64,000 bases of DNA from NCBI GenBank assembly GCA_964016885.1, contig OZ024740.1, positions 47,492,001-47,556,000 of the forward strand, given 5' to 3'. Source of the stretch: Eledone cirrhosa (lineage: Eukaryota). The position numbers and the translations under genes are program-made. The notes beneath the pieces are model-generated. The model was not told the DNA's origin. It did not search any database and was given only the letters and a program-made list of their open reading frames with translations. This document shows, piece after piece, positions 1 through 64,000 of the stretch (positions within the stretch are counted from its first letter, which is position 1; every line of letters starts with the position of its first letter).

Positions 1-33
1 GTCTGTATACATATATGTATGTACGTATACATA

Positions 34-36
<3 letters not shown>

Positions 37-102
<66 letters not shown>

Positions 103-129
103 TATATATATATATCCATTATATATATA

Positions 130-168
<39 letters not shown>

Positions 169-190
169 TAGTGTTTGGTAACATATTTTA

Positions 191-244
<54 letters not shown>

Positions 245-266
245 TAGTGTTTGGTAACATATTTTA

Positions 267-325
<59 letters not shown>
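37..325. repeat. (TA)n microsatellite with a duplicated ~35-bp insert
   Basis: Long TA runs; AATAATAGTGTTTGGTAACATATTTTAATG occurs at ~164 and ~240, and inverted at ~1256-1285. Confidence 0.95.
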
Positions 326-329
<4 letters not shown>

Positions 330-730
330 ACGAAGGAAATGTGGTAAGGAACCAGGTGGACCATAACACACCAAAGTACTCAATACTTAGGGTAGTAGAG
401 TGGGTAATAGGAACGAGTAAGGGGGGGGGGATTCTGAATTAATTTTCCGTATCAAATTTTTCATGTACCTCGTACGAGCATTTATGTAGTTTGCACTAGA
501 ATTTTTGTATCGTAGCGGCGCCCTTAGAGATAGTATTAGTATTCATTTTCAGGATCCTGAATTATTATTTCGTATTAGTTTATTTTATGCACTGGGTGGT
601 TGCTAGTTTCGGGACTCTGAATTATTATTTCGTGGTAGTTTCTTTAGTATTTTGGCCCCCCACTTGTTGACCTGTCACCGTAAGATATACTCGGTTGATT
701 ACTACTAACTCTTAAAATGGTCTCATTACA
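326..730. mobile_element. Possible solo LTR inserted in (TA)n
   Basis: Begins TGTAA and ends TTACA (LTR-type TG..CA termini), ~405 bp, no ORF. Confidence 0.35.
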
Positions 731-1453
731 ATTCCGTCCCACCTAGTAAACTTTTCTATAGTCTAGCAGTACCAGTGAGAGACTTGATGACTGTCGTTAG
801 GGAATAGTAAGCAGAAATTGTTTTTTTTATATTTTTAACATTCTTGGTATTCTTCTATATATTTACTCTATATTGATTTACTTATTGTTTCGACTTCCTC
901 CCCCTCCCCCTCCCTAGTATACTTGCTTGACCTCCTGCCCTGCTATAGTTGGCACTATCAACGCACGACTGGGTTTCCTCCACTCCCTCTCCTTCTCCCT
1001 CTGTCTTCTACTGGCAGGTTCAGCTACCCCTTCCTTCCACAAATTGCCATGATAGAATTATGTGTCTCAACAACAAACTTTTGACCAATCCTTGTGACAA
1101 TCACTTTTACCATATATGGAATTACCTCCTGAGAAGCTCGGCTATTCATATACCAGGATAAAAATGTTCATTTAGTCCAGAATTAGCCGTCGAAACGGCT
1201 TGAGCTCAGCCGTCGGGGTCCTACTCGTTCCTATATATATGTGTATGTATATATACATTAAAATATGTTACCAAACACTATTATTTATTTTACAATTGTT
1301 TCATCCTCGTGGGACTCAGCGAAATTAACCAATATATAAATAAATAACTCAACAAGTTCATCTTTTCGGACGCACAGAGAAAGTAAGACATGAATACATA
1401 CATATCAATTAACATCATTATAAATTTTAAAAGGAAATTTCCAGAATACTTAC

Positions 1454-1515
1454 CATTATTGTAGATAATATAAGGATGTGCACCACTTATGAAATTATGT
1501 GTTGGCATGTGGGCA
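1454..1515 (-). CDS. Candidate exon of the minus-strand gene (EHP-like segment)
   Basis: CAG acceptor and GTAAGT donor, 62 nt, phase 2->1; reads (S)AHMPTHNFISGAHPYIIYNN(G); phase-compatible with exon 2269-2307. Confidence 0.5.
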
Positions 1516-2268
1516 CTGATATCTGTATTTTTAAATATAGCAAATACAATGTTAAATACAATATGATCTCAATCATTTGATAAGGAAATAAATGCTATAA
1601 GATATTGCAAACAAGAATCATTTCGTAAAGATTTAGTCCTTATTTCTATTCTTTAGCCTTAAGTTAGCGCTATTCGAGTAGAACTGTTATACATTATTGA
1701 TTTTCGATAGTTACAATCACGTCTTTATGTCTTTATTTAAGACTGTATTTACAAATGTGACTGTATCAACAAATGGCTGCTATTTCTAATTAGTTAAATG
1801 ACTACCTAGACACTCCCTTGTTGATTTGATTGTGGCTGATCGTAAAGAGCGGGGTATTGCTGTCTGAACACGTTCTACTCTCTTCTCTCCATCCCCACCA
1901 TATTTCTATACGTCTGTGGATTCTGTTGAGAAAGACAGTTGAGGTGAGTAAGAGGAGTTCTGACAAAGCGAGACAATTGATAGTCCTCCACAATTTTCAT
2001 AAGGGATTCTAGTTGGTTTTTGTCGGAACTGAGTGAGTGAAATAGTGTTTTTACGATAGTATGGTTGTAATATTGTGGAGTGTTTTAGGGTTGTTTTAAT
2101 TTAATATTCTGTGGTGTTTTAAATGATTTAGTGCTTTGTGAATGCATACGAACCATGAATTCTCCACTGAGTAGTCTAACACCTTCCTGCTCACCTAGTT
2201 GTAATTATGTAATTATTTTATAATAAAAAATATACATCAAAATGAAAGTTTTCTTTTAAAGAACTTAC

Positions 2269-2307
2269 CTAATGGAACGTAGTAAACGGGATGCAGTCGG
2301 AGAAAAG
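2269..2307 (-). CDS. 39-nt exon with an RxxR furin-like site
   Basis: TTTTTCAG acceptor and GTAAGT donor; phase-2 reading FSPTASRLLRSI. Confidence 0.6.
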   Translation of the reverse strand, partial: LFSDCIPFTTFH

Positions 2308-3102
2308 CTGAAAAACCAATGGGTATAGAACTATATTATACATATGTATTATACTGACTGATGACTCATAATACCCGTGCTTGTTTCATGTTAAATGCAT
2401 TTAAACATATGGGGAGTAAATACATAGGACACCGATATTTACTAGAGCCGTAATCCTTACGGATATTGTTCACTAACTAAAGCGGATACCAAAATACTAG
2501 AGCGCCGAAGAGCGTGATAGTGTTAAACTGAGCGACAATGGCAAAGTGTAGTATTTGTATGACCAATATACAAGTTGAAACCTCGGAAAACACGCAAGCC
2601 ACACATAAAGCTATTAAATGAATCAAATGCTTGCTAACTATAGAATAGATGAACAGATTCGAAAACAACTCGTAAAACAGGACACAAAATCATTTCAGCA
2701 AACTATAAATGAACACTAATAAAAACTGCAAAAACACAAAAACTAAAACCTTATCTATAACAAATGATTCAGATCTAGACAAGCTATTAATATATATTGT
2801 GACTTATAAATTGATTGCAAGTTGTATAATTGCCTGATCCGATTATATTTGTTGTCGGCTCTTCGATTTCCTCATTTATGACAATGTCTCTGGTGGCTGG
2901 CAAGATGGAAACATTGTTTACATAGGTTACTTCTGACGGTCGGTGGATGCTTTGGTTGGAATTGGTGCATCTTTTATCGCAGTCTTTTATCCTCTTCAAT
3001 TATTTTCCGATCTTCTTCAAAATGTTCTGCACTGACTTTCATAAGATAATGTCACGTTATTTTGTCATCTAAGTTTAAAAGGGCTTAGGGTGTGTGTTGG
3101 TG

Positions 3103-3144
<42 letters not shown>

Positions 3145-3637
3145 CAACAGATGCACAAGTCCGGGCAAGGTTGTTTCCAGAAGACCAGAAGTCGCCCATG
3201 CATACTAGTCTCCCCTATCGACACCATCGTAAGTCCTGATGGAGTTGTATGGTGCCGTAGTAACATATGACGTGTTGGGCACGTTAATCCTGGCTATGAG
3301 CATCCCCTCTCCAGGTCTGGACACAGTTTATGAAGGAGAGAGTGATAGAAATGGAATTATAAAGAGATTTAGAGGAAGGTTCTACCCCGGTACTGGGCGT
3401 ACTTTTTTATCGACCTCAAAAGGATGAAAGGCAAAGCTGACCTCACTAGGATTTTAACTACCAATTCTCCGCACGGATTTGATAAATATTTAGTACATAT
3501 CTTGAAATATCTTAGCATATATTTAATATTTATCTTCGTCTATATTTATCGGTTTATTGTGTTACCCGATTTAATGTAACTCTTGTTAATAGTCGCTTTA
3601 TAAACAATATCTTCGTGGACAGCTCAGCGGCAACCTG

Positions 3638-3900
3638 ATGCAGTTTTGGACTAACAAAGGTTCTGCACTTCGGGCTGAGGATGATAAACTTTCTAAGTAT
3701 CGGTCGCTCTTCGACAGGTTTGCAGTCGAGCCCCTGACAGTAGATACTTCTGGTGTCCTTGGCCCTAGGGCTACCTCCCTACTTACCACCATAGGCGCTG
3801 AGCTGGCCAGCCGCAGGCGTGGGCCTCGCGAGATAGAATGGCTCTTCCAGCGCATCTCCCTTACCATCCTCCGGGGAAACGCCTTCTCCATCTGTCCGCC
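3638..3900 (+). mobile_element. 3' relic of a CRE-like (restriction-like endonuclease) non-LTR retrotransposon
   Basis: AEDDKLSKY...PLTVDTSGVLGP...WLFQRISLTILRGNA matches the RLE C-terminus; homologous to 30505-30942. Confidence 0.8.
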
Positions 3901-4195
3901 GGGGTTGTGGGGCAGCCAGCACGTGGAACCCCATTTGCTCATAATACAAAGAGATGGGGAAGGCGAGAGAGATGGAGGCGATGACAGTGGGAGTTCGACT
4001 CTTCTCTGTTCGGACCTGGTGTGCAGTGCCAGTTGTCCGTAAGGAGGTAGTGACTCATCTACTATTATCTAGGGCGCTGATCTCACGGGGTTCATCTGGC
4101 TTTTGAAGGGCTGGTGTTAAGTGAAGTGATTGCACTCCAGAATATTATTGAAGGGGTAGTTTCCAGTGATTGACCACACTATGTGAACGTCTTAC

Positions 4196-4594
4196 TGATT
4201 TGCGTCCTTATTAATCTGTTGATATTTGGATTTTTGTTTTCTACATGTAACAGCTAAACTGAAACAGCAGACATGAGAGCTACATTGAACCCCGTTTGAA
4301 ATGAAGATACCTTGATGCTGATGTGATCCTAATACAAGGAATGAAACTGGACCCTCTGGTCCCTCCTTTTCTGTCCACAAAGATATTGTATAAAAAAACA
4401 GGTTGACGAAATATCTCTAGATTTACACTTCAGAACATTGTAGTATAATACAATGTCATAGATATCTACATTTTGAAACAGGTTTGTATATACTGAAATT
4501 TTTTTTGTTTTATTTTCTTCATTTATTGCTTTTGTCTTGGTACAAGTCCTAGTTTGATAGATGTGTGTTGTAGTTGTGATATAATAAATCAACA
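4196..4594 (-). pseudogene. Disrupted large exon, ZP-C-like
   Basis: TAG acceptor at 4595-97 and GTAAGA donor; reads LLIYYITT...YNVLKCKSRDISSTCFFIQYLCGQ...VQFHSLY*DHISIKVSSFQTG, then frameshifts to SHVCCFSLAVTCRK...; entry phase 1 and exit phase 2 fit both neighbouring exons. Confidence 0.4.
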
Positions 4595-4840
4595 CTATAT
4601 GGCAAAAACATATTTTGCCGACTTCTAAAAGATAAATCTCCGAGTTAATTACAGCAGGATTTGAACTCGGAAGGGAGACGGTTAAAATAATTTTGAGAAG
4701 ACTGTTTAATAAACTGAGTTTACTGTCACAATCATCTCCACCAAGCTTTGATTTCTTACACTGTAAATATCTGTAAATATGCAGATGAAGAGTGTATTCA
4801 ACTGACCTGGCGCTGGTATGTTTCTGGTACTTATTTTGTT

Positions 4841-4912
<72 letters not shown>
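4841..4912. repeat. (AAAG)n microsatellite
   Basis: Direct reading. Confidence 0.95.
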
Positions 4913-4913
<1 letters not shown>

Positions 4914-5101
4914 CTCAAAATGATTTAGGTTTCATGTGATTTTATCGTTCATAAAAGGAATTCCAATATATCTTATAACGACTTCCCCAAAAGTCAATTT
5001 TCAATGCGGAATAGTGCTTACTTTTGGCGCTCATATATAAATATATTCCGGTAAGTAAGGTACTCAATACGTAGCAGAGTATAAAAGTTTTAATATAGAT
5101 G

Positions 5102-5152
5102 AGATTCTACAGGACTAGAACTGTTTCCTTCTTTAGAAATCATCAGGAATCT
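5102..5152 (-). ncRNA. Type I hammerhead ribozyme (family A)
   Basis: Reverse complement reads AGATTC-CTGATGA-stemII-GAAA-CAG..CTG-TA-GAATCT. Confidence 0.8.
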
Positions 5153-5641
5153 GGCTTTCCAAAAATAAATGTTGTGGTATTTATATCTTTTCAGGTGGTA
5201 GGAGAGGGGGGAGTGCGATGGGTGGAGGTCATTGGTTGAAAAAAAAGGGAATTCATTAAAAGCTAATTCTTTAAGGCTATAATTTATATTTAGAGTGACA
5301 AAGAATTCTATAAAAATGTTCAGATTGGTGAGCCACTCCTTATTTTTAAGTTTTTCTTAGGCTAACAATGCCTATATTTCAGGTGTCTATAAGATGGTTG
5401 AGAGTCGGTCATCTGTTTCTCTCTGTCTTTCTTCAATAATTTAAATTATTTGAATCTCTAACAGTTATGTAAATTGCTATTATGTACTTGTAAGCTTTCT
5501 CACACGCACCCTCCGCATTATATGTAAGTTTTTTCATGTCTCAATCTTAAGGTATATAAATATTGAGTCTTGTCATATCATATTCACTACTATGACTGAA
5601 TCTAAACCATCTACTATGTCAGGGTATGTCATGCATCATCT

Positions 5642-5708
5642 TATTTTATCTGATGAGGACGTACTGTAGAAGATAGCTCAGTACCTCTGAAATATGTATA
5701 ATAAAATA
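5642..5708 (+). ncRNA. Type I minimal hammerhead ribozyme (family C)
   Basis: TATTTTAT-CTGATGA-(GTACTG..CAGTAC stem)-GAAA-TATGTA-TA-ATAAAATA. Confidence 0.75.
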
Positions 5709-5902
5709 TACTTGATCACACGAATGTCTATTTTTGTTAATATTTTGAATTAATATTAATAACCCCGGAAAACCAAAATCTGTTGAGTGCTTCCAATCTA
5801 TTGTAAAACTCATTCTTTGATTTATTCATTGAACCTTGTTTAACCTTTAAATATATACGTTTTTTTAAATATCCACTTCTGCGTTTACAGATTGACTTTG
5901 TT

Positions 5903-5953
5903 AGTTTCAGAAGATCCCGTTAAGGGTGAAAGCAGCGATTCTTTGCTTAAACT
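5903..5953 (+). ncRNA. Hammerhead-like motif, CAGAAGA core variant (family B)
   Basis: AGTTT-CAGAAGA-TCCC..GGGT-GAAA-GCA..TGC-TT-AAACT. Confidence 0.65.
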
Positions 5954-5973
5954 TTAATCTGTTATTTTAATAA

Positions 5974-6038
<65 letters not shown>

Positions 6039-6333
6039 CACACAAACATACACAAACATGCCCATATGCAGGTGCATATGATCGCCCGTACACACAGCGA
6101 TAGGCATACAAACGAACAGCCACTCATACAAATACATACAAACATGTACTCATAAATGTACGCATATACACAGGCACATAAAAACAGCTCTACATGCAGA
6201 AAATGCAGATAGGTAAGAGGTACTTACATAACCATATGTTTCAGGTTGAGGAGGGGTAGGTGTGGGGTGGAAAGGAGGTAGAGGGGCTATTTTGTCGGCT
6301 GGCGTTTAAAAAAAGGGGGGGGGGCAGTCGTTT

Positions 6334-7030
6334 TTAGCCATCGGGCATTAACACTGGCTTAAGGTATTTGAAAGTTGCAAAGTTTTTGTGCATGTAGTTC
6401 GGGTAGTGTTCAGAGAGTTTGTTCAGTAGCGGGCCCTTGGTGAATAAAATTTCGTAGCTCTCTGAGATACAAAGGTCGCAGCACTTGTGTCCTCCGTTGT
6501 ATGAACGCGCCTTCTGGAGTATTTTCCATTTAAGCGTGAAGGGGGTGGAGTTCCTTTTGAGGTCCCAAACATAGGAGGCGAGTGTTGTCTGATTTGATTT
6601 GTCCGGTCTTCTGAAGGAGTGGGTATGGGCATACACCCGGGTCTTAAAATTATTGGAAGTCATGCCGATGTAAGTCTTTTTGTTGTTGCAATCATCGGTG
6701 CCTGAGATGACATCGCATTTGTATACGATATCATTTGTCAGGCATTTGTTTTCAAGTGGGCAGGTTTCCTTATTTAGGCAATTACACAAGGCCCCAGTCC
6801 GGAGATTGGGTTCGGAGGTGGTTGGCTTATTTAATTTTTTAGAATTGTGATTGGCTATATTCCTAGCTAGGTTAGGTGTAGTAAAGTAGGAGAGTCTTAA
6901 TGTGTTCTTATTAAAGATGGTGTATCACCTATGTTTTAAGGGGAAGTGTGTGTTCAGCAAAGTGAAGAAAATCCTAGCTATAGGTGTAGAGACCTCTCAA
7001 TTGAAGGGAGGGTTGTACCAGCTAATCTGC
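6334..7030 (-). mobile_element. Penelope-like element 3' end (RT thumb + GIY-YIG endonuclease)
   Basis: CNC..CPL..C, IVY..TYIGMT..FKTR, WKIL, CDLC..E motifs. Confidence 0.9.
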
Positions 7031-7467
7031 ACCTGGAATTTAGCTTAATTTAGCTTAAGAGAAACATGACAATAATGATAGCATAAGCACCCAATATTTT
7101 GAACTGGTTTATAGAATTCTCTTGGCCTTTGTCACTCTAAGTAGAGCTTTAAAGAATTAGCTTTTAAAAAATTTCCCTTTTCTTTAAATCCAGCAACGAT
7201 GACCGACCCCCAACCATATTATAGACACCTGAAATATAGGCATTGTTAGTCTAAGAGAAACTTAAAAATAAGGAGTGGTACCCCAATCTGAACTTGTTTA
7301 TAGAATTCTTTCTGCCTTTGTCACTCTAAATATAAATTATAGCCTTAAAGAATTAGCTTTTAATGAATTCCCCTTTCTTTCAACCAATGACTTCCATCCA
7401 TCCCACTCCCCACCATCTCCTACCACTTGAAAGGATATAAATACCACAAGATTTATTTTGGAAAACC

Positions 7468-7518
7468 AGATTCCTGATGATTTCTAAAGAATGAAACAGT
7501 TCTAGTCCTGTAGAATCT
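7468..7518 (+). ncRNA. Type I hammerhead ribozyme (family A)
   Basis: AGATTC-CTGATGA-TTTCTAAAGAAT-GAAA-CAG-TTCTAGTC-CTG-TA-GAATCT; GUA cleavage triplet. Confidence 0.85.
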
Positions 7519-7663
7519 CATCTATATTAAAACTATATATATATATATATATAGTAATAATAATAAATTTGAAGACTAAAATCCAAAGAGGGCTCGATAA
7601 GGATAAATATATATCAAATATATAAGAACCGTAGAGCAAATATTTATCAAAATAACAGATTAA

Positions 7664-7714
7664 AGTTTAAGCAAAGAATCGCTGCTTTCACCCTTATCGG
7701 GATCTTCTGAAACT
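7664..7714 (-). ncRNA. Hammerhead-like motif (family B) in pLTR
   Basis: Same fold as 5903-5953, sense to the PLE ORF. Confidence 0.65.
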
Positions 7715-8655
7715 AACAAAGTCAATCTGTAAACGCAGAAGTGGATATTTTAAAAAACGTTGCAACCGGAGGAAGACAGGAAGACGATACTTTGGTTCGT
7801 GGAAACGTTCCCTCGCAAAGAACGGGAAAAAACGAATATAATACGTCATTAATTGGAGCGGTGAAAAACAATTACGCGCAAAGACAGAACCACGTTTATG
7901 GTATAAAAGAGGTCGTAGACCAATGTTCTCTTAGGTGGTTCATAGAGACGTTCTCTGGCAATGAACGAAAAAAACGAAGATAATACGTCATATGTGGAGC
8001 GTAGAGAACAATTGCGCGCAAAGACAAAGCCACGTAAATTGTATAGCAGAAGTCGTAGACTAAAATTCTAACTAGGAGACCGAAAGAATCTCCGCTTCAG
8101 AGTTAAGAACAAAGTAAATAAATACAATACAGAGATAATAGAAATTAAATAAATACATACACGCATACAAATACGTACATACACAAGCATACGCGAAAAT
8201 ACTTACCTTGGGTATACAAAACCACGCACATATAAATATGTGTGTGTGTGTGTATGCGTGTATACAAATAAATAAATAATTAAATAAACGTATATAAATA
8301 AATAAATACGTATATAACAAGCGCACACACATACCTACATGTAAATACACAAATGTTCGGAGACGTAAGTCAACCAAAACACGAAGTACACATATACACA
8401 TACCCTACATACGTACGAACCTGCATACTCACACAGACGCAAAACACCCGTATACACATAACCAAACCATATGTACCAGAAAATATAAAATTATACGCCA
8501 TAACATATACAATCAAATATACGTACGTGAAGGTATACGTACCTTCACAAAACATACAAGTAATATATACTTACCTATGCAAATAAGTAATGGTATAAAC
8601 AAAACATATACTTAGCTACCACATCAAGACGTAAAATATCCACGTAAAGATCGTA

Positions 8656-10819
8656 CTATCCGTTAGGGTATAACGTGGGGCTGTAATACAGGAAAGTTTT
8701 GTGCAATTTATGTTTACAAGCCGAAATTGCCTCAGATTTTTTAAGATGTGGTCTGTGGCGTAGTATTTCCAGGGCCTCAGCAGCGCAGAGGTCACATGGT
8801 CTTTTATTTCCGTTATACGATCTAGCCCTAGCTAGGATCTCCCAGTGTAACTTTTATTGGGTGTGGTTGTCTTTTAGGCTCCAGATATAAGCTGAAAGTG
8901 ACGTCATATGGATTCAAGCAGCGTCTTTACCTGCATACCTATTCTTTTCGTTACCCTCTAGGGTAACGAAAAGAATAGGTATGCAGGTAAAGACGCTGCT
9001 TGAATCTATTGGCGGTTAACCCATTGTAGGCCCTACGGGACGTGGGTGTTTCAACCTTACATTTGTAGACAATGTTACTAGATAGGCATTTCCCGGATAG
9101 GGGGCAATCAACCCGATTCCTACAATTACAGTTAGTACTAACTACAAGGTTGCACGTGTTCCTACGGCTAGGGAGTTTAGCTAAATTTGAAGCTGTGATG
9201 TTATGTGCAAGGTTAGGAGTCGTAGAGTAAGAAATTTTAATAGTATTTCTATTAAAACTTTTACTATATTTATGTGTAGGGGGGAAAATGCTTCGTAATA
9301 AGGGAAAGAAAGATCTTAGCTAATGGTGTGGCCACCTCCATATTATATGGTGGGTTATACCAACAAATGCGACGGGATCTATTTCTTCTAGGTCTATTTT
9401 CGTACTCTGTATATGCTACCTAATCGGCAAATCCACTCCGAGCAAGAGCTTCATTGTAATAAGTGGAATGGTCGTTGAAAATATGCTCGTTAGTAGATAG
9501 ACGGGAAAGCCTCAACGAAACGTTTCTTACCAGGTTCTTGGCTATGCTGGCAGGATGGTTGGAATGCTTACTTATGTAATTAAGCGTATCATTCGGCTTT
9601 CTATACGGGTAATACAACCCATTCAATAAATTGAGGGTAACGTCGAGGTAATTAACGACCGAGAGATTGGCCTCAACCTGTATAGAGAGGTTGAAGCCTT
9701 TAAAGAAGGCTGTGAGTTCTTTTCTGAACCTGTCGCAAGCACGAAGTCCGCACTTAGTCATGGTCAAAAGACCATCATCACGGTACAAACCACCGCCCGC
9801 GTTGGGGAATTCGTCCTGATAGAGAAAAGAAGGAAAAGGCCGATAAGATCAGTAACCTCCACAGAATCGCTGGCGCCCATACTCACATCGAATTGGGTAC
9901 TATTGGATTTTTTAATCCAAATAGAGTCGTCGAAATTAACCACCGACTTACGAGCATTGATGATGACATCAACTTCGAAATCCTTAACCATTGTGAGTGT
10001 TTTAGCGAAATTGATAGCTCTAAGGAGAAGTGGTAAAGTGATGGAGGAGTAGTAATTGTTGACGTCGAATTGGATAAAACGGCAATGTTCCTTGTTACAT
10101 ATGCCGTTGAACCAATCAATCACCGCGAAAGAATTATTCCACAGTGCAAGAGGGGCCAAACTTCTAATTTCAGGTATAATTCTATGAAGAATCGTTTTAC
10201 TAAGTCTATATAAATCGGACTTCGTAGGGTTAATAAGCCGAATAGAGGGGTTGTTCGGAAAATTGGATTTGTGATCCTTCAGGGTAAAGTGGGGAGAAAT
10301 AGGGTCCAGAGGTTCGGTCCGGTCGAGGATGTTGAGATCAGATGTGATTTTAAACCCATCATCGTTGATTCCATTGATGACGCACCGATTAGTTTTACGG
10401 TAATCCTTAGTTACAGCATTATGTAGTAGTTGATGGTAAGTACTGCGCTCCACTTGATATAGGTTGCCAGTTTTGTCGGAATGGACGTGCACGGCATTAG
10501 AATCCTTAATAGAACGAATTCTATTCTTCAGGTCCTGCTGGAAGGAATTGCACCTATTCCGAAATTTGATACTCCGTATGAGTTCCAAGACATCATTTTC
10601 GAAGGGTAGCAATGCTGGGTTACATGGGGGGTTATTATAGGTTTTAAACCCAAATTTATCCTGTTTGTTGTCTGCTTTTCGCGGATTATCGAAATAAAAG
10701 GCACGCCAACGCAACCGTTTAATGAACGCGTCTGTTTTCTGTATCAGGAGTTTCAGGTATGTTTTCCTGCTTGGTACGGGTATGTTCTTTGTAGAAATAT
10801 TCAGATGTTGTTTCTGCAT
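8656..10819 (-). pseudogene. PLE polyprotein (reverse transcriptase + GIY-YIG), frameshifted
   Basis: RLRWRAFYF, SDKTGN, IRLINPTKS, QFDVNNYYSSI, FDVSMGA, YRDDGL, YLDVTL, HSNHP; C-terminal WEILARARSY..CDLC; several frameshifts and stops. Confidence 0.92.
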
Positions 10820-10972
10820 GATTAATATAAGTCAATAGAGTGCTCAACCGAGGGAACCAAATAAAATAATAATAAATTTGAAGACTAAAATCCAAAGAGG
10901 GCACGATAAGGATAAATATATATCAAATATATAAGAACCGTAGAGCAAATATTTATCAAAATAACAGATTAA

Positions 10973-11023
10973 AGTTTAAGCAAAGAATCGCTGCTTTCAC
11001 CCTTATCGGGATCTTCTGAAACT
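10973..11023 (-). ncRNA. Hammerhead-like motif (family B) in 5' pLTR
   Basis: Identical to 7664-7714; ~150 nt upstream of the ORF ATG. Confidence 0.65.
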
Positions 11024-12508
11024 AACAAAGTCAATCTGTAAACGCAGAAGTGGATATTTTAAAAAACGTTGCAACCGGAGGAAGACAGGAAGACGATACT
11101 TTGGTTCGTGGAAACGTTCCCTCGCAAAGAACGGGAAAAAACGAATATAATACGTCATTAATTGGAGCGGTGAAAAACAATTACGCGCAACGACAGAACC
11201 ACGTTTATGGTATAAAAGAGGTCGTAGACCAATGTTCTCTTAGATGGTTCATAGAGACGTTCTCTGGCAATGAACGAAAAAAACGAAGATAATACGTCAT
11301 ATGTGGAGCGTGGAGAACAATTGCGCGCAAAAACAAAGCCACGTAAATTGTATAGCAGAAGTCGTAGACTAAAATTCAAACTAGGAGACCGAAAGAATCT
11401 CCGCTTCAGAGTTAAAAACAAAGTAAATAAATACAATACAGAGCTAATAGAAATTAAATAAATACATACACGCATACAAATACGTACATACACAAGCATA
11501 CGCAAAACACTTACCATAGGTATACAAAACCACGCACATATAAATATGTGTGTGTGTGTATGCGTGTATACAAATAAATAAATAATTAAATAAACGTATA
11601 TAAATAAATAAATACGTATATAACAAGCGCACACACATGCCTACATGTAAATACACAAATGTTCGGAGACGTAAGTCAACCAAAACATGAAGTACACATA
11701 TACACATACCCTACATACGTACGAACCTGCATACTCACACAGACGCAAAACACCCGTATACACATAACCAAACCATATGTACCAGAAAATATAAAATTAT
11801 ACGCCATAACATATACAATCAAATATACGTATGAGAAGGTATACGTACCTTCACAAAACATACAAGTAATATATACTTACCTATGCAAATAAGTAATGGT
11901 ATAAACAAAACATATACTTAGCTACCACATCAAGACGTAAAATATCCACGTAAAGATCGTACTATCCGTTAGGGTATAACGTGGGGCTGTAATACAGGAA
12001 AGTTTTGTGCAATTTAATACCTGTGGTAAGTGTTTTCGCGTCTGCTTGTGTATGTACGTATTTGTATTCGTGTATGTATTTATTTAATTTCTATTACCTC
12101 TGTATTGTATTTATTTACTTTGTTCTGAACTCTGAAACGGAGATTCTTTTGGTCTCCTAGTTAGATTTTAGTCTACGACTTCTGCTATACAATTTACGTG
12201 ACTTTGTCTTTGCGCGCAATTGTTCTCCACGCTCCACATATGACGTATTATCTTCGTTCTTTTCGTTCATTGCCAGAGAACGTCTCTATGAACCACCTAA
12301 GAGAACATTGGTCTACGACCTCTTTTATACCATAAACGTGGTTCTGTCTTTGCGCGTAATTGTTTTCCACCGCTCCAATTAATGACGTATTATATTCGTT
12401 TTTTCCCGTTCTTTGCGAGGGAACGTTTCCACGAACCAAAGTATCGTCTTCCTGTCTTCCTCCGGTTGCAACGTTTTTTAAAATATCCACTTCTGCGTTG
12501 ACTTTGTT

Positions 12509-12559
12509 AGTTTCAGAAGATCCCGTTAAGGGTGAAAGCAGCGATTCTTTGCTTAAACT
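12509..12559 (+). ncRNA. Hammerhead-like motif (family B) in inverted pLTR
   Basis: Same fold as 5903-5953. Confidence 0.65.
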
Positions 12560-12575
12560 TTAATCTGTTATTTTA

Positions 12576-12656
<81 letters not shown>

Positions 12657-12658
<2 letters not shown>

Positions 12659-13963
12659 TAAAAGGAAAAGAAAATGCTGACAAATTGTTCCCAGTGAAAA
12701 ATAGTTTGATTGGGAATAAGTAAAAATTAGTAATAGTATTGGTTAGTATTCAGTTTTGATTTTAAGTTTTACCGGTTGCGCATTTCTAATGATTTTCAAA
12801 AATAATTTTGAGATAGACCACCCGTGATGTTTGCTCTAATCTGATTAGTTTTAGAAATTCTACCTGTTTTATGTAAAAAAAAGTAAACTAAAAGCTCTTC
12901 CATACATCTCCACACACAACCCCCTCAACAATGAGGCCTTTGACACCATCCTCCAGAACATCCCTGTGTTAAAAAAGGACCATAGAATGAACCAAATCCT
13001 ACGAACACACGATATCATAAAGAGCAAAAGACAATCTAAGTCAATGAAAAACATCCTAACACATGCCAAAGTACTTCCAACCACATCAACGAAACCCACA
13101 GTAAAAAAATGCGATAGACCCAACTGTGGAATATGCATCAACCTAATCGAGGGTTCGGAATTCTATTTCAAAGAAGGACAACGTTTTATAATAAAACACA
13201 ATTCCACATGCGCATCAGAAAATCTAATATATGTATTAACTTGCTCAGGTTGTCGAGAACAATACATAGGCCAGACCAAAAACAGCCTCCGCCAACGCAT
13301 GACTGTCCATAGATCCCAAATTAAAATACGGGAATACAGGAAAATACCACTGAGTGAACACATTGATACCTGTGCCGCCCAAAATCATCCCAACTTCAGA
13401 ATCTTTCCCCTCTACAAATTTAAAGATAATGCCACCTACACCCAGCGCATCAGCAAGGAATCTCACTTTATTAACAAATACGGACCCCGTCTAAACACTT
13501 CTCCCTAAGACGAACCCACAACATACACACGTCAACATACATACCTACATCAGCATACATCTCTATCCACATATAAACACAATGACATACGTAAACACAC
13601 ATGTTCTATGGTGCAACACAAATATACACAAATTTGCATACCTTTTGATGCCTATAGATATAAACCTGCCGACACACACACATATATATACACACACATG
13701 CATTGCACACTGATGGGCACCTACATATTTGTACGCAAGTATTCCAATATGGCAAAGCCTAATGGATTCCCCTTGCAGTACGTACAATCTGGACGCTCAC
13801 ACACACCTTGGTATTATGCCAATACTATATATCATTTCACACCTTTTATTATTAAGGTTTTTGATGTTCTATTGAGAAAATCGTTTTTACTGAAAATATC
13901 GAATAATGTACACAATTTTTACCAGTATCACAAAAATACTGGTCCACACACACACACTCACAT

Positions 13964-14022
<59 letters not shown>

Positions 14023-14198
14023 CACACACACACATACACACGCGTACATTAACATACAAAGAGACATATACACACACACACACACACACTTCTCCGTATA
14101 AGACAAGAGCTGAAAAATATCTTTTAACATGTTAAAATATCCCCCACACACGTACAGACACATTCCTACTGACCATCCCTCTACCACGAATTACTCTG

Positions 14199-14296
<98 letters not shown>

Positions 14297-14796
14297 GCGC
14301 GCACTTGTCTTAATATGCATTTGAACTGTCAACAGGCTGCGGTTCGCACACACATCCCTGCTGACCATTATCACAACAACGAACCTCTTTACTACTACTA
14401 CTACACACACACACATATTTGTCTTGAAAGACTTATTTTTCAGTGACTTCTCAATCAGCCGAGACAAACCTACATTTGGCGCAAAATCAATTTTTAACAT
14501 TCACATGACCTCTACCGACCAATCAAAATTGTTTTGACCACAAGAATTTTTTCATACATCTGGAGCCACTTTCTTTTTACATAAAACAGGTAGAATTTCC
14601 AAAACTAATCAGATTAGAGCAAACATCCCTGGCGCTCTATCTCAAAATTATTTTTGAAAAGCAATAGAAATGCGCAACCGGTAAAACTTAAAACCAAAAC
14701 TGAATACTAACCAATACTATTACTAATTTTTACTTATTCCTAATTAAACTATTTTTCACTGGGAACAATTTGTCAGCATTTTCTTTTCCATTTACC
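12657..14796 (+). mobile_element. 5'-truncated PLE (Neptune-like) with ~220-bp inverted termini; GIY-YIG remnant ~12880-13508
   Basis: CDRPNCGIC linker, NLIYVLTC..C..QYIGQT..LRQRM..H; 12657-12879 is the reverse complement of ~14574-14796; (TA)n flanks. Confidence 0.88.
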
Positions 14797-14808
14797 AATA
14801 TATCATAA

Positions 14809-14846
<38 letters not shown>

Positions 14847-15009
14847 GTAGAACACTGGAAGGTAATATCCGTAGTGGTAGAGCACTCAGTCCATGGGACG
14901 AGTCAGGTAGATGTGGTTACACAACAGTTTGTTCACCATACCGAGAACAATTGCTTAAAGATCGACTGGTAGTTCAGGAAACGTTCCTTAAATCGTTTCC
15001 TGAATGTGC

Positions 15010-15113
15010 GCCGAGGTTGACTTTGCCTTTCATCCTTACGGGATCGATAAAATAAAGTACCAGTAATGCACTGGGTAATTGCTGGCCTTGTGCCTAAAGT
15101 AGCAACGATTATT
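15010..15113 (+). mobile_element. Truncated tRNA-SINE (family 1)
   Basis: CTTTGCCTTTCATCCTTACGGGATCGATAAAATAAAGTACCAGT core shared with about 10 other copies in the window. Confidence 0.8.
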
Positions 15114-15834
15114 TTGCTTCGCATTTATACTATTTTTCTACATACAAGCTTCTTTATCATATACAAAAAATACCTTACCACTACAACCTCCATAATACTC
15201 TTGATTACCCGCTTAAAGTGCTTGTATTACATTTAACACCCTGCCGCACAATATTCATATATAAATAAGACACACGTGCATGCCCCACGTGTAACTAATG
15301 CATACAATAACTACTACAACTGACTAACAAACTATCCTCTTGCATTATTTACGTTAACTGCCGACTATATTTTAATTTTGCATTGATGTTGTATTTTAAT
15401 TTTAATTGTGCTTTGATTCTGTTTTAATGTGATTTTGTTTTTGAATTTTTAATTGCCATTCAGAAATAATATAATATATGTCACCCCAGTGTACATCAAT
15501 ATATACATATGTATCTGTATGTCTCTTGCGTTGGAAAGGAGGTCATGTATGTGTACAAACATTGAAAAATGGTCCGAAGACTCCAAGCCTCGGTTTGGAT
15601 GAAACAATTCTAAGCGAATAAATGCTTTGAACATAGCTTTGATTCCTGTGAATTCTATATAACTGCTCTGTAGAACAACTTATGTTGTTACATTGAGCTA
15701 TTTATCTTACTGGTAATAAGGTAGTAAGAAATTACTGACTTTCACTGTTTAAGGTTTAAAATATATATAACTATAAAAAGTTTTAGTATATACATAACCA
15801 TAAATAGTATCCTTAATACTATATATATATAGTA

Positions 15835-16663
15835 CAATAACTAGGGTAAGAACGGGATGGAAGAAGTTTAGGGAACTACTACCACTGCTAGCTGCAAAAG
15901 GCTTCTCCCTCAGAATGAAAGGCAGACTGTATGATGCGTGTATCCGAACAGCGATGTTGCATGGTAGTGAGACCTGGGCGCTGAAGGTGGAAGACTTACG
16001 TAGATTAGAGAGAAACGAAGCCTGCATGCTCCGATGGATGTGTAACAGTAATATACGTGAACGACAAAGCATAAAGGAATTGAGAGAGAGACTGAGCATA
16101 AGAGGAATCAAATGCTGCGTGCAGGAGAGGCGGTTACGCTGGTATGGACATGTGATGCGTATGAAGGATGACAGCTGCATAAAAAGGTGCAGAGCACTAG
16201 AAGTTGATGGAAACCGCGGAGTGGGGAGACCCAAGATGACTTGGGATGAGGTGATAAAAGCCGACCTTACCCAACTACACCTCTCAAAGTCAATGACACA
16301 CGACCGTGACTTCTGGCGTCACGCAGTAATACAGGGTACCCGACCTCCCATGGGTACATGCTGAAGCATATAAACAATATGCCCCCCCCCCCCACCGCAA
16401 GGTGGTCGTGGAGGTGCCACGGCAAAAAAGCACCCAGCCCACACTGTAAAGTGGACGTGTAGGCGCCACGAAAAAGCACCCAGCACTCACTGTAAATGAG
16501 GTTGGTGTTAGGAAGGGCATCCAGCTGTAGAAATCAAGCCAGATCAGTTCCTGTATGAGCAAGGCATGGTCAGCCGACCAGACACTGCCCACAACAGGAC
16601 AACCTGTCTAACCCATGCTAGCGTGGAAGAACGGACGTAAAACGGTGATGATGATGATGATGA

Positions 16664-16665
<2 letters not shown>
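15835..16665 (+). mobile_element. RTE-clade LINE 3' end
   Basis: MLHGSETW, ERNEACMLRWM, RLRWYGHVMR, GRPKMTW; (GAT)n tail. Confidence 0.9.
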
Positions 16666-16719
<54 letters not shown>

Positions 16720-16869
16720 AAAAAAAGATGAAATCGAAAATGCAACTGGAGTCTTATTTTTTTTAAAAATAAGACTCCAGTTGCATTTTCGATTTCATCT
16801 TTTTTTTCTTTATACTTTCACTCGTGTAGGACACCTCGATTACTTTTCATTTTCTAAAAATAACCTCAC

Positions 16870-16940
<71 letters not shown>

Positions 16941-16945
<5 letters not shown>

Positions 16946-17968
16946 CAGCACAGACTCCACTACAGCAATGAAGAGGCGGATTTTCAGGTCTCTACGAAGG
17001 TCCGACTTCCACACCGATCTCAAGCTGTGGCACGCCGCCCAGGCCCTGCTCTTCCTCTCAACCACATCATCTTCTGTATTCCCAATCTTTGCTCCCAAAT
17101 ACAGGAAGTCCTCAACCAATTCCAGCGGCTTCCCGCCTACATTAGTGATCCCCTCTGGCTTCTCAACATTCTCTACCAGATATTTTGTTTTAGTCTCATT
17201 CATTCTCAGCCCCACACTCATCGACACAGTCTCAACCTCCCGCATCAAATCCTCTGCCTCCTTCACTGTATTTGTCACCAAAACTATGTCGTCGGCAAAT
17301 TCAGCATCCGATACCTTTTTCGCCCTAACTCTCCTACTCTGAGCCGGTGCTACAGTAAAGCCAGAGTCCTGGTGTTTCTCCAGTGCAAGGCGCATACAAT
17401 AGTCCACTACGATGATAAAAAGGTAGGGAGCCAATGTATCTCCCTGGAGCACTCCAGCCAGTATCTCAAAGAACTCTGTCATCCCATCAGATGTAATGAC
17501 GTGGGCTTTGGTGTTGGTGTAGAGCAGTGATATCAGGTCCACTATCCTCTTGGGGATTCCATAAGCTGTATGGGTCTGAGACATGGACACTGACCAAGAA
17601 ACTCACTCAGATGGTGGATGGGTGCTACACGAGAATGCTGAGGATGGCTCTGAACATTAATCAGTATACACTGAGGATGAAAAAATCAGAGCTGTATGGG
17701 AGCATCCCAAAAGTCAGCTCAAAAGTGACACAGAGGAGACTGAGGTTGGCTGGACATGCTCACCGACATCCAGAGTTGACATTACACTCAGTGCTCCTTT
17801 GGGAGCCCCTACATGGACACACTAGATGAGGAAGACCAAGGTTAACATATGTTGATGCCCTAAGGACAGACACTGGTCTGTTGGAGATGCAGGATATGGC
17901 AGCGATAATGAGGGACAGAGACCGCTGGAGAGAACTCGTCCATGGATCTCGGGAATTTTACCCGCCTT

Positions 17969-17970
<2 letters not shown>
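16941..17970. mobile_element. RTE-type LINE with 5' inversion (minus 16941-17565, plus 17566-17970)
   Basis: Minus part GVLQGDTLAPYLF..FADD..YLG..ESVLLY continues as plus-strand LYGSETW..RLRLAGH. Confidence 0.88.
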
Positions 17971-18043
<73 letters not shown>

Positions 18044-18708
18044 TGTCTACAGTGCGAAGACTGGAAAGGCCACAAATTAGGATACTACGCGATGCATGAT
18101 GATATGGATATATATATATATATATATATATATATCCTAACTGTATGGAAGTCTTTGTTTTGTCGACTGCAGAAGTTGACAATTTATAGAGTGCATCATC
18201 ATTTTCGTCGCTGTTACTTTTACGAAAATGAAAACGGTACGTTATACTCCAAAGTCTGTGAAATGTTTATGAAACATTTATAAAAACGATCTAAAGATAA
18301 GAAATCTATAGGGAAGATTCTAACAAACATTGTTCGCCGTTTGATATTTTAAAATTCAACTGGATGATTAGATTTTATTTTTTTAACTTATATAGAAGTG
18401 AAATCAGATTTGATATATGGTACTTTTTGTACCTCTACCATAAATGATAATTATGCCCGTTTGAAGCACTACACACTCCGCCTCGATAGCCTCTTCAAAA
18501 TAATTTTCAAGTCACATCTGCCGTGTTTTCAAGTGTGTTTTCTTTTTTTCCATATCTGTCTCTGGTATTTTAGTGATACTTTCTTGTTCTGTAATGAATG
18601 CACGTTGCTCAATTCTTTCAGTAAAACCATCGCTGAGTTCAATCGACACCTGCTCCACTGTGGTAACCATATCATCTTTGTCATTGCCATCATGAAAATC
18701 TCCTCATG

Positions 18709-19100
18709 AGGGCGGTAGATTGGCAGTATCGGTAGAGGGTTGGACGCCATGCTTTCTTCATAGTTACGTCCCTTTACGATCTGAGTTCAAATCCCGTTGA
18801 GGTTAACTTTGCCTTTCATCCTTAAGTGGTCAATAAAATAAAGTACCAGTAATGTACTGGGTAATTGCTGGCCTTGTGCCAAAAATAGAAACAATTATAT
18901 ATTTGTTCCCGGTGGATTAACAGTATCGGTAGAGTGTCAGACGCCAGGCTTTGCAGCATAGAGTTACGGCCCTTTACGATCTGAGTTCAAATCCTGTCGA
19001 GGTTAACTTTGCCTTTCATCCTTACGGGGTCGATAAAATAAAGTACTAGTAATGCACTAGGATTATTGCTCGCCTTGTGCCAACAGTAGGGACAATTATA
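18709..19100 (+). mobile_element. Two tandem tRNA-SINEs (family 1)
   Basis: A/B-box-like TGGCAGTATCGG and GAGTTCAAATCC plus family core; copies ~18709-18898 and ~18909-19100. Confidence 0.85.
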
Positions 19101-19391
19101 AATTTGTTCAGCTGTTAAACCTCATCAATGAATCTCTCTGCTACTTTATAATCAGCAGGTGCCTTATCATTGCAAATCTTTCATTAGTTAATGCCTTATC
19201 TTTTCTTAAATGTTTCTTCAATAATGTGTTCGTTGTGATAGATTTTTGCTTGTTATATATATAATCATCAGGCCGTTATATGGAATATATTATATGGTAT
19301 ACATTGCTGCATCAACACACTATAAGCTTCTCTTTTTGCTCTATGTAATCGTTTTCTATATTCTATTAACTTCTGTTCATCTGTTTCTCGA

Positions 19392-19593
19392 AGGCGGTTG
19401 ATTGACAGTATCGGTAGAGCGTCGGACAACATGCTTTGCAACATATAGAGTTCAAATCCCGCCGAGGATATCTTTGCCTTTCATCATTAAAGGGTCGATA
19501 AAATAAAGTACCAGTAACGCACTGAGGTCGATTTAATCGGCTTTCACCTCCCCAAAAATTGTTGACCTACTACCTAAATCAGAAACAATTATT
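19392..19593 (+). mobile_element. tRNA-SINE (family 1)
   Basis: Same head and core. Confidence 0.8.
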
Positions 19594-19966
19594 CCGTTTC
19601 TCAAGGTTATTTATGATGATTGTTCTGGCATCAAACTCATCGGTTAAACGCTTCGCATTTTACCGCTATCGAATTTTTCCAGAAACTTGTCATCGATAAA
19701 CATACATGCTCCCACTTTCCATTGCCTTATTACCCATAGTAGTTTATGCAGGCTTTTTCGCTATTTACAACACGGAGTAGAACATAAAACGCGGTACATA
19801 GGACAATAAACTGATGCCAACTTAACTGAACTGAACAAGCTTAACCCAAGGTGAATGAAGTCCCTCAAAACATCTGACGACTCTGACGACTGAATTGTAT
19901 TGAATACATCAACTGTCATTTCTGGCTTAATTTATAGATACCAATAAAAACGATGGATAGACTTAC

Positions 19967-19993
19967 ATGCAGGATGAGTGATTACTGCGTTCA
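19967..19993 (-). CDS. 27-nt phase-1 micro-exon xNAVITHPA
   Basis: Strong TTTTTTTTATATTTCCAG acceptor and GTAAGT donor; phase fits exon 4594. Confidence 0.65.
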
Positions 19994-21759
19994 CTGGAAA
20001 TATAAAAAAAATAGAATTCTTAAACTATGTAACAATACGTTTGGTAAAACTACTAATGAAATCCCGAATACATATTTCTTTGATTGATATCCTTCTCGAC
20101 TCTAATTAGAAAACCATTAACTTGTTGTTTTAGAATGCATGAGATGCATGTAATTGCAAAACATGTTACGTGTATGAATATTAATAAATAATATGTATAT
20201 ACAAGTGTGTGTGTGTATATATATACATTCATTAACATATATATACATATGTAGATATGTGTGCTTGTATACATATGGTGAGTGCCATTTGTGCTCTCTT
20301 CCCCCTTTATTTTAATATGTAGTATCTCCCTGTCATAGGCTCCCGTGATGATAAAGATATACACCAGTATAGCTAAACAAACACTCAACCTCATAAACAC
20401 CGATGGTACAAAAACTGGAGACGCAGGTGTGCGGGCAATCAGAGGATCATGCTTGCTGACGCCTAAACCACACCTTCAAAATACCGACAGGGAAAATGAA
20501 ACTACAGACGCCTAGATGCTTAACTGTTGCAAGGGCATGTGATATTCCGATTCTCTGCATTTTCTTGAATATTTCTTACATAAACACAAGGCCGTGAATA
20601 TATCTATATAAGTACAACGCTTCTAATTTATAGAAGCGAGAGAATATAATTTACATCTATTGAAAATAATTTTAGAATAGAATAAAAGTACCAGAAATGA
20701 AACGTATTTTATTTCTATATCCCTCACCTTTAATTATTAGTTTCTTTTGTATTAGATAACAACTTGTAGCAGTATTGCCTTTCCCACAAACATTGCAATT
20801 TCTATTTGTAATATTTAAATGTATATGAGGAACTATGTCAACTTTTGTGATGTGTACAGTCGGTTGAAAAGATATTAGTATATTACTTGTATTTCTGACT
20901 CTAGTGCGATGGTAGGCAAATTATACACAAGTGGGATTTTAAATTGAAACGAAAAGAGTGTAACTAAATACTGTAAAGTATATCTAGACAGGTGCCATTT
21001 AATTATATCAGGTCCAAATTCTAGAACAGAAAAACAAGCAACTATTGATCCTTACGCATGAAGTATTTGAAAAGGGTAGAGTAAAAATAAAGTATTTAAC
21101 TATTAACAAATCAAATAGAGAAACATTAGCATCAGAGACACAAGCATAACCGTGAGGTTAAAAAGATCGCTTCGCATAAATATGGTTATGGACTCGATGC
21201 CATAGCATATTACATAAAGCAAATGAATTCCACTGCAGTTGTAGGTTGTGTGGAATTTAATTGACTGAAGGTATACTCAATCCCATATGTGTTCAAGCCC
21301 ATATATGTATGTGTGTTTGTGTGTTGGTGTCCGTGTTAGTTTATGTTTTCAGTGTATACGAATGTGTCCGTATCGAATTACATTGTTTCTGTAAAACATT
21401 TTACTGGAGATTTAATGAATAGAAGACGAAAGGATAGCTGCTTGAAATAACTATTGGGTTCGATATGATCGACTAAAGCATTTGTATTTAAGCATGGGTT
21501 GCAACCCAGTGACTGAAACATTAAATTTACACATTAAATTTACTAAACCTCTAAAATCCCGACAGAGTCTCAAAATAGTAAAAACAAAACATTTATATCT
21601 AAACTATAATAAAGTAAGGAGTGCGGGACTACATCCAGAATATAATTTGTTATCCCGTTTGTAAAATAAGTTGGATTACTTTGAATAAATAATGAATGAA
21701 TATTACATAGTTTATCTAATAAATTTCGTGGCTGTTCATTAAATATATTTTATTACTTA

Positions 21760-22108
21760 TTTAAAGATTCACTTCTTTTAAATTTTCAAATGTCAACACT
21801 TCCGGTTAGCGATCGCTTAAATAAATATTCATATATTTCCGTCACTAATTTTCTCCTAATGCAGTTTATATATAATATCGTCTTTTTTTAATGTATCATG
21901 GATTACGTTACTGATTACATACGTCTTCGTTCAATTTCTGTCAATTACGGTTTTATTTGATGTATCATATCTACATGTATATATACTTGCGTATAATATC
22001 AATATACACACTACACATGCTAGCAGAAAACCACCCGAAGGGTGGATTTTCTGATAGTTGGGTTAATAACCAATATATGGAGACTCATATCACATCTATT
22101 TAATACTA
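21760..22108 (-). pseudogene. Decayed exon-like block (ZP-N-like start VLNRCDMSLHILVINP)
   Basis: TTTTTTATTCAG acceptor, phase 1; ~100 bp homologous to 31865-31965; contains stops; 3' boundary uncertain. Confidence 0.3.
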
Positions 22109-22217
22109 CTGAATAAAAAATACTATTGTCCAAGGAAACTCGACATGATGAGGGAAAATACTAACCACTGAATATATTAGTTTTGTGAAGGTATGAATAC
22201 TAATCAAATGGAATCTC

Positions 22218-22307
<90 letters not shown>

Positions 22308-23647
22308 ATATATCTCTATCTCTATCTATCTATCTCTCTATCTATCTATCTCTCACTCTCTTCTATCAGCTCCAGTTCTGTGGAGTACGAAAATGGGATG
22401 TCTGTTTATTTATTTCCCAATGAGATTTCTTATTCTGCCTCTTATTATAATGAAGTACTAAACTCTCAATGACCCAGTCCACAATTCTGCTTTTAATTAA
22501 CATAAAACAAATGGTGGTATTGTTCAAGTGACATGTTCTGACCTAAAATGGTCTATTTAACAAAAGCTACAATTTCCTTACGTTAAGGAAAGGAATATTT
22601 CGCAGATAATCGATTTTTTAAGAAATCATCATTGCTACGGGGAGGTGATAAAAGGCAACTCCCATGACAGTTGTAGGGCTTCCGGGACAGGTGAAAAGGA
22701 AGAAAATCGATGACTATAAGTTACTGCTGTAGGAGATTATGCATTACGTTAACGAGTTATTTGCATATGCACTTAAATTGAATGCTTGAAACGGAAAGCC
22801 ATGGCTGGGACTAGATGATGTAAAATCGGATGACATATGGCGTCTAATACTTCAGAACAGGTTCAATACAATAGTTTCTGTCTACTCAGTTTTATTCTAA
22901 ATGTTTTAGTTGACACGAGACTATGGTAGCAGACATTTTCCCAGGAAGCTGTGCAGTATATTAAATCAGAACCATATGATTGAAAAGTGAACCACGCAGT
23001 AGGATCAAATATGGAACCACTTGGTTGAAACCTCAACCTGTTGACCATCCATGTATGACTGTACCAGTACGCAGGAACAAAAGATATATCCAAGAACCCA
23101 TCATAGATTTTTTAAAGCACATGTACCCCAGACTACCAACTCTTTACATTATGCATGATATACAGGGATCGAAGCATCCGAAATAAAACCTAATTTAAAG
23201 AAAAATGAGAATTAAATAAAACCTTTTAAAACAATTGAAAAATGAAATTAGTACAACCGAAAATCAAAACCCAATCGCGAAACCATTTTTCTTAGATTGT
23301 TTACCTTTAAATATTGGTTTCTTTCGTAACAGGTACAAACCTCCTATATTTCAAATAACTGTATCTAACATTGGAGACTGTCTCACTGCCATTAACAATT
23401 TATATTTGTAATATTTAAAATACGTACAACGCAATTTCAGTTCATGAGTATCTTATATTAAATAATCACTGGTATAGTAATGGTATTTATTTTACCCTGA
23501 TTCCAGTGTGATGAAAGGCAAATCAATCTCAAGTTGAATTTATTTCAACTCCCGAATATAGAGAGCGTAGCTAAATATGGTTAAGTATATTTTTAATTAT
23601 GTTCTCACCTATTTCTGATAATCCATCGTTATTTTCCTTGACTTTGA

Positions 23648-23868
23648 AGGTGGTGGATTGGCAGTATCGTTAGAGCGTCGAACAACATGCTTTGAGGCAT
23701 AGAGTTACCGCCCTTCACGTTCTGAGATCAAATCCCGCCGAGGTTAGCTTTGCCTTTCATCCTTACGGGTCGATAAAATAAAGTACCAGTAACTTACTGG
23801 GGCCGATTTAATCGACTTTCGACCTCGTCCAAAATTGTTGGCCTTGTGCCTAAATCAGAAATCGTTAT
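23648..23868 (+). mobile_element. tRNA-SINE (family 1)
   Basis: Head and core; flanked by TCGTTATTTT..CTTGACTTT duplication. Confidence 0.85.
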
Positions 23869-24076
23869 TTTTCTTGACTTTAATCGAACTGGATCGATTG
23901 GTCATAAATGTGAAAGTGATAGCGATGTTTTGTGACGTTCGTGCAACATCAGTTTAGTGAAAGCAAAATCTAGTTGCGTCTTATGCTAATTTGGTGTTTG
24001 CCAGTATTTTTGTTTTCAGTAATATTGCTTTCTTACATTAGTACAAAATAACAAATTTAATTTGAAATGTCTGTTA

Positions 24077-24269
24077 TATGAGGTTCGGCTGAAAAGTTCA
24101 TAGGTTGACCAAAATACTCGCATAGAATGATCAAATGAGGCTTATATGGAAAGAAACAAAACAATGCGGATTATTAATACGAAAAGCTGAAATTAATGCA
24201 TACAAGATTTCACAGCTCTAACATCACTCTTTCTTAGTCAGCCTATGAACTTTTCAGCTCACTCTCGTA
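24077..24269. mobile_element. Mariner-type MITE
   Basis: ~30-bp imperfect TIRs (GAGGTTCGGCTGAAAAGTTCATAGGTTGAC / GTCAGCCTATGAACTTTTCAGCTCACTCTC), TA flanks. Confidence 0.75.
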
Positions 24270-25016
24270 TATTCTATACACCCTAGAAGAATGAAACGTG
24301 TGATCAACTGTGAATGGATTTTAAAATGTAAACATTTATTACGTCACTGTACTGTTTCTGCTACTCAACCAACTTGATTGTGATATTACGATTTAGTTTC
24401 CATCTAAATGGGAGCCATATAATTTTGCAATCAATAGCCTTGAAACGGAGCATGAAAGTCACAACTTCGCATTTTGTTTCTCTAAAGCAATGGGTAGTTT
24501 GTGTCGGTGCAAAAGAAACCAATATTAATTTATTTTTCCCAGTTGTAAATATATAAAAGAAAAGAGTAAGATTATGTGGTGTTTACGCCTTTCTCAGAAA
24601 TTCTTACCTCTAGATTTCAGTAAAGAAAGCTTATATTCATTAATAGCTTTTTCCAACCAGTCACAGATGTCTACAGTAAATGATGCATGAGTATAGTTAT
24701 TTGGAGTTAGTTATATGCACCCTGATAATTAATTGAAAATATACATTGTGCTAATATGGTAAAAAATCAAATTGACATTGTGGTTCCAATATGCGAATTT
24801 CAATTTCTTGTTCTATTAGAAAACGTATTTTACAAAGAATCTATCATACTGTTTTCCTTCTTTTTTTTTTGTTATGTTTATCAATATAAACCTTTCCCTT
24901 ACCTTAATAGATCCATATTTATCCATTGGCAATATTTAGAGATCCTATACACAAAATATAATCACAATATGTTAAAAAATATGCACTAGATATATTTCAT
25001 GTTGATACAGACTTGC

Positions 25017-25558
25017 GGTAAGACTTCAACTCAGCATTGCAGATTAACGAAGCATCATTAATAACACAATTGCATTTGTTTCACTTAACTGGATTCAATC
25101 TGCCTAATTCAAGACTCTTCACTGTGCCAAAGTAAAATTAAATGATGGTTTGCAACCAAAGTCCTATACATGTGAGACGGCAAATAAGTTTAAGACGATA
25201 TATTACCTGCAAAGACATTTGTTAGTTAAACCACATAGATTCTCACCTGTTCTCTCTAGCTATATTTGGATATTGAGAGAGAAAGCATGTGACAAATTCA
25301 ATATATCTTAGTCTATTCTCACCGCTTCTTTTGTTTATAAGCGATATATACAGTTGTCATCTTTGCTTAACCTAAAAGATATTAGTTAAGAACAGCTTAA
25401 ATTCAAGAAATAATTTTCCTTGTAACATTTTTCTGTGACACAATTTTTAAGTAAATTTTCTACATTTTTCGCATCTTCTACTGGTTTTGCTTTCGTTTCA
25501 GGTTTTGCATTTCTGTATTATTTCTCTTTTTTATATTTGTCTTTCTTTTCTTTTTGAA
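25017..25558 (-). pseudogene. Decayed large exon (Lys-rich linker + possible ZP-N)
   Basis: Acceptor GTTCAG|TTCAAA same as at 33398; phase-1 reading QKEKKDKYKKEK*YRNAKPETKAKPVEDAKNVENLLKNCVTEKCYKENYFLNL; multiple stops; possible GCAAGT donor. Confidence 0.35.
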
Positions 25559-25699
25559 CTGAACTAAGACAGAGCGCAGCTTTTATATATCGATCTCTTA
25601 ATGAAGAGCGAGTTCTGATAGCATTTCAACATAACATTTTCCCATATGTCTTCTTTCCTTCCTCTCTCTCTCTCTCACTCACTCACTCTCTCTCTCCCT

Positions 25700-25749
<50 letters not shown>

Positions 25750-25941
25750 GTGAACAACACAATATATAACTACTCCATTACCAAAGGTTTCTGGATCCCA
25801 GACAATATTAATATACAATATTAATATACATATATAAATGGAGTAGTTATATAGTGTGTTCACTTTCTAATTCTAATTAAATAGCTCTGTACTATACATA
25901 AAGCACTCTTCTTTCCTTTACTTTTTCTATGGAAATACTTA

Positions 25942-25982
<41 letters not shown>

Positions 25983-25984
25983 AA

Positions 25985-26420
25985 AGTTTTAATATAGATG
26001 AGATTCTACAGGACTAGAACTGTTTCATTCATTAGAAATCATCAGGAATCTGGGTATCAAAAAATAAGTATCGTATATATAGGTCTCTACAAGTGGTAGG
26101 AGATGGTGGGAGTGGGATAGGTGTAGGTCATTGGTTGATAGAATTCATTAAAAGCTAATTCTACAAAGCTATAGTTTATTTTTATTTTTAGAGTAACAAA
26201 GGCAGAAAGAATTCTTTAAACAGGTTCAGGATGGCATGCCAATCCTTATTATTAAGTTTCTCTTAAGCTAACAGGTGTCTATAAAATCAGTGGGGGTCAG
26301 TCATGATTTATGATACCCAGATTCCTGATGATTTCTAATGAATGAAACAGTTCTAGTCCTGTAGAATCTCATCTATATTAAAACTGTTATACTCTGCTAT
26401 GTATTGAGTACCTTACTTAC
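25985..26420. mobile_element. Non-autonomous PLE pLTR derivative with ~75-bp inverted arms, each holding a hammerhead
   Basis: Homologous to 5050-5395; family A hammerheads at 26001-26051(-) and 26319-26369(+). Confidence 0.8.
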
Positions 26421-27301
26421 TGTGGTTACCTCCGATTCAACCCGGAATAACGTATATATATATATATATCGACAAGAAAGTTTGTTTTGAAACAGCGAGC
26501 AAGTTTGAAAATAGAAATAAAAGCCTTCGCCGTATTTTTGACTAAAGAGATTTCAGCTTGATAGTCAAAACTCACCTTTTTCCATTTCTTAGAGGTTTCT
26601 AAACCCCATTATCAGGCTAAAATTTATTTAGTCAAAAATACGGCAACAGCTATATATATACATAGTCCTATATATATACACAGCTATATATATACATATG
26701 TATAGTCCAGCTATTGGCCAGTTAATTTTATCGATTGTTTTTGGTTTATTCTATTGACTGTTGAATAGTTTTGTTATATTTAACCACTCTGTCGAGAGTT
26801 TTATTCGATTTGTGATATTTGGCATTTTCGCAATATTATACACAACTGAATTAATTCGCCTAATATAGGTGTTGCCTCCCTTGCTGAACCCCACGTGGAG
26901 TCAGTTACAGACGCATTTATGTGGACATTCGAACTGAATCCCGTTGACAACGCGTACTCCCAGTTCAGTCATAGTACCAGAAGCCTAACATCCTTTATGT
27001 AAATGACTTATGGAGCCGCAGAAACCCAAATACTGGATTTTACCATCTTTCCAGGGGTCCGGGTAAATCTTCAACCATATATATTTTTATATATTTTTAT
27101 ACTTGTATATCTGTTTGACCCGAATTAGGCGGTCGATTTTTCGCTGTGCGGATGATTAGTTTAACCACCATCTCAGTGTGTTTGGCCTTTAATGTAAGTT
27201 GTAAGCTCTAATTCATATGAATTATCGAGCGCTTGCTGCACAACTCGGAAGTGTTTATCGTAAATTCCTGAGCTGAAATTCGATTCTCGCTAATTTTTAC
27301 T

Positions 27302-27380
<79 letters not shown>

Positions 27381-27386
<6 letters not shown>

Positions 27387-27783
27387 ACTAGAAATTGATT
27401 GACATATATATATATATTTAAAATAAATACATGAAACAATCACAGGAGATAATTTGTAAAGTGTGTAATCACACATAGCTAGGTAGGTAACTAATTAAAT
27501 TTTAACTAGACCTTCCAATATTACCTTTTTAAAAAATGATTAATCCTCCTTTCCTTGTATATATTTCATTAAAGAAATATATTTCACCATTAATCCGTAA
27601 AGTCACAGTATTTAATGAAGGATTATTCATTTTTTAAAAAGGTAATATTTGAAGCTCTAGTTAAAATTTAATTAGTTACCTACCTACCTATGTGTAATTA
27701 CACACTTTACAAATTATACCCTGTGATTGTTTCATGTATTTATTTTAAATATATATATATGTCAATCAATTTCTAGTTGATAT
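27381..27783. repeat. Foldback: ~165-bp inverted arms, ~70-bp spacer, in (TA)n
   Basis: 27381-27547 is the reverse complement of 27619-27783 with few mismatches. Confidence 0.9.
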
Positions 27784-27886
27784 AAAAATGCTCGGATCTC
27801 TTCATTGGAATCTTTGAGCTTATTCTACGGTGGATATGGCGCATGTCTCGGACATGACTCCCTTAATTTAATTTAATTTAATTATT

Positions 27887-27988
<102 letters not shown>

Positions 27989-28088
27989 TTCGGTAATCAA
28001 CTTCTTAACTATTACATGTTGCATTCTTCAAATTGTATTTGGAATCGGGGACGTCAACCTCAGAGTCAAAGCATTTGAAATTTCAGCT

Positions 28089-28145
<57 letters not shown>

Positions 28146-28557
28146 TATTACATTTTATATATATATAGCCACCCCTCTCTTTAACGACCATCACGTTTAA
28201 CGACTGCTCACCCATACAACTGTAATATTTTGTGCACACATTTATTTTATGTACTTTTTTCATTTCCTTTCTGTATTTTTGTTACATAATTTTATGTTGT
28301 ATACACTTTATTCAGAAAACTCCTTTCTTACGTTTCACATATTTTTTAAGTTTATGAGAATTTTGCAACATAAAACAAATTCAGAAGTAGCTAAGATAGT
28401 GTTGCACTTAGACCTTTACTTATTTCTTTATTCAGATAATTTATTTAAGGAAATTGATACTATGATATTTTTCATAGACTCTATCATCCGTCAGCTGATA
28501 TCAAAACAACAATATCTATCAAACCTGGTCGTTAAGTGGGGATTGGGTGTGTGTATG

Positions 28558-28594
<37 letters not shown>

Positions 28595-28859
28595 GTGTGT
28601 GTGTGTGTGTGTTTGTTCGTATATATGTGTGTGTGTGTCGAAAACGGCTTTGATCAACTGAATGATCTACTCAATGAATTAACATTCAAAGTGTCCGAGA
28701 ATTCCCTAGATATGTGTGTTCCTAACATAATTATCAAGTCGATTCAGCGTGACACAGTATGGCAAGGCTGTACCATTGTATTACAGGTAGAGTCCAACTG
28801 ACGGGTTTCTGCACAGTTTCCACCTGCATAATTTCAATCACAATAATTGTCAACCCAGT

Positions 28860-29800
28860 GCTGACGTATGCGACTTGGTTGGCCTATTTATTTTAGACAT
28901 ATTACGTGTTAGATTCCCGGACTTCCACACGGGAATATACCGCGACGATGGACTGACTTTATCGAGCCATAAAAGTGGTCACGACCTGGATCGGTTTAAA
29001 AAAGACTTAACTTCTACCTTTAATGAGTTAGGACTTAGGATAACAGTAGCTACCAACCTCTCTAGCGTAGATTTCTTAGACATTAATTTAGACCTTTGCA
29101 CACATACCTTTAGACCCTTCCATAAGCTAAACGAAAACCTTAATTACATACACAAGGACTCATGCCACCCTCCTGCTGTTTTGAGAAACTTCGTAAATAA
29201 TATCAGTACTAGAATCTCTAACATCTCTAATAAGGCTATTTTTGACAGAGCGGCACCCTACTATTACACTGCGTTAGCTAACAGCGGCTTCTCGCAACCA
29301 ATTACTTACTCCCCACTAACAACAACAGCAATAAGAAAAGAAATCGTAACAATAGACAAACTATCTGGTTCTCTCATCCCTTCTCACTCAACGTTAAAAC
29401 TAATGTAGAAATTATGTTTAGCCCTCTTAGATAGACACCTCCCCATAGGTCACAAATACCGCTCCATCTTTAACAGACACAGAGTAAAACTAGGGTACTC
29501 CTGCGCTAAGAATTTGTCCTAAGAGTGGCACCCCATCAGGATGCTCTTGCCGAAAGCCTCAAGCTTGTCCCCTTCAACAGCAATGCAACACATCCGATAT
29601 AGTTTATGAAGTGTGGTCACTTCCAACCGACCAAATCAACCACAGGAGTTCAAATCATATGTGGGTATGGTGGAGGGCCGATTTAAGGAAGGCCTCCTGA
29701 ACCATCAGTCGACCTTTAGGTACCCGAACAAACGATCATCCACGAAACTCGCGAGACGTATCTGAGGATCTTGCGATTTCAGAGTCAGGTTCGATCATCG
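28860..29800 (+). mobile_element. Decayed Penelope-like element (RT C-terminal half + GIY-YIG remnant)
   Basis: LVGLFIL..GIYRDDGL..DFLDINL..YIHKDSCHP; downstream SYVGMVEGRFK. Confidence 0.85.
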
Positions 29801-29972
29801 CATCGATCGTGCCTCGAGCTGGTCGCCAGAGAAACGATTGTAATATGTCTAATAAATTTTAATTCGTCGCACCACTGATTCGCCGTTTCTTATGTGATGT
29901 TATACTCTGCTCTGTAAAAGCATCGTGTGTTCAAACGGCCTACCGCATACGGACGCTTTAAGCATCCCACAC

Positions 29973-30119
<147 letters not shown>

Positions 30120-30204
30120 GAGATTAGGATGTTTCTAAACGTGCTGACGTATATGTGTGTGCGTATGTACATATACATACATTACAAGCAGATAATACAC
30201 ACAT

Positions 30205-30422
30205 CAAGGACGACATAAAACACAAAACTAGATAATACATACATCTAGGACCACGTACAACACACAAGTAGGTAATACATGCATGTAGGACCGCATATAA
30301 CACACAAGCAGGTAATACAAACATGTAGGACCACATACAACACACAAGCAGGTAATATTCACATCTAGGACCACATACAACACACCAAGCGGGTAATACA
30401 TACATCTAGGACCACATACAAC
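30205..30422. repeat. ~39-bp minisatellite, ~5-6 copies
   Basis: Repeating TAGGACCACATACAACACACAAGCAGGTAATACATACATC-like unit 3' of the CRE relic. Confidence 0.85.
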
Positions 30423-30504
30423 AAAAGGCATCGAAAGGGGTGGACAAACAAGCTACTACCAGAGCAAAAGATAACAATATCACGGGGAGCACTGGGAAAC
30501 CTCT

Positions 30505-30955
30505 CTAATAATTTTTGAGACAAGCCAGTACACTCGCAGCGTTACCTCGGGTGAAGGGGAGGCTGAGGTACTGGAACAACCAAGCGCCTTCACTAGCTTC
30601 ACCAATTACCTCTGCTAGGCGAGCCGCCAGTGACGATAAGAACCTCGCAGTCAGTAGCCCGACTTCCCCAAACGTCTCGAATACCACAGGCTGGAGAATG
30701 CAGTTGGCCAACAGAACACGGTATTTTAGTATTTTGTTCTGTTCAGCTGCGGATGTTGTGGCTCTCTCCCTTACTGCTGCATCCAGGATGTGGGAACAAG
30801 CAAAAGAGTCACTAACTGTAATGTTCCAGACAAGGCATCTGCCTCTTGACCAGGAACACAGGATAAGGCCGTCAGGTCTTTTCCCATCAATTCTGGACAA
30901 TCCAGACAGTTTCAAAATTGAGGGGATGTTTGCCCGGGCCAAAGCTCTTCAGTAG
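30505..30955 (-). mobile_element. CRE-like non-LTR retrotransposon RLE domain relic
   Basis: GKRPDG..W..G..LVW.ITV..AEQNK..KY..PVVFETFG..WLFQYLSL..RGNA. Confidence 0.85.
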
Positions 30956-31061
30956 TAATAGAACAGCGTGTGTATGTGCACGTGCGTGAGTTTGTCGGCA
31001 TTCTTAAATTAGAGATGTGTGTGTGTGTTATATATGTGTGTGTCATATATATGTGTGTGTC

Positions 31062-31103
<42 letters not shown>

Positions 31104-31234
31104 CACCGTTTTTAAGTTAGAGACATATATGTGTATCTCCCCTTCCTTCCTTTTACACACATACATTCACACAAACACACACACACATTTTGTGACGGAC
31201 GGATGGATAGAAGTCGCTCAAATTTATATACATG

Positions 31235-31860
31235 TGAATGGAGTTCCACTGGAGCAGCTGGAGAAGTTCAAGTATCATGAGTGATGGAAAGCAAGAGGCT
31301 GAATTAAATGCAAGAATTGCAAAAGTTGATGCAGTAATGCGCTAGCTTCAGCATTCAGTAACCAGAAGAAGGGCGGTAGGTGTAAAAGCCAAACTCGCTG
31401 TCTTCCTGGTATTTCTGCCAACCCTTACCGAGGGTCATGAATCTTGGGTAATGACCGAAAGAATACAATTGCAAATACAAATGGCAGAAATGGGGTTCTT
31501 CAGAAGGATCCTTGGAGTAACGTTACTCGATAAAGGGCATAGCTCAGAGATCAGAGAGTCACTCCTTTTAGAGCCGCTACTTCTCCAGATTGAGAGATCA
31601 CAGATCCGATATTATGAGCATGTGGTTAGAATGTCTCAGGAAAGAATCGCTGGACACATTTTACAGGCAAAACCAACCGGCAAGAGACCCAGAGGTAGAA
31701 CCCGAGCAAGATAATTGGATAACATCTATGAGCTTGGCTGGTCACGCTTTGGAATCCAGCTGGACCAGTTAGAGATGTTTGCTTCTGACAGACTCACAGG
31801 AAGGAGTGTTTGAGGAGGACTCTGCCTCCACGACCTTCTCAGAAATAACTGGGTGAAGAA
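31235..31860 (+). mobile_element. Decayed RTE LINE 3' end
   Basis: LEQLEKFKY, GHESWVMT, AEMGFFRRI, GKRPRGR. Confidence 0.85.
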
Positions 31861-32322
31861 GATATTGTCAATTTACTTTTCAATTTACATATCATATCTA
31901 TAAGTATATATATTTGCGTATAAAACCAATGCGCACACTACATATGCTAGCAGAAAACCACCCTATTTCTGGTTTCCCTCAGTTAAACTGACAATACTTC
32001 TGCACGTTAAATTTTGCATCTGGTATGAAGTGATACTGCAGTTCTCATGGTGTTGTCGAAATATTCTAATTCACATTTCTTTCCCTCAGATTTCCCATAA
32101 TGACCATGCTGCTAAAACATTTAAACTGGAATATGGGTTTTGATGGCTTTTCTTTCGTGTGAGTTTTTTGCATTCATCTGGGTATTTCTTCTTACTGGTA
32201 CTAATGCGACGAACATATCCATTTACAGTCAAGTTAATATCTGCATGCTCACCCAATTTCATCATAAAATATAAGAACTTTGAAGAGTGTAAATATTTTC
32301 GTTAGAGCTTCTAATTGCGAAA

Positions 32323-32609
32323 GATGCATGGCCTAGAGGTAAGGATGTTGGACTTTCGATCACAATGTCGTGGGTTCAATTCCTTGACTGGGTTGTGTTT
32401 TCTTCTTGAACAAAACTCTTCATTTCACGTTGCTCCAGTACACTCAGTTAAAATGAGTACTAGCAGCAGCTAGAGGTTTAAACCTGCGATGGTTTGACGT
32501 CCTGTCCAGGGAAAGTCTTCTATTTTCAGTCGCTTAACGCCATAGAAACCAGGACAAACACCGGCCTGATGAGCCTCCGGGCTCGAGATAGTCTTTAAGG
32601 TATTTAAGC
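32323..32609 (+). mobile_element. tRNA-SINE (family 2) with 13-bp TSD
   Basis: TCTAATTGCGAAA at 32310-32322 and 32610-32622; TGGCCTAGAGG and GGTTCAATTCC boxes. Confidence 0.9.
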
Positions 32610-33092
32610 TCTAATTGCGAAACATTCTGTTGTTTCGTTTTAACAGGTCTACGATTTTGACAAACGAAATATTTGCCATTGTACTTAATGGAATCCATGT
32701 AAATAACATCAACGATATGTACTTTTTTAAAACGCAACGTTATTTTACGACTTTTGTAATTATCAAATGATATGATACTGCACTGTAAAATATCGCCAAG
32801 GTAAATAGTTAATTTTCTCTAACACATTAACATCAAAAGTTATTAGAAAAATTCACCAACAAAATCATCAAATCCTCCTGTCGATAACATAATGAAATGA
32901 AACCGTTTCATAGCACAATCAGCATTAAAGCTCAACTAATCAGTTAATAGTATTTTTTTGTGTGTGTTTTTCTTTTTGTTTTCTTTCACATTTTCATAAC
33001 TATATAACTGTTCTGAACTGATTCATCATCTAACCAGAAAGATTTTACGTTTTTGTACACGTTCCTCGTTTCCAACTCCGTTTTAGATTTTG

Positions 33093-33171
33093 CATTTAAC
33101 ATCTTAGTGTTGTTATTTAACATCTTAGTGTTGTCATTTAACATCTTAGTGCTGTCATTTAACATCTTAGT
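33093..33171. repeat. 21-bp tandem repeat x~4
   Basis: CATTTAACATCTTAGTGTTGT unit; minus strand reads (TKMLNDN)n. Confidence 0.9.
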
Positions 33172-34740
33172 CTTGTTCTTAAAACGCGTCTTAAACCATC
33201 TAGACGGTGCATGTCTAGTTGTATTTCTTTTCTCGATTTAGTCGAATATTAATACTGGTTGTGCTGCTAAACTGTCTCAGGGGGATTTAGTGACTTTTGT
33301 CGATGAACATTTCTTTGCTCTTGAGAGGAATTATTTTAACATGTATGTACTCTACTTATCGCAAACTTTCTGTTACCAGAAGACAGAAATACTTTGAACT
33401 GAACGATACAGAAGATGTCTTAGTTGATGCTTGCAAATGTGAAGCTTTAAATAATTGAGCATGCTAAATATATTATCAATTATGTTCACAACTTGTTTGT
33501 GAATAGTGATATTTTCAAAATCTTTGTGCTGTTATGAGTGATATTATACATTTACATAACTTCAGTCACAGGTTTGCAAATAACGCTATAAAAACAGTAT
33601 AAACTGCAGAAACAACCTAACCTTTCATGATAAGGTAAAATTTACAATCCAAGGATACTGGTGAAAGTCTGCGTCGGTGAAAGTTAGTCTCTAATGTTTG
33701 TAGAAACTAATACATTATAGCGAGCTGATTTACCATGAAGAGTATTAAAAAATCGATTATGTAGACTACTTATCCTTCTTTGGGGGAAAATATTATGGAA
33801 GCTAATACTATGGACGAAAACATGTAAATGAGAAAATAAACATGGAGGTGAAAGAGTAATGAGTAGAGACAAGTGTTGAGAGAGGTGTTGAAAAAAGTGT
33901 CAATAGTATGGAGTAAGTTGTGTAGGAAATGAGCGATGTTGTGTGAGAAAAAGTATTGGTAAAATTTTGTAGCATGAACAAGATCATTTTAAATGGAGGA
34001 AAGGTATTTAAACGAGAAATGAGAAGGCAGGAGGATGTGGACGATAGCCAATAAAAGTATAAGGTAGATAAAAAAGGAGAGAATGGTGGGAGGAGAAAAA
34101 CTAATAGTCAATATACAAAACCTCATTAAAAACCATTGGCATTATATAAAAGTTATTGAGCAGTATCTAATAAAAACAAAATACAGATTAAAGGGAACAG
34201 AAAAGGAAGAAAAAAAGGAAAAGAAAAGAAGTATAGGAAAAAAAGATCAAGCAACGGAAGAAAGGGGAAAGGGTAGCATGGGAAAGAAAGGAGTGGGTCA
34301 CATAGTAGAAAGAAGTTATGAAGGGGTGAGTGGTAATGTAGTTGAACAGGAGGGTAGCTGGTGAGAGGGAATTAAATTATGACTCGAGAGTATAATACCA
34401 ATGGCGTGAATTATTTCATATATCTTATTCTATGTAGTTTGTGGCTATAAAACGATCAGAAGCAGTTTCGTCCAAACGCTTACTCTTAACATTATGCCAT
34501 AATGTACTACATAATATATCCATAGATTTTGTTCAACATGTAATTAACAAATAAAAACACCTTGCCGCTGTATAAAATAACTACTGATGCATTAACAGTG
34601 TTTTGCTTTAATGTTATACTGTACTACAGAATATATAAGCCAACACTGTTAACACCTCATCTTTATATAAGGCCTTGTAGTTCACTAATACCTACACTAT
34701 ATAAGAAACTTCCCTCAAAATAATATAAAATTTCACTTAC

Positions 34741-34779
34741 CTGTGAATGTAGGTTTAATTGTAGGTGTAATGGTGGGCA
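34741..34779 (-). CDS. Micro-exon 39 nt xPTITPTIKPTFT
   Basis: CAG / GTAAGT, phase 1-1. Confidence 0.85.
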
Positions 34780-35745
34780 CTGTAGTGGTAAAAGAAATCA
34801 GTTTTTTAAATACCTTTAAATAACAAGTGTGAATCGTAAATAAAGTATTTCATACTTTTCAGACAACTACCATGAGCTTTGCGTATCTCTCAGAGTAATC
34901 ATATAAATTTTTTGGTGGGGTGAATAATACTATATCCCATTTCTTCATTATATTACTCCAAGCCTTATTGATGATGCTGTATTTCACTTCATTTGGTCTT
35001 TAAATCTAAAGCCAGATCGCCCTTAATACATTTCGTTAGTTTCGAAGTTAGGTCTACAGTAATTAGTGAGGCCAGTGATGCATCTCGAAATATTGTCCAT
35101 AGCTGACATAGAGAGATTACATTCTATGAAGGTTGCCATACTAGGTAGTGTTGTTTTCTCTAGGAAACTACCGTTGTATGTTCTCTCATGTTCCAGGAGA
35201 TTTCATTTATTTCTGAAATGATTCATTATATAACTAAGGATATTTGGTATTTTCGGTGCAATCCATAAAGTTGACTGTGTGATTACTCTGTAAAGTTTGC
35301 CGTTGATATGGAATAACACATTATTGCAATTCTTAACATAATGTTGAAGCATTCTAAATGATGCATTTTCTTTCGCATTACTTTTCTCGTTATCTTCATA
35401 TACTCGAGCATCAATGATGATTGTGATGGTAAAATATGCAAACTGACTAGAGTTCTGGCTTGCGATATTGATGATTTGTATATCTGGTGTTACTTCTTTT
35501 GTGTCGATGAATATTTAATTCTTATAGGTATTAATTTGAAGACCATAGATGAGTTAACTCGGTATATTTAGTGTTTCTATCGAAAACAATTAGGCTCGTC
35601 GGGAAATACGAGGAAAGAATTCTTCGTGAATTAAATTTTATTTTAAGCCAATTATGAGAGACACATTATCAGAGTTTGCAGATTTTTAAAAAGCTCCTAA
35701 CTAAATATTGAGTATGAACATATCTCCAATTTGTAATGTACTTAC

Positions 35746-35784
35746 CTTTTTTTTCAGGGTTTATGTGACATAAATTGGCTGCCA
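35746..35784 (-). CDS. Micro-exon 39 nt xAANLCHINPEKK
   Basis: TAG / GTAAGT, phase 1-1. Confidence 0.75.
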
Positions 35785-36464
35785 CTAAATTCAAGATAAG
35801 AAAGTATTAACTCAAATATTTCTGAAAGACAATCAAAATGTATGTAATGTATTTTCTACAATTCAAAGAATAGTGATAGCGTCTAAGAACTTCTCCGTCT
35901 CTTCTAGACTAGTCACATAGATGCGGTCGACGTTCATATTTTACATCTGTACGTCGAACTCTACAGGAAAAGCTTGGATGGAGAGGAAATATCAAAGAGC
36001 AACAGTTCACAGTCTGAACCAGACGACCCTGTTCATGGACATAAAACTGATTTTTACTCTCAACGTGGCCTTATTTTTACATTCTGGTCCCATCTATGTG
36101 GCTGAGGATCAATTTGCATGAATGTATGCCGATATCTTCAGGATAATTTGGGTAGAGACATATTTCTAGGTGTTAGTTCAGCACCCCCGCCATGAGAACC
36201 CGTTCATCACATATGTCTACATAGCTGATACAGTGTTCTGTCATTTCTTCTAATTAGACCTGACTTTTATCTCAATACCGTTTCTCGTTTTGAAAGATCA
36301 GTTAATAACAATTGGATGTTTCTCAAAATGTTTTTTGGTGTGCGATAAAAGTGTTGTTATTGTGAATTAGTCTGATTTCCTAGAAAGATATTCAAAATTT
36401 CCCGTGAGACTATTTTCAATAAATTTATGATTCATCGTGTAGACATGAATATTTTAAGTCTTGC

Positions 36465-36626
<162 letters not shown>

Positions 36627-37186
36627 CTCTCTCTCTCTCTTTTTTTTTACACACACACACACACACACTCTTTCTCTTTCCGTTTCTAATTCGTTCAATT
36701 CAAAGTACTATTGTTTTTTTTCCTTTTAAGTGCAGTTCTTTCAAAATATTGTTGTTGGCTACTTTTCTTCGTTTTCATTTAGTCCAGCATTAATCATAAT
36801 TATGTCGCTAAATTATGTAAACTGTCTTAAAATATGGAGTCCTTAGCCAAAGGTGTTAATATATTTCGTTTCTGGGCAGTCTTTCTTTGGTCAACAAATT
36901 TTGTATTTTTTGTGATGTTAATTTGAAGAGCATATTTCTTTTTAATTAAAAAAGATCTATAGCAGACACTCTGTAGTTGCGCTTTATAGTGTACATTTAT
37001 TTCTTAGAAATGTAAACTCGGCGTACATTCATATTTAGGTATCATTAAGTGTGCATACTATTGCAGGGATGAGTATTATAACTTAGGCCTAATTGACGCA
37101 ATTTTTGATTGAGAAATAATCAATCCAAACTTATTGAATTTTCTTGTTTTACTCTATACACGAAAGAATTCGTAATCTTTATTTAT

Positions 37187-37225
37187 GCCCTATTGCAGGC
37201 TTTGGGACAAATGGACTTAGGGCCA
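37187..37225 (-). pseudogene. Micro-exon 39 nt xALSPFVPKPAIG with broken donor
   Basis: Acceptor intact; donor reads ATAAAT. Confidence 0.6.
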
Positions 37226-38739
37226 CTAAAAATAAATGAAGAAAATATTTAACTGAAATTTGTTTGAAAGACAATAGTGTATATTAAAGCATTTTAGTAA
37301 GGATGATAACTTTAGGTTCTCCCAAACTAATTACATAAGTTTGATTACTATTTAGTTTCAACATTTTTAGGCACACGTATACAGTATAGTGGGAGGCGTG
37401 TTTCCAGAGGCTAACATTTGAATATATCCTCAAGGTGTCCCAGTTCATAGACGGCTATCTTCGGATCCTGCATTTTGTTTTGTTGCCACTTTAAATGTAT
37501 AGCATAATCTTTCTTATCACTGATTATCAGTTGGGAAGCTAAGTCATCAACAACTAGCGTTGCTGAAGGTGCCAATTAATTTCACAAGCTCGCGTAAGAT
37601 TGTGTTTGGAGATCTTTTCAATGCCAGGCCAGGCAGTTTGATTTTCTATTAGGTAATGACTATATTTCCTCAATAAAGCCAGAATAACTTCCTATTTGTT
37701 CTGAGCTGAATCATCATGTAATCATAAGAACTTTATGTTTTCGGTTAATTTTGCATTTAATGTGTTGTGATACGTCCAGTGCCATTCAAATGCTGTTGTA
37801 TACTTCTAAAAGATGGATTTTCTGTCGTATATCTATTTTTTGTATACTCATTTAGTCGTGTATAAATAATGATTTTGTTCTTAAAATATATAAACTGTGC
37901 ATTAGACAGTCGCTAGAGGCTACAGAAAAATATGAAACTGAAATATATTTGATACACAACGGCAAATAGTCAATTAGATATTTTTCTATAGTTATAGTGG
38001 CTATAATCATATTTGGTTCTACTAGGCGAATCACGTTGATTTAGTTACTATATGATTTGAACATATGTCGGTACGCGTATACAGTAGAAGACGAAACGTG
38101 TAATTTCGGAGGCTAACGATTTATCTCTACAAAAAATTACCGCTCAAAAAACAGCTGTCTTTTGATCAGATGCTGAGTTAATACTTTGTTTCATTTTCTG
38201 TTAAATATAAGACAAGATCATATTTATTACCGTCTGTCACTATAGAAATGAGTCGACAACAACTGGGATAGCTGAAAATGTATTTCAATATTGCTGGCTT
38301 GCATTGGTAATGTATTTCAATATTATCAATGCTATACAGTTCAATTATCTGTGACAATAGCAATGTTTTGAATTTAATCACCAAGATATGGTCATGAGTT
38401 ATCTCATCTGACCTGATCCATCGTGTAACCCCAGAAATTTCATTTGTCTTTAATATGTAGTGACGCGTTTGCAATATTTAGGTGGTGTTGTATATTTCTA
38501 AAGGATATATTTGTTGTCATATGTTCTTCCTTCTGATATTCGTCAGACATAAATAATGAGTATGCTGCTAAATATATATAAACTTTTTTAATAAATAAAT
38601 AAAAACATTACATTTATTTTGTGGTGTCAAAAATGTTGTCGCACTCTGTAACCTGGTTACTAACACATAAATAAATGCTTCCGGTTTAAGTGTTGAGGTT
38701 GTATTTTACGTATAGCAAGATATAGCTTATTACAGAGTT

Positions 38740-38960
38740 CATGATTGTTATCCAACCATCTTGCTTGGCATCTACCCCTGCGATTCTTTCCTGAGACATT
38801 CTGATAACATTTCTATAACATTCTGATAACAGCTCTAACTGCACAGATTTCCTGATCTCCGAGTAACACACTTTATCGAGTAACATTTCTCCAAAGACCC
38901 TTCCGAGGAACTCCATTTCTCACGCTTGTATTCGCGATCGTGTTGTTTCGGTCATTACCC
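38740..38960 (-). mobile_element. RTE LINE fragment
   Basis: MEFLGRVFG..LLDKV..SEIR..RMSQERIA, similar to 31451-31714. Confidence 0.75.
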
Positions 38961-39300
38961 GATATGCACTTGATAGGTTTGCTTACCAAGTGCTGCGAAG
39001 ACAGAGATTCGTCACCTCAAGGAAGCCTGCGCAGTAATGCACCAGCTTTAATATTCAGTCACCAAAAGAAGGTAGATATAAAATCAAAACTCTTCACTTC
39101 AGTATTCATGACAGTCCTTACCAATGGTCATGGTCAATTTTACATCATTAAAGAAATATATAATTTTGTAAATGTTACATATATGTATATAATGTATATA
39201 ATGTATATAATTTTGTAAATGTTACTTACATCTCGTAAATGTTACTTACATGTATGTATTGAATGTATATAATGTATATAATTTTGTAAATGTTACTTAG

Positions 39301-39339
39301 ATCTCGGTGCGTGAATAGGGATTAATTGTGGAGGTACCA
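39301..39339 (-). pseudogene. Micro-exon 39 nt xVPPQLIPIHAPR with broken donor
   Basis: Acceptor intact; donor CTAAGT; displaced GTAAGT duplicates at 39224-29 and 39244-49. Confidence 0.65.
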
Positions 39340-40479
39340 CTAGAATCAAGAGAACAAAACATCAGAGTGAAATATATTCTTAAGACAACTGCAATGCATA
39401 AGGTTAACAGAATTGTTGTAACATTGATCACTTCAGTTTTTCCCAGTATTCTTATATATGTAAGTATACGTATATAATAATAGTTGAGGCGTAGTTCATG
39501 AAACTTGCATACTAGTATCTCTTTAAGGTGAACCTCTACATAGATAAATGCCTCCGGGTTAAGTGCAGAGGTTGTATTTTACGTATAGCAAGATATAGCT
39601 TATTACTTATTGGCGCGGTGAAGATGCCCCTCTAAATATCACGGGTTTACAGGAAATTACGTCAAGTGAAGATATTATCAATGTTGTGCAGTTCAATTTT
39701 GACTATTTGATGGCTACATTGGCAATCTTCCAGCAGGAAATTTCTTGTCTATTTTGGTCTCATTCATAACGTAACAAAGGAAAGTTTGTTTTCGCTATGG
39801 TCTCACATGCCATATTTACCACTCCGTAAAATTGATATCACTATCGAAGTATAAACTTTGTATTTAATACGTAATGACACGTTAGTATTATTTAGATGAT
39901 ATTGGGGGCTTCTTCCAAAGCAAGTATTTGCTGCCGCATTTCTGTTCTAAGTATTTCCCTGTGTAAAAAAATTAAATAATGATTATTGTTGCAACATTAA
40001 GTACACTGTATCATTTTATGACGTTCTGTATTGGACGTGTCCTGATCTATTCTCCGTGTAGATTCGTTGTTTATTTCAATAAGTATTTCTTTCTCCTTTG
40101 AGTTATTTTGAAAGGTGTGTATACTTATAATTAGGAGATTGAGTAAGTCCTCATATTCCCGTAATTTGAGTTATGAGACAAATAACAAAATGAAACTTGA
40201 AACATAAAATATTCTAGATTGAAGCATGGTTTAGTTAAACTAGAAACAGGTGTACCTTTTTAAGTGACCACATATAGATAATATCAACTACATCTTTGTC
40301 ATTGACTGAAGTAGAATCTATTGTTTATCAACATAAACAGCATAAATAATGTGTTTGGATGTTATCTCTTATTATACCATTTATAACTTGGGTGTTTTCG
40401 GAATATGCGTCTTCAATAGAATTCTCTTTTAAGCCATAAATGACATATTGTACAAAATAATTTTGTAATATCTACTTAC

Positions 40480-40518
40480 GTCCTGGTGGAGGAATTGCTG
40501 TAAATGTATTAGTGGGCA
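40480..40518 (-). CDS. Micro-exon type A 39 nt xPTNTFTAIPPPG
   Basis: TTCTAG / GTAAGT, phase 1-1. Confidence 0.85.
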
Positions 40519-41083
40519 CTAGAATCAGTAGAAGAAAATATGATGCTGCAAAACGTAATATCAGAGTCTAACAACTTACCTCTACAAAGAAACCCATCTC
40601 AAGAGACAAATCTCTCCAGATTATGCGTCGAAACAGTATTTTATTTCATTTTCTGTTTAAATCTAACTCAAGGTCATACTTATTACCGTCTTTCCATATC
40701 GAAATGAGTCAACAATAATTGGCATGGCTGAAGATACATTTCAATATTGCTGAATTAAGTGGTTTGCTAAAGATATCGTCAATACAGTTCGATTATCTCT
40801 AGAACAATAGCAATATTTTGCATTTAACCAGCAGCATAAACTTATGCTTGTTCTTACCTGATTCATCAAGTAACCATGGAAATTTATTTTGCATTTTTTA
40901 TGCTGTTAATATAAGTAGCATATCTATTTCTAATTAAGACATCGAATGAACCCTGCATTTTCTCCTTGCTGTATGTGGCGACACAAATCACATAATAGGA
41001 GATAAATTCTTGAAAACATAATTGGAGATAGTTTAGTTAAACTATAAACACATCTTTGTATATTGATATGACCAAATATAGAT

Positions 41084-41268
41084 AATTGTTTCTACTTTAG
41101 GCACAAGGCCAGCAATTAACCAGTGCATTACTGGTACTTTATTTTATCGACCCCGTAAGGATGAAAGGCAAAGTCAACCTCGGCAGAATTTGAACTCAGA
41201 TCGTAAAGGGACGTAACTATGCTGGAAAGCATGGCGTCCGACCCTCTACCGATACTGCCAATCCACCG
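41084..41268 (-). mobile_element. tRNA-SINE (family 1) present in one tandem unit only
   Basis: Other units show the empty site GATAATACCAGCC. Confidence 0.92.
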
Positions 41269-41423
41269 AATACCAGCCACATCGTTGCCATTGACTGGTG
41301 TGGGATTTGTTATTACACCATTTCTAACTAGGTTGTGGTCAACATCTGCACCTACAATCAGATCATAACATTTTACATATTAGATGAAACATATTACCAA
41401 ATAATTTTATAATTTTCACTTAC

Positions 41424-41462
41424 TTGCTGGTAAAATGTTCATTGGTGCAGGAGGTGCTACCA
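41424..41462 (-). CDS. Micro-exon type B 39 nt xVAPPAPMNILPA
   Basis: TTCTAG / GTAAGT, phase 1-1. Confidence 0.85.
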
Positions 41463-42904
41463 CTAGAAACAAACGAAAAATATCAAACTGAAGTATGTTT
41501 TAAATACTATAGAAGCGTAAAGAGAATTCCTGACAAGGATCAAATCAGTTTCTCTTGGAATAGTTACATCTGTTTTATTAGTATTTAGCTCGAACATCTG
41601 TAGCCACATATATGCAGTAAAAGGGGAGACGTTATTTTATAGGTTAATAGTTTACTTTCTCTTCCGGGCGATCCTGTTCATAAAGAGATCTCATCAGAAC
41701 ACATGTAAATGCATTTTGCCTCATTATCTCCTTTTATTACCGTTTAGCAGTTTGAAAGCTGAAGTAACAATAATTGGTTTGGCTGAAAATGTACCTCAAT
41801 GTCGCATGTGTAAAAAGATGGTGTTTCATCAAGTTTTTATCAATGCTGGGCAGTTCGCTTTTCTTTAATTCAATGACAATGTTTGCTCTCTGCCGCTTGT
41901 GTACTTTAATTTATAGTTTGGCTAAAGTCTCCCATACCCTATTCTCATTCTGTAAAGTTAACATCATTGTCGATGTATATATGTTGAATTTAAGTGCTGA
42001 GGTTGTATTTTACGTATAGCATGATATAGATTATTACTTATTGGCGCGGTGAAGATGCCCCTCTAAATATCACGGGTTTACAGGAGATTACGTCAAGTGA
42101 AGATATTATCAATGTTGTGCAGTTCAATTTTGACTATTTGATGGTTACATTGGCAATCTTCCAGCTGGAAATTTCTTGTCTATTTTGGTCTCATTCATAA
42201 CGTAACAAAGGAAAGTTTGTTTTCGCTATGGTCTCACATGCCATATTTACCACTCCGTAAAATTGATATCACTATCGAAGTATAAACTTTGTATTTAATA
42301 CGTAATGACACGTTAGTATTATTTAGATGATGTTGGGGACTTTTTCCAAAGCAAGTATTTGCTGCCGCATTTCTGTTCTAAGTATTTTCCCTGTGTAAAA
42401 AAATTAAATAATGATTATTGTTGCAACATTAAGTACACTGTATCATTTTATGACGTTCTGTATTGGACATGTCCTGATCTATTCTCCGTGTAGATTCGTT
42501 GTTTACTTCAATAAGTATTTCTTTCTCCTTTGAGTTATTTTGAAAGGTGTGTATACTTATAATTAGGAGATTGAGTAAGTTCTCAAATTCCCGTAATTTG
42601 AGTTATGAGACAAATAACAAAATGAAAATTGAAACATAAAATATTTTAGCATGGTTTAGTTAAACTATAAACAGGTGTACCTTTTTAAGTGACCAAATAT
42701 AGATAATATCAACTACATCTTTGTCATTGACTGAAGTGGAATCTATTGTTTATCAACATAAACAGCATAAATAATGTGTTTGGATGCTATCTCTTATTAT
42801 ATCATTTATAACTTGGGTGTTTTCGGAATATGCGTCTTCAATAGAATTCTCTTTTAAGCCATAAATGACATATTGTACAAAATAATTTTGTAATATCTAC
42901 TTAC

Positions 42905-42943
42905 GTCCTGGTGGAGGAATTGCTGTAAATGTATTAGTGGGCA
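42905..42943 (-). CDS. Micro-exon type A 39 nt xPTNTFTAIPPPG
   Basis: TTCTAG / GTAAGT, phase 1-1. Confidence 0.85.
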
Positions 42944-43661
42944 CTAGAATCAGTAGAAGAAAATATGATGCTGCAAAACGTAATATCAGAGTCTAACAAC
43001 TTACCTCTACAAAGAAACCCATCTCAAGAGACAAATCTCTCCAGATTATGCGTCGAACAGTAGTTTGTTTCATTTTCTGTTTAAATCTAACTCAAGATCA
43101 TACTTATTACCGTCTTTCATTATCGAAATGAGTCAACAATAATTGGCATGGCTGAAGATACGTTTCAATATTGCTGAATAACGTGGTTTTCTAAAGATAT
43201 CGTCAATGCAATACAATATCTCTAGAACAATAGCAATATTTTGCATTTAACAACCAGGATAAACTCCTGCTTGTTCTCACCGGATTCGTCATGTAGCCAT
43301 GTAAATTTATTTTTCATTTTTTATGCTGTTAATATAAATAGGATATCTATTTCTAATTAAGACATCAAATGAACCCTGCATTTTCTCCTTGCTGTATGTG
43401 GCGAGACAAATGACATAATAGGAAATAAATTCTTGAAAACATAATTGGAGATAGTTTAGTCAAACTATAAACAGATCTTTGTTTATTAATATGACCAAAT
43501 ATAGATAATACCAGCCACATCGTTTCCATTTACTGGTGTGGGATTTGTTATTACACCATTTCTAACTAGGTTGTGGTCAACATCTGCACCTACAATCAGA
43601 TGATAACATTTTACATATTAGATGAAAGATATTACCAAATAATTTTATAATTTTCACTTAC

Positions 43662-43703
43662 CACCTGGTGGTGCAATGGTGTATGTTACAGGAGGGGATA
43701 TCA
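43662..43703 (-). CDS. Micro-exon type B 42 nt xISPPVTYTIAPPG
   Basis: TTCTAG / GTAAGT, phase 1-1. Confidence 0.85.
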
Positions 43704-45153
43704 CTAGAAACAAAAGAAAAATATCAAACTGAAGTATGTTTTAAATACTGTAGAAGCGCAAAGAGAATTCCTGACAAGGATCAAATCAGTTTCTCTTAGG
43801 AATAGTTACATCTGTTTTATTAGTATTTGACTCGAACATCTGTAGCCACATATATGCAGTAAAAGGGGAGACGTTATTTTATAGGTTAATAGTTTACTTT
43901 CTCTTCCGGGCGACCCTGTTCATAAAGAGATCTCATCAGAACACATGTAAATGCATTTTGCCTCATTGTCTCCTTTTATTACCGTTTAGCAGTTTGAAAG
44001 CTGAAGTAACAATAATTGGTTTGGCTGAAAATGTACCTCAATGTCGCATGTGTAAAAAGATGGTGTTTCATCAAGTTTTTATCAATGCTGGGCAGTTCGC
44101 TTTTCTTTAATTCAATGACAATGTTTGCTCTTTGCCGCTTGTGTACTTTAATTTATAGTTTGGCTAAAGTCTCCCATACCCTATTCTCATTCTGTAAAAT
44201 TAACATCATTGTCGATGTATATATTTTGAATTTAAGTGCTGAGGTTGTATTTTACGTATAGCATGATATAGCTTATTACTTATTGGCGCGGTGAAGATGC
44301 CCCTCTAAATATCACGGATTTACAGGAAATTACGTCAAGTGAAGATATTATCAATGTTGTGCAGTTCAATTTTGACTATTTGATGGTTACATTGGCAATC
44401 GTCCAGCTGGAAATTTCTTGTCTATTTTGGTCTCATTCATAACGTAACAAAGGAAAGTTTGTTTTCGCTATGGTCTCACATGCCATATTTACCACTCCGT
44501 AAAATTGATATCACTATCGAAGTATAAACTTTGTATTTAATACGTAATGACACGTTAGTATTATTTAGATGATGTTGGGGACTTCTTCCAAAGCAAGTAT
44601 TTGCTGCCGCATTTCTGTTCTAAGTATTTTCCCTGTGTAAAAAAATTAAATAATGATTATTGTTGCAACATTAAGTACACTGTATCATTTTATGACGTTC
44701 TGTATTTGACGTGTCCTGATCTATTCTCCGTGTAGATTCGTTGTTTATTTCAATAAGTATTTCTTTTTCATTTGAGTTATTTTGAAAGGTGTGTATACTT
44801 ATAATTAGGAGATTGAGTAAGTCCTCAAATTCCCGTAATTTGAGTTATGAGACAAATAACAAAATGAAAATTGAAACATAAAATATTCTAGATTGGACCA
44901 TGGTTTAGTTAAACTATAAACAGGTGAGTATTTATAAGTGACCAAATATAGATAATATCAACCACATCTTTGTCATTGACTGAAGTGGAATCTATTGTTT
45001 ATCAATATAAACAGCATAAATAATGTGTTTGGATGCTATCTCTTATTATATCATTTATAACTTGGGTGTTTTCGGAATATGCGTCTTCAATAGAATTCTC
45101 TTTTAAGCCATAAATGACATATTGTACCAAATAATTTTGTAATATTTACTTAC

Positions 45154-45191
45154 GTCCTGGTGGAGTAATTCTGTAAATGTATTAGTGCGCA
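45154..45191 (-). pseudogene. Micro-exon type A, 38 nt (1-nt deletion or sequence error)
   Basis: Splice sites intact; lacks one base relative to the three 39-nt paralogs. Confidence 0.65.
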
Positions 45192-45909
45192 CTAGAATCA
45201 ATAGAAGAAAATATGATGCTGCAAAACGTAATATCAGAGTCTAACAACTTACCTCTTCAAAGAAACCCATCTCAAGAGACAAATCTCTCCAGATTATGCG
45301 TCGAAACAGTAGTTTGTTTCATTTTCTGTTAAATCTAACTCAAGATCATACTTATTACCGTCTTTCCATATCGAAATGACTCAACAATAATTGGCATGGC
45401 TGAAAATACGTTTCAATGTTGCTGAATTAAGTGGTTTGCTAAAGATATCGTCAATGCAATACAATATCTCTAGAACAATAGCAATATTTTGCATTTAACC
45501 ACCAGCATAAACTCATGCCTGTTCTCACCGGATTCGTCATGTAAACATGGAAATTTATTTTGCAATTTTTATGCTGTTAATATAAATAGGATATCTATTT
45601 CTAATTAAGACATCGAATGAACCCTGCATTTTCTCCTTGCTGTATGTGGCGACACAAATGACATAATAGGAAATAAATTATTGAAAACATAATTGGAGAT
45701 AGTTTAGTTAAACTATAAACAGATGTTTGTTTATTGATATGCCCAAATATAGATAATACCAGCCACATCGTTGCCATTGACTGGTGTGGGATTTGTTATT
45801 ACACCATTTCTAACTAGGTTGTGGTCAACATCTGCACCTACAATCAGATGATAACATTTTACATATTAGATGAAAGATATTACCAAATAATTTTATAATT
45901 TTCACTTAC

Positions 45910-45954
45910 ATCCTGGTGGTGGTGCAATGGTGTATGTTACAGGAGGGGATATCA
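45910..45954 (-). CDS. Micro-exon type B 45 nt xISPPVTYTIAPPPG
   Basis: TTCTAG / GTAAGT, phase 1-1. Confidence 0.85.
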
Positions 45955-47396
45955 CTAGAAACAAAAGAAAAATATCAAACTGAAGTATGTTTTAAATACT
46001 GTAGAAGCGCAAAGAGAATTCCTGACAAGGATCAAATCAGTTTCTCTTGGAATAGTTACATCTGTTTTATTAGTTTTTAGCTCGAACATCTGTAGCCACA
46101 TATATGCAGTAACAGGGGAGACGTTATTTTATAGGTTAATAGTTTACTTTCTCTTCCGGGCGACCCTGTTCATAAAGAGATCTCATCAGAACACATGTAA
46201 ATGCATTTTGCCTCATTGTCTCCTTTTATTACCGTTTAGCAGTTTGAAAGCTGAAGTAACAATAATTGGTTTGGCTGAAAATGTACCTCAATGTCGCATG
46301 TGTAAAAAGATGGTGTTTCATCAAGTTTTTATCAATGCTGGGCAGTTCGCTTTTCTTTAATTCAATGACAATGTTTGCTCTCTGCCGCTTGTGTACTTTA
46401 ATTTATAGTTTGGCTAAGGTCTCTCATACCCTATTCTCATTCTGTAAAATTAACATCCTTGTCGATGTATATATTTTGAATTTAAGTGCTGAGGTTCTAT
46501 TTTACGTATAGCATGATATAGATTATTACTTATTGGCGCGGTGAAGATGCCTCTCTAAATATCACGGGTTTACAGGAGATTACGTCAAGTGAAGATATTA
46601 TCAATGTTGTGCAGTTCAATTTTAACTATTTTATGGTTACATTGGCAATCTTCCAGCAGGAAATTTCTTGTCTATTTTGGTCTCATTCATAACGTAACAA
46701 AGGAAAGTTTGTTTTCGCTATGGTCTCACATGCCATATTTACCACTCCGTAAAATTGATATCACTATCGAAGTATAAACTTTGTATTTAATACGTAATGA
46801 CACGTTAGTATTATTTAGATGATGTTGGGGGCTTCTTCCAAAGCAAGTATTTGCTGCCGCATTTCTGTTCTAAGTATTTTCCCTGTGTAAAAAAATTAAA
46901 TAATGATTATTGTTGCAACATTAAGTACACTGTATCATTTTATGACGTTCTGTATTGGACATGTCCTGATCTATTCTCCGTGTAGATTCGTTGTTTACTT
47001 CAATAAGTCTTTCTTTCTCATTTGAGTTATTTTGAAAGGTGTGTATACTTATAATTAGGAGATTGAGTAAGTCCTAAAATTCCCGTAATTTGAGTTATGA
47101 GACAAATAACAAAATGAAAATTGAAACATAAAATATTTTAGCATGGTTTAGTTAAACTATAAACAGGTGTACCTTTTTAAGTGACCACATATAGATAATA
47201 TCAACTACATCTTTGTCATTGACTGAAGTGGAATCTATTGTTTATCAACATAAACAGCATAAATAATGTGTTTGGATGTTATCTCTTATTATACCATTTA
47301 TAACTTGGGTGTTTTCGGAATATGCGTCTTCAATAGAATTCTCTTTTAAGCCATAAATGACATATTGTACAAAATAATTTTGTAATATCTACTTAC

Positions 47397-47435
47397 GTCC
47401 TGGTGGAGGAATTGCTGTAAATGTATTAGTGGGAA
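47397..47435 (-). CDS. Micro-exon type A 39 nt xPTNTFTAIPPPG
   Basis: TTCTAG / GTAAGT, phase 1-1. Confidence 0.85.
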
Positions 47436-48154
47436 CTAGAATCAGTAGAAGAAAATATGATGCTGCAAAACGTAATATCAGAGTCTAACAACTTACCTCT
47501 ACAAAGAAACCCATCTCAAGAGACAAATCTCTCCAGATTATGCGTCGAAACAGTAGTTTGTTTCATTTTCTGTTTAAATCTAACTCAAGGTCATACTTAT
47601 TACCGTCTTTCCATATCGAAATGAGTCAACAATAATTGACATGGCTGAAGATACGTTTCAATATTGCTGAATTAAGTGGTTTGCTAAAGATATCGTCAAT
47701 GCAATACAATATCTCTAGAACAATAGCAATATTTTGCATTTAACCACCAGCATAAACTCATGCCTGTTCTCACCTGATTCGTCATGTAACCATGCAAATT
47801 TATTTTGCATTTTTTATGCTGTTAATATAAACAGGATATCTATTTCTAATTAAGACATCGAATGAACCCTATATTTTCTCCTTGTTGTATGTGGCGACAC
47901 AAATGACATAAAAGGAAATAAATTATTGAAAACATAATTGGAGATAGTTTAGTTATACTATAAACAGATCTTTGTTTATTAATATGCCCAAATATAGATA
48001 ATACCAGCCACATCGTTTCCATTGACTGGTGTGGGATTTGTTATTACACCATTTCTAACTAGGTTGTGGTCAACATCTGCACCTACAATCAGATGATAAC
48101 ATTTTACATATTAGATGAAACATATTACCAAATAATTTTATAATTTTCACTTAC

Positions 48155-48190
48155 TTGGTATATTGGCGTGTGGTACAGGAGGGACTACAA
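48155..48190 (-). CDS. Micro-exon type B 36 nt xVVPPVPHANIP
   Basis: TTCTAG / GTAAGT, phase 1-1. Confidence 0.85.
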
Positions 48191-49106
48191 CTAGAAACAA
48201 AAGAAAAATATCAAACTGAAGTATGTTTTAAATACTGTAGAAGCGTAAAGAGAATTCCTGACAAGGATCAAATCAGTTTCTCTTGCATAGTTACATCTGT
48301 TTTATTAGTATTTAGCTCGAACATCTGTAGTCACATATATGCAGTAAAAGGGGAGACGTTATTTTATAGGTTAATAGTTTACTTTCTCTTCCGGGCGACC
48401 CTGTTCTTAAAGAGATCTCATCAGAACACATGTAAATGCATTTGGTTTGGCTGAAAATGTACCTCAATGTCGCATGTGTAAAAAGATGGTGTTTCATCAA
48501 GTTTTTATCAATGCTGGGCAGTTCGCTTTTCTTTAATTCAATGACAATGTTTGCTCTCTGCCGCTTGTGTACTTTAATTTATAGTTTGACTAAAGTCTCC
48601 CATACCCTATTCTCATTCTGTAAAGTTAACATCATTGTCGATGTATATATTTTGAATTTAAGTGCTGAGGTTCTATTTTACGTATAGCATGATATAGCTT
48701 ATTACTTATTGGCGCGGTGAAGATGCCCCTCTAAATATCACGGGTTTACAGGAAATTACGTCAAGTAAAGATATTATCAATGTTGTGCAGTTCAATTTTG
48801 ACTATTTTATGGTTACATTGGCAATCTTCCAGCAGGAAATTTCTTGTCTATTTTGGTCTCATTCATAACGTAACAAAGGAAAGTTTGTTTTCGCTATGGT
48901 CTCACATGCCATATTTACCACTCCGTAAAATTGATATGACCAAATATAGATAATACCAGCCACATCGTTGCCATTGACTGGTGTGGGATTTGTTATTACA
49001 CCATTTCTAACTAGGTTGTGGTCAACATCTGCACCTACAATCAGATCATAACATTTTACATATTAGTTGAAACATATTACCAAATAATTTTATAATTTTC
49101 ACTTAC

Positions 49107-49142
49107 TTGGTATATTGGTGTGTGATTCAGGAGGAGCTACCA
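49107..49142 (-). CDS. Micro-exon type B 36 nt xVAPPESHTNIP
   Basis: TTCTAG / GTAAGT, phase 1-1. Confidence 0.85.
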
Positions 49143-49778
49143 CTAGAAACAAAAAAAAATATCAAACTGAAGTATGTTTTAAATACTGTAGAAGCGCGCA
49201 AAGAGAATTCCTGACAAGGATCAAATCAGTTTCTCTTGGAATAGTTACATCTGTTTTATTAGTATTTAGCTCGAACATCTGTAGCCACATATATGCAGTA
49301 AAAGGGGAGACGTTATTTTATAGGTTAATAGTTTACTTTCTCTTCCGGGCGACCCTGTTCTTAAAGAGATCTCATCAGAACACATGTAAATGCATTTTGC
49401 CTCATTGTCTCCTTTTATTACCGTTCAGCAGTTTGAAAGCTGAAGTAACAATAATTGGTTTGGCTGAAAATGTACCTCAATGTCGCATGTGTAAAAAGAT
49501 GGTGTTTCATCAAGTTTTTATCAATGCTGGGCAGTTCGCTTTTCTTTAATTCAATGACAATGTTTGCTCTCTGCCGCTTGTGTACTTTAATTCATAGTTT
49601 GACTAAAGTCTCCCATACCCTATTCTCATTCTGTAAAATTAACATCATTGTCGATGTATATATTTTGAATTTAATATGTAATGACGTGTTACGTTCTTGA
49701 ATATTTCTTAAGGGTAAATTTGATATTACATTTTAATTTTGTAGTATATAAATATGTGATATTGTAATATTTACTTAC

Positions 49779-49817
49779 GTCCTGTTGCGTGGAAGGGGGT
49801 TATTAGGGAAGTTGGCA
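49779..49817 (-). CDS. Micro-exon 39 nt xPTSLITPFHATG
   Basis: TTTAG / GTAAGT, phase 1-1. Confidence 0.85.
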
Positions 49818-51045
49818 CTAAAGGCAAGAGAATAAACTATCAAACTGGGGTATTTTTGGAATATAACAATATCTTTTCTACAAATCTAAGAAAAATTGCA
49901 GAAATAATGACAATTTCAGGTTCTCTCAACCTAGTTACATCTGTTTGTTCGCTATTTAGCTTCAATATCTGGGGGATTTTTTGCTAGGTAATTTGAACAT
50001 TTGTAGGTACATATATATATAGTAAAACTTGAGACGTAATTTCAGAAGCTAAGAGTTTAGTATCCCTTCAAGGTGAGCTTGTTCACTGATAGATGTCTTT
50101 GAATTACGTGCCGAGATAGCATTTTGCTTCATTCGATACATGTAAAGAAAGATATCCCTTATTACTTAAGAAGCTTATTCAACAAGAATTGGTCTCAGTT
50201 AAGATGTGTCTCTCAATTCTTTAGATCTAAATGAAATTACATCCAGTCAAGATATTATCAATGCTACACAGTTCGATCTCTCGAGCCAACAAAATTTCAT
50301 GACTGTTCTGGTTTAATTCATAATGTAACAATAGAGGTTTATCTTTTCGATATGGTCTCTCGCGTATGACGTGAGAGGCCATACCGAAAAATTGGTATCA
50401 CTGTTGAAGTGTAAACTTTGCATTTAATATATAGAGCAATATCAGTATTTTTTAAATGATGTTGGGAGCTTCTTCCAAAGCAAGTATTTGCTGCCGTAAA
50501 GTATTCTCCCTTGGTAAAGTATAAGTAATGATTATTGTTGCAACATTAAGTACACTGTATCATTTTATGACGTTCTGTATTGGACATGTCCTGATCTTTT
50601 CTCTGTGTAGATTCGTGGTTTATTTCAATAAGTATTTCTTTCTCCTTTGAGTTATTTTGAAAGGTGTGTATACTTATAATTAGGAGATTGAGTAAGTTCT
50701 CATATTCCCGTAATTCGAGTTGTGAGACAAAATGCATCATAAAACAGAAGTTCTTGAAACACATAAAATATTTTAGGTTGTAGCATAGTTTAGTTAAACT
50801 CGAAACATGTCAACATGTTTACGTGACCAAATACAGATAACATCAACTACATCTTTGCCATTGACTGGGGTAAAATCTGTTGTTTACCAACGTAATCAGG
50901 ATGAATTGTGTGTGTTTTAACATTATTTATTACTACACTATTTCTAACTAAGTAGTGGTCAGAATCGGCGCCTTCAATCAGGTTCTCATCACATTTTACA
51001 CAATATATGAAATATATTAACAAATAATTTTGTAATTTTACTTCC

Positions 51046-51080
51046 CTGTGCATGGACAGGCGTTTGTTAAGGAGGTAATA
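51046..51080 (-). pseudogene. Dead micro-exon (both splice sites lost)
   Basis: Sits at the homologous position between conserved intron flanks; donor GGAAGT, no AG, in-frame TAA. Confidence 0.5.
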
Positions 51081-51566
51081 CAAGGAGTGAGAGAGGGAAA
51101 TGTCAAACTGAAATATCGTTTGAAGATAACAGAAAAGCGTAATTATTGTCCTACAGTTCAGAGGAGTATTGCAATAATGATGATCATTTTAATTTCATAC
51201 AGATTAGTCACATACATTTTTTGCTGCTTAGTTTGAATATGTGTAGCCACGTATAAGAATGGAGGCGTAATTCCAGAGGTCAGCAAACTGCTGACCTCTG
51301 GAATTACGCCTCCATTCTTACGCCTTCATTTATTACTATCCTTCTGACTATTGTCTCTTAATAGACTTTTTGTGTTGATCAATTGTGTATTCTTATTGAT
51401 GTTAATTAGAGATAGAGAAATTTTAAAATCAGTATGTTCTCTTTATGGTGAATGATTAGAACTTTGACATTCGAAAAGAAAATTTTCTGAAGAATGTATT
51501 GACTTTTGTCATTTTTTACTTTATATATGAAATCTATTAACAAATAATTTTGTAATGTTTACTTAT

Positions 51567-51605
51567 GTCCTGGTGCACCGAGTGAGGTTAATAGAGGAGG
51601 TGACA
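51567..51605 (-). pseudogene. Micro-exon 39 nt xSPPLLTSLGAPG with ATAAGT donor
   Basis: Open frame, intact acceptor, GT->AT at donor. Confidence 0.65.
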
Positions 51606-51984
51606 CTAGAAGCAAAAGAAGAAAATATCAAACTGAAATATGTTTAGAAGACAACAACAAAGCTTGATTTTTCCAATGGCATTCTGGAGCTGTATTTTGT
51701 ATCATTTTCTTTATTTATCAGTTAGGAAGCTATGTCAGTATTATTTATCTGAGTGAAGATGAGCCTCAATGTTGAATGCTTAAAAGAGATTAGTTAGTCA
51801 ACGCTAAACATTTCGATTTTCATTAAGACTGGTGATATTTTCATTCTATTACCAAAATAATTTCATATATATTCTGACTTCATTCATCATGTAACCATGG
51901 TGATATAATGTTGTCCACTCTGCAAAATTGTCATCATTATTGAACATCATTATATTACCAAATATTCTTGTGGTTTTTACTTAC

Positions 51985-52022
51985 TGCCTGTTGGGCGAAT
52001 GAGGTTTGATCTAGAAGATGCG
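51985..52022 (-). pseudogene. Micro-exon 38 nt (ASSRSNLIRPTG), 1 nt short
   Basis: TTCTAG / GTAAGT intact; length not a multiple of 3. Confidence 0.6.
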
Positions 52023-52995
52023 CTAGAAGCAACAGAAGAAAACATCAAATTGAAATATTTTTTAAAGACAACATCAAAGCGATTATTATTTTTCTACAAA
52101 CCAAAACATATTGTAGCAATGATGATCATTTCAATTTCTTTCAAACTCGGATTAAATGTTATTTAGTTTGAACTTTTCTTGGTTGGCGTATGCAGTAAAA
52201 TCGAAGACGTCATTCCAAAGGCTAACAGTTTCGTTTCTCTTCAAGACCTTCATGTTCGTAGTCATATGTCGCCAATGACGTGTTCTTGCATATTTTGTTT
52301 CGTTGTCTTTTTAAACATAAAGCAATGTCTGCCTTATTGTTGTTTGTCTGTTTCTCTGTTAGGAAGCTGACTCAGCAACAATTAACGTAGTTAAAGATGT
52401 GCCTAAATATTTTTGAAAAGCAACAAAAAGTGTCAAATATGTTTTTCGATAAGCCAACGGGCTATTGCAGCAACGGTGATCATCTCAGATTCTCCAGATT
52501 AATCCCATTGAAAATATTGCTTTGTAGTTTGAATATTTGTCGCCACATATATACAGTAAGTTGTGATTCCTGGGGTTATTAGTTTAGGATCTTTTCAAGG
52601 CAACCCTTTCCATATATAAAACAAAGTCTAAAATCGGTTAGGAGAGATAATTTGTTTTCTCTCCATTACTAACATAAATTCAGGTCTTTTTGATTAAAAG
52701 AGGTTCCATTCGGTCATGCGAGATAATTTCTGTTTTCTCTCCACTACTAACATAAATTCAGATCTGTTTTGATTCACCATGTAGATATAATATTGTTCAT
52801 TCTGTAAACTTAACTTCATTATTGAAATATAATAGTTTAATTTAATATTGCATTATTTAGAAGACGTTGTTGAATAATTCTTAGTGATAAATAGATGGGA
52901 ACTTTCTATGTGCAAAGCCCATAGTCATTCGTGATAGGGGGAGGGAGGAGTTACCCACATTTTACTTGATAAATGATTTTATAATTTGTACTTAC

Positions 52996-53033
52996 TTCCT
53001 GTTGGATAGATAAGGTTAATTGAGAAGATGCTA
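52996..53033 (-). pseudogene. Micro-exon 38 nt (ASSQ/NLIYPTG), 1 nt short
   Basis: AAG / GTAAGT; paralog of 51985-52022 with a different single-base gap. Confidence 0.55.
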
Positions 53034-54043
53034 CTTGAAGCATAAGGAGAAAATATCAGTGAAATATGTTTTAAGACCACAGCTAAGCATAAATTATTTT
53101 CCTTATAAATCTAAGGAGCATTACAGGGATCATGACCCCCACAGACCTGTTACATTAGGTCAGAGGCTATCTACTTTGAATGTATGTAGCCACATAAATA
53201 GAGTAAAAGTGGAGACATAATTCCAAAGGCTAATAAATAATTTTTCCCGCACCATGTGCTAAGGCTGTAGTCTGCTTAATTATTGATTTGAATGTAAATT
53301 AAGATCTCTCCAGTTATAGTGTGCCAAACAACAACAACTTTCAAGTCAATGTAAATGATAAGCAATTCGCATTTCTATAAAACAAAGATCATATGGACAC
53401 TCTCCATCTAGGATAATTTCATGCATGATCTAATCTGATTCATCAAGTACCCATGCAAATGTGTTTCCCGCCCGCAACTTTCCCTTCCGTAAAAGTGACA
53501 TCATTATTGATGTGTACTGTGTCATTTAAAATATATTGGTGTAAAAGATAGATTTACTGCCGAATTTCTTTTATATGTACTTTCAATTTATAGAGCATAA
53601 ATGATAATAGTGTTACGAAAATATATAAACTTTCATTCTATGATGTTACGGAACAGACATCGTGTGGATTCTTGCTTTGTCGATGACTATTTCAGTATTC
53701 TACCCGGTGTGGATAGTGTATTTACTTGCAATTAATACATTGTATATTTCTATGAAAAGTACTTTAATATTTTTAGTCGACTCACGGTGTTGTTATACGA
53801 TGAACAAATTTATATTTTGACATTTTGGTGAGACCGAATGCAGATAATATCAGCCACATCTTTCGCATGTGAAGGAATTTCTTCTTTACAAAAATAAACA
53901 ACATAAATTGTGCATCTTAGAACAAAATCTGTTGTTACACCCTTTCTAACTGTAAAATGATTAGTTTGCGTCTTCTATTAAATTTCCATATTGTATTTTA
54001 TATATAAAAGATATTACTAAATAATTTTGTAAATTTTACTTAC

Positions 54044-54073
54044 ATCTTGGTCTGCCTAATTTTCTAGATACCA
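54044..54073 (-). CDS. Micro-exon 30 nt xVSRKLGRPR
   Basis: TTCTAG / GTAAGT, phase 1-1. Confidence 0.8.
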
Positions 54074-54326
54074 CTAGAATCAAGAGAGAAAATATCAAAC
54101 AGAAATACTTTTGAAAAGCAGCATAAGTGTCAAATATGTTTTTCGATAAGCCAACGGCTATTGCAGCAACGGTGATCATTTCAGATTCTCCAGATTAATC
54201 CCATTGAAAATATTGCTTTATAATTTGAACATTTGTCGCTACATATATACAGTAAGTTTTAATTCATGGGGTTATTAGTTTAGTATCTGCTCAAGGCAGC
54301 CGTTTCCATAGATAAAACAAAGTCTA

Positions 54327-54540
54327 GTGCTTATTCCGGTTTCCGTGGCATGAAGCGACTGTGAGTACAAGATTCCGCCCTGAACAGGACAGGCTTAAGC
54401 ACTCATTTTCAATTGAGTATACTGAGCCACGTGAAATGAATGTTTTACTCAAGAACACAACACACAACCCAGTCCAGGAATCGAACCCACGATATCATGA
54501 TCGTAAATCCAACACCCTTACCACTAGGCCACGCGCCTCC
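54327..54540 (-). mobile_element. tRNA-SINE (family 2)
   Basis: Reverse complement GGCGCGTGGCCTAGTGGTAAGG..GGTTCGATTCC head; homologous to 32323-32609. Confidence 0.85.
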
Positions 54541-55750
54541 ATAGACTGCCATCATCATATCACGTAATGAGGCTGTACTTTGTATCATTGTCTCTTTGTA
54601 TGAAAAGCAAATTTTCATTATTACCGCTTGTCAGCTAGAACGCAAAGTGGGCAACAATTGGCGTAGCTGAAAATTGGGAGATAGAGGCTAGTCAATATAT
54701 TGTGAATGCTAGGAAGTTCGTATTCCTTTAAGTTCATCACGCCGTTTACACTCTAACGCCAGAATAAATTCATGTCTGTTCTGACTCCAGTTGTTTCATG
54801 AAACCATGGATAATTTATGCTTTCGGTACGGTTTCCCACTCTCTATTTTCCATACCGTAAAGTTGACACCATTATTGATGTGTAATTGTTTTTCCTTTAT
54901 TATAAAATAATCTCAGGTTTGATGCTTTGTTTATGTGTCAATGTTTATTTTAAAAGAACACGAACTTTTTCTCAATACCTTTTGTCATTTTGAACGTTAA
55001 GTCAATATCAATTGTCATAGTAAATCATACGTCTCAAAATGCTGTTAGTATGGACCATCGGGTAGGTGAACATAAGTTCGATGATGCGTAGACCGATTTT
55101 CTGGAAAGTTATTTAAAATCTCTCATGATGTTAACCTCAGTATTTTACGGGTTATTTTTATATACAGCCATTCTGCTTCCACTCAGTAAAGTTGAAAGAA
55201 CTATTACACCTATGTTTTCAATACGACATGGAGTAATAAATAAGAGCAATTCTGAATGTTTTTGAATCCTTCTAAATGCTGCATATTTTTTATCACTACA
55301 TTTTTTCATATGTTCTTTTAACAGAGCATCAATAATGATTACGTTTCTAAATTACGTAAACTGTCACACAATATGAAATTCTTTACTAAAGATGTTATAT
55401 ATGGGGATTCTTTCTGTTTTTCTCAAGATGTAATTCTTATTGGTATTAATTTGAAATTAAGACAGTGATATATATTAAAATCTGCGTGCTCACCTTATCG
55501 GGAATAATCAGATCAATAACGCCAGGAAAGAGAGAATTCTCTAAAGAGCATTTTTGGTTGAAACTTGGAATTGTAAAACTCTAAACAAATCTACCTGTAC
55601 ATGCCTTCACCAATATCTATTCCAAAAAGAAATCGTGGAACATAGTTTGGATATTGAATTGGTGTAATTTTTAACAGAAACATAATCAATGAAAACCTAT
55701 AAAATGTTCGCATTTTACTCCATAATTAAAAATGTTATCAAATAATTTTG

Positions 55751-55923
55751 GCGGTGAATTGGCAGTATCGGTAAAGGGTCGGACGCCATGCTTTGACGCA
55801 TAGAGTTACGGCCTTGTCATTCTGAGTTCAAATTCCGCCGAGGTTAACTTTGCCTTTCATCCTTACCGGGTCGATAAAATAAAGTACCAGTAATTGCTGG
55901 CCTTGTGCCAATAGTAGAAACAA
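55751..55923 (+). mobile_element. tRNA-SINE (family 1) with 16-bp TSD
   Basis: TTATCAAATAATTTTG at 55735-55750 and 55924-55939. Confidence 0.9.
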
Positions 55924-55953
55924 TTATCAAATAATTTTGTATTTATTACTTAC

Positions 55954-55992
55954 TAACTGATGGTTGAGCGGGGTTTGGTGGATTAGGTGCCA
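55954..55992 (-). CDS. Micro-exon 39 nt xAPNPPNPAQPSV
   Basis: TCTAG / GTAAGT, phase 1-1. Confidence 0.85.
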
Positions 55993-56193
55993 CTAGATTG
56001 AGAGATGAAAATAGTTTTATAGACAACAGTAAATCAAAAATAATTATGTAGCAGTTCTTCCTCTTGCAATGAGTAAATATCCGAAAAATACTTCATTTTT
56101 TAAAGTAACTCAAAATGCCGTGTTTATAGAATCAAAATAATTTTAATTTAGTTTAAGTTGATTAGTCTAGACTTGTATCTATCTTGTATCTAT

Positions 56194-56430
56194 CTTCCGT
56201 AATTATTATGCTTCATCCTTGATATTAGCAGTATAATTGTTAGTCAGTGTCTTATATTCAATTCCTTTGTTGTAAATCAGGTGGAGAGATAGAATAAGTG
56301 AGAGACAAAAGAAAAGACAAAAAGATAACTGACTAAGAGCTAGTGATATATCTCTTTCTATTTTTCTGATACATAAATCTATAAGAAAATAGAGAGAGAT
56401 CTGGGACAATAACCTAGTATCATATGTTTT

Positions 56431-56516
<86 letters not shown>

Positions 56517-56772
56517 TCTCTCTCTCTCTCTTTTTCTTCCGTAATTATTATGCTTCATCCTTGATATTAGCAGTATAATTGTTAGTCAGTGTCTTATATT
56601 CAATTCCTTTGTTGTAAATCAGGTGGAGAGATAGAATAAGTGAGAGACAAAAGAAAAGACAAAAAGATAACTGACTAAGAGCTAGTGATATATCTCTTTC
56701 TATTTTTCTGATACATAAATCTATAAGAAAATAGAGAGAGATCTGGGACAATAACCTAGTATCATATGTTTT

Positions 56773-56829
<57 letters not shown>

Positions 56830-56866
56830 TTCTCTCTCTCTCTCACTCTCTCTCTCTCTCTCTCTT

Positions 56867-56916
<50 letters not shown>
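56194..56916. repeat. 342-bp direct tandem duplication ending in (CT)n
   Basis: 56194-56535 repeated from 56536; unique parts appear identical. Confidence 0.9.
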
Positions 56917-56918
<2 letters not shown>

Positions 56919-58406
56919 GCTTAAGACAACAAACTTAAATATAAGAAACTGACTGTCACTTGTTCTGCTAATTTATGTAGATGAAGCATAACTATGTAGA
57001 AACGAAACCGTCTGGAAATACACGCTTAAAAGAAATTCTAATTAAATTAAACTAAATTAACCATCACTTATAAATATCGCGTTAGAGATACTCGAAAAGC
57101 GAAATAAAATGGTTGACAATAGAAAACATTTCATATGATCTGAATGTAAATTGATTTTTTTTTTCTTCAATCAAAAGGAATTGCAGTGACTGTGATAATT
57201 TTAGGTTCTCGTAGATTAGTTTCATTAGTTTGGTTGCTATTTAGTTTCAGCATGTGTAGGTAGACATATAAACTAAAACAGTAAAATAGAGATGTAATTC
57301 CAGAGTTTAACACTTTAGTTTCTCCTCAATGAGACCATGTTCATAGACTGATATTCCGGGCCACATGCTGATGCTTTATTTTGGTTCATTATCTCGTTGA
57401 ATGTAAAGTCAGGGCTTCCTTACTACCATCTGTCACTTTGGATGTTGAGTCAACTACAATTGTTTTATTAATTATCAATATCACAGACATAAAGATTGTT
57501 TTGGTATGTTATCAACACTAGACAGTTTGATTTTCTCTAAGACAATGACTCTTTTTACACCAAAAACAACAATGTGATCTGACTTTATTTCTCATGTAAT
57601 TGTAGAGAATTTACATTTTAGTACGGTCTCCCACCTCATTTTCTTACCGTAAAATTGACACCATTATTGAGGTGTAAATTCTGCATTTAATATATAGTGA
57701 CGCGCTTGTATCATTTTGAAGGCACAGTTCAATATTTCTTAATGATAAATGTTATGTGGGTTTTTTTCTTTTCTATGTATATTAATTTAGTCTACATGTT
57801 GATATTACCAATATATATGGTACCTATGTACATAACAGATGTTATGTACATAGCAACTGTTTCTACCATCTATAAAAAGCAAATACTCTGAAGGTATTTA
57901 AAAGTCTGAAAATATTCTTAGCTATTATTGTTTAGTCACAGATCATTCCAGCCATAACCATTCCGGTTTTTATGGTATTGCACGCGTTGGATTTGAATGC
58001 AATTTAGTTGTAATAATTTCTAGTTTGGGCGATCCGGTAAAGGCTTTCGTGTTGGTTCAAATTATTTTTAGTTTTTAAGCTTCACTTAGATATAATTACA
58101 ACAGTCTTAAGGCTGAACTTCGGTCTTGGCTTTACCAGATCTTTACGACGGCTAGATCGGTCTGCTAAATATTTCCCAACGGATAGAGGAATCCGGTTTA
58201 TGAAGAGTAAGGCATTTTCCCAGAAATTTAAAATGCTATACAGTGGAATCAAAGCCATGACCTATGAGAAGATATGTTCACTACTCGTCTATTTCATTCT
58301 ATTACAAACATGAAAATCTTACAGCGACAAAAAATCAACTTTATAAGATAGTATAATATAATTTTTAAAAAATATAATATAATTTATATATTATAATAGT
58401 ACGTAC

Positions 58407-58448
58407 TTCTCCACGTATTTGGTGTTATATGATATGGAAAATGTCGGT
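58407..58448 (-). CDS. Micro-exon 42 nt xRHFPYHITPNTWR
   Basis: TTTTTTCTTTGATAG / GTACGT, phase 1-1. Confidence 0.7.
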
Positions 58449-59695
58449 CTATCAAAGAAAAAATTGGTTATAATATAATCATAAAATGTGGTAACAGTCT
58501 ACTATATCGATTCCAGTATTTCACTCGTACTTTATTTTATGAACTTCGAAAGAAGGCGAAGCCGAACTTGGTAGGATTTGAACTCAGAACGTAAAGAGAA
58601 ACTACTAAATACAACATTTTGTCCAACGCTTTAATAATTCAATCTTGTTATAATATCATATTGTAATCATTCTATCACCTTATTAAAGTATAATATGAAC
58701 ATATATTATGATCAATTTGACTTATATTCACTTTATGAACCCTGGCAATAAAGGGAAAATTCAACTCCAGTGATATTTTCACTCATTAGTGAATAGACAT
58801 AACTGTCTCTTCACTTCCTTTTTGAACATTTGAATACACTAAAAACAGTAGATGACAGTAGATAGATTAATTACACCGCGGTACAATAATCAGCCTCACC
58901 CCTTTACATTCCGAGTTCAGATCCTGCTATGATTGACTTACCCTTTCTGTTCCGGAATCAATAAAATAAGTAGCAACAATTTACTGAGTCGATTCAATCA
59001 ATTATAATAGTTCTCTACAAAATATGTGATCTTGTACCAAAATTAGAAAATAGTTTGTAAGGAGATGATTTCGAAATAACAGAAAATGCAAAAGGAAAAC
59101 ATTAATGACTCGAAAGATACAGTTAGTTTTACGAAATATGTTTTTCATATTTCGAAGACGACTTTTGCGTCTCTTTAGAGGAGTGATTAGGCGATCGGCC
59201 ATCAACCAACACAATTGCCTTTACACTGAAAAATTCCATTTAATAGATAGAATTTTCTAGAAACTTCTCGTCCGAAGATAATTCCTTCTTTAAAAACTGT
59301 ACATTAATGTTATACATTCATTCATCTTTATTTCCATTCTGTAGTAGTAGGATCTAGATATAGAAATATAGCAGTGCTTTCAACGTTTCTAACATTGTAC
59401 AAATTCACAAGCATACCAGAACTCAATACCGTTAGCTATTTAAAACTCACGTCAGTGAGCTATTCCGCTCAATGGTACTTGCTAGCTCAGTTAAATGTTT
59501 TCGAGTTAGACATAGTATCAGCAGCATACGAGCAAAAGGACAATCGTTTAACTGTATGTAATCGGGCAGCATAGCTATGTCTGGCTCAAAATGCCAAACA
59601 TTTAATAGACTTAGAAGGTAGGAATATTAGAAAAGACGATTGTTTAATGTACATAATAAATGTCTACATTAAAAGAAATATTAAAATATACTTAC

Positions 59696-59737
59696 AGTAT
59701 AGAGGCAACAAATTTACGTGGTTTGCAACGTTACTGA
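59696..59737 (-). CDS. Micro-exon 42 nt xSNVANHVNLLPLY
   Basis: CAG / GTAAGT, phase 1-1; paralogous to 62153-62194. Confidence 0.8.
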
Positions 59738-59774
59738 CTGTTGATAAAACGGAAACATAAAACATTATTAATAC

Positions 59775-59962
59775 CAGGCGGTGAATTGGCAGTATCGGTA
59801 GAGGGTCGGACGCCATGCTTTGACGCATAGAGTTACGGCCCTTGCCATTCTGTGTTCAAATCCCGCCGAGGTTAACTTTGCCTTTCATCCTTATGGGGTC
59901 GATAACATAAAGTACCAGTAATACACTGGGTAATTGCTGGCCTTGTGCCAAAAGTAGAAACA
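59775..59962 (+). mobile_element. tRNA-SINE (family 1) with TSD ATTATTAATAC
   Basis: TSD at 59764-59774 and 59963-59973. Confidence 0.9.
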
Positions 59963-60161
59963 ATTATTAATACGAAACTGCATATTACTTGTTTATTGAT
60001 TTACAAATTCATAGAAGCAAAAATAACTTTAAGACTGAAGTTTTTTAAAGAACGATAACCTTCCATTGGTGACACTAGGTTAAAAAGGTGAATTTACTTT
60101 TGTTTATATGCCGATTATTACCATACAATCAATACTTCTATTCAAAATATACTGACTACAT

Positions 60162-60199
<38 letters not shown>

Positions 60200-61420
60200 G
60201 CTCTCTCTCTTTCTCTCTCTCTCTCTCCCTCTCCCCTTTTATCGTCCAAGAGATATTTATGAATTTAATCAAATTAAAACGTCTATGACCATTCGTTTTT
60301 ATCTTTTCTCTCGATAAAAGGAATGATATATTTATAAATGTTAATATTATTCAGAGAAACGGGTGCAATCTGTTAACATAAGATGAAAGACAGGCAGAAA
60401 CTTGAAGTTGATTCATCATAACAGCTGATATATGCTGATTAGTATTACTGTGTACATATTTGATCAGCGATGGTTGATTTTAGTTATTCCTAAATGGGAA
60501 AGTTACTTTTACCGACAGACATGGGTACAATGTTTGTGACAAACATTGCAGATATACGTGCAGCTCTTGTATTCTGTCATCGAGGCAACAGCCGTCTCCA
60601 TAGACCCAACACTTAACACCGTCCCAGTCTACCAGTCTCTACGGAAGTTGATATTGATGTTACAGTTATTATTGGTTAGATCCAGGTCAGTCTGATTGAA
60701 TAAACCGGTGATCAAAAGCATTCTAATTCCATTCATGACTTTCCAATCTTTTTATATGAATGTAGGACTAGATTATCTAGTGTGTACTTTCCTTTTCTAA
60801 GATTTGAGGTATATTTGGCTACTATTCCTAACAAGTTGAGTTCCCACATAAAAGCTCATACGTAAGTTCGTTTCTAAAGAGTTTATTGGTCAATCCTGAT
60901 TAAGAAACCCTAATTCAAAGGAATTCCAACAACGACCATCCCATGTTTTTTCTATATCATATACAATGTGCTCTTCTTTATAAAGACATCAGAGATGGTT
61001 TGGGGTAGATTTGGATGTTATTTCTAGTATCTTGAGCTACCAGCTAACTGCTTTTCCCGTGTGTAATGAGATACAACAGGGTTAAGTAAACAGCAGCAAC
61101 GCCGCTGTATAATAACTCACAATTAGAGAAGTTCAAGTTCACTTATGGATAAAATCTGTGTGTGCGTGCGCGTGTTGGTGCGTGGACAATAAGACATAAA
61201 CTCAACAAAGTATATCTTAATTTTAATATATATATAGAGAGAGAGAGAGTAATATATATATATATATAATCTGAATGTGTGTATGTGTGTGTATATGTAT
61301 GTACACATGTCTTTTTCTATATTGCTATATATTTTTATTTTTATCCCGTTATTTTTCCAGCCTCACTTCCAATTTTTAACAGATTTTAAATCTCATTTCA
61401 TATCTTTTAATCTATAACAT

Positions 61421-61475
61421 CTCTGTCTGACGAACGATCCAGACGTCTGTGATCCAGAAACCTTTGGTAATGGAG
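61421..61475 (+). ncRNA. Type I hammerhead ribozyme (family D)
   Basis: CTCTGT-CTGACGA-stemII-GAAA-CC-TTT-GG-TA-ATGGAG; a partial inverted homolog lies at ~25770-25803. Confidence 0.7.
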
Positions 61476-61611
61476 TAGTTATATTTTGTGTTGTTCACTT
61501 TCTAATTAAATATATATATGTATATATATATTACTCTATTACGTGTTCCAGCCGAGAGGCTGAGGCCATTTTGGGGCACCACCATTATATATGTATATAT
61601 ATATATATTGT

Positions 61612-61689
<78 letters not shown>

Positions 61690-62152
61690 GTGTTTATATA
61701 TATATAATATATATAAATATGTATGTATTTATGTACAACAGGATCGGGATTAACTGTGGAAGCTTTATTTATAGCAAAATATAAAGCAACAGTCAACACA
61801 CAATGACAAACTGCACATGGATAATAAACCAGGTGTTAACTGTAGAAGCATTTTAAATCGGTTGCTGCCGGTTTTATCAGTTAAACATTATTCCTATGGT
61901 TTTTTTGTGACCTACTGCGAAGTGCATGGATTTGTGAAGGAAACGCAGATTATTTAATGTATTATGAACTTCCCCAGATAACATAAAATTCATATTAACT
62001 TATTTAGATGGGGATGGCATGAAGTCATCAAGGTCAAAAGTGAAATAGTCTTTATAGGAGGAACATAGATTAGTGTTGACAAAAATGTATATTGAATAAT
62101 TAGATAAATATATATTCAAATGTCCAAGATAGTTATGACAAACGTTACTTAC

Positions 62153-62194
62153 TGTGAAATGGTGACCCATTTATTTGGTTTCCAATATTGCCCA
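62153..62194 (-). CDS. Micro-exon 42 nt xGNIGNQINGSPFH
   Basis: TTTTTTCTCTCAATTCAG / GTAAGT, phase 1-1. Confidence 0.8.
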
Positions 62195-62776
62195 CTGAAT
62201 TGAGAGAAAAAAATGTGTACATTAACTGTTTAAAGAAAACATACATCTTGAATTTACTAAATTTACTAATTATTTTGAGGGTCGGTATTTTAGGAGGGGA
62301 GATAATTGGGTAGATTTGTGTTCATTTCTAATTTACGTCTGTTATCAGTGTATTTAGAATCAAATGAGTTTTAGCTAGAATTTGAACTCGCTTGACGTAG
62401 AAATAAACAGTGAGTTCACTTTTTACCTTACGGCACAACCCAGGTGCATGTTTTATGTTGCATTGTTTTGTTACGAATATTTAATTATTAAAATATCAAT
62501 GTTATATTGAGTTTAATATTTCTCATCGACAACAAGAAGTGGAAAGTTTCCGCTGAATTAACCACTTCATTAATGCAGAGAATGGAACCATTTGGTATAT
62601 TAGAGAAAACACTGTCTAATGTGTCCTTATTATAAGATGGCTGTATGTGATATGGGGGAAATTTAGCAGCAATTTTTCCATCAAAACAAGCGACAGCATA
62701 GAAACTACTTGTTGACTCCAATACCTTCCTCAACCTTATATGAGCAGTAAAGATGAAAAGATTTTAAATGACTTAC

Positions 62777-62794
62777 TAGCTTCAGCCTCGGGAT
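62777..62794 (-). CDS. Micro-exon 18 nt xPEAEA
   Basis: TTTTTGTTGACAG / GTAAGT, phase 1-1. Confidence 0.7.
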
Positions 62795-62835
62795 CTGTCA
62801 ACAAAAATTAGAAAGAGCATATATAATAGTAAAAA

Positions 62836-63314
<479 letters not shown>

Positions 63315-64000
63315 AATATGCATGCCATTTATCAACCTCGGCGGGATTTAAACTCAGATCGTAAAAGGACATAATGTCCGTTTACAATTGTTTCGCTACT
63401 CCATATAATATTTCTGGATCAGATGACTATATATCATAATTGATCTGGTTCAGTTGAAAATAATTAACATAGTTCATCGGAACGTCAAAGGAATATAGAT
63501 GAAAATAATGAGATAATGTTACATAATATAATTGTTTCTACTTTTGGCACAAGGCCAGCAATTACCCAGTACATTACTAATATAATGTTCCATATATTGG
63601 TTTTTACTATGGTGTCTTGGTTGCATCAGTTGTCAGCCATAATCAAGCAGTATTCATCTGTCGAGGCTGCATTGTGTGAGATCTGCCTATGGGTAACAAG
63701 ATGGCTACCAAAGGGTATATTTACCTTACTAATTAGAGGGTGGTTTCAGGGGAAGTAACTTCTCGAGAGATTAGAAATTGTGGGTGTTTATAGTTAAGTG
63801 CTAATTTTAAAAAAAATTTTAATTGAGAGACAATGTAGGGGAGGTAACTTATAATTATCGAGTTGTTCATAACAATTTAACTTATTAGCTACAAGTAAAA
63901 ATGGGGCTACATGATTAAGTTGGGTCAAAAATTCTATTGGCGAAGGAATTAGCCCTTCGATGTTGACAGCTAATAGTTACCTCCGTTCTATCGTTAATCG

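What the first reader, a model, noticed from the sequence alone, without database searches (positions are those of the whole stretch)
41424..49142. Exons diverge much faster than their introns inside the tandem array
Seen: the five type-B exons occupy the same position in near-identical repeat units but encode VAPPAPMNILPA, ISPPVTYTIAPPG, ISPPVTYTIAPPPG, VVPPVPHANIP and VAPPESHTNIP. By hand count, 48155-48190 vs 49107-49142 differ at 6 of 36 nt, all in codons that change the amino acid. The adjacent ~144 intronic nt differ at about 3 positions. Length differences (36/36/39/42/45) are all whole codons. Type-A exons in the same units stay almost invariant. Inference: diversifying selection on type-B modules, or intron homogenisation by gene conversion that spares exons, as seen in toxin, immune and gamete-recognition genes. 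The pattern also indicates the exons were functional recently.
Basis: partly seen in the sequence, partly recalled or inferred. Interest (0 to 1): 0.85.

Follow-up and report, generated by a model that had tools for sequence, protein, structure and literature searches.

The report
Octopod micro-exon gene with hypervariable cassettes
An octopod gene predicted to encode a secreted protein is predicted to be built from about 30 tiny exons, and in its repeated blocks most exon copies differ about ten times more than the near-identical introns around them, likely because gene conversion keeps copying the introns while selection keeps the encoded peptides different.

Summary
The type-B exon column carries 20 substitutions in 36 sites where the intron rate predicts 2; no intron window exceeds 10. 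The array is part of a single-locus, minus-strand octopod gene spanning at least 152 kb. It has a predicted signal peptide and 30 further phase-1 exons of 18-51 nt, all whole codons, and its 3' end is lost in an assembly gap. A second tandem block 55-85 kb downstream repeats the pattern in two more exon families (strongly in C, over short flanks only in D). Introns are mosaic between units (11 of 21 informative sites conflict with the best tree), and synonymous exon sites also outrun the introns, so exons are spared from conversion. Amino-acid changes are in excess (dN/dS about 3.4 for B, about 2 pooled), but only at p 0.04-0.10. One type-A copy is frameshifted, and 7 relatives are broken in all. 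Splicing, expression and function are predicted, not shown. The evolutionary signature is known (opsin exon 5, venom genes). A schistosome-MEG-like architecture in a cephalopod did not turn up in three literature searches.

The parts
49107..49142 (-). type-B micro-exon B1 (36 nt, phase 1)
48155..48190 (-). type-B micro-exon B2 (36 nt)
   Evidence: spanned by an X1 contig
45910..45954 (-). type-B micro-exon B3 (45 nt)
43662..43703 (-). type-B micro-exon B4 (42 nt)
   Evidence: spanned by X2 and X3 contigs
41424..41462 (-). type-B micro-exon B5 (39 nt)
47397..47435 (-). type-A micro-exon A1 (39 nt)
45154..45191 (-). type-A copy A2, 38 nt, out of frame, splice sites intact
42905..42943 (-). type-A micro-exon A3 (39 nt)
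40480..40518 (-). type-A micro-exon A4 (39 nt)
39559..49674 (.). recent tandem array: four units of about 2.25 kb plus one partial unit; introns 2.4-3.4% apart and mosaic between units
41082..41268 (.). very high-copy SINE-like insertion present in one unit only
62777..62794 (-). 18-nt exon reading PEAEA; predicted end of an acidic pro-region
   Evidence: role inferred
62153..62194 (-). 42-nt in-frame micro-exon
59696..59737 (-). 42-nt in-frame micro-exon
55954..55992 (-). 39-nt in-frame micro-exon
54044..54073 (-). 30-nt in-frame micro-exon, older relative of A and B
52996..53033 (-). degenerate relative: 38 nt, AAG acceptor
51985..52022 (-). degenerate relative: 38 nt, splice sites intact
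51567..51605 (-). degenerate relative: 39 nt, no GT donor
51040..51084 (-). relic of a related exon without canonical splice sites (limits approximate)
49779..49817 (-). 39-nt in-frame micro-exon, older relative of A and B
39301..39339 (-). degenerate relative: 39 nt, no GT donor
37187..37225 (-). degenerate relative: 39 nt, no GT donor
35746..35784 (-). 39-nt in-frame micro-exon
34741..34779 (-). 39-nt in-frame micro-exon
19967..19993 (-). 27-nt in-frame micro-exon
2269..2307 (-). 39-nt in-frame micro-exon; the model continues outside the window on both sides (6 coding exons upstream, 7 downstream)

Best explanation
The array lies inside a predicted micro-exon gene for a likely secreted octopod protein, in which gene conversion likely keeps re-copying the introns of the tandem units while selection likely keeps the type-B exon copies distinct and favours amino-acid change in them. 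Shown: the exon-bounded peak of divergence, the mosaic introns, the whole-codon lengths, and the repeat of the pattern in a second array of the same gene model. Inferred: each phase-1 exon is a cassette of 6-17 codons that is born by tandem duplication, can be skipped without breaking the frame, and dies by splice-site loss or frameshift. The predicted product has a 26-residue signal peptide, a charged pro-region ending in X-Pro/X-Ala dipeptides, and a string of Pro/Ala/Val/Thr/Ile/Asn/His-rich modules with one Cys. My guess at its role is a gland secretion that acts on another organism: salivary or venom about 35%, reproductive about 25%, skin or immune about 25%, structural about 15%. No call bears on this split.
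For: Peak: 20 vs 2 expected, 0 of 2000 shuffles; it is exon-bounded, the nearest variable intron columns being 12 and 47 nt upstream and 34 nt downstream. Conversion: 11 of 21 informative intron sites conflict with the best quartet tree; simulations without conversion give means 0.4-1.7 and at most 7 in 3 x 400 runs. Sparing: 5 synonymous changes in families B, C and D vs 0.6-0.85 expected at intron rates, p about 0.001. Selection: 28 nonsynonymous vs about 2 expected at intron rates; codon positions 14/13/6, p 0.043; dN/dS about 3.4 in B. Replication: family C 8 of 36 vs 13 of 778, p 2.5e-7; family D 8 of 33 vs 2 of 103 after trimming, p 2e-4; an older exon pair 18 of 39 vs 17 of 82, p 0.005. 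Gene: an untrained splice rule gives 28 of 32 calls that are 3n and open in phase 1 within the span, vs 5 of 41 elsewhere; 31 exons read 383 codons without a stop, hydrophobic core at residues 10-21 and Ala at -3 and -1.
Against: dN over dS is not significant at 0.05 by site counting (B p 0.051-0.059; pooled p 0.06-0.10). 3 of the 5 synonymous changes share a codon column with replacements; without them the excess over introns is not significant (p 0.14-0.21). D is significant only after dropping 12 ragged edge columns (14 of 115 before) and not with wide flanks; C2 vs C3 p 0.08 and B3 vs B4 p 0.22. 3 relatives are frameshifted (2 with canonical splice sites) and 4 lack a splice site, as a decaying gene would also show. 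The gene span was drawn after seeing the calls, and 2 of the 28 are repeat-derived. The first coding exon is one of 13 candidates, chosen for nearness, a TATA box and hydropathy. No homologue was found (weak search), so there is no outgroup.
Confidence: 0.6

Rival explanations
1. Old exons are spared mechanically: once the B copies had drifted apart, sequence mismatch stopped conversion tracts at the exon, and no selection for diversity is needed.
For: Introns are mosaic; synonymous sites outrun introns; dN/dS is not formally above 1.
Against: Third positions are the least changed (14/13/6, p 0.043); indels are in frame; the peak coincides with the exon in three families but not in family A; some cause must start the divergence exactly there.
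Confidence: 0.17
2. The units are simply young duplicates, and strong positive selection alone drove 17 replacements into exon B; conversion is incidental.
For: 28 nonsynonymous changes vs about 2 expected; most synonymous changes sit beside replacements and could be multinucleotide hitch-hikers.
Against: Intron sites support all three quartet trees, 10/7/4; older relatives show the same exon-below-flank identity, 48% vs 65%, though these flanks include splice signals.
Confidence: 0.13
3. The exons are a mutational hotspot, or receive templated patches, in a gene that is now decaying.
For: 7 broken relatives, A2 among them; CCA runs in B3 and B4 can slip; no terminal exon was found.
Against: The transition:transversion ratio in exons (15:21) matches introns (56:58), p 0.45; few CpG; exon A has the same GC content and is quiet; no donor longer than 15 nt in 664 kb; no stop in any B, C or D copy.
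Confidence: 0.08
4. The exon differences are assembly errors.
For: Tandem arrays are hard to assemble, and the gene runs into a gap.
Against: Short-read contigs span B4 and B2 with no listed exon difference, and shared segments have about 3-4 times the depth of single-copy flanks; errors would not respect codons.
Confidence: 0.02

Closest known systems
Schistosoma micro-exon genes (MEGs) (PMC4350168, part 1 of the text and passages; PMC4015677 and bioRxiv 10.1101/2023.06.21.545858, passages)
   Same: Coding region made of very short symmetrical exons in long introns, signal peptide, exon duplication, raised dN/dS.
   Different: MEGs are described as restricted to flatworms or to Schistosomatidae, with 10-20 exons (mostly 15 nt) and introns up to 5 kb. 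This gene is in an octopod, has at least 31 coding exons (mostly 33-42 nt) over at least 152 kb, and shows no tested homology; exon skipping is unproven.
Divergence peak under gene conversion: primate red/green opsin exon 5 (PMC3924837, passages, citing Teshima and Innan 2008)
   Same: Introns homogenised by conversion and a peak of divergence in one exon, read as selection against conversion.
   Different: There it is between two genes; here it is among tandem cassettes inside one gene, with five copies and three exon families.
Snake venom gene families, e.g. Echis SVMP genes (PMC4963849, passages; the PLA2 papers of Nakashima 1993 and 1995 seen only as reference titles)
   Same: Paralogous introns 88-99% identical while the proteins are 85% identical.
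   Different: Folded enzymes in multigene families, and a far smaller contrast than the roughly tenfold one here.
Xenopus magainin and caerulein precursor genes (PMC3731216, passages)
   Same: Secreted precursors with tandem peptide-encoding exons.
   Different: Their duplicated exons are nearly identical, like type A here; they lack the hypervariable type, and this protein has no regular dibasic sites between modules (4 in 383 residues).
Nephila flagelliform silk gene; caseins and tropoelastin (recalled; one search found no paper)
   Same: Homogenised iterated introns (silk); symmetric short exons with birth, skipping and loss (casein, elastin).
   Different: Structural proteins; not checked here.

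Membership tests
Schistosoma-type micro-exon gene (MEG) | Most of the coding sequence in very short exons (3-81 nt in the 2023 annotation) | tested here: met
   All 31 predicted coding exons are 18-51 nt; only 13 of the 30 internal ones are 36 nt or less, so a stricter cut-off that I recall from DeMarco 2010 (not held) would fail.
Schistosoma-type micro-exon gene (MEG) | Symmetrical exons (multiples of 3, same phase) | tested here: met
   30 of 30 modelled internal exons are 3n and phase 1 (partly by construction); untrained control 28 of 32 vs 5 of 41.
Schistosoma-type micro-exon gene (MEG) | N-terminal signal peptide | tested here: inconclusive
   Hydropathy peak and Ala at -3/-1 over three predicted exons; no signal-peptide predictor was run and the first exon is a choice among 13 candidates.
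Schistosoma-type micro-exon gene (MEG) | Isoforms made by exon skipping | not testable with these tools
   Needs transcripts; the frame allows any skip without a junction stop (first two bases of 24 exons).
Schistosoma-type micro-exon gene (MEG) | Flatworm origin or sequence homology to a MEG family | tested here: not met
   The genome is an octopod's (neighbouring exon 98% identical to an Octopus sinensis protein); 0 of 27 exon frames match Pfam (weak for such short pieces). It works like a MEG but is not filed as one.
Divergence peak under gene conversion (Teshima-Innan signature) | Ongoing or past conversion between copies | tested here: met
   11 of 21 informative sites off the best tree; at most 7 in simulations.
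Divergence peak under gene conversion (Teshima-Innan signature) | Local peak of divergence at a coding target | tested here: met
Divergence peak under gene conversion (Teshima-Innan signature) | Exons group by orthology and introns by species | not testable with these tools
   No related genome is held for G000.
Positively selected coding region | dN/dS significantly above 1 | tested here: inconclusive
   About 3.4 (B) and about 2 (pooled); p 0.043-0.10 by test.
Venom or defence peptide precursor | Gland expression and processed bioactive peptides | not testable with these tools
   No expression or proteome data; modules are not bounded by dibasic sites.

The most novel reading that the evidence does not exclude
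Octopods independently evolved a schistosome-MEG-like diversity generator: one secreted-protein gene whose 30 or more phase-1 peptide cassettes are duplicated, diversified under positive selection against a converting intron scaffold, and spliced combinatorially into a large library of secreted variants used against prey, microbes or mates.
Probability: 0.3. Interest if true: 0.85.

Novelty: new variant of a known kind. Interest (0 to 1): 0.6.

Why it matters
A gene made only of 18-51 nt exons over more than 150 kb is easily missed by gene finders, so cephalopod secretomes may hold an unannotated class of fast-evolving peptide genes. If exon skipping is confirmed, the MEG design, described as flatworm-specific, arose again in a mollusc. 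The array also offers an unusually sharp test case, with a built-in control (type A homogenised, type B divergent in the same unit), for how selection holds exon diversity against gene conversion.

Tried and rejected
No RNA holder listed; this says nothing on expression. RAD-seq run X4 gave almost no depth outside the SINE. Paralogue searches in the own genome found only this locus plus one 170-bp stray copy of the second coding exon 75 kb upstream. A protein search with an alignment of 9 early exons gave 214 candidates, none at E up to 10; the profile was poor, so this is weak. Pfam: 0 of 27 exon frames; of 96 long ORFs scanned (of 103 listed, 664 kb) the hits inside the gene span were reverse transcriptase or GIY-YIG types. 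Rejected 5' models: a 99-nt exon at 103744-103842 with a stop (the in-frame acceptor gives 39 nt), and a 12-nt exon at 175297 with a split ATG (a sesquipedalian-like gene lies between). The 18-nt calls at 66835 and 66372 were dropped as parts of a dispersed repeat. No terminal exon could be identified beyond the gap. No hypermutator spectrum and no templated donor. Literature searches for octopus/microexon/cephalopod, cephalopod/tandem exon duplication/secreted and the silk precedent gave 0 papers; micro-exon/mollusc/secreted/signal peptide gave 8 listings, all on schistosomes, flatworms or human parasites. The library lacks most subscription papers, and no supplements were read; octopod gene models in supplements could already hold this gene. 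PMC7656900 (passages) had nothing on it.
Full report
OBSERVATION. The array spans 39559-49674: four units of about 2.25 kb and one partial unit. With the four full units aligned (partial unit left out, one 187-bp SINE cut out), introns show 116 minimum substitutions in 2095 columns and units are 2.4-3.4% apart. Exon B shows 20 in 36 columns against 2.0 expected (p 6e-14); exon A shows 3 in 38 (p 0.35). The worst of 1990 intronic windows has 10, and the best window in 2000 shuffles has 12. With all five copies, 9 of 10 pairs are significant; B3 vs B4 is not. The peak stops at the splice sites. Two corrections: one of the six B1/B2 differences is a synonymous step and one lies in a split codon, and type-A copy A2 is 38 nt and out of frame. 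Contigs from one short-read sample span B4 and B2 with no listed exon difference; the other three copies were not among the pieces shown, and the sample may be the assembly's own.

WHAT THE ARRAY BELONGS TO. The window is G000:C1:47492001-47556000 of a 3.0-Gb genome. A neighbouring sesquipedalian-like exon is 98% identical to an Octopus sinensis protein and 92% to one of Argonauta hians, so the animal is an octopod. I scanned 664 kb. An untrained rule (pyrimidine tract, YAG, GTAAGT within 12-60 nt) makes 32 minus-strand calls between window coordinates -45260 and 110600, of which 28 are whole codons and open in phase 1; 5 of 41 calls elsewhere or on the other strand are. The span was drawn after seeing the calls, and 2 of the 28 are repeat-derived and were dropped. 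The model has a first coding exon at G000:C1:47602538-47602577, about 115 nt below a TATA-like box, and 30 further exons of 18-51 nt: 5 upstream of the window, 18 in it, 7 downstream. In order they read 383 codons without a stop, with one Cys and no later hydrophobic segment. Residues 10-21 are hydrophobic, with Ala at 24 and 26 and then three lysines, as in a signal peptide (inferred; no predictor run). A charged region follows, ending in the 18-nt exon that reads PEAEA; such X-Pro/X-Ala runs are dipeptidyl-peptidase-trimmed spacers in insect venom and yeast pheromone precursors (recalled). The 24 later exons are 20% Pro, then Ala, Val, Thr, Ile, Asn, His. The 3' end runs into a 200-N gap. 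Searches of the own genome found no second locus. Seven relatives of A and B between 37187 and 53033 are frameshifted or lack a splice site, so exons are born and die here.

REPLICATION. A second tandem block lies 55-85 kb downstream of the array. Family C (G000:C1:47476915, 47455345, 47450720) has 8 changes in 36 exon columns against 13 in 778 flanking columns (p 2.5e-7); C2 vs C3 alone is not significant. Family D (47472369, 47465448, 47458619) has 8 in 33 against 2 in 103 (p 2e-4), after I dropped 12 ragged columns at the edge of homology (14 in 115 before); with wide flanks D shows no excess. An older exon pair in the pro-region differs at 18 of 39 against 17 of 82, and 12 members of the A/B family are 48% identical in exons and 65% in flanks that include splice signals.

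MECHANISM. First, the introns are mosaic: informative sites support the three quartet trees 10, 7 and 4 times; simulation without exchange gives at most 7 conflicting sites in 1200 runs, means 0.4-1.7. Conversion or unequal crossing-over is therefore shown. Second, exons are probably spared: 5 synonymous changes in B, C and D against 0.6-0.85 expected at intron rates (p about 0.001), but 3 of the 5 share a codon column with replacements, and the other 2 alone are not significant. Third, replacements are in excess: in B 17 of 19 changes are nonsynonymous (dN/dS about 3.4, p 0.051-0.059); pooled 28 of 33 (about 2, p 0.06-0.10); by codon position 14/13/6 (p 0.043). A purely old or neutral exon would not spare third positions. 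The mutation spectrum equals that of the introns, exon A has the same GC content and stays quiet, and no templated donor was found. I therefore favour conversion plus selection (0.6) over mechanical sparing (0.17), positive selection alone (0.13), a hotspot in a decaying gene (0.08) and assembly error (0.02). That the exons are spliced, skipped, translated and secreted is inferred throughout.

COMPARISON. The signature is that described for primate opsin exon 5 (PMC3924837, passages) and resembles venom gene families with conserved introns (PMC4963849, passages). The architecture works like that of schistosome MEGs: short symmetrical exons, signal peptide, raised dN/dS, described as restricted to flatworms (PMC4350168, part 1 and passages; PMC4015677; bioRxiv 10.1101/2023.06.21.545858). 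It is not a member: wrong phylum, longer exons, no homology found. Frog peptide precursors have tandem exons too, but nearly identical ones (PMC3731216, passages). Searches for a cephalopod or molluscan case found none, in a library that lacks most subscription papers; supplements were not read. Two earlier notes of this scan describe homogenised introns around one-codon exons in other eukaryotes; they are unchecked and add only an analogy.

VERDICT. Real, strong and repeated within the gene; known in kind as an evolutionary pattern; apparently undescribed as a MEG-like gene in an octopod; function unproven. Interest 0.6.

Noticed in passing
L010:2629-3291 (+), about 46 kb upstream of the first coding exon: Exon of a sesquipedalian-like PH-domain gene, 98% identical to an Octopus sinensis protein; a synteny anchor for finding the orthologue.
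   Followed up: partly
L053:283-5481 (-): A 1733-codon open frame, Gln/Ser-rich with long poly-Gln runs and no Pfam match; likely a large exon of another gene.
   Followed up: no
L012:7651-7819 (-): A 170-bp stray copy (88%) of the second coding exon and its acceptor, 75 kb upstream, with a weaker donor.
   Followed up: partly
L012:1297-1308 (-): A 12-nt stretch with strong splice signals; first taken for a split start codon, then set aside; it may belong to another gene.
   Followed up: partly
L005:6606-6631 (-): A short upstream ATG frame and a second GTAAGT donor 68 nt before the chosen first donor; an alternative first exon or an upstream ORF.
   Followed up: no
window 41082-41268: SINE-like element in one unit only, with enormous read depth; further copies at 18713, 18910, 55750 and 59779.
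   Followed up: partly
L017:4540-4739: A 200-N assembly gap inside the second tandem block, about 450 bp before a D-type exon would be expected.
   Followed up: partly
window 7556-8710, 10865-12016, 12017-12583: A 98% direct duplication and a 96% inverted partial copy of an element with two 140-bp internal repeats.
   Followed up: no
L015 (whole): Three long reverse-transcriptase frames lie around the D-type exon copies; retroelements may have helped the duplications.
   Followed up: no
window 56189-56880 and 30184-30423: A 342-bp two-copy tandem repeat and a 40-bp six-copy minisatellite inside introns.
   Followed up: no
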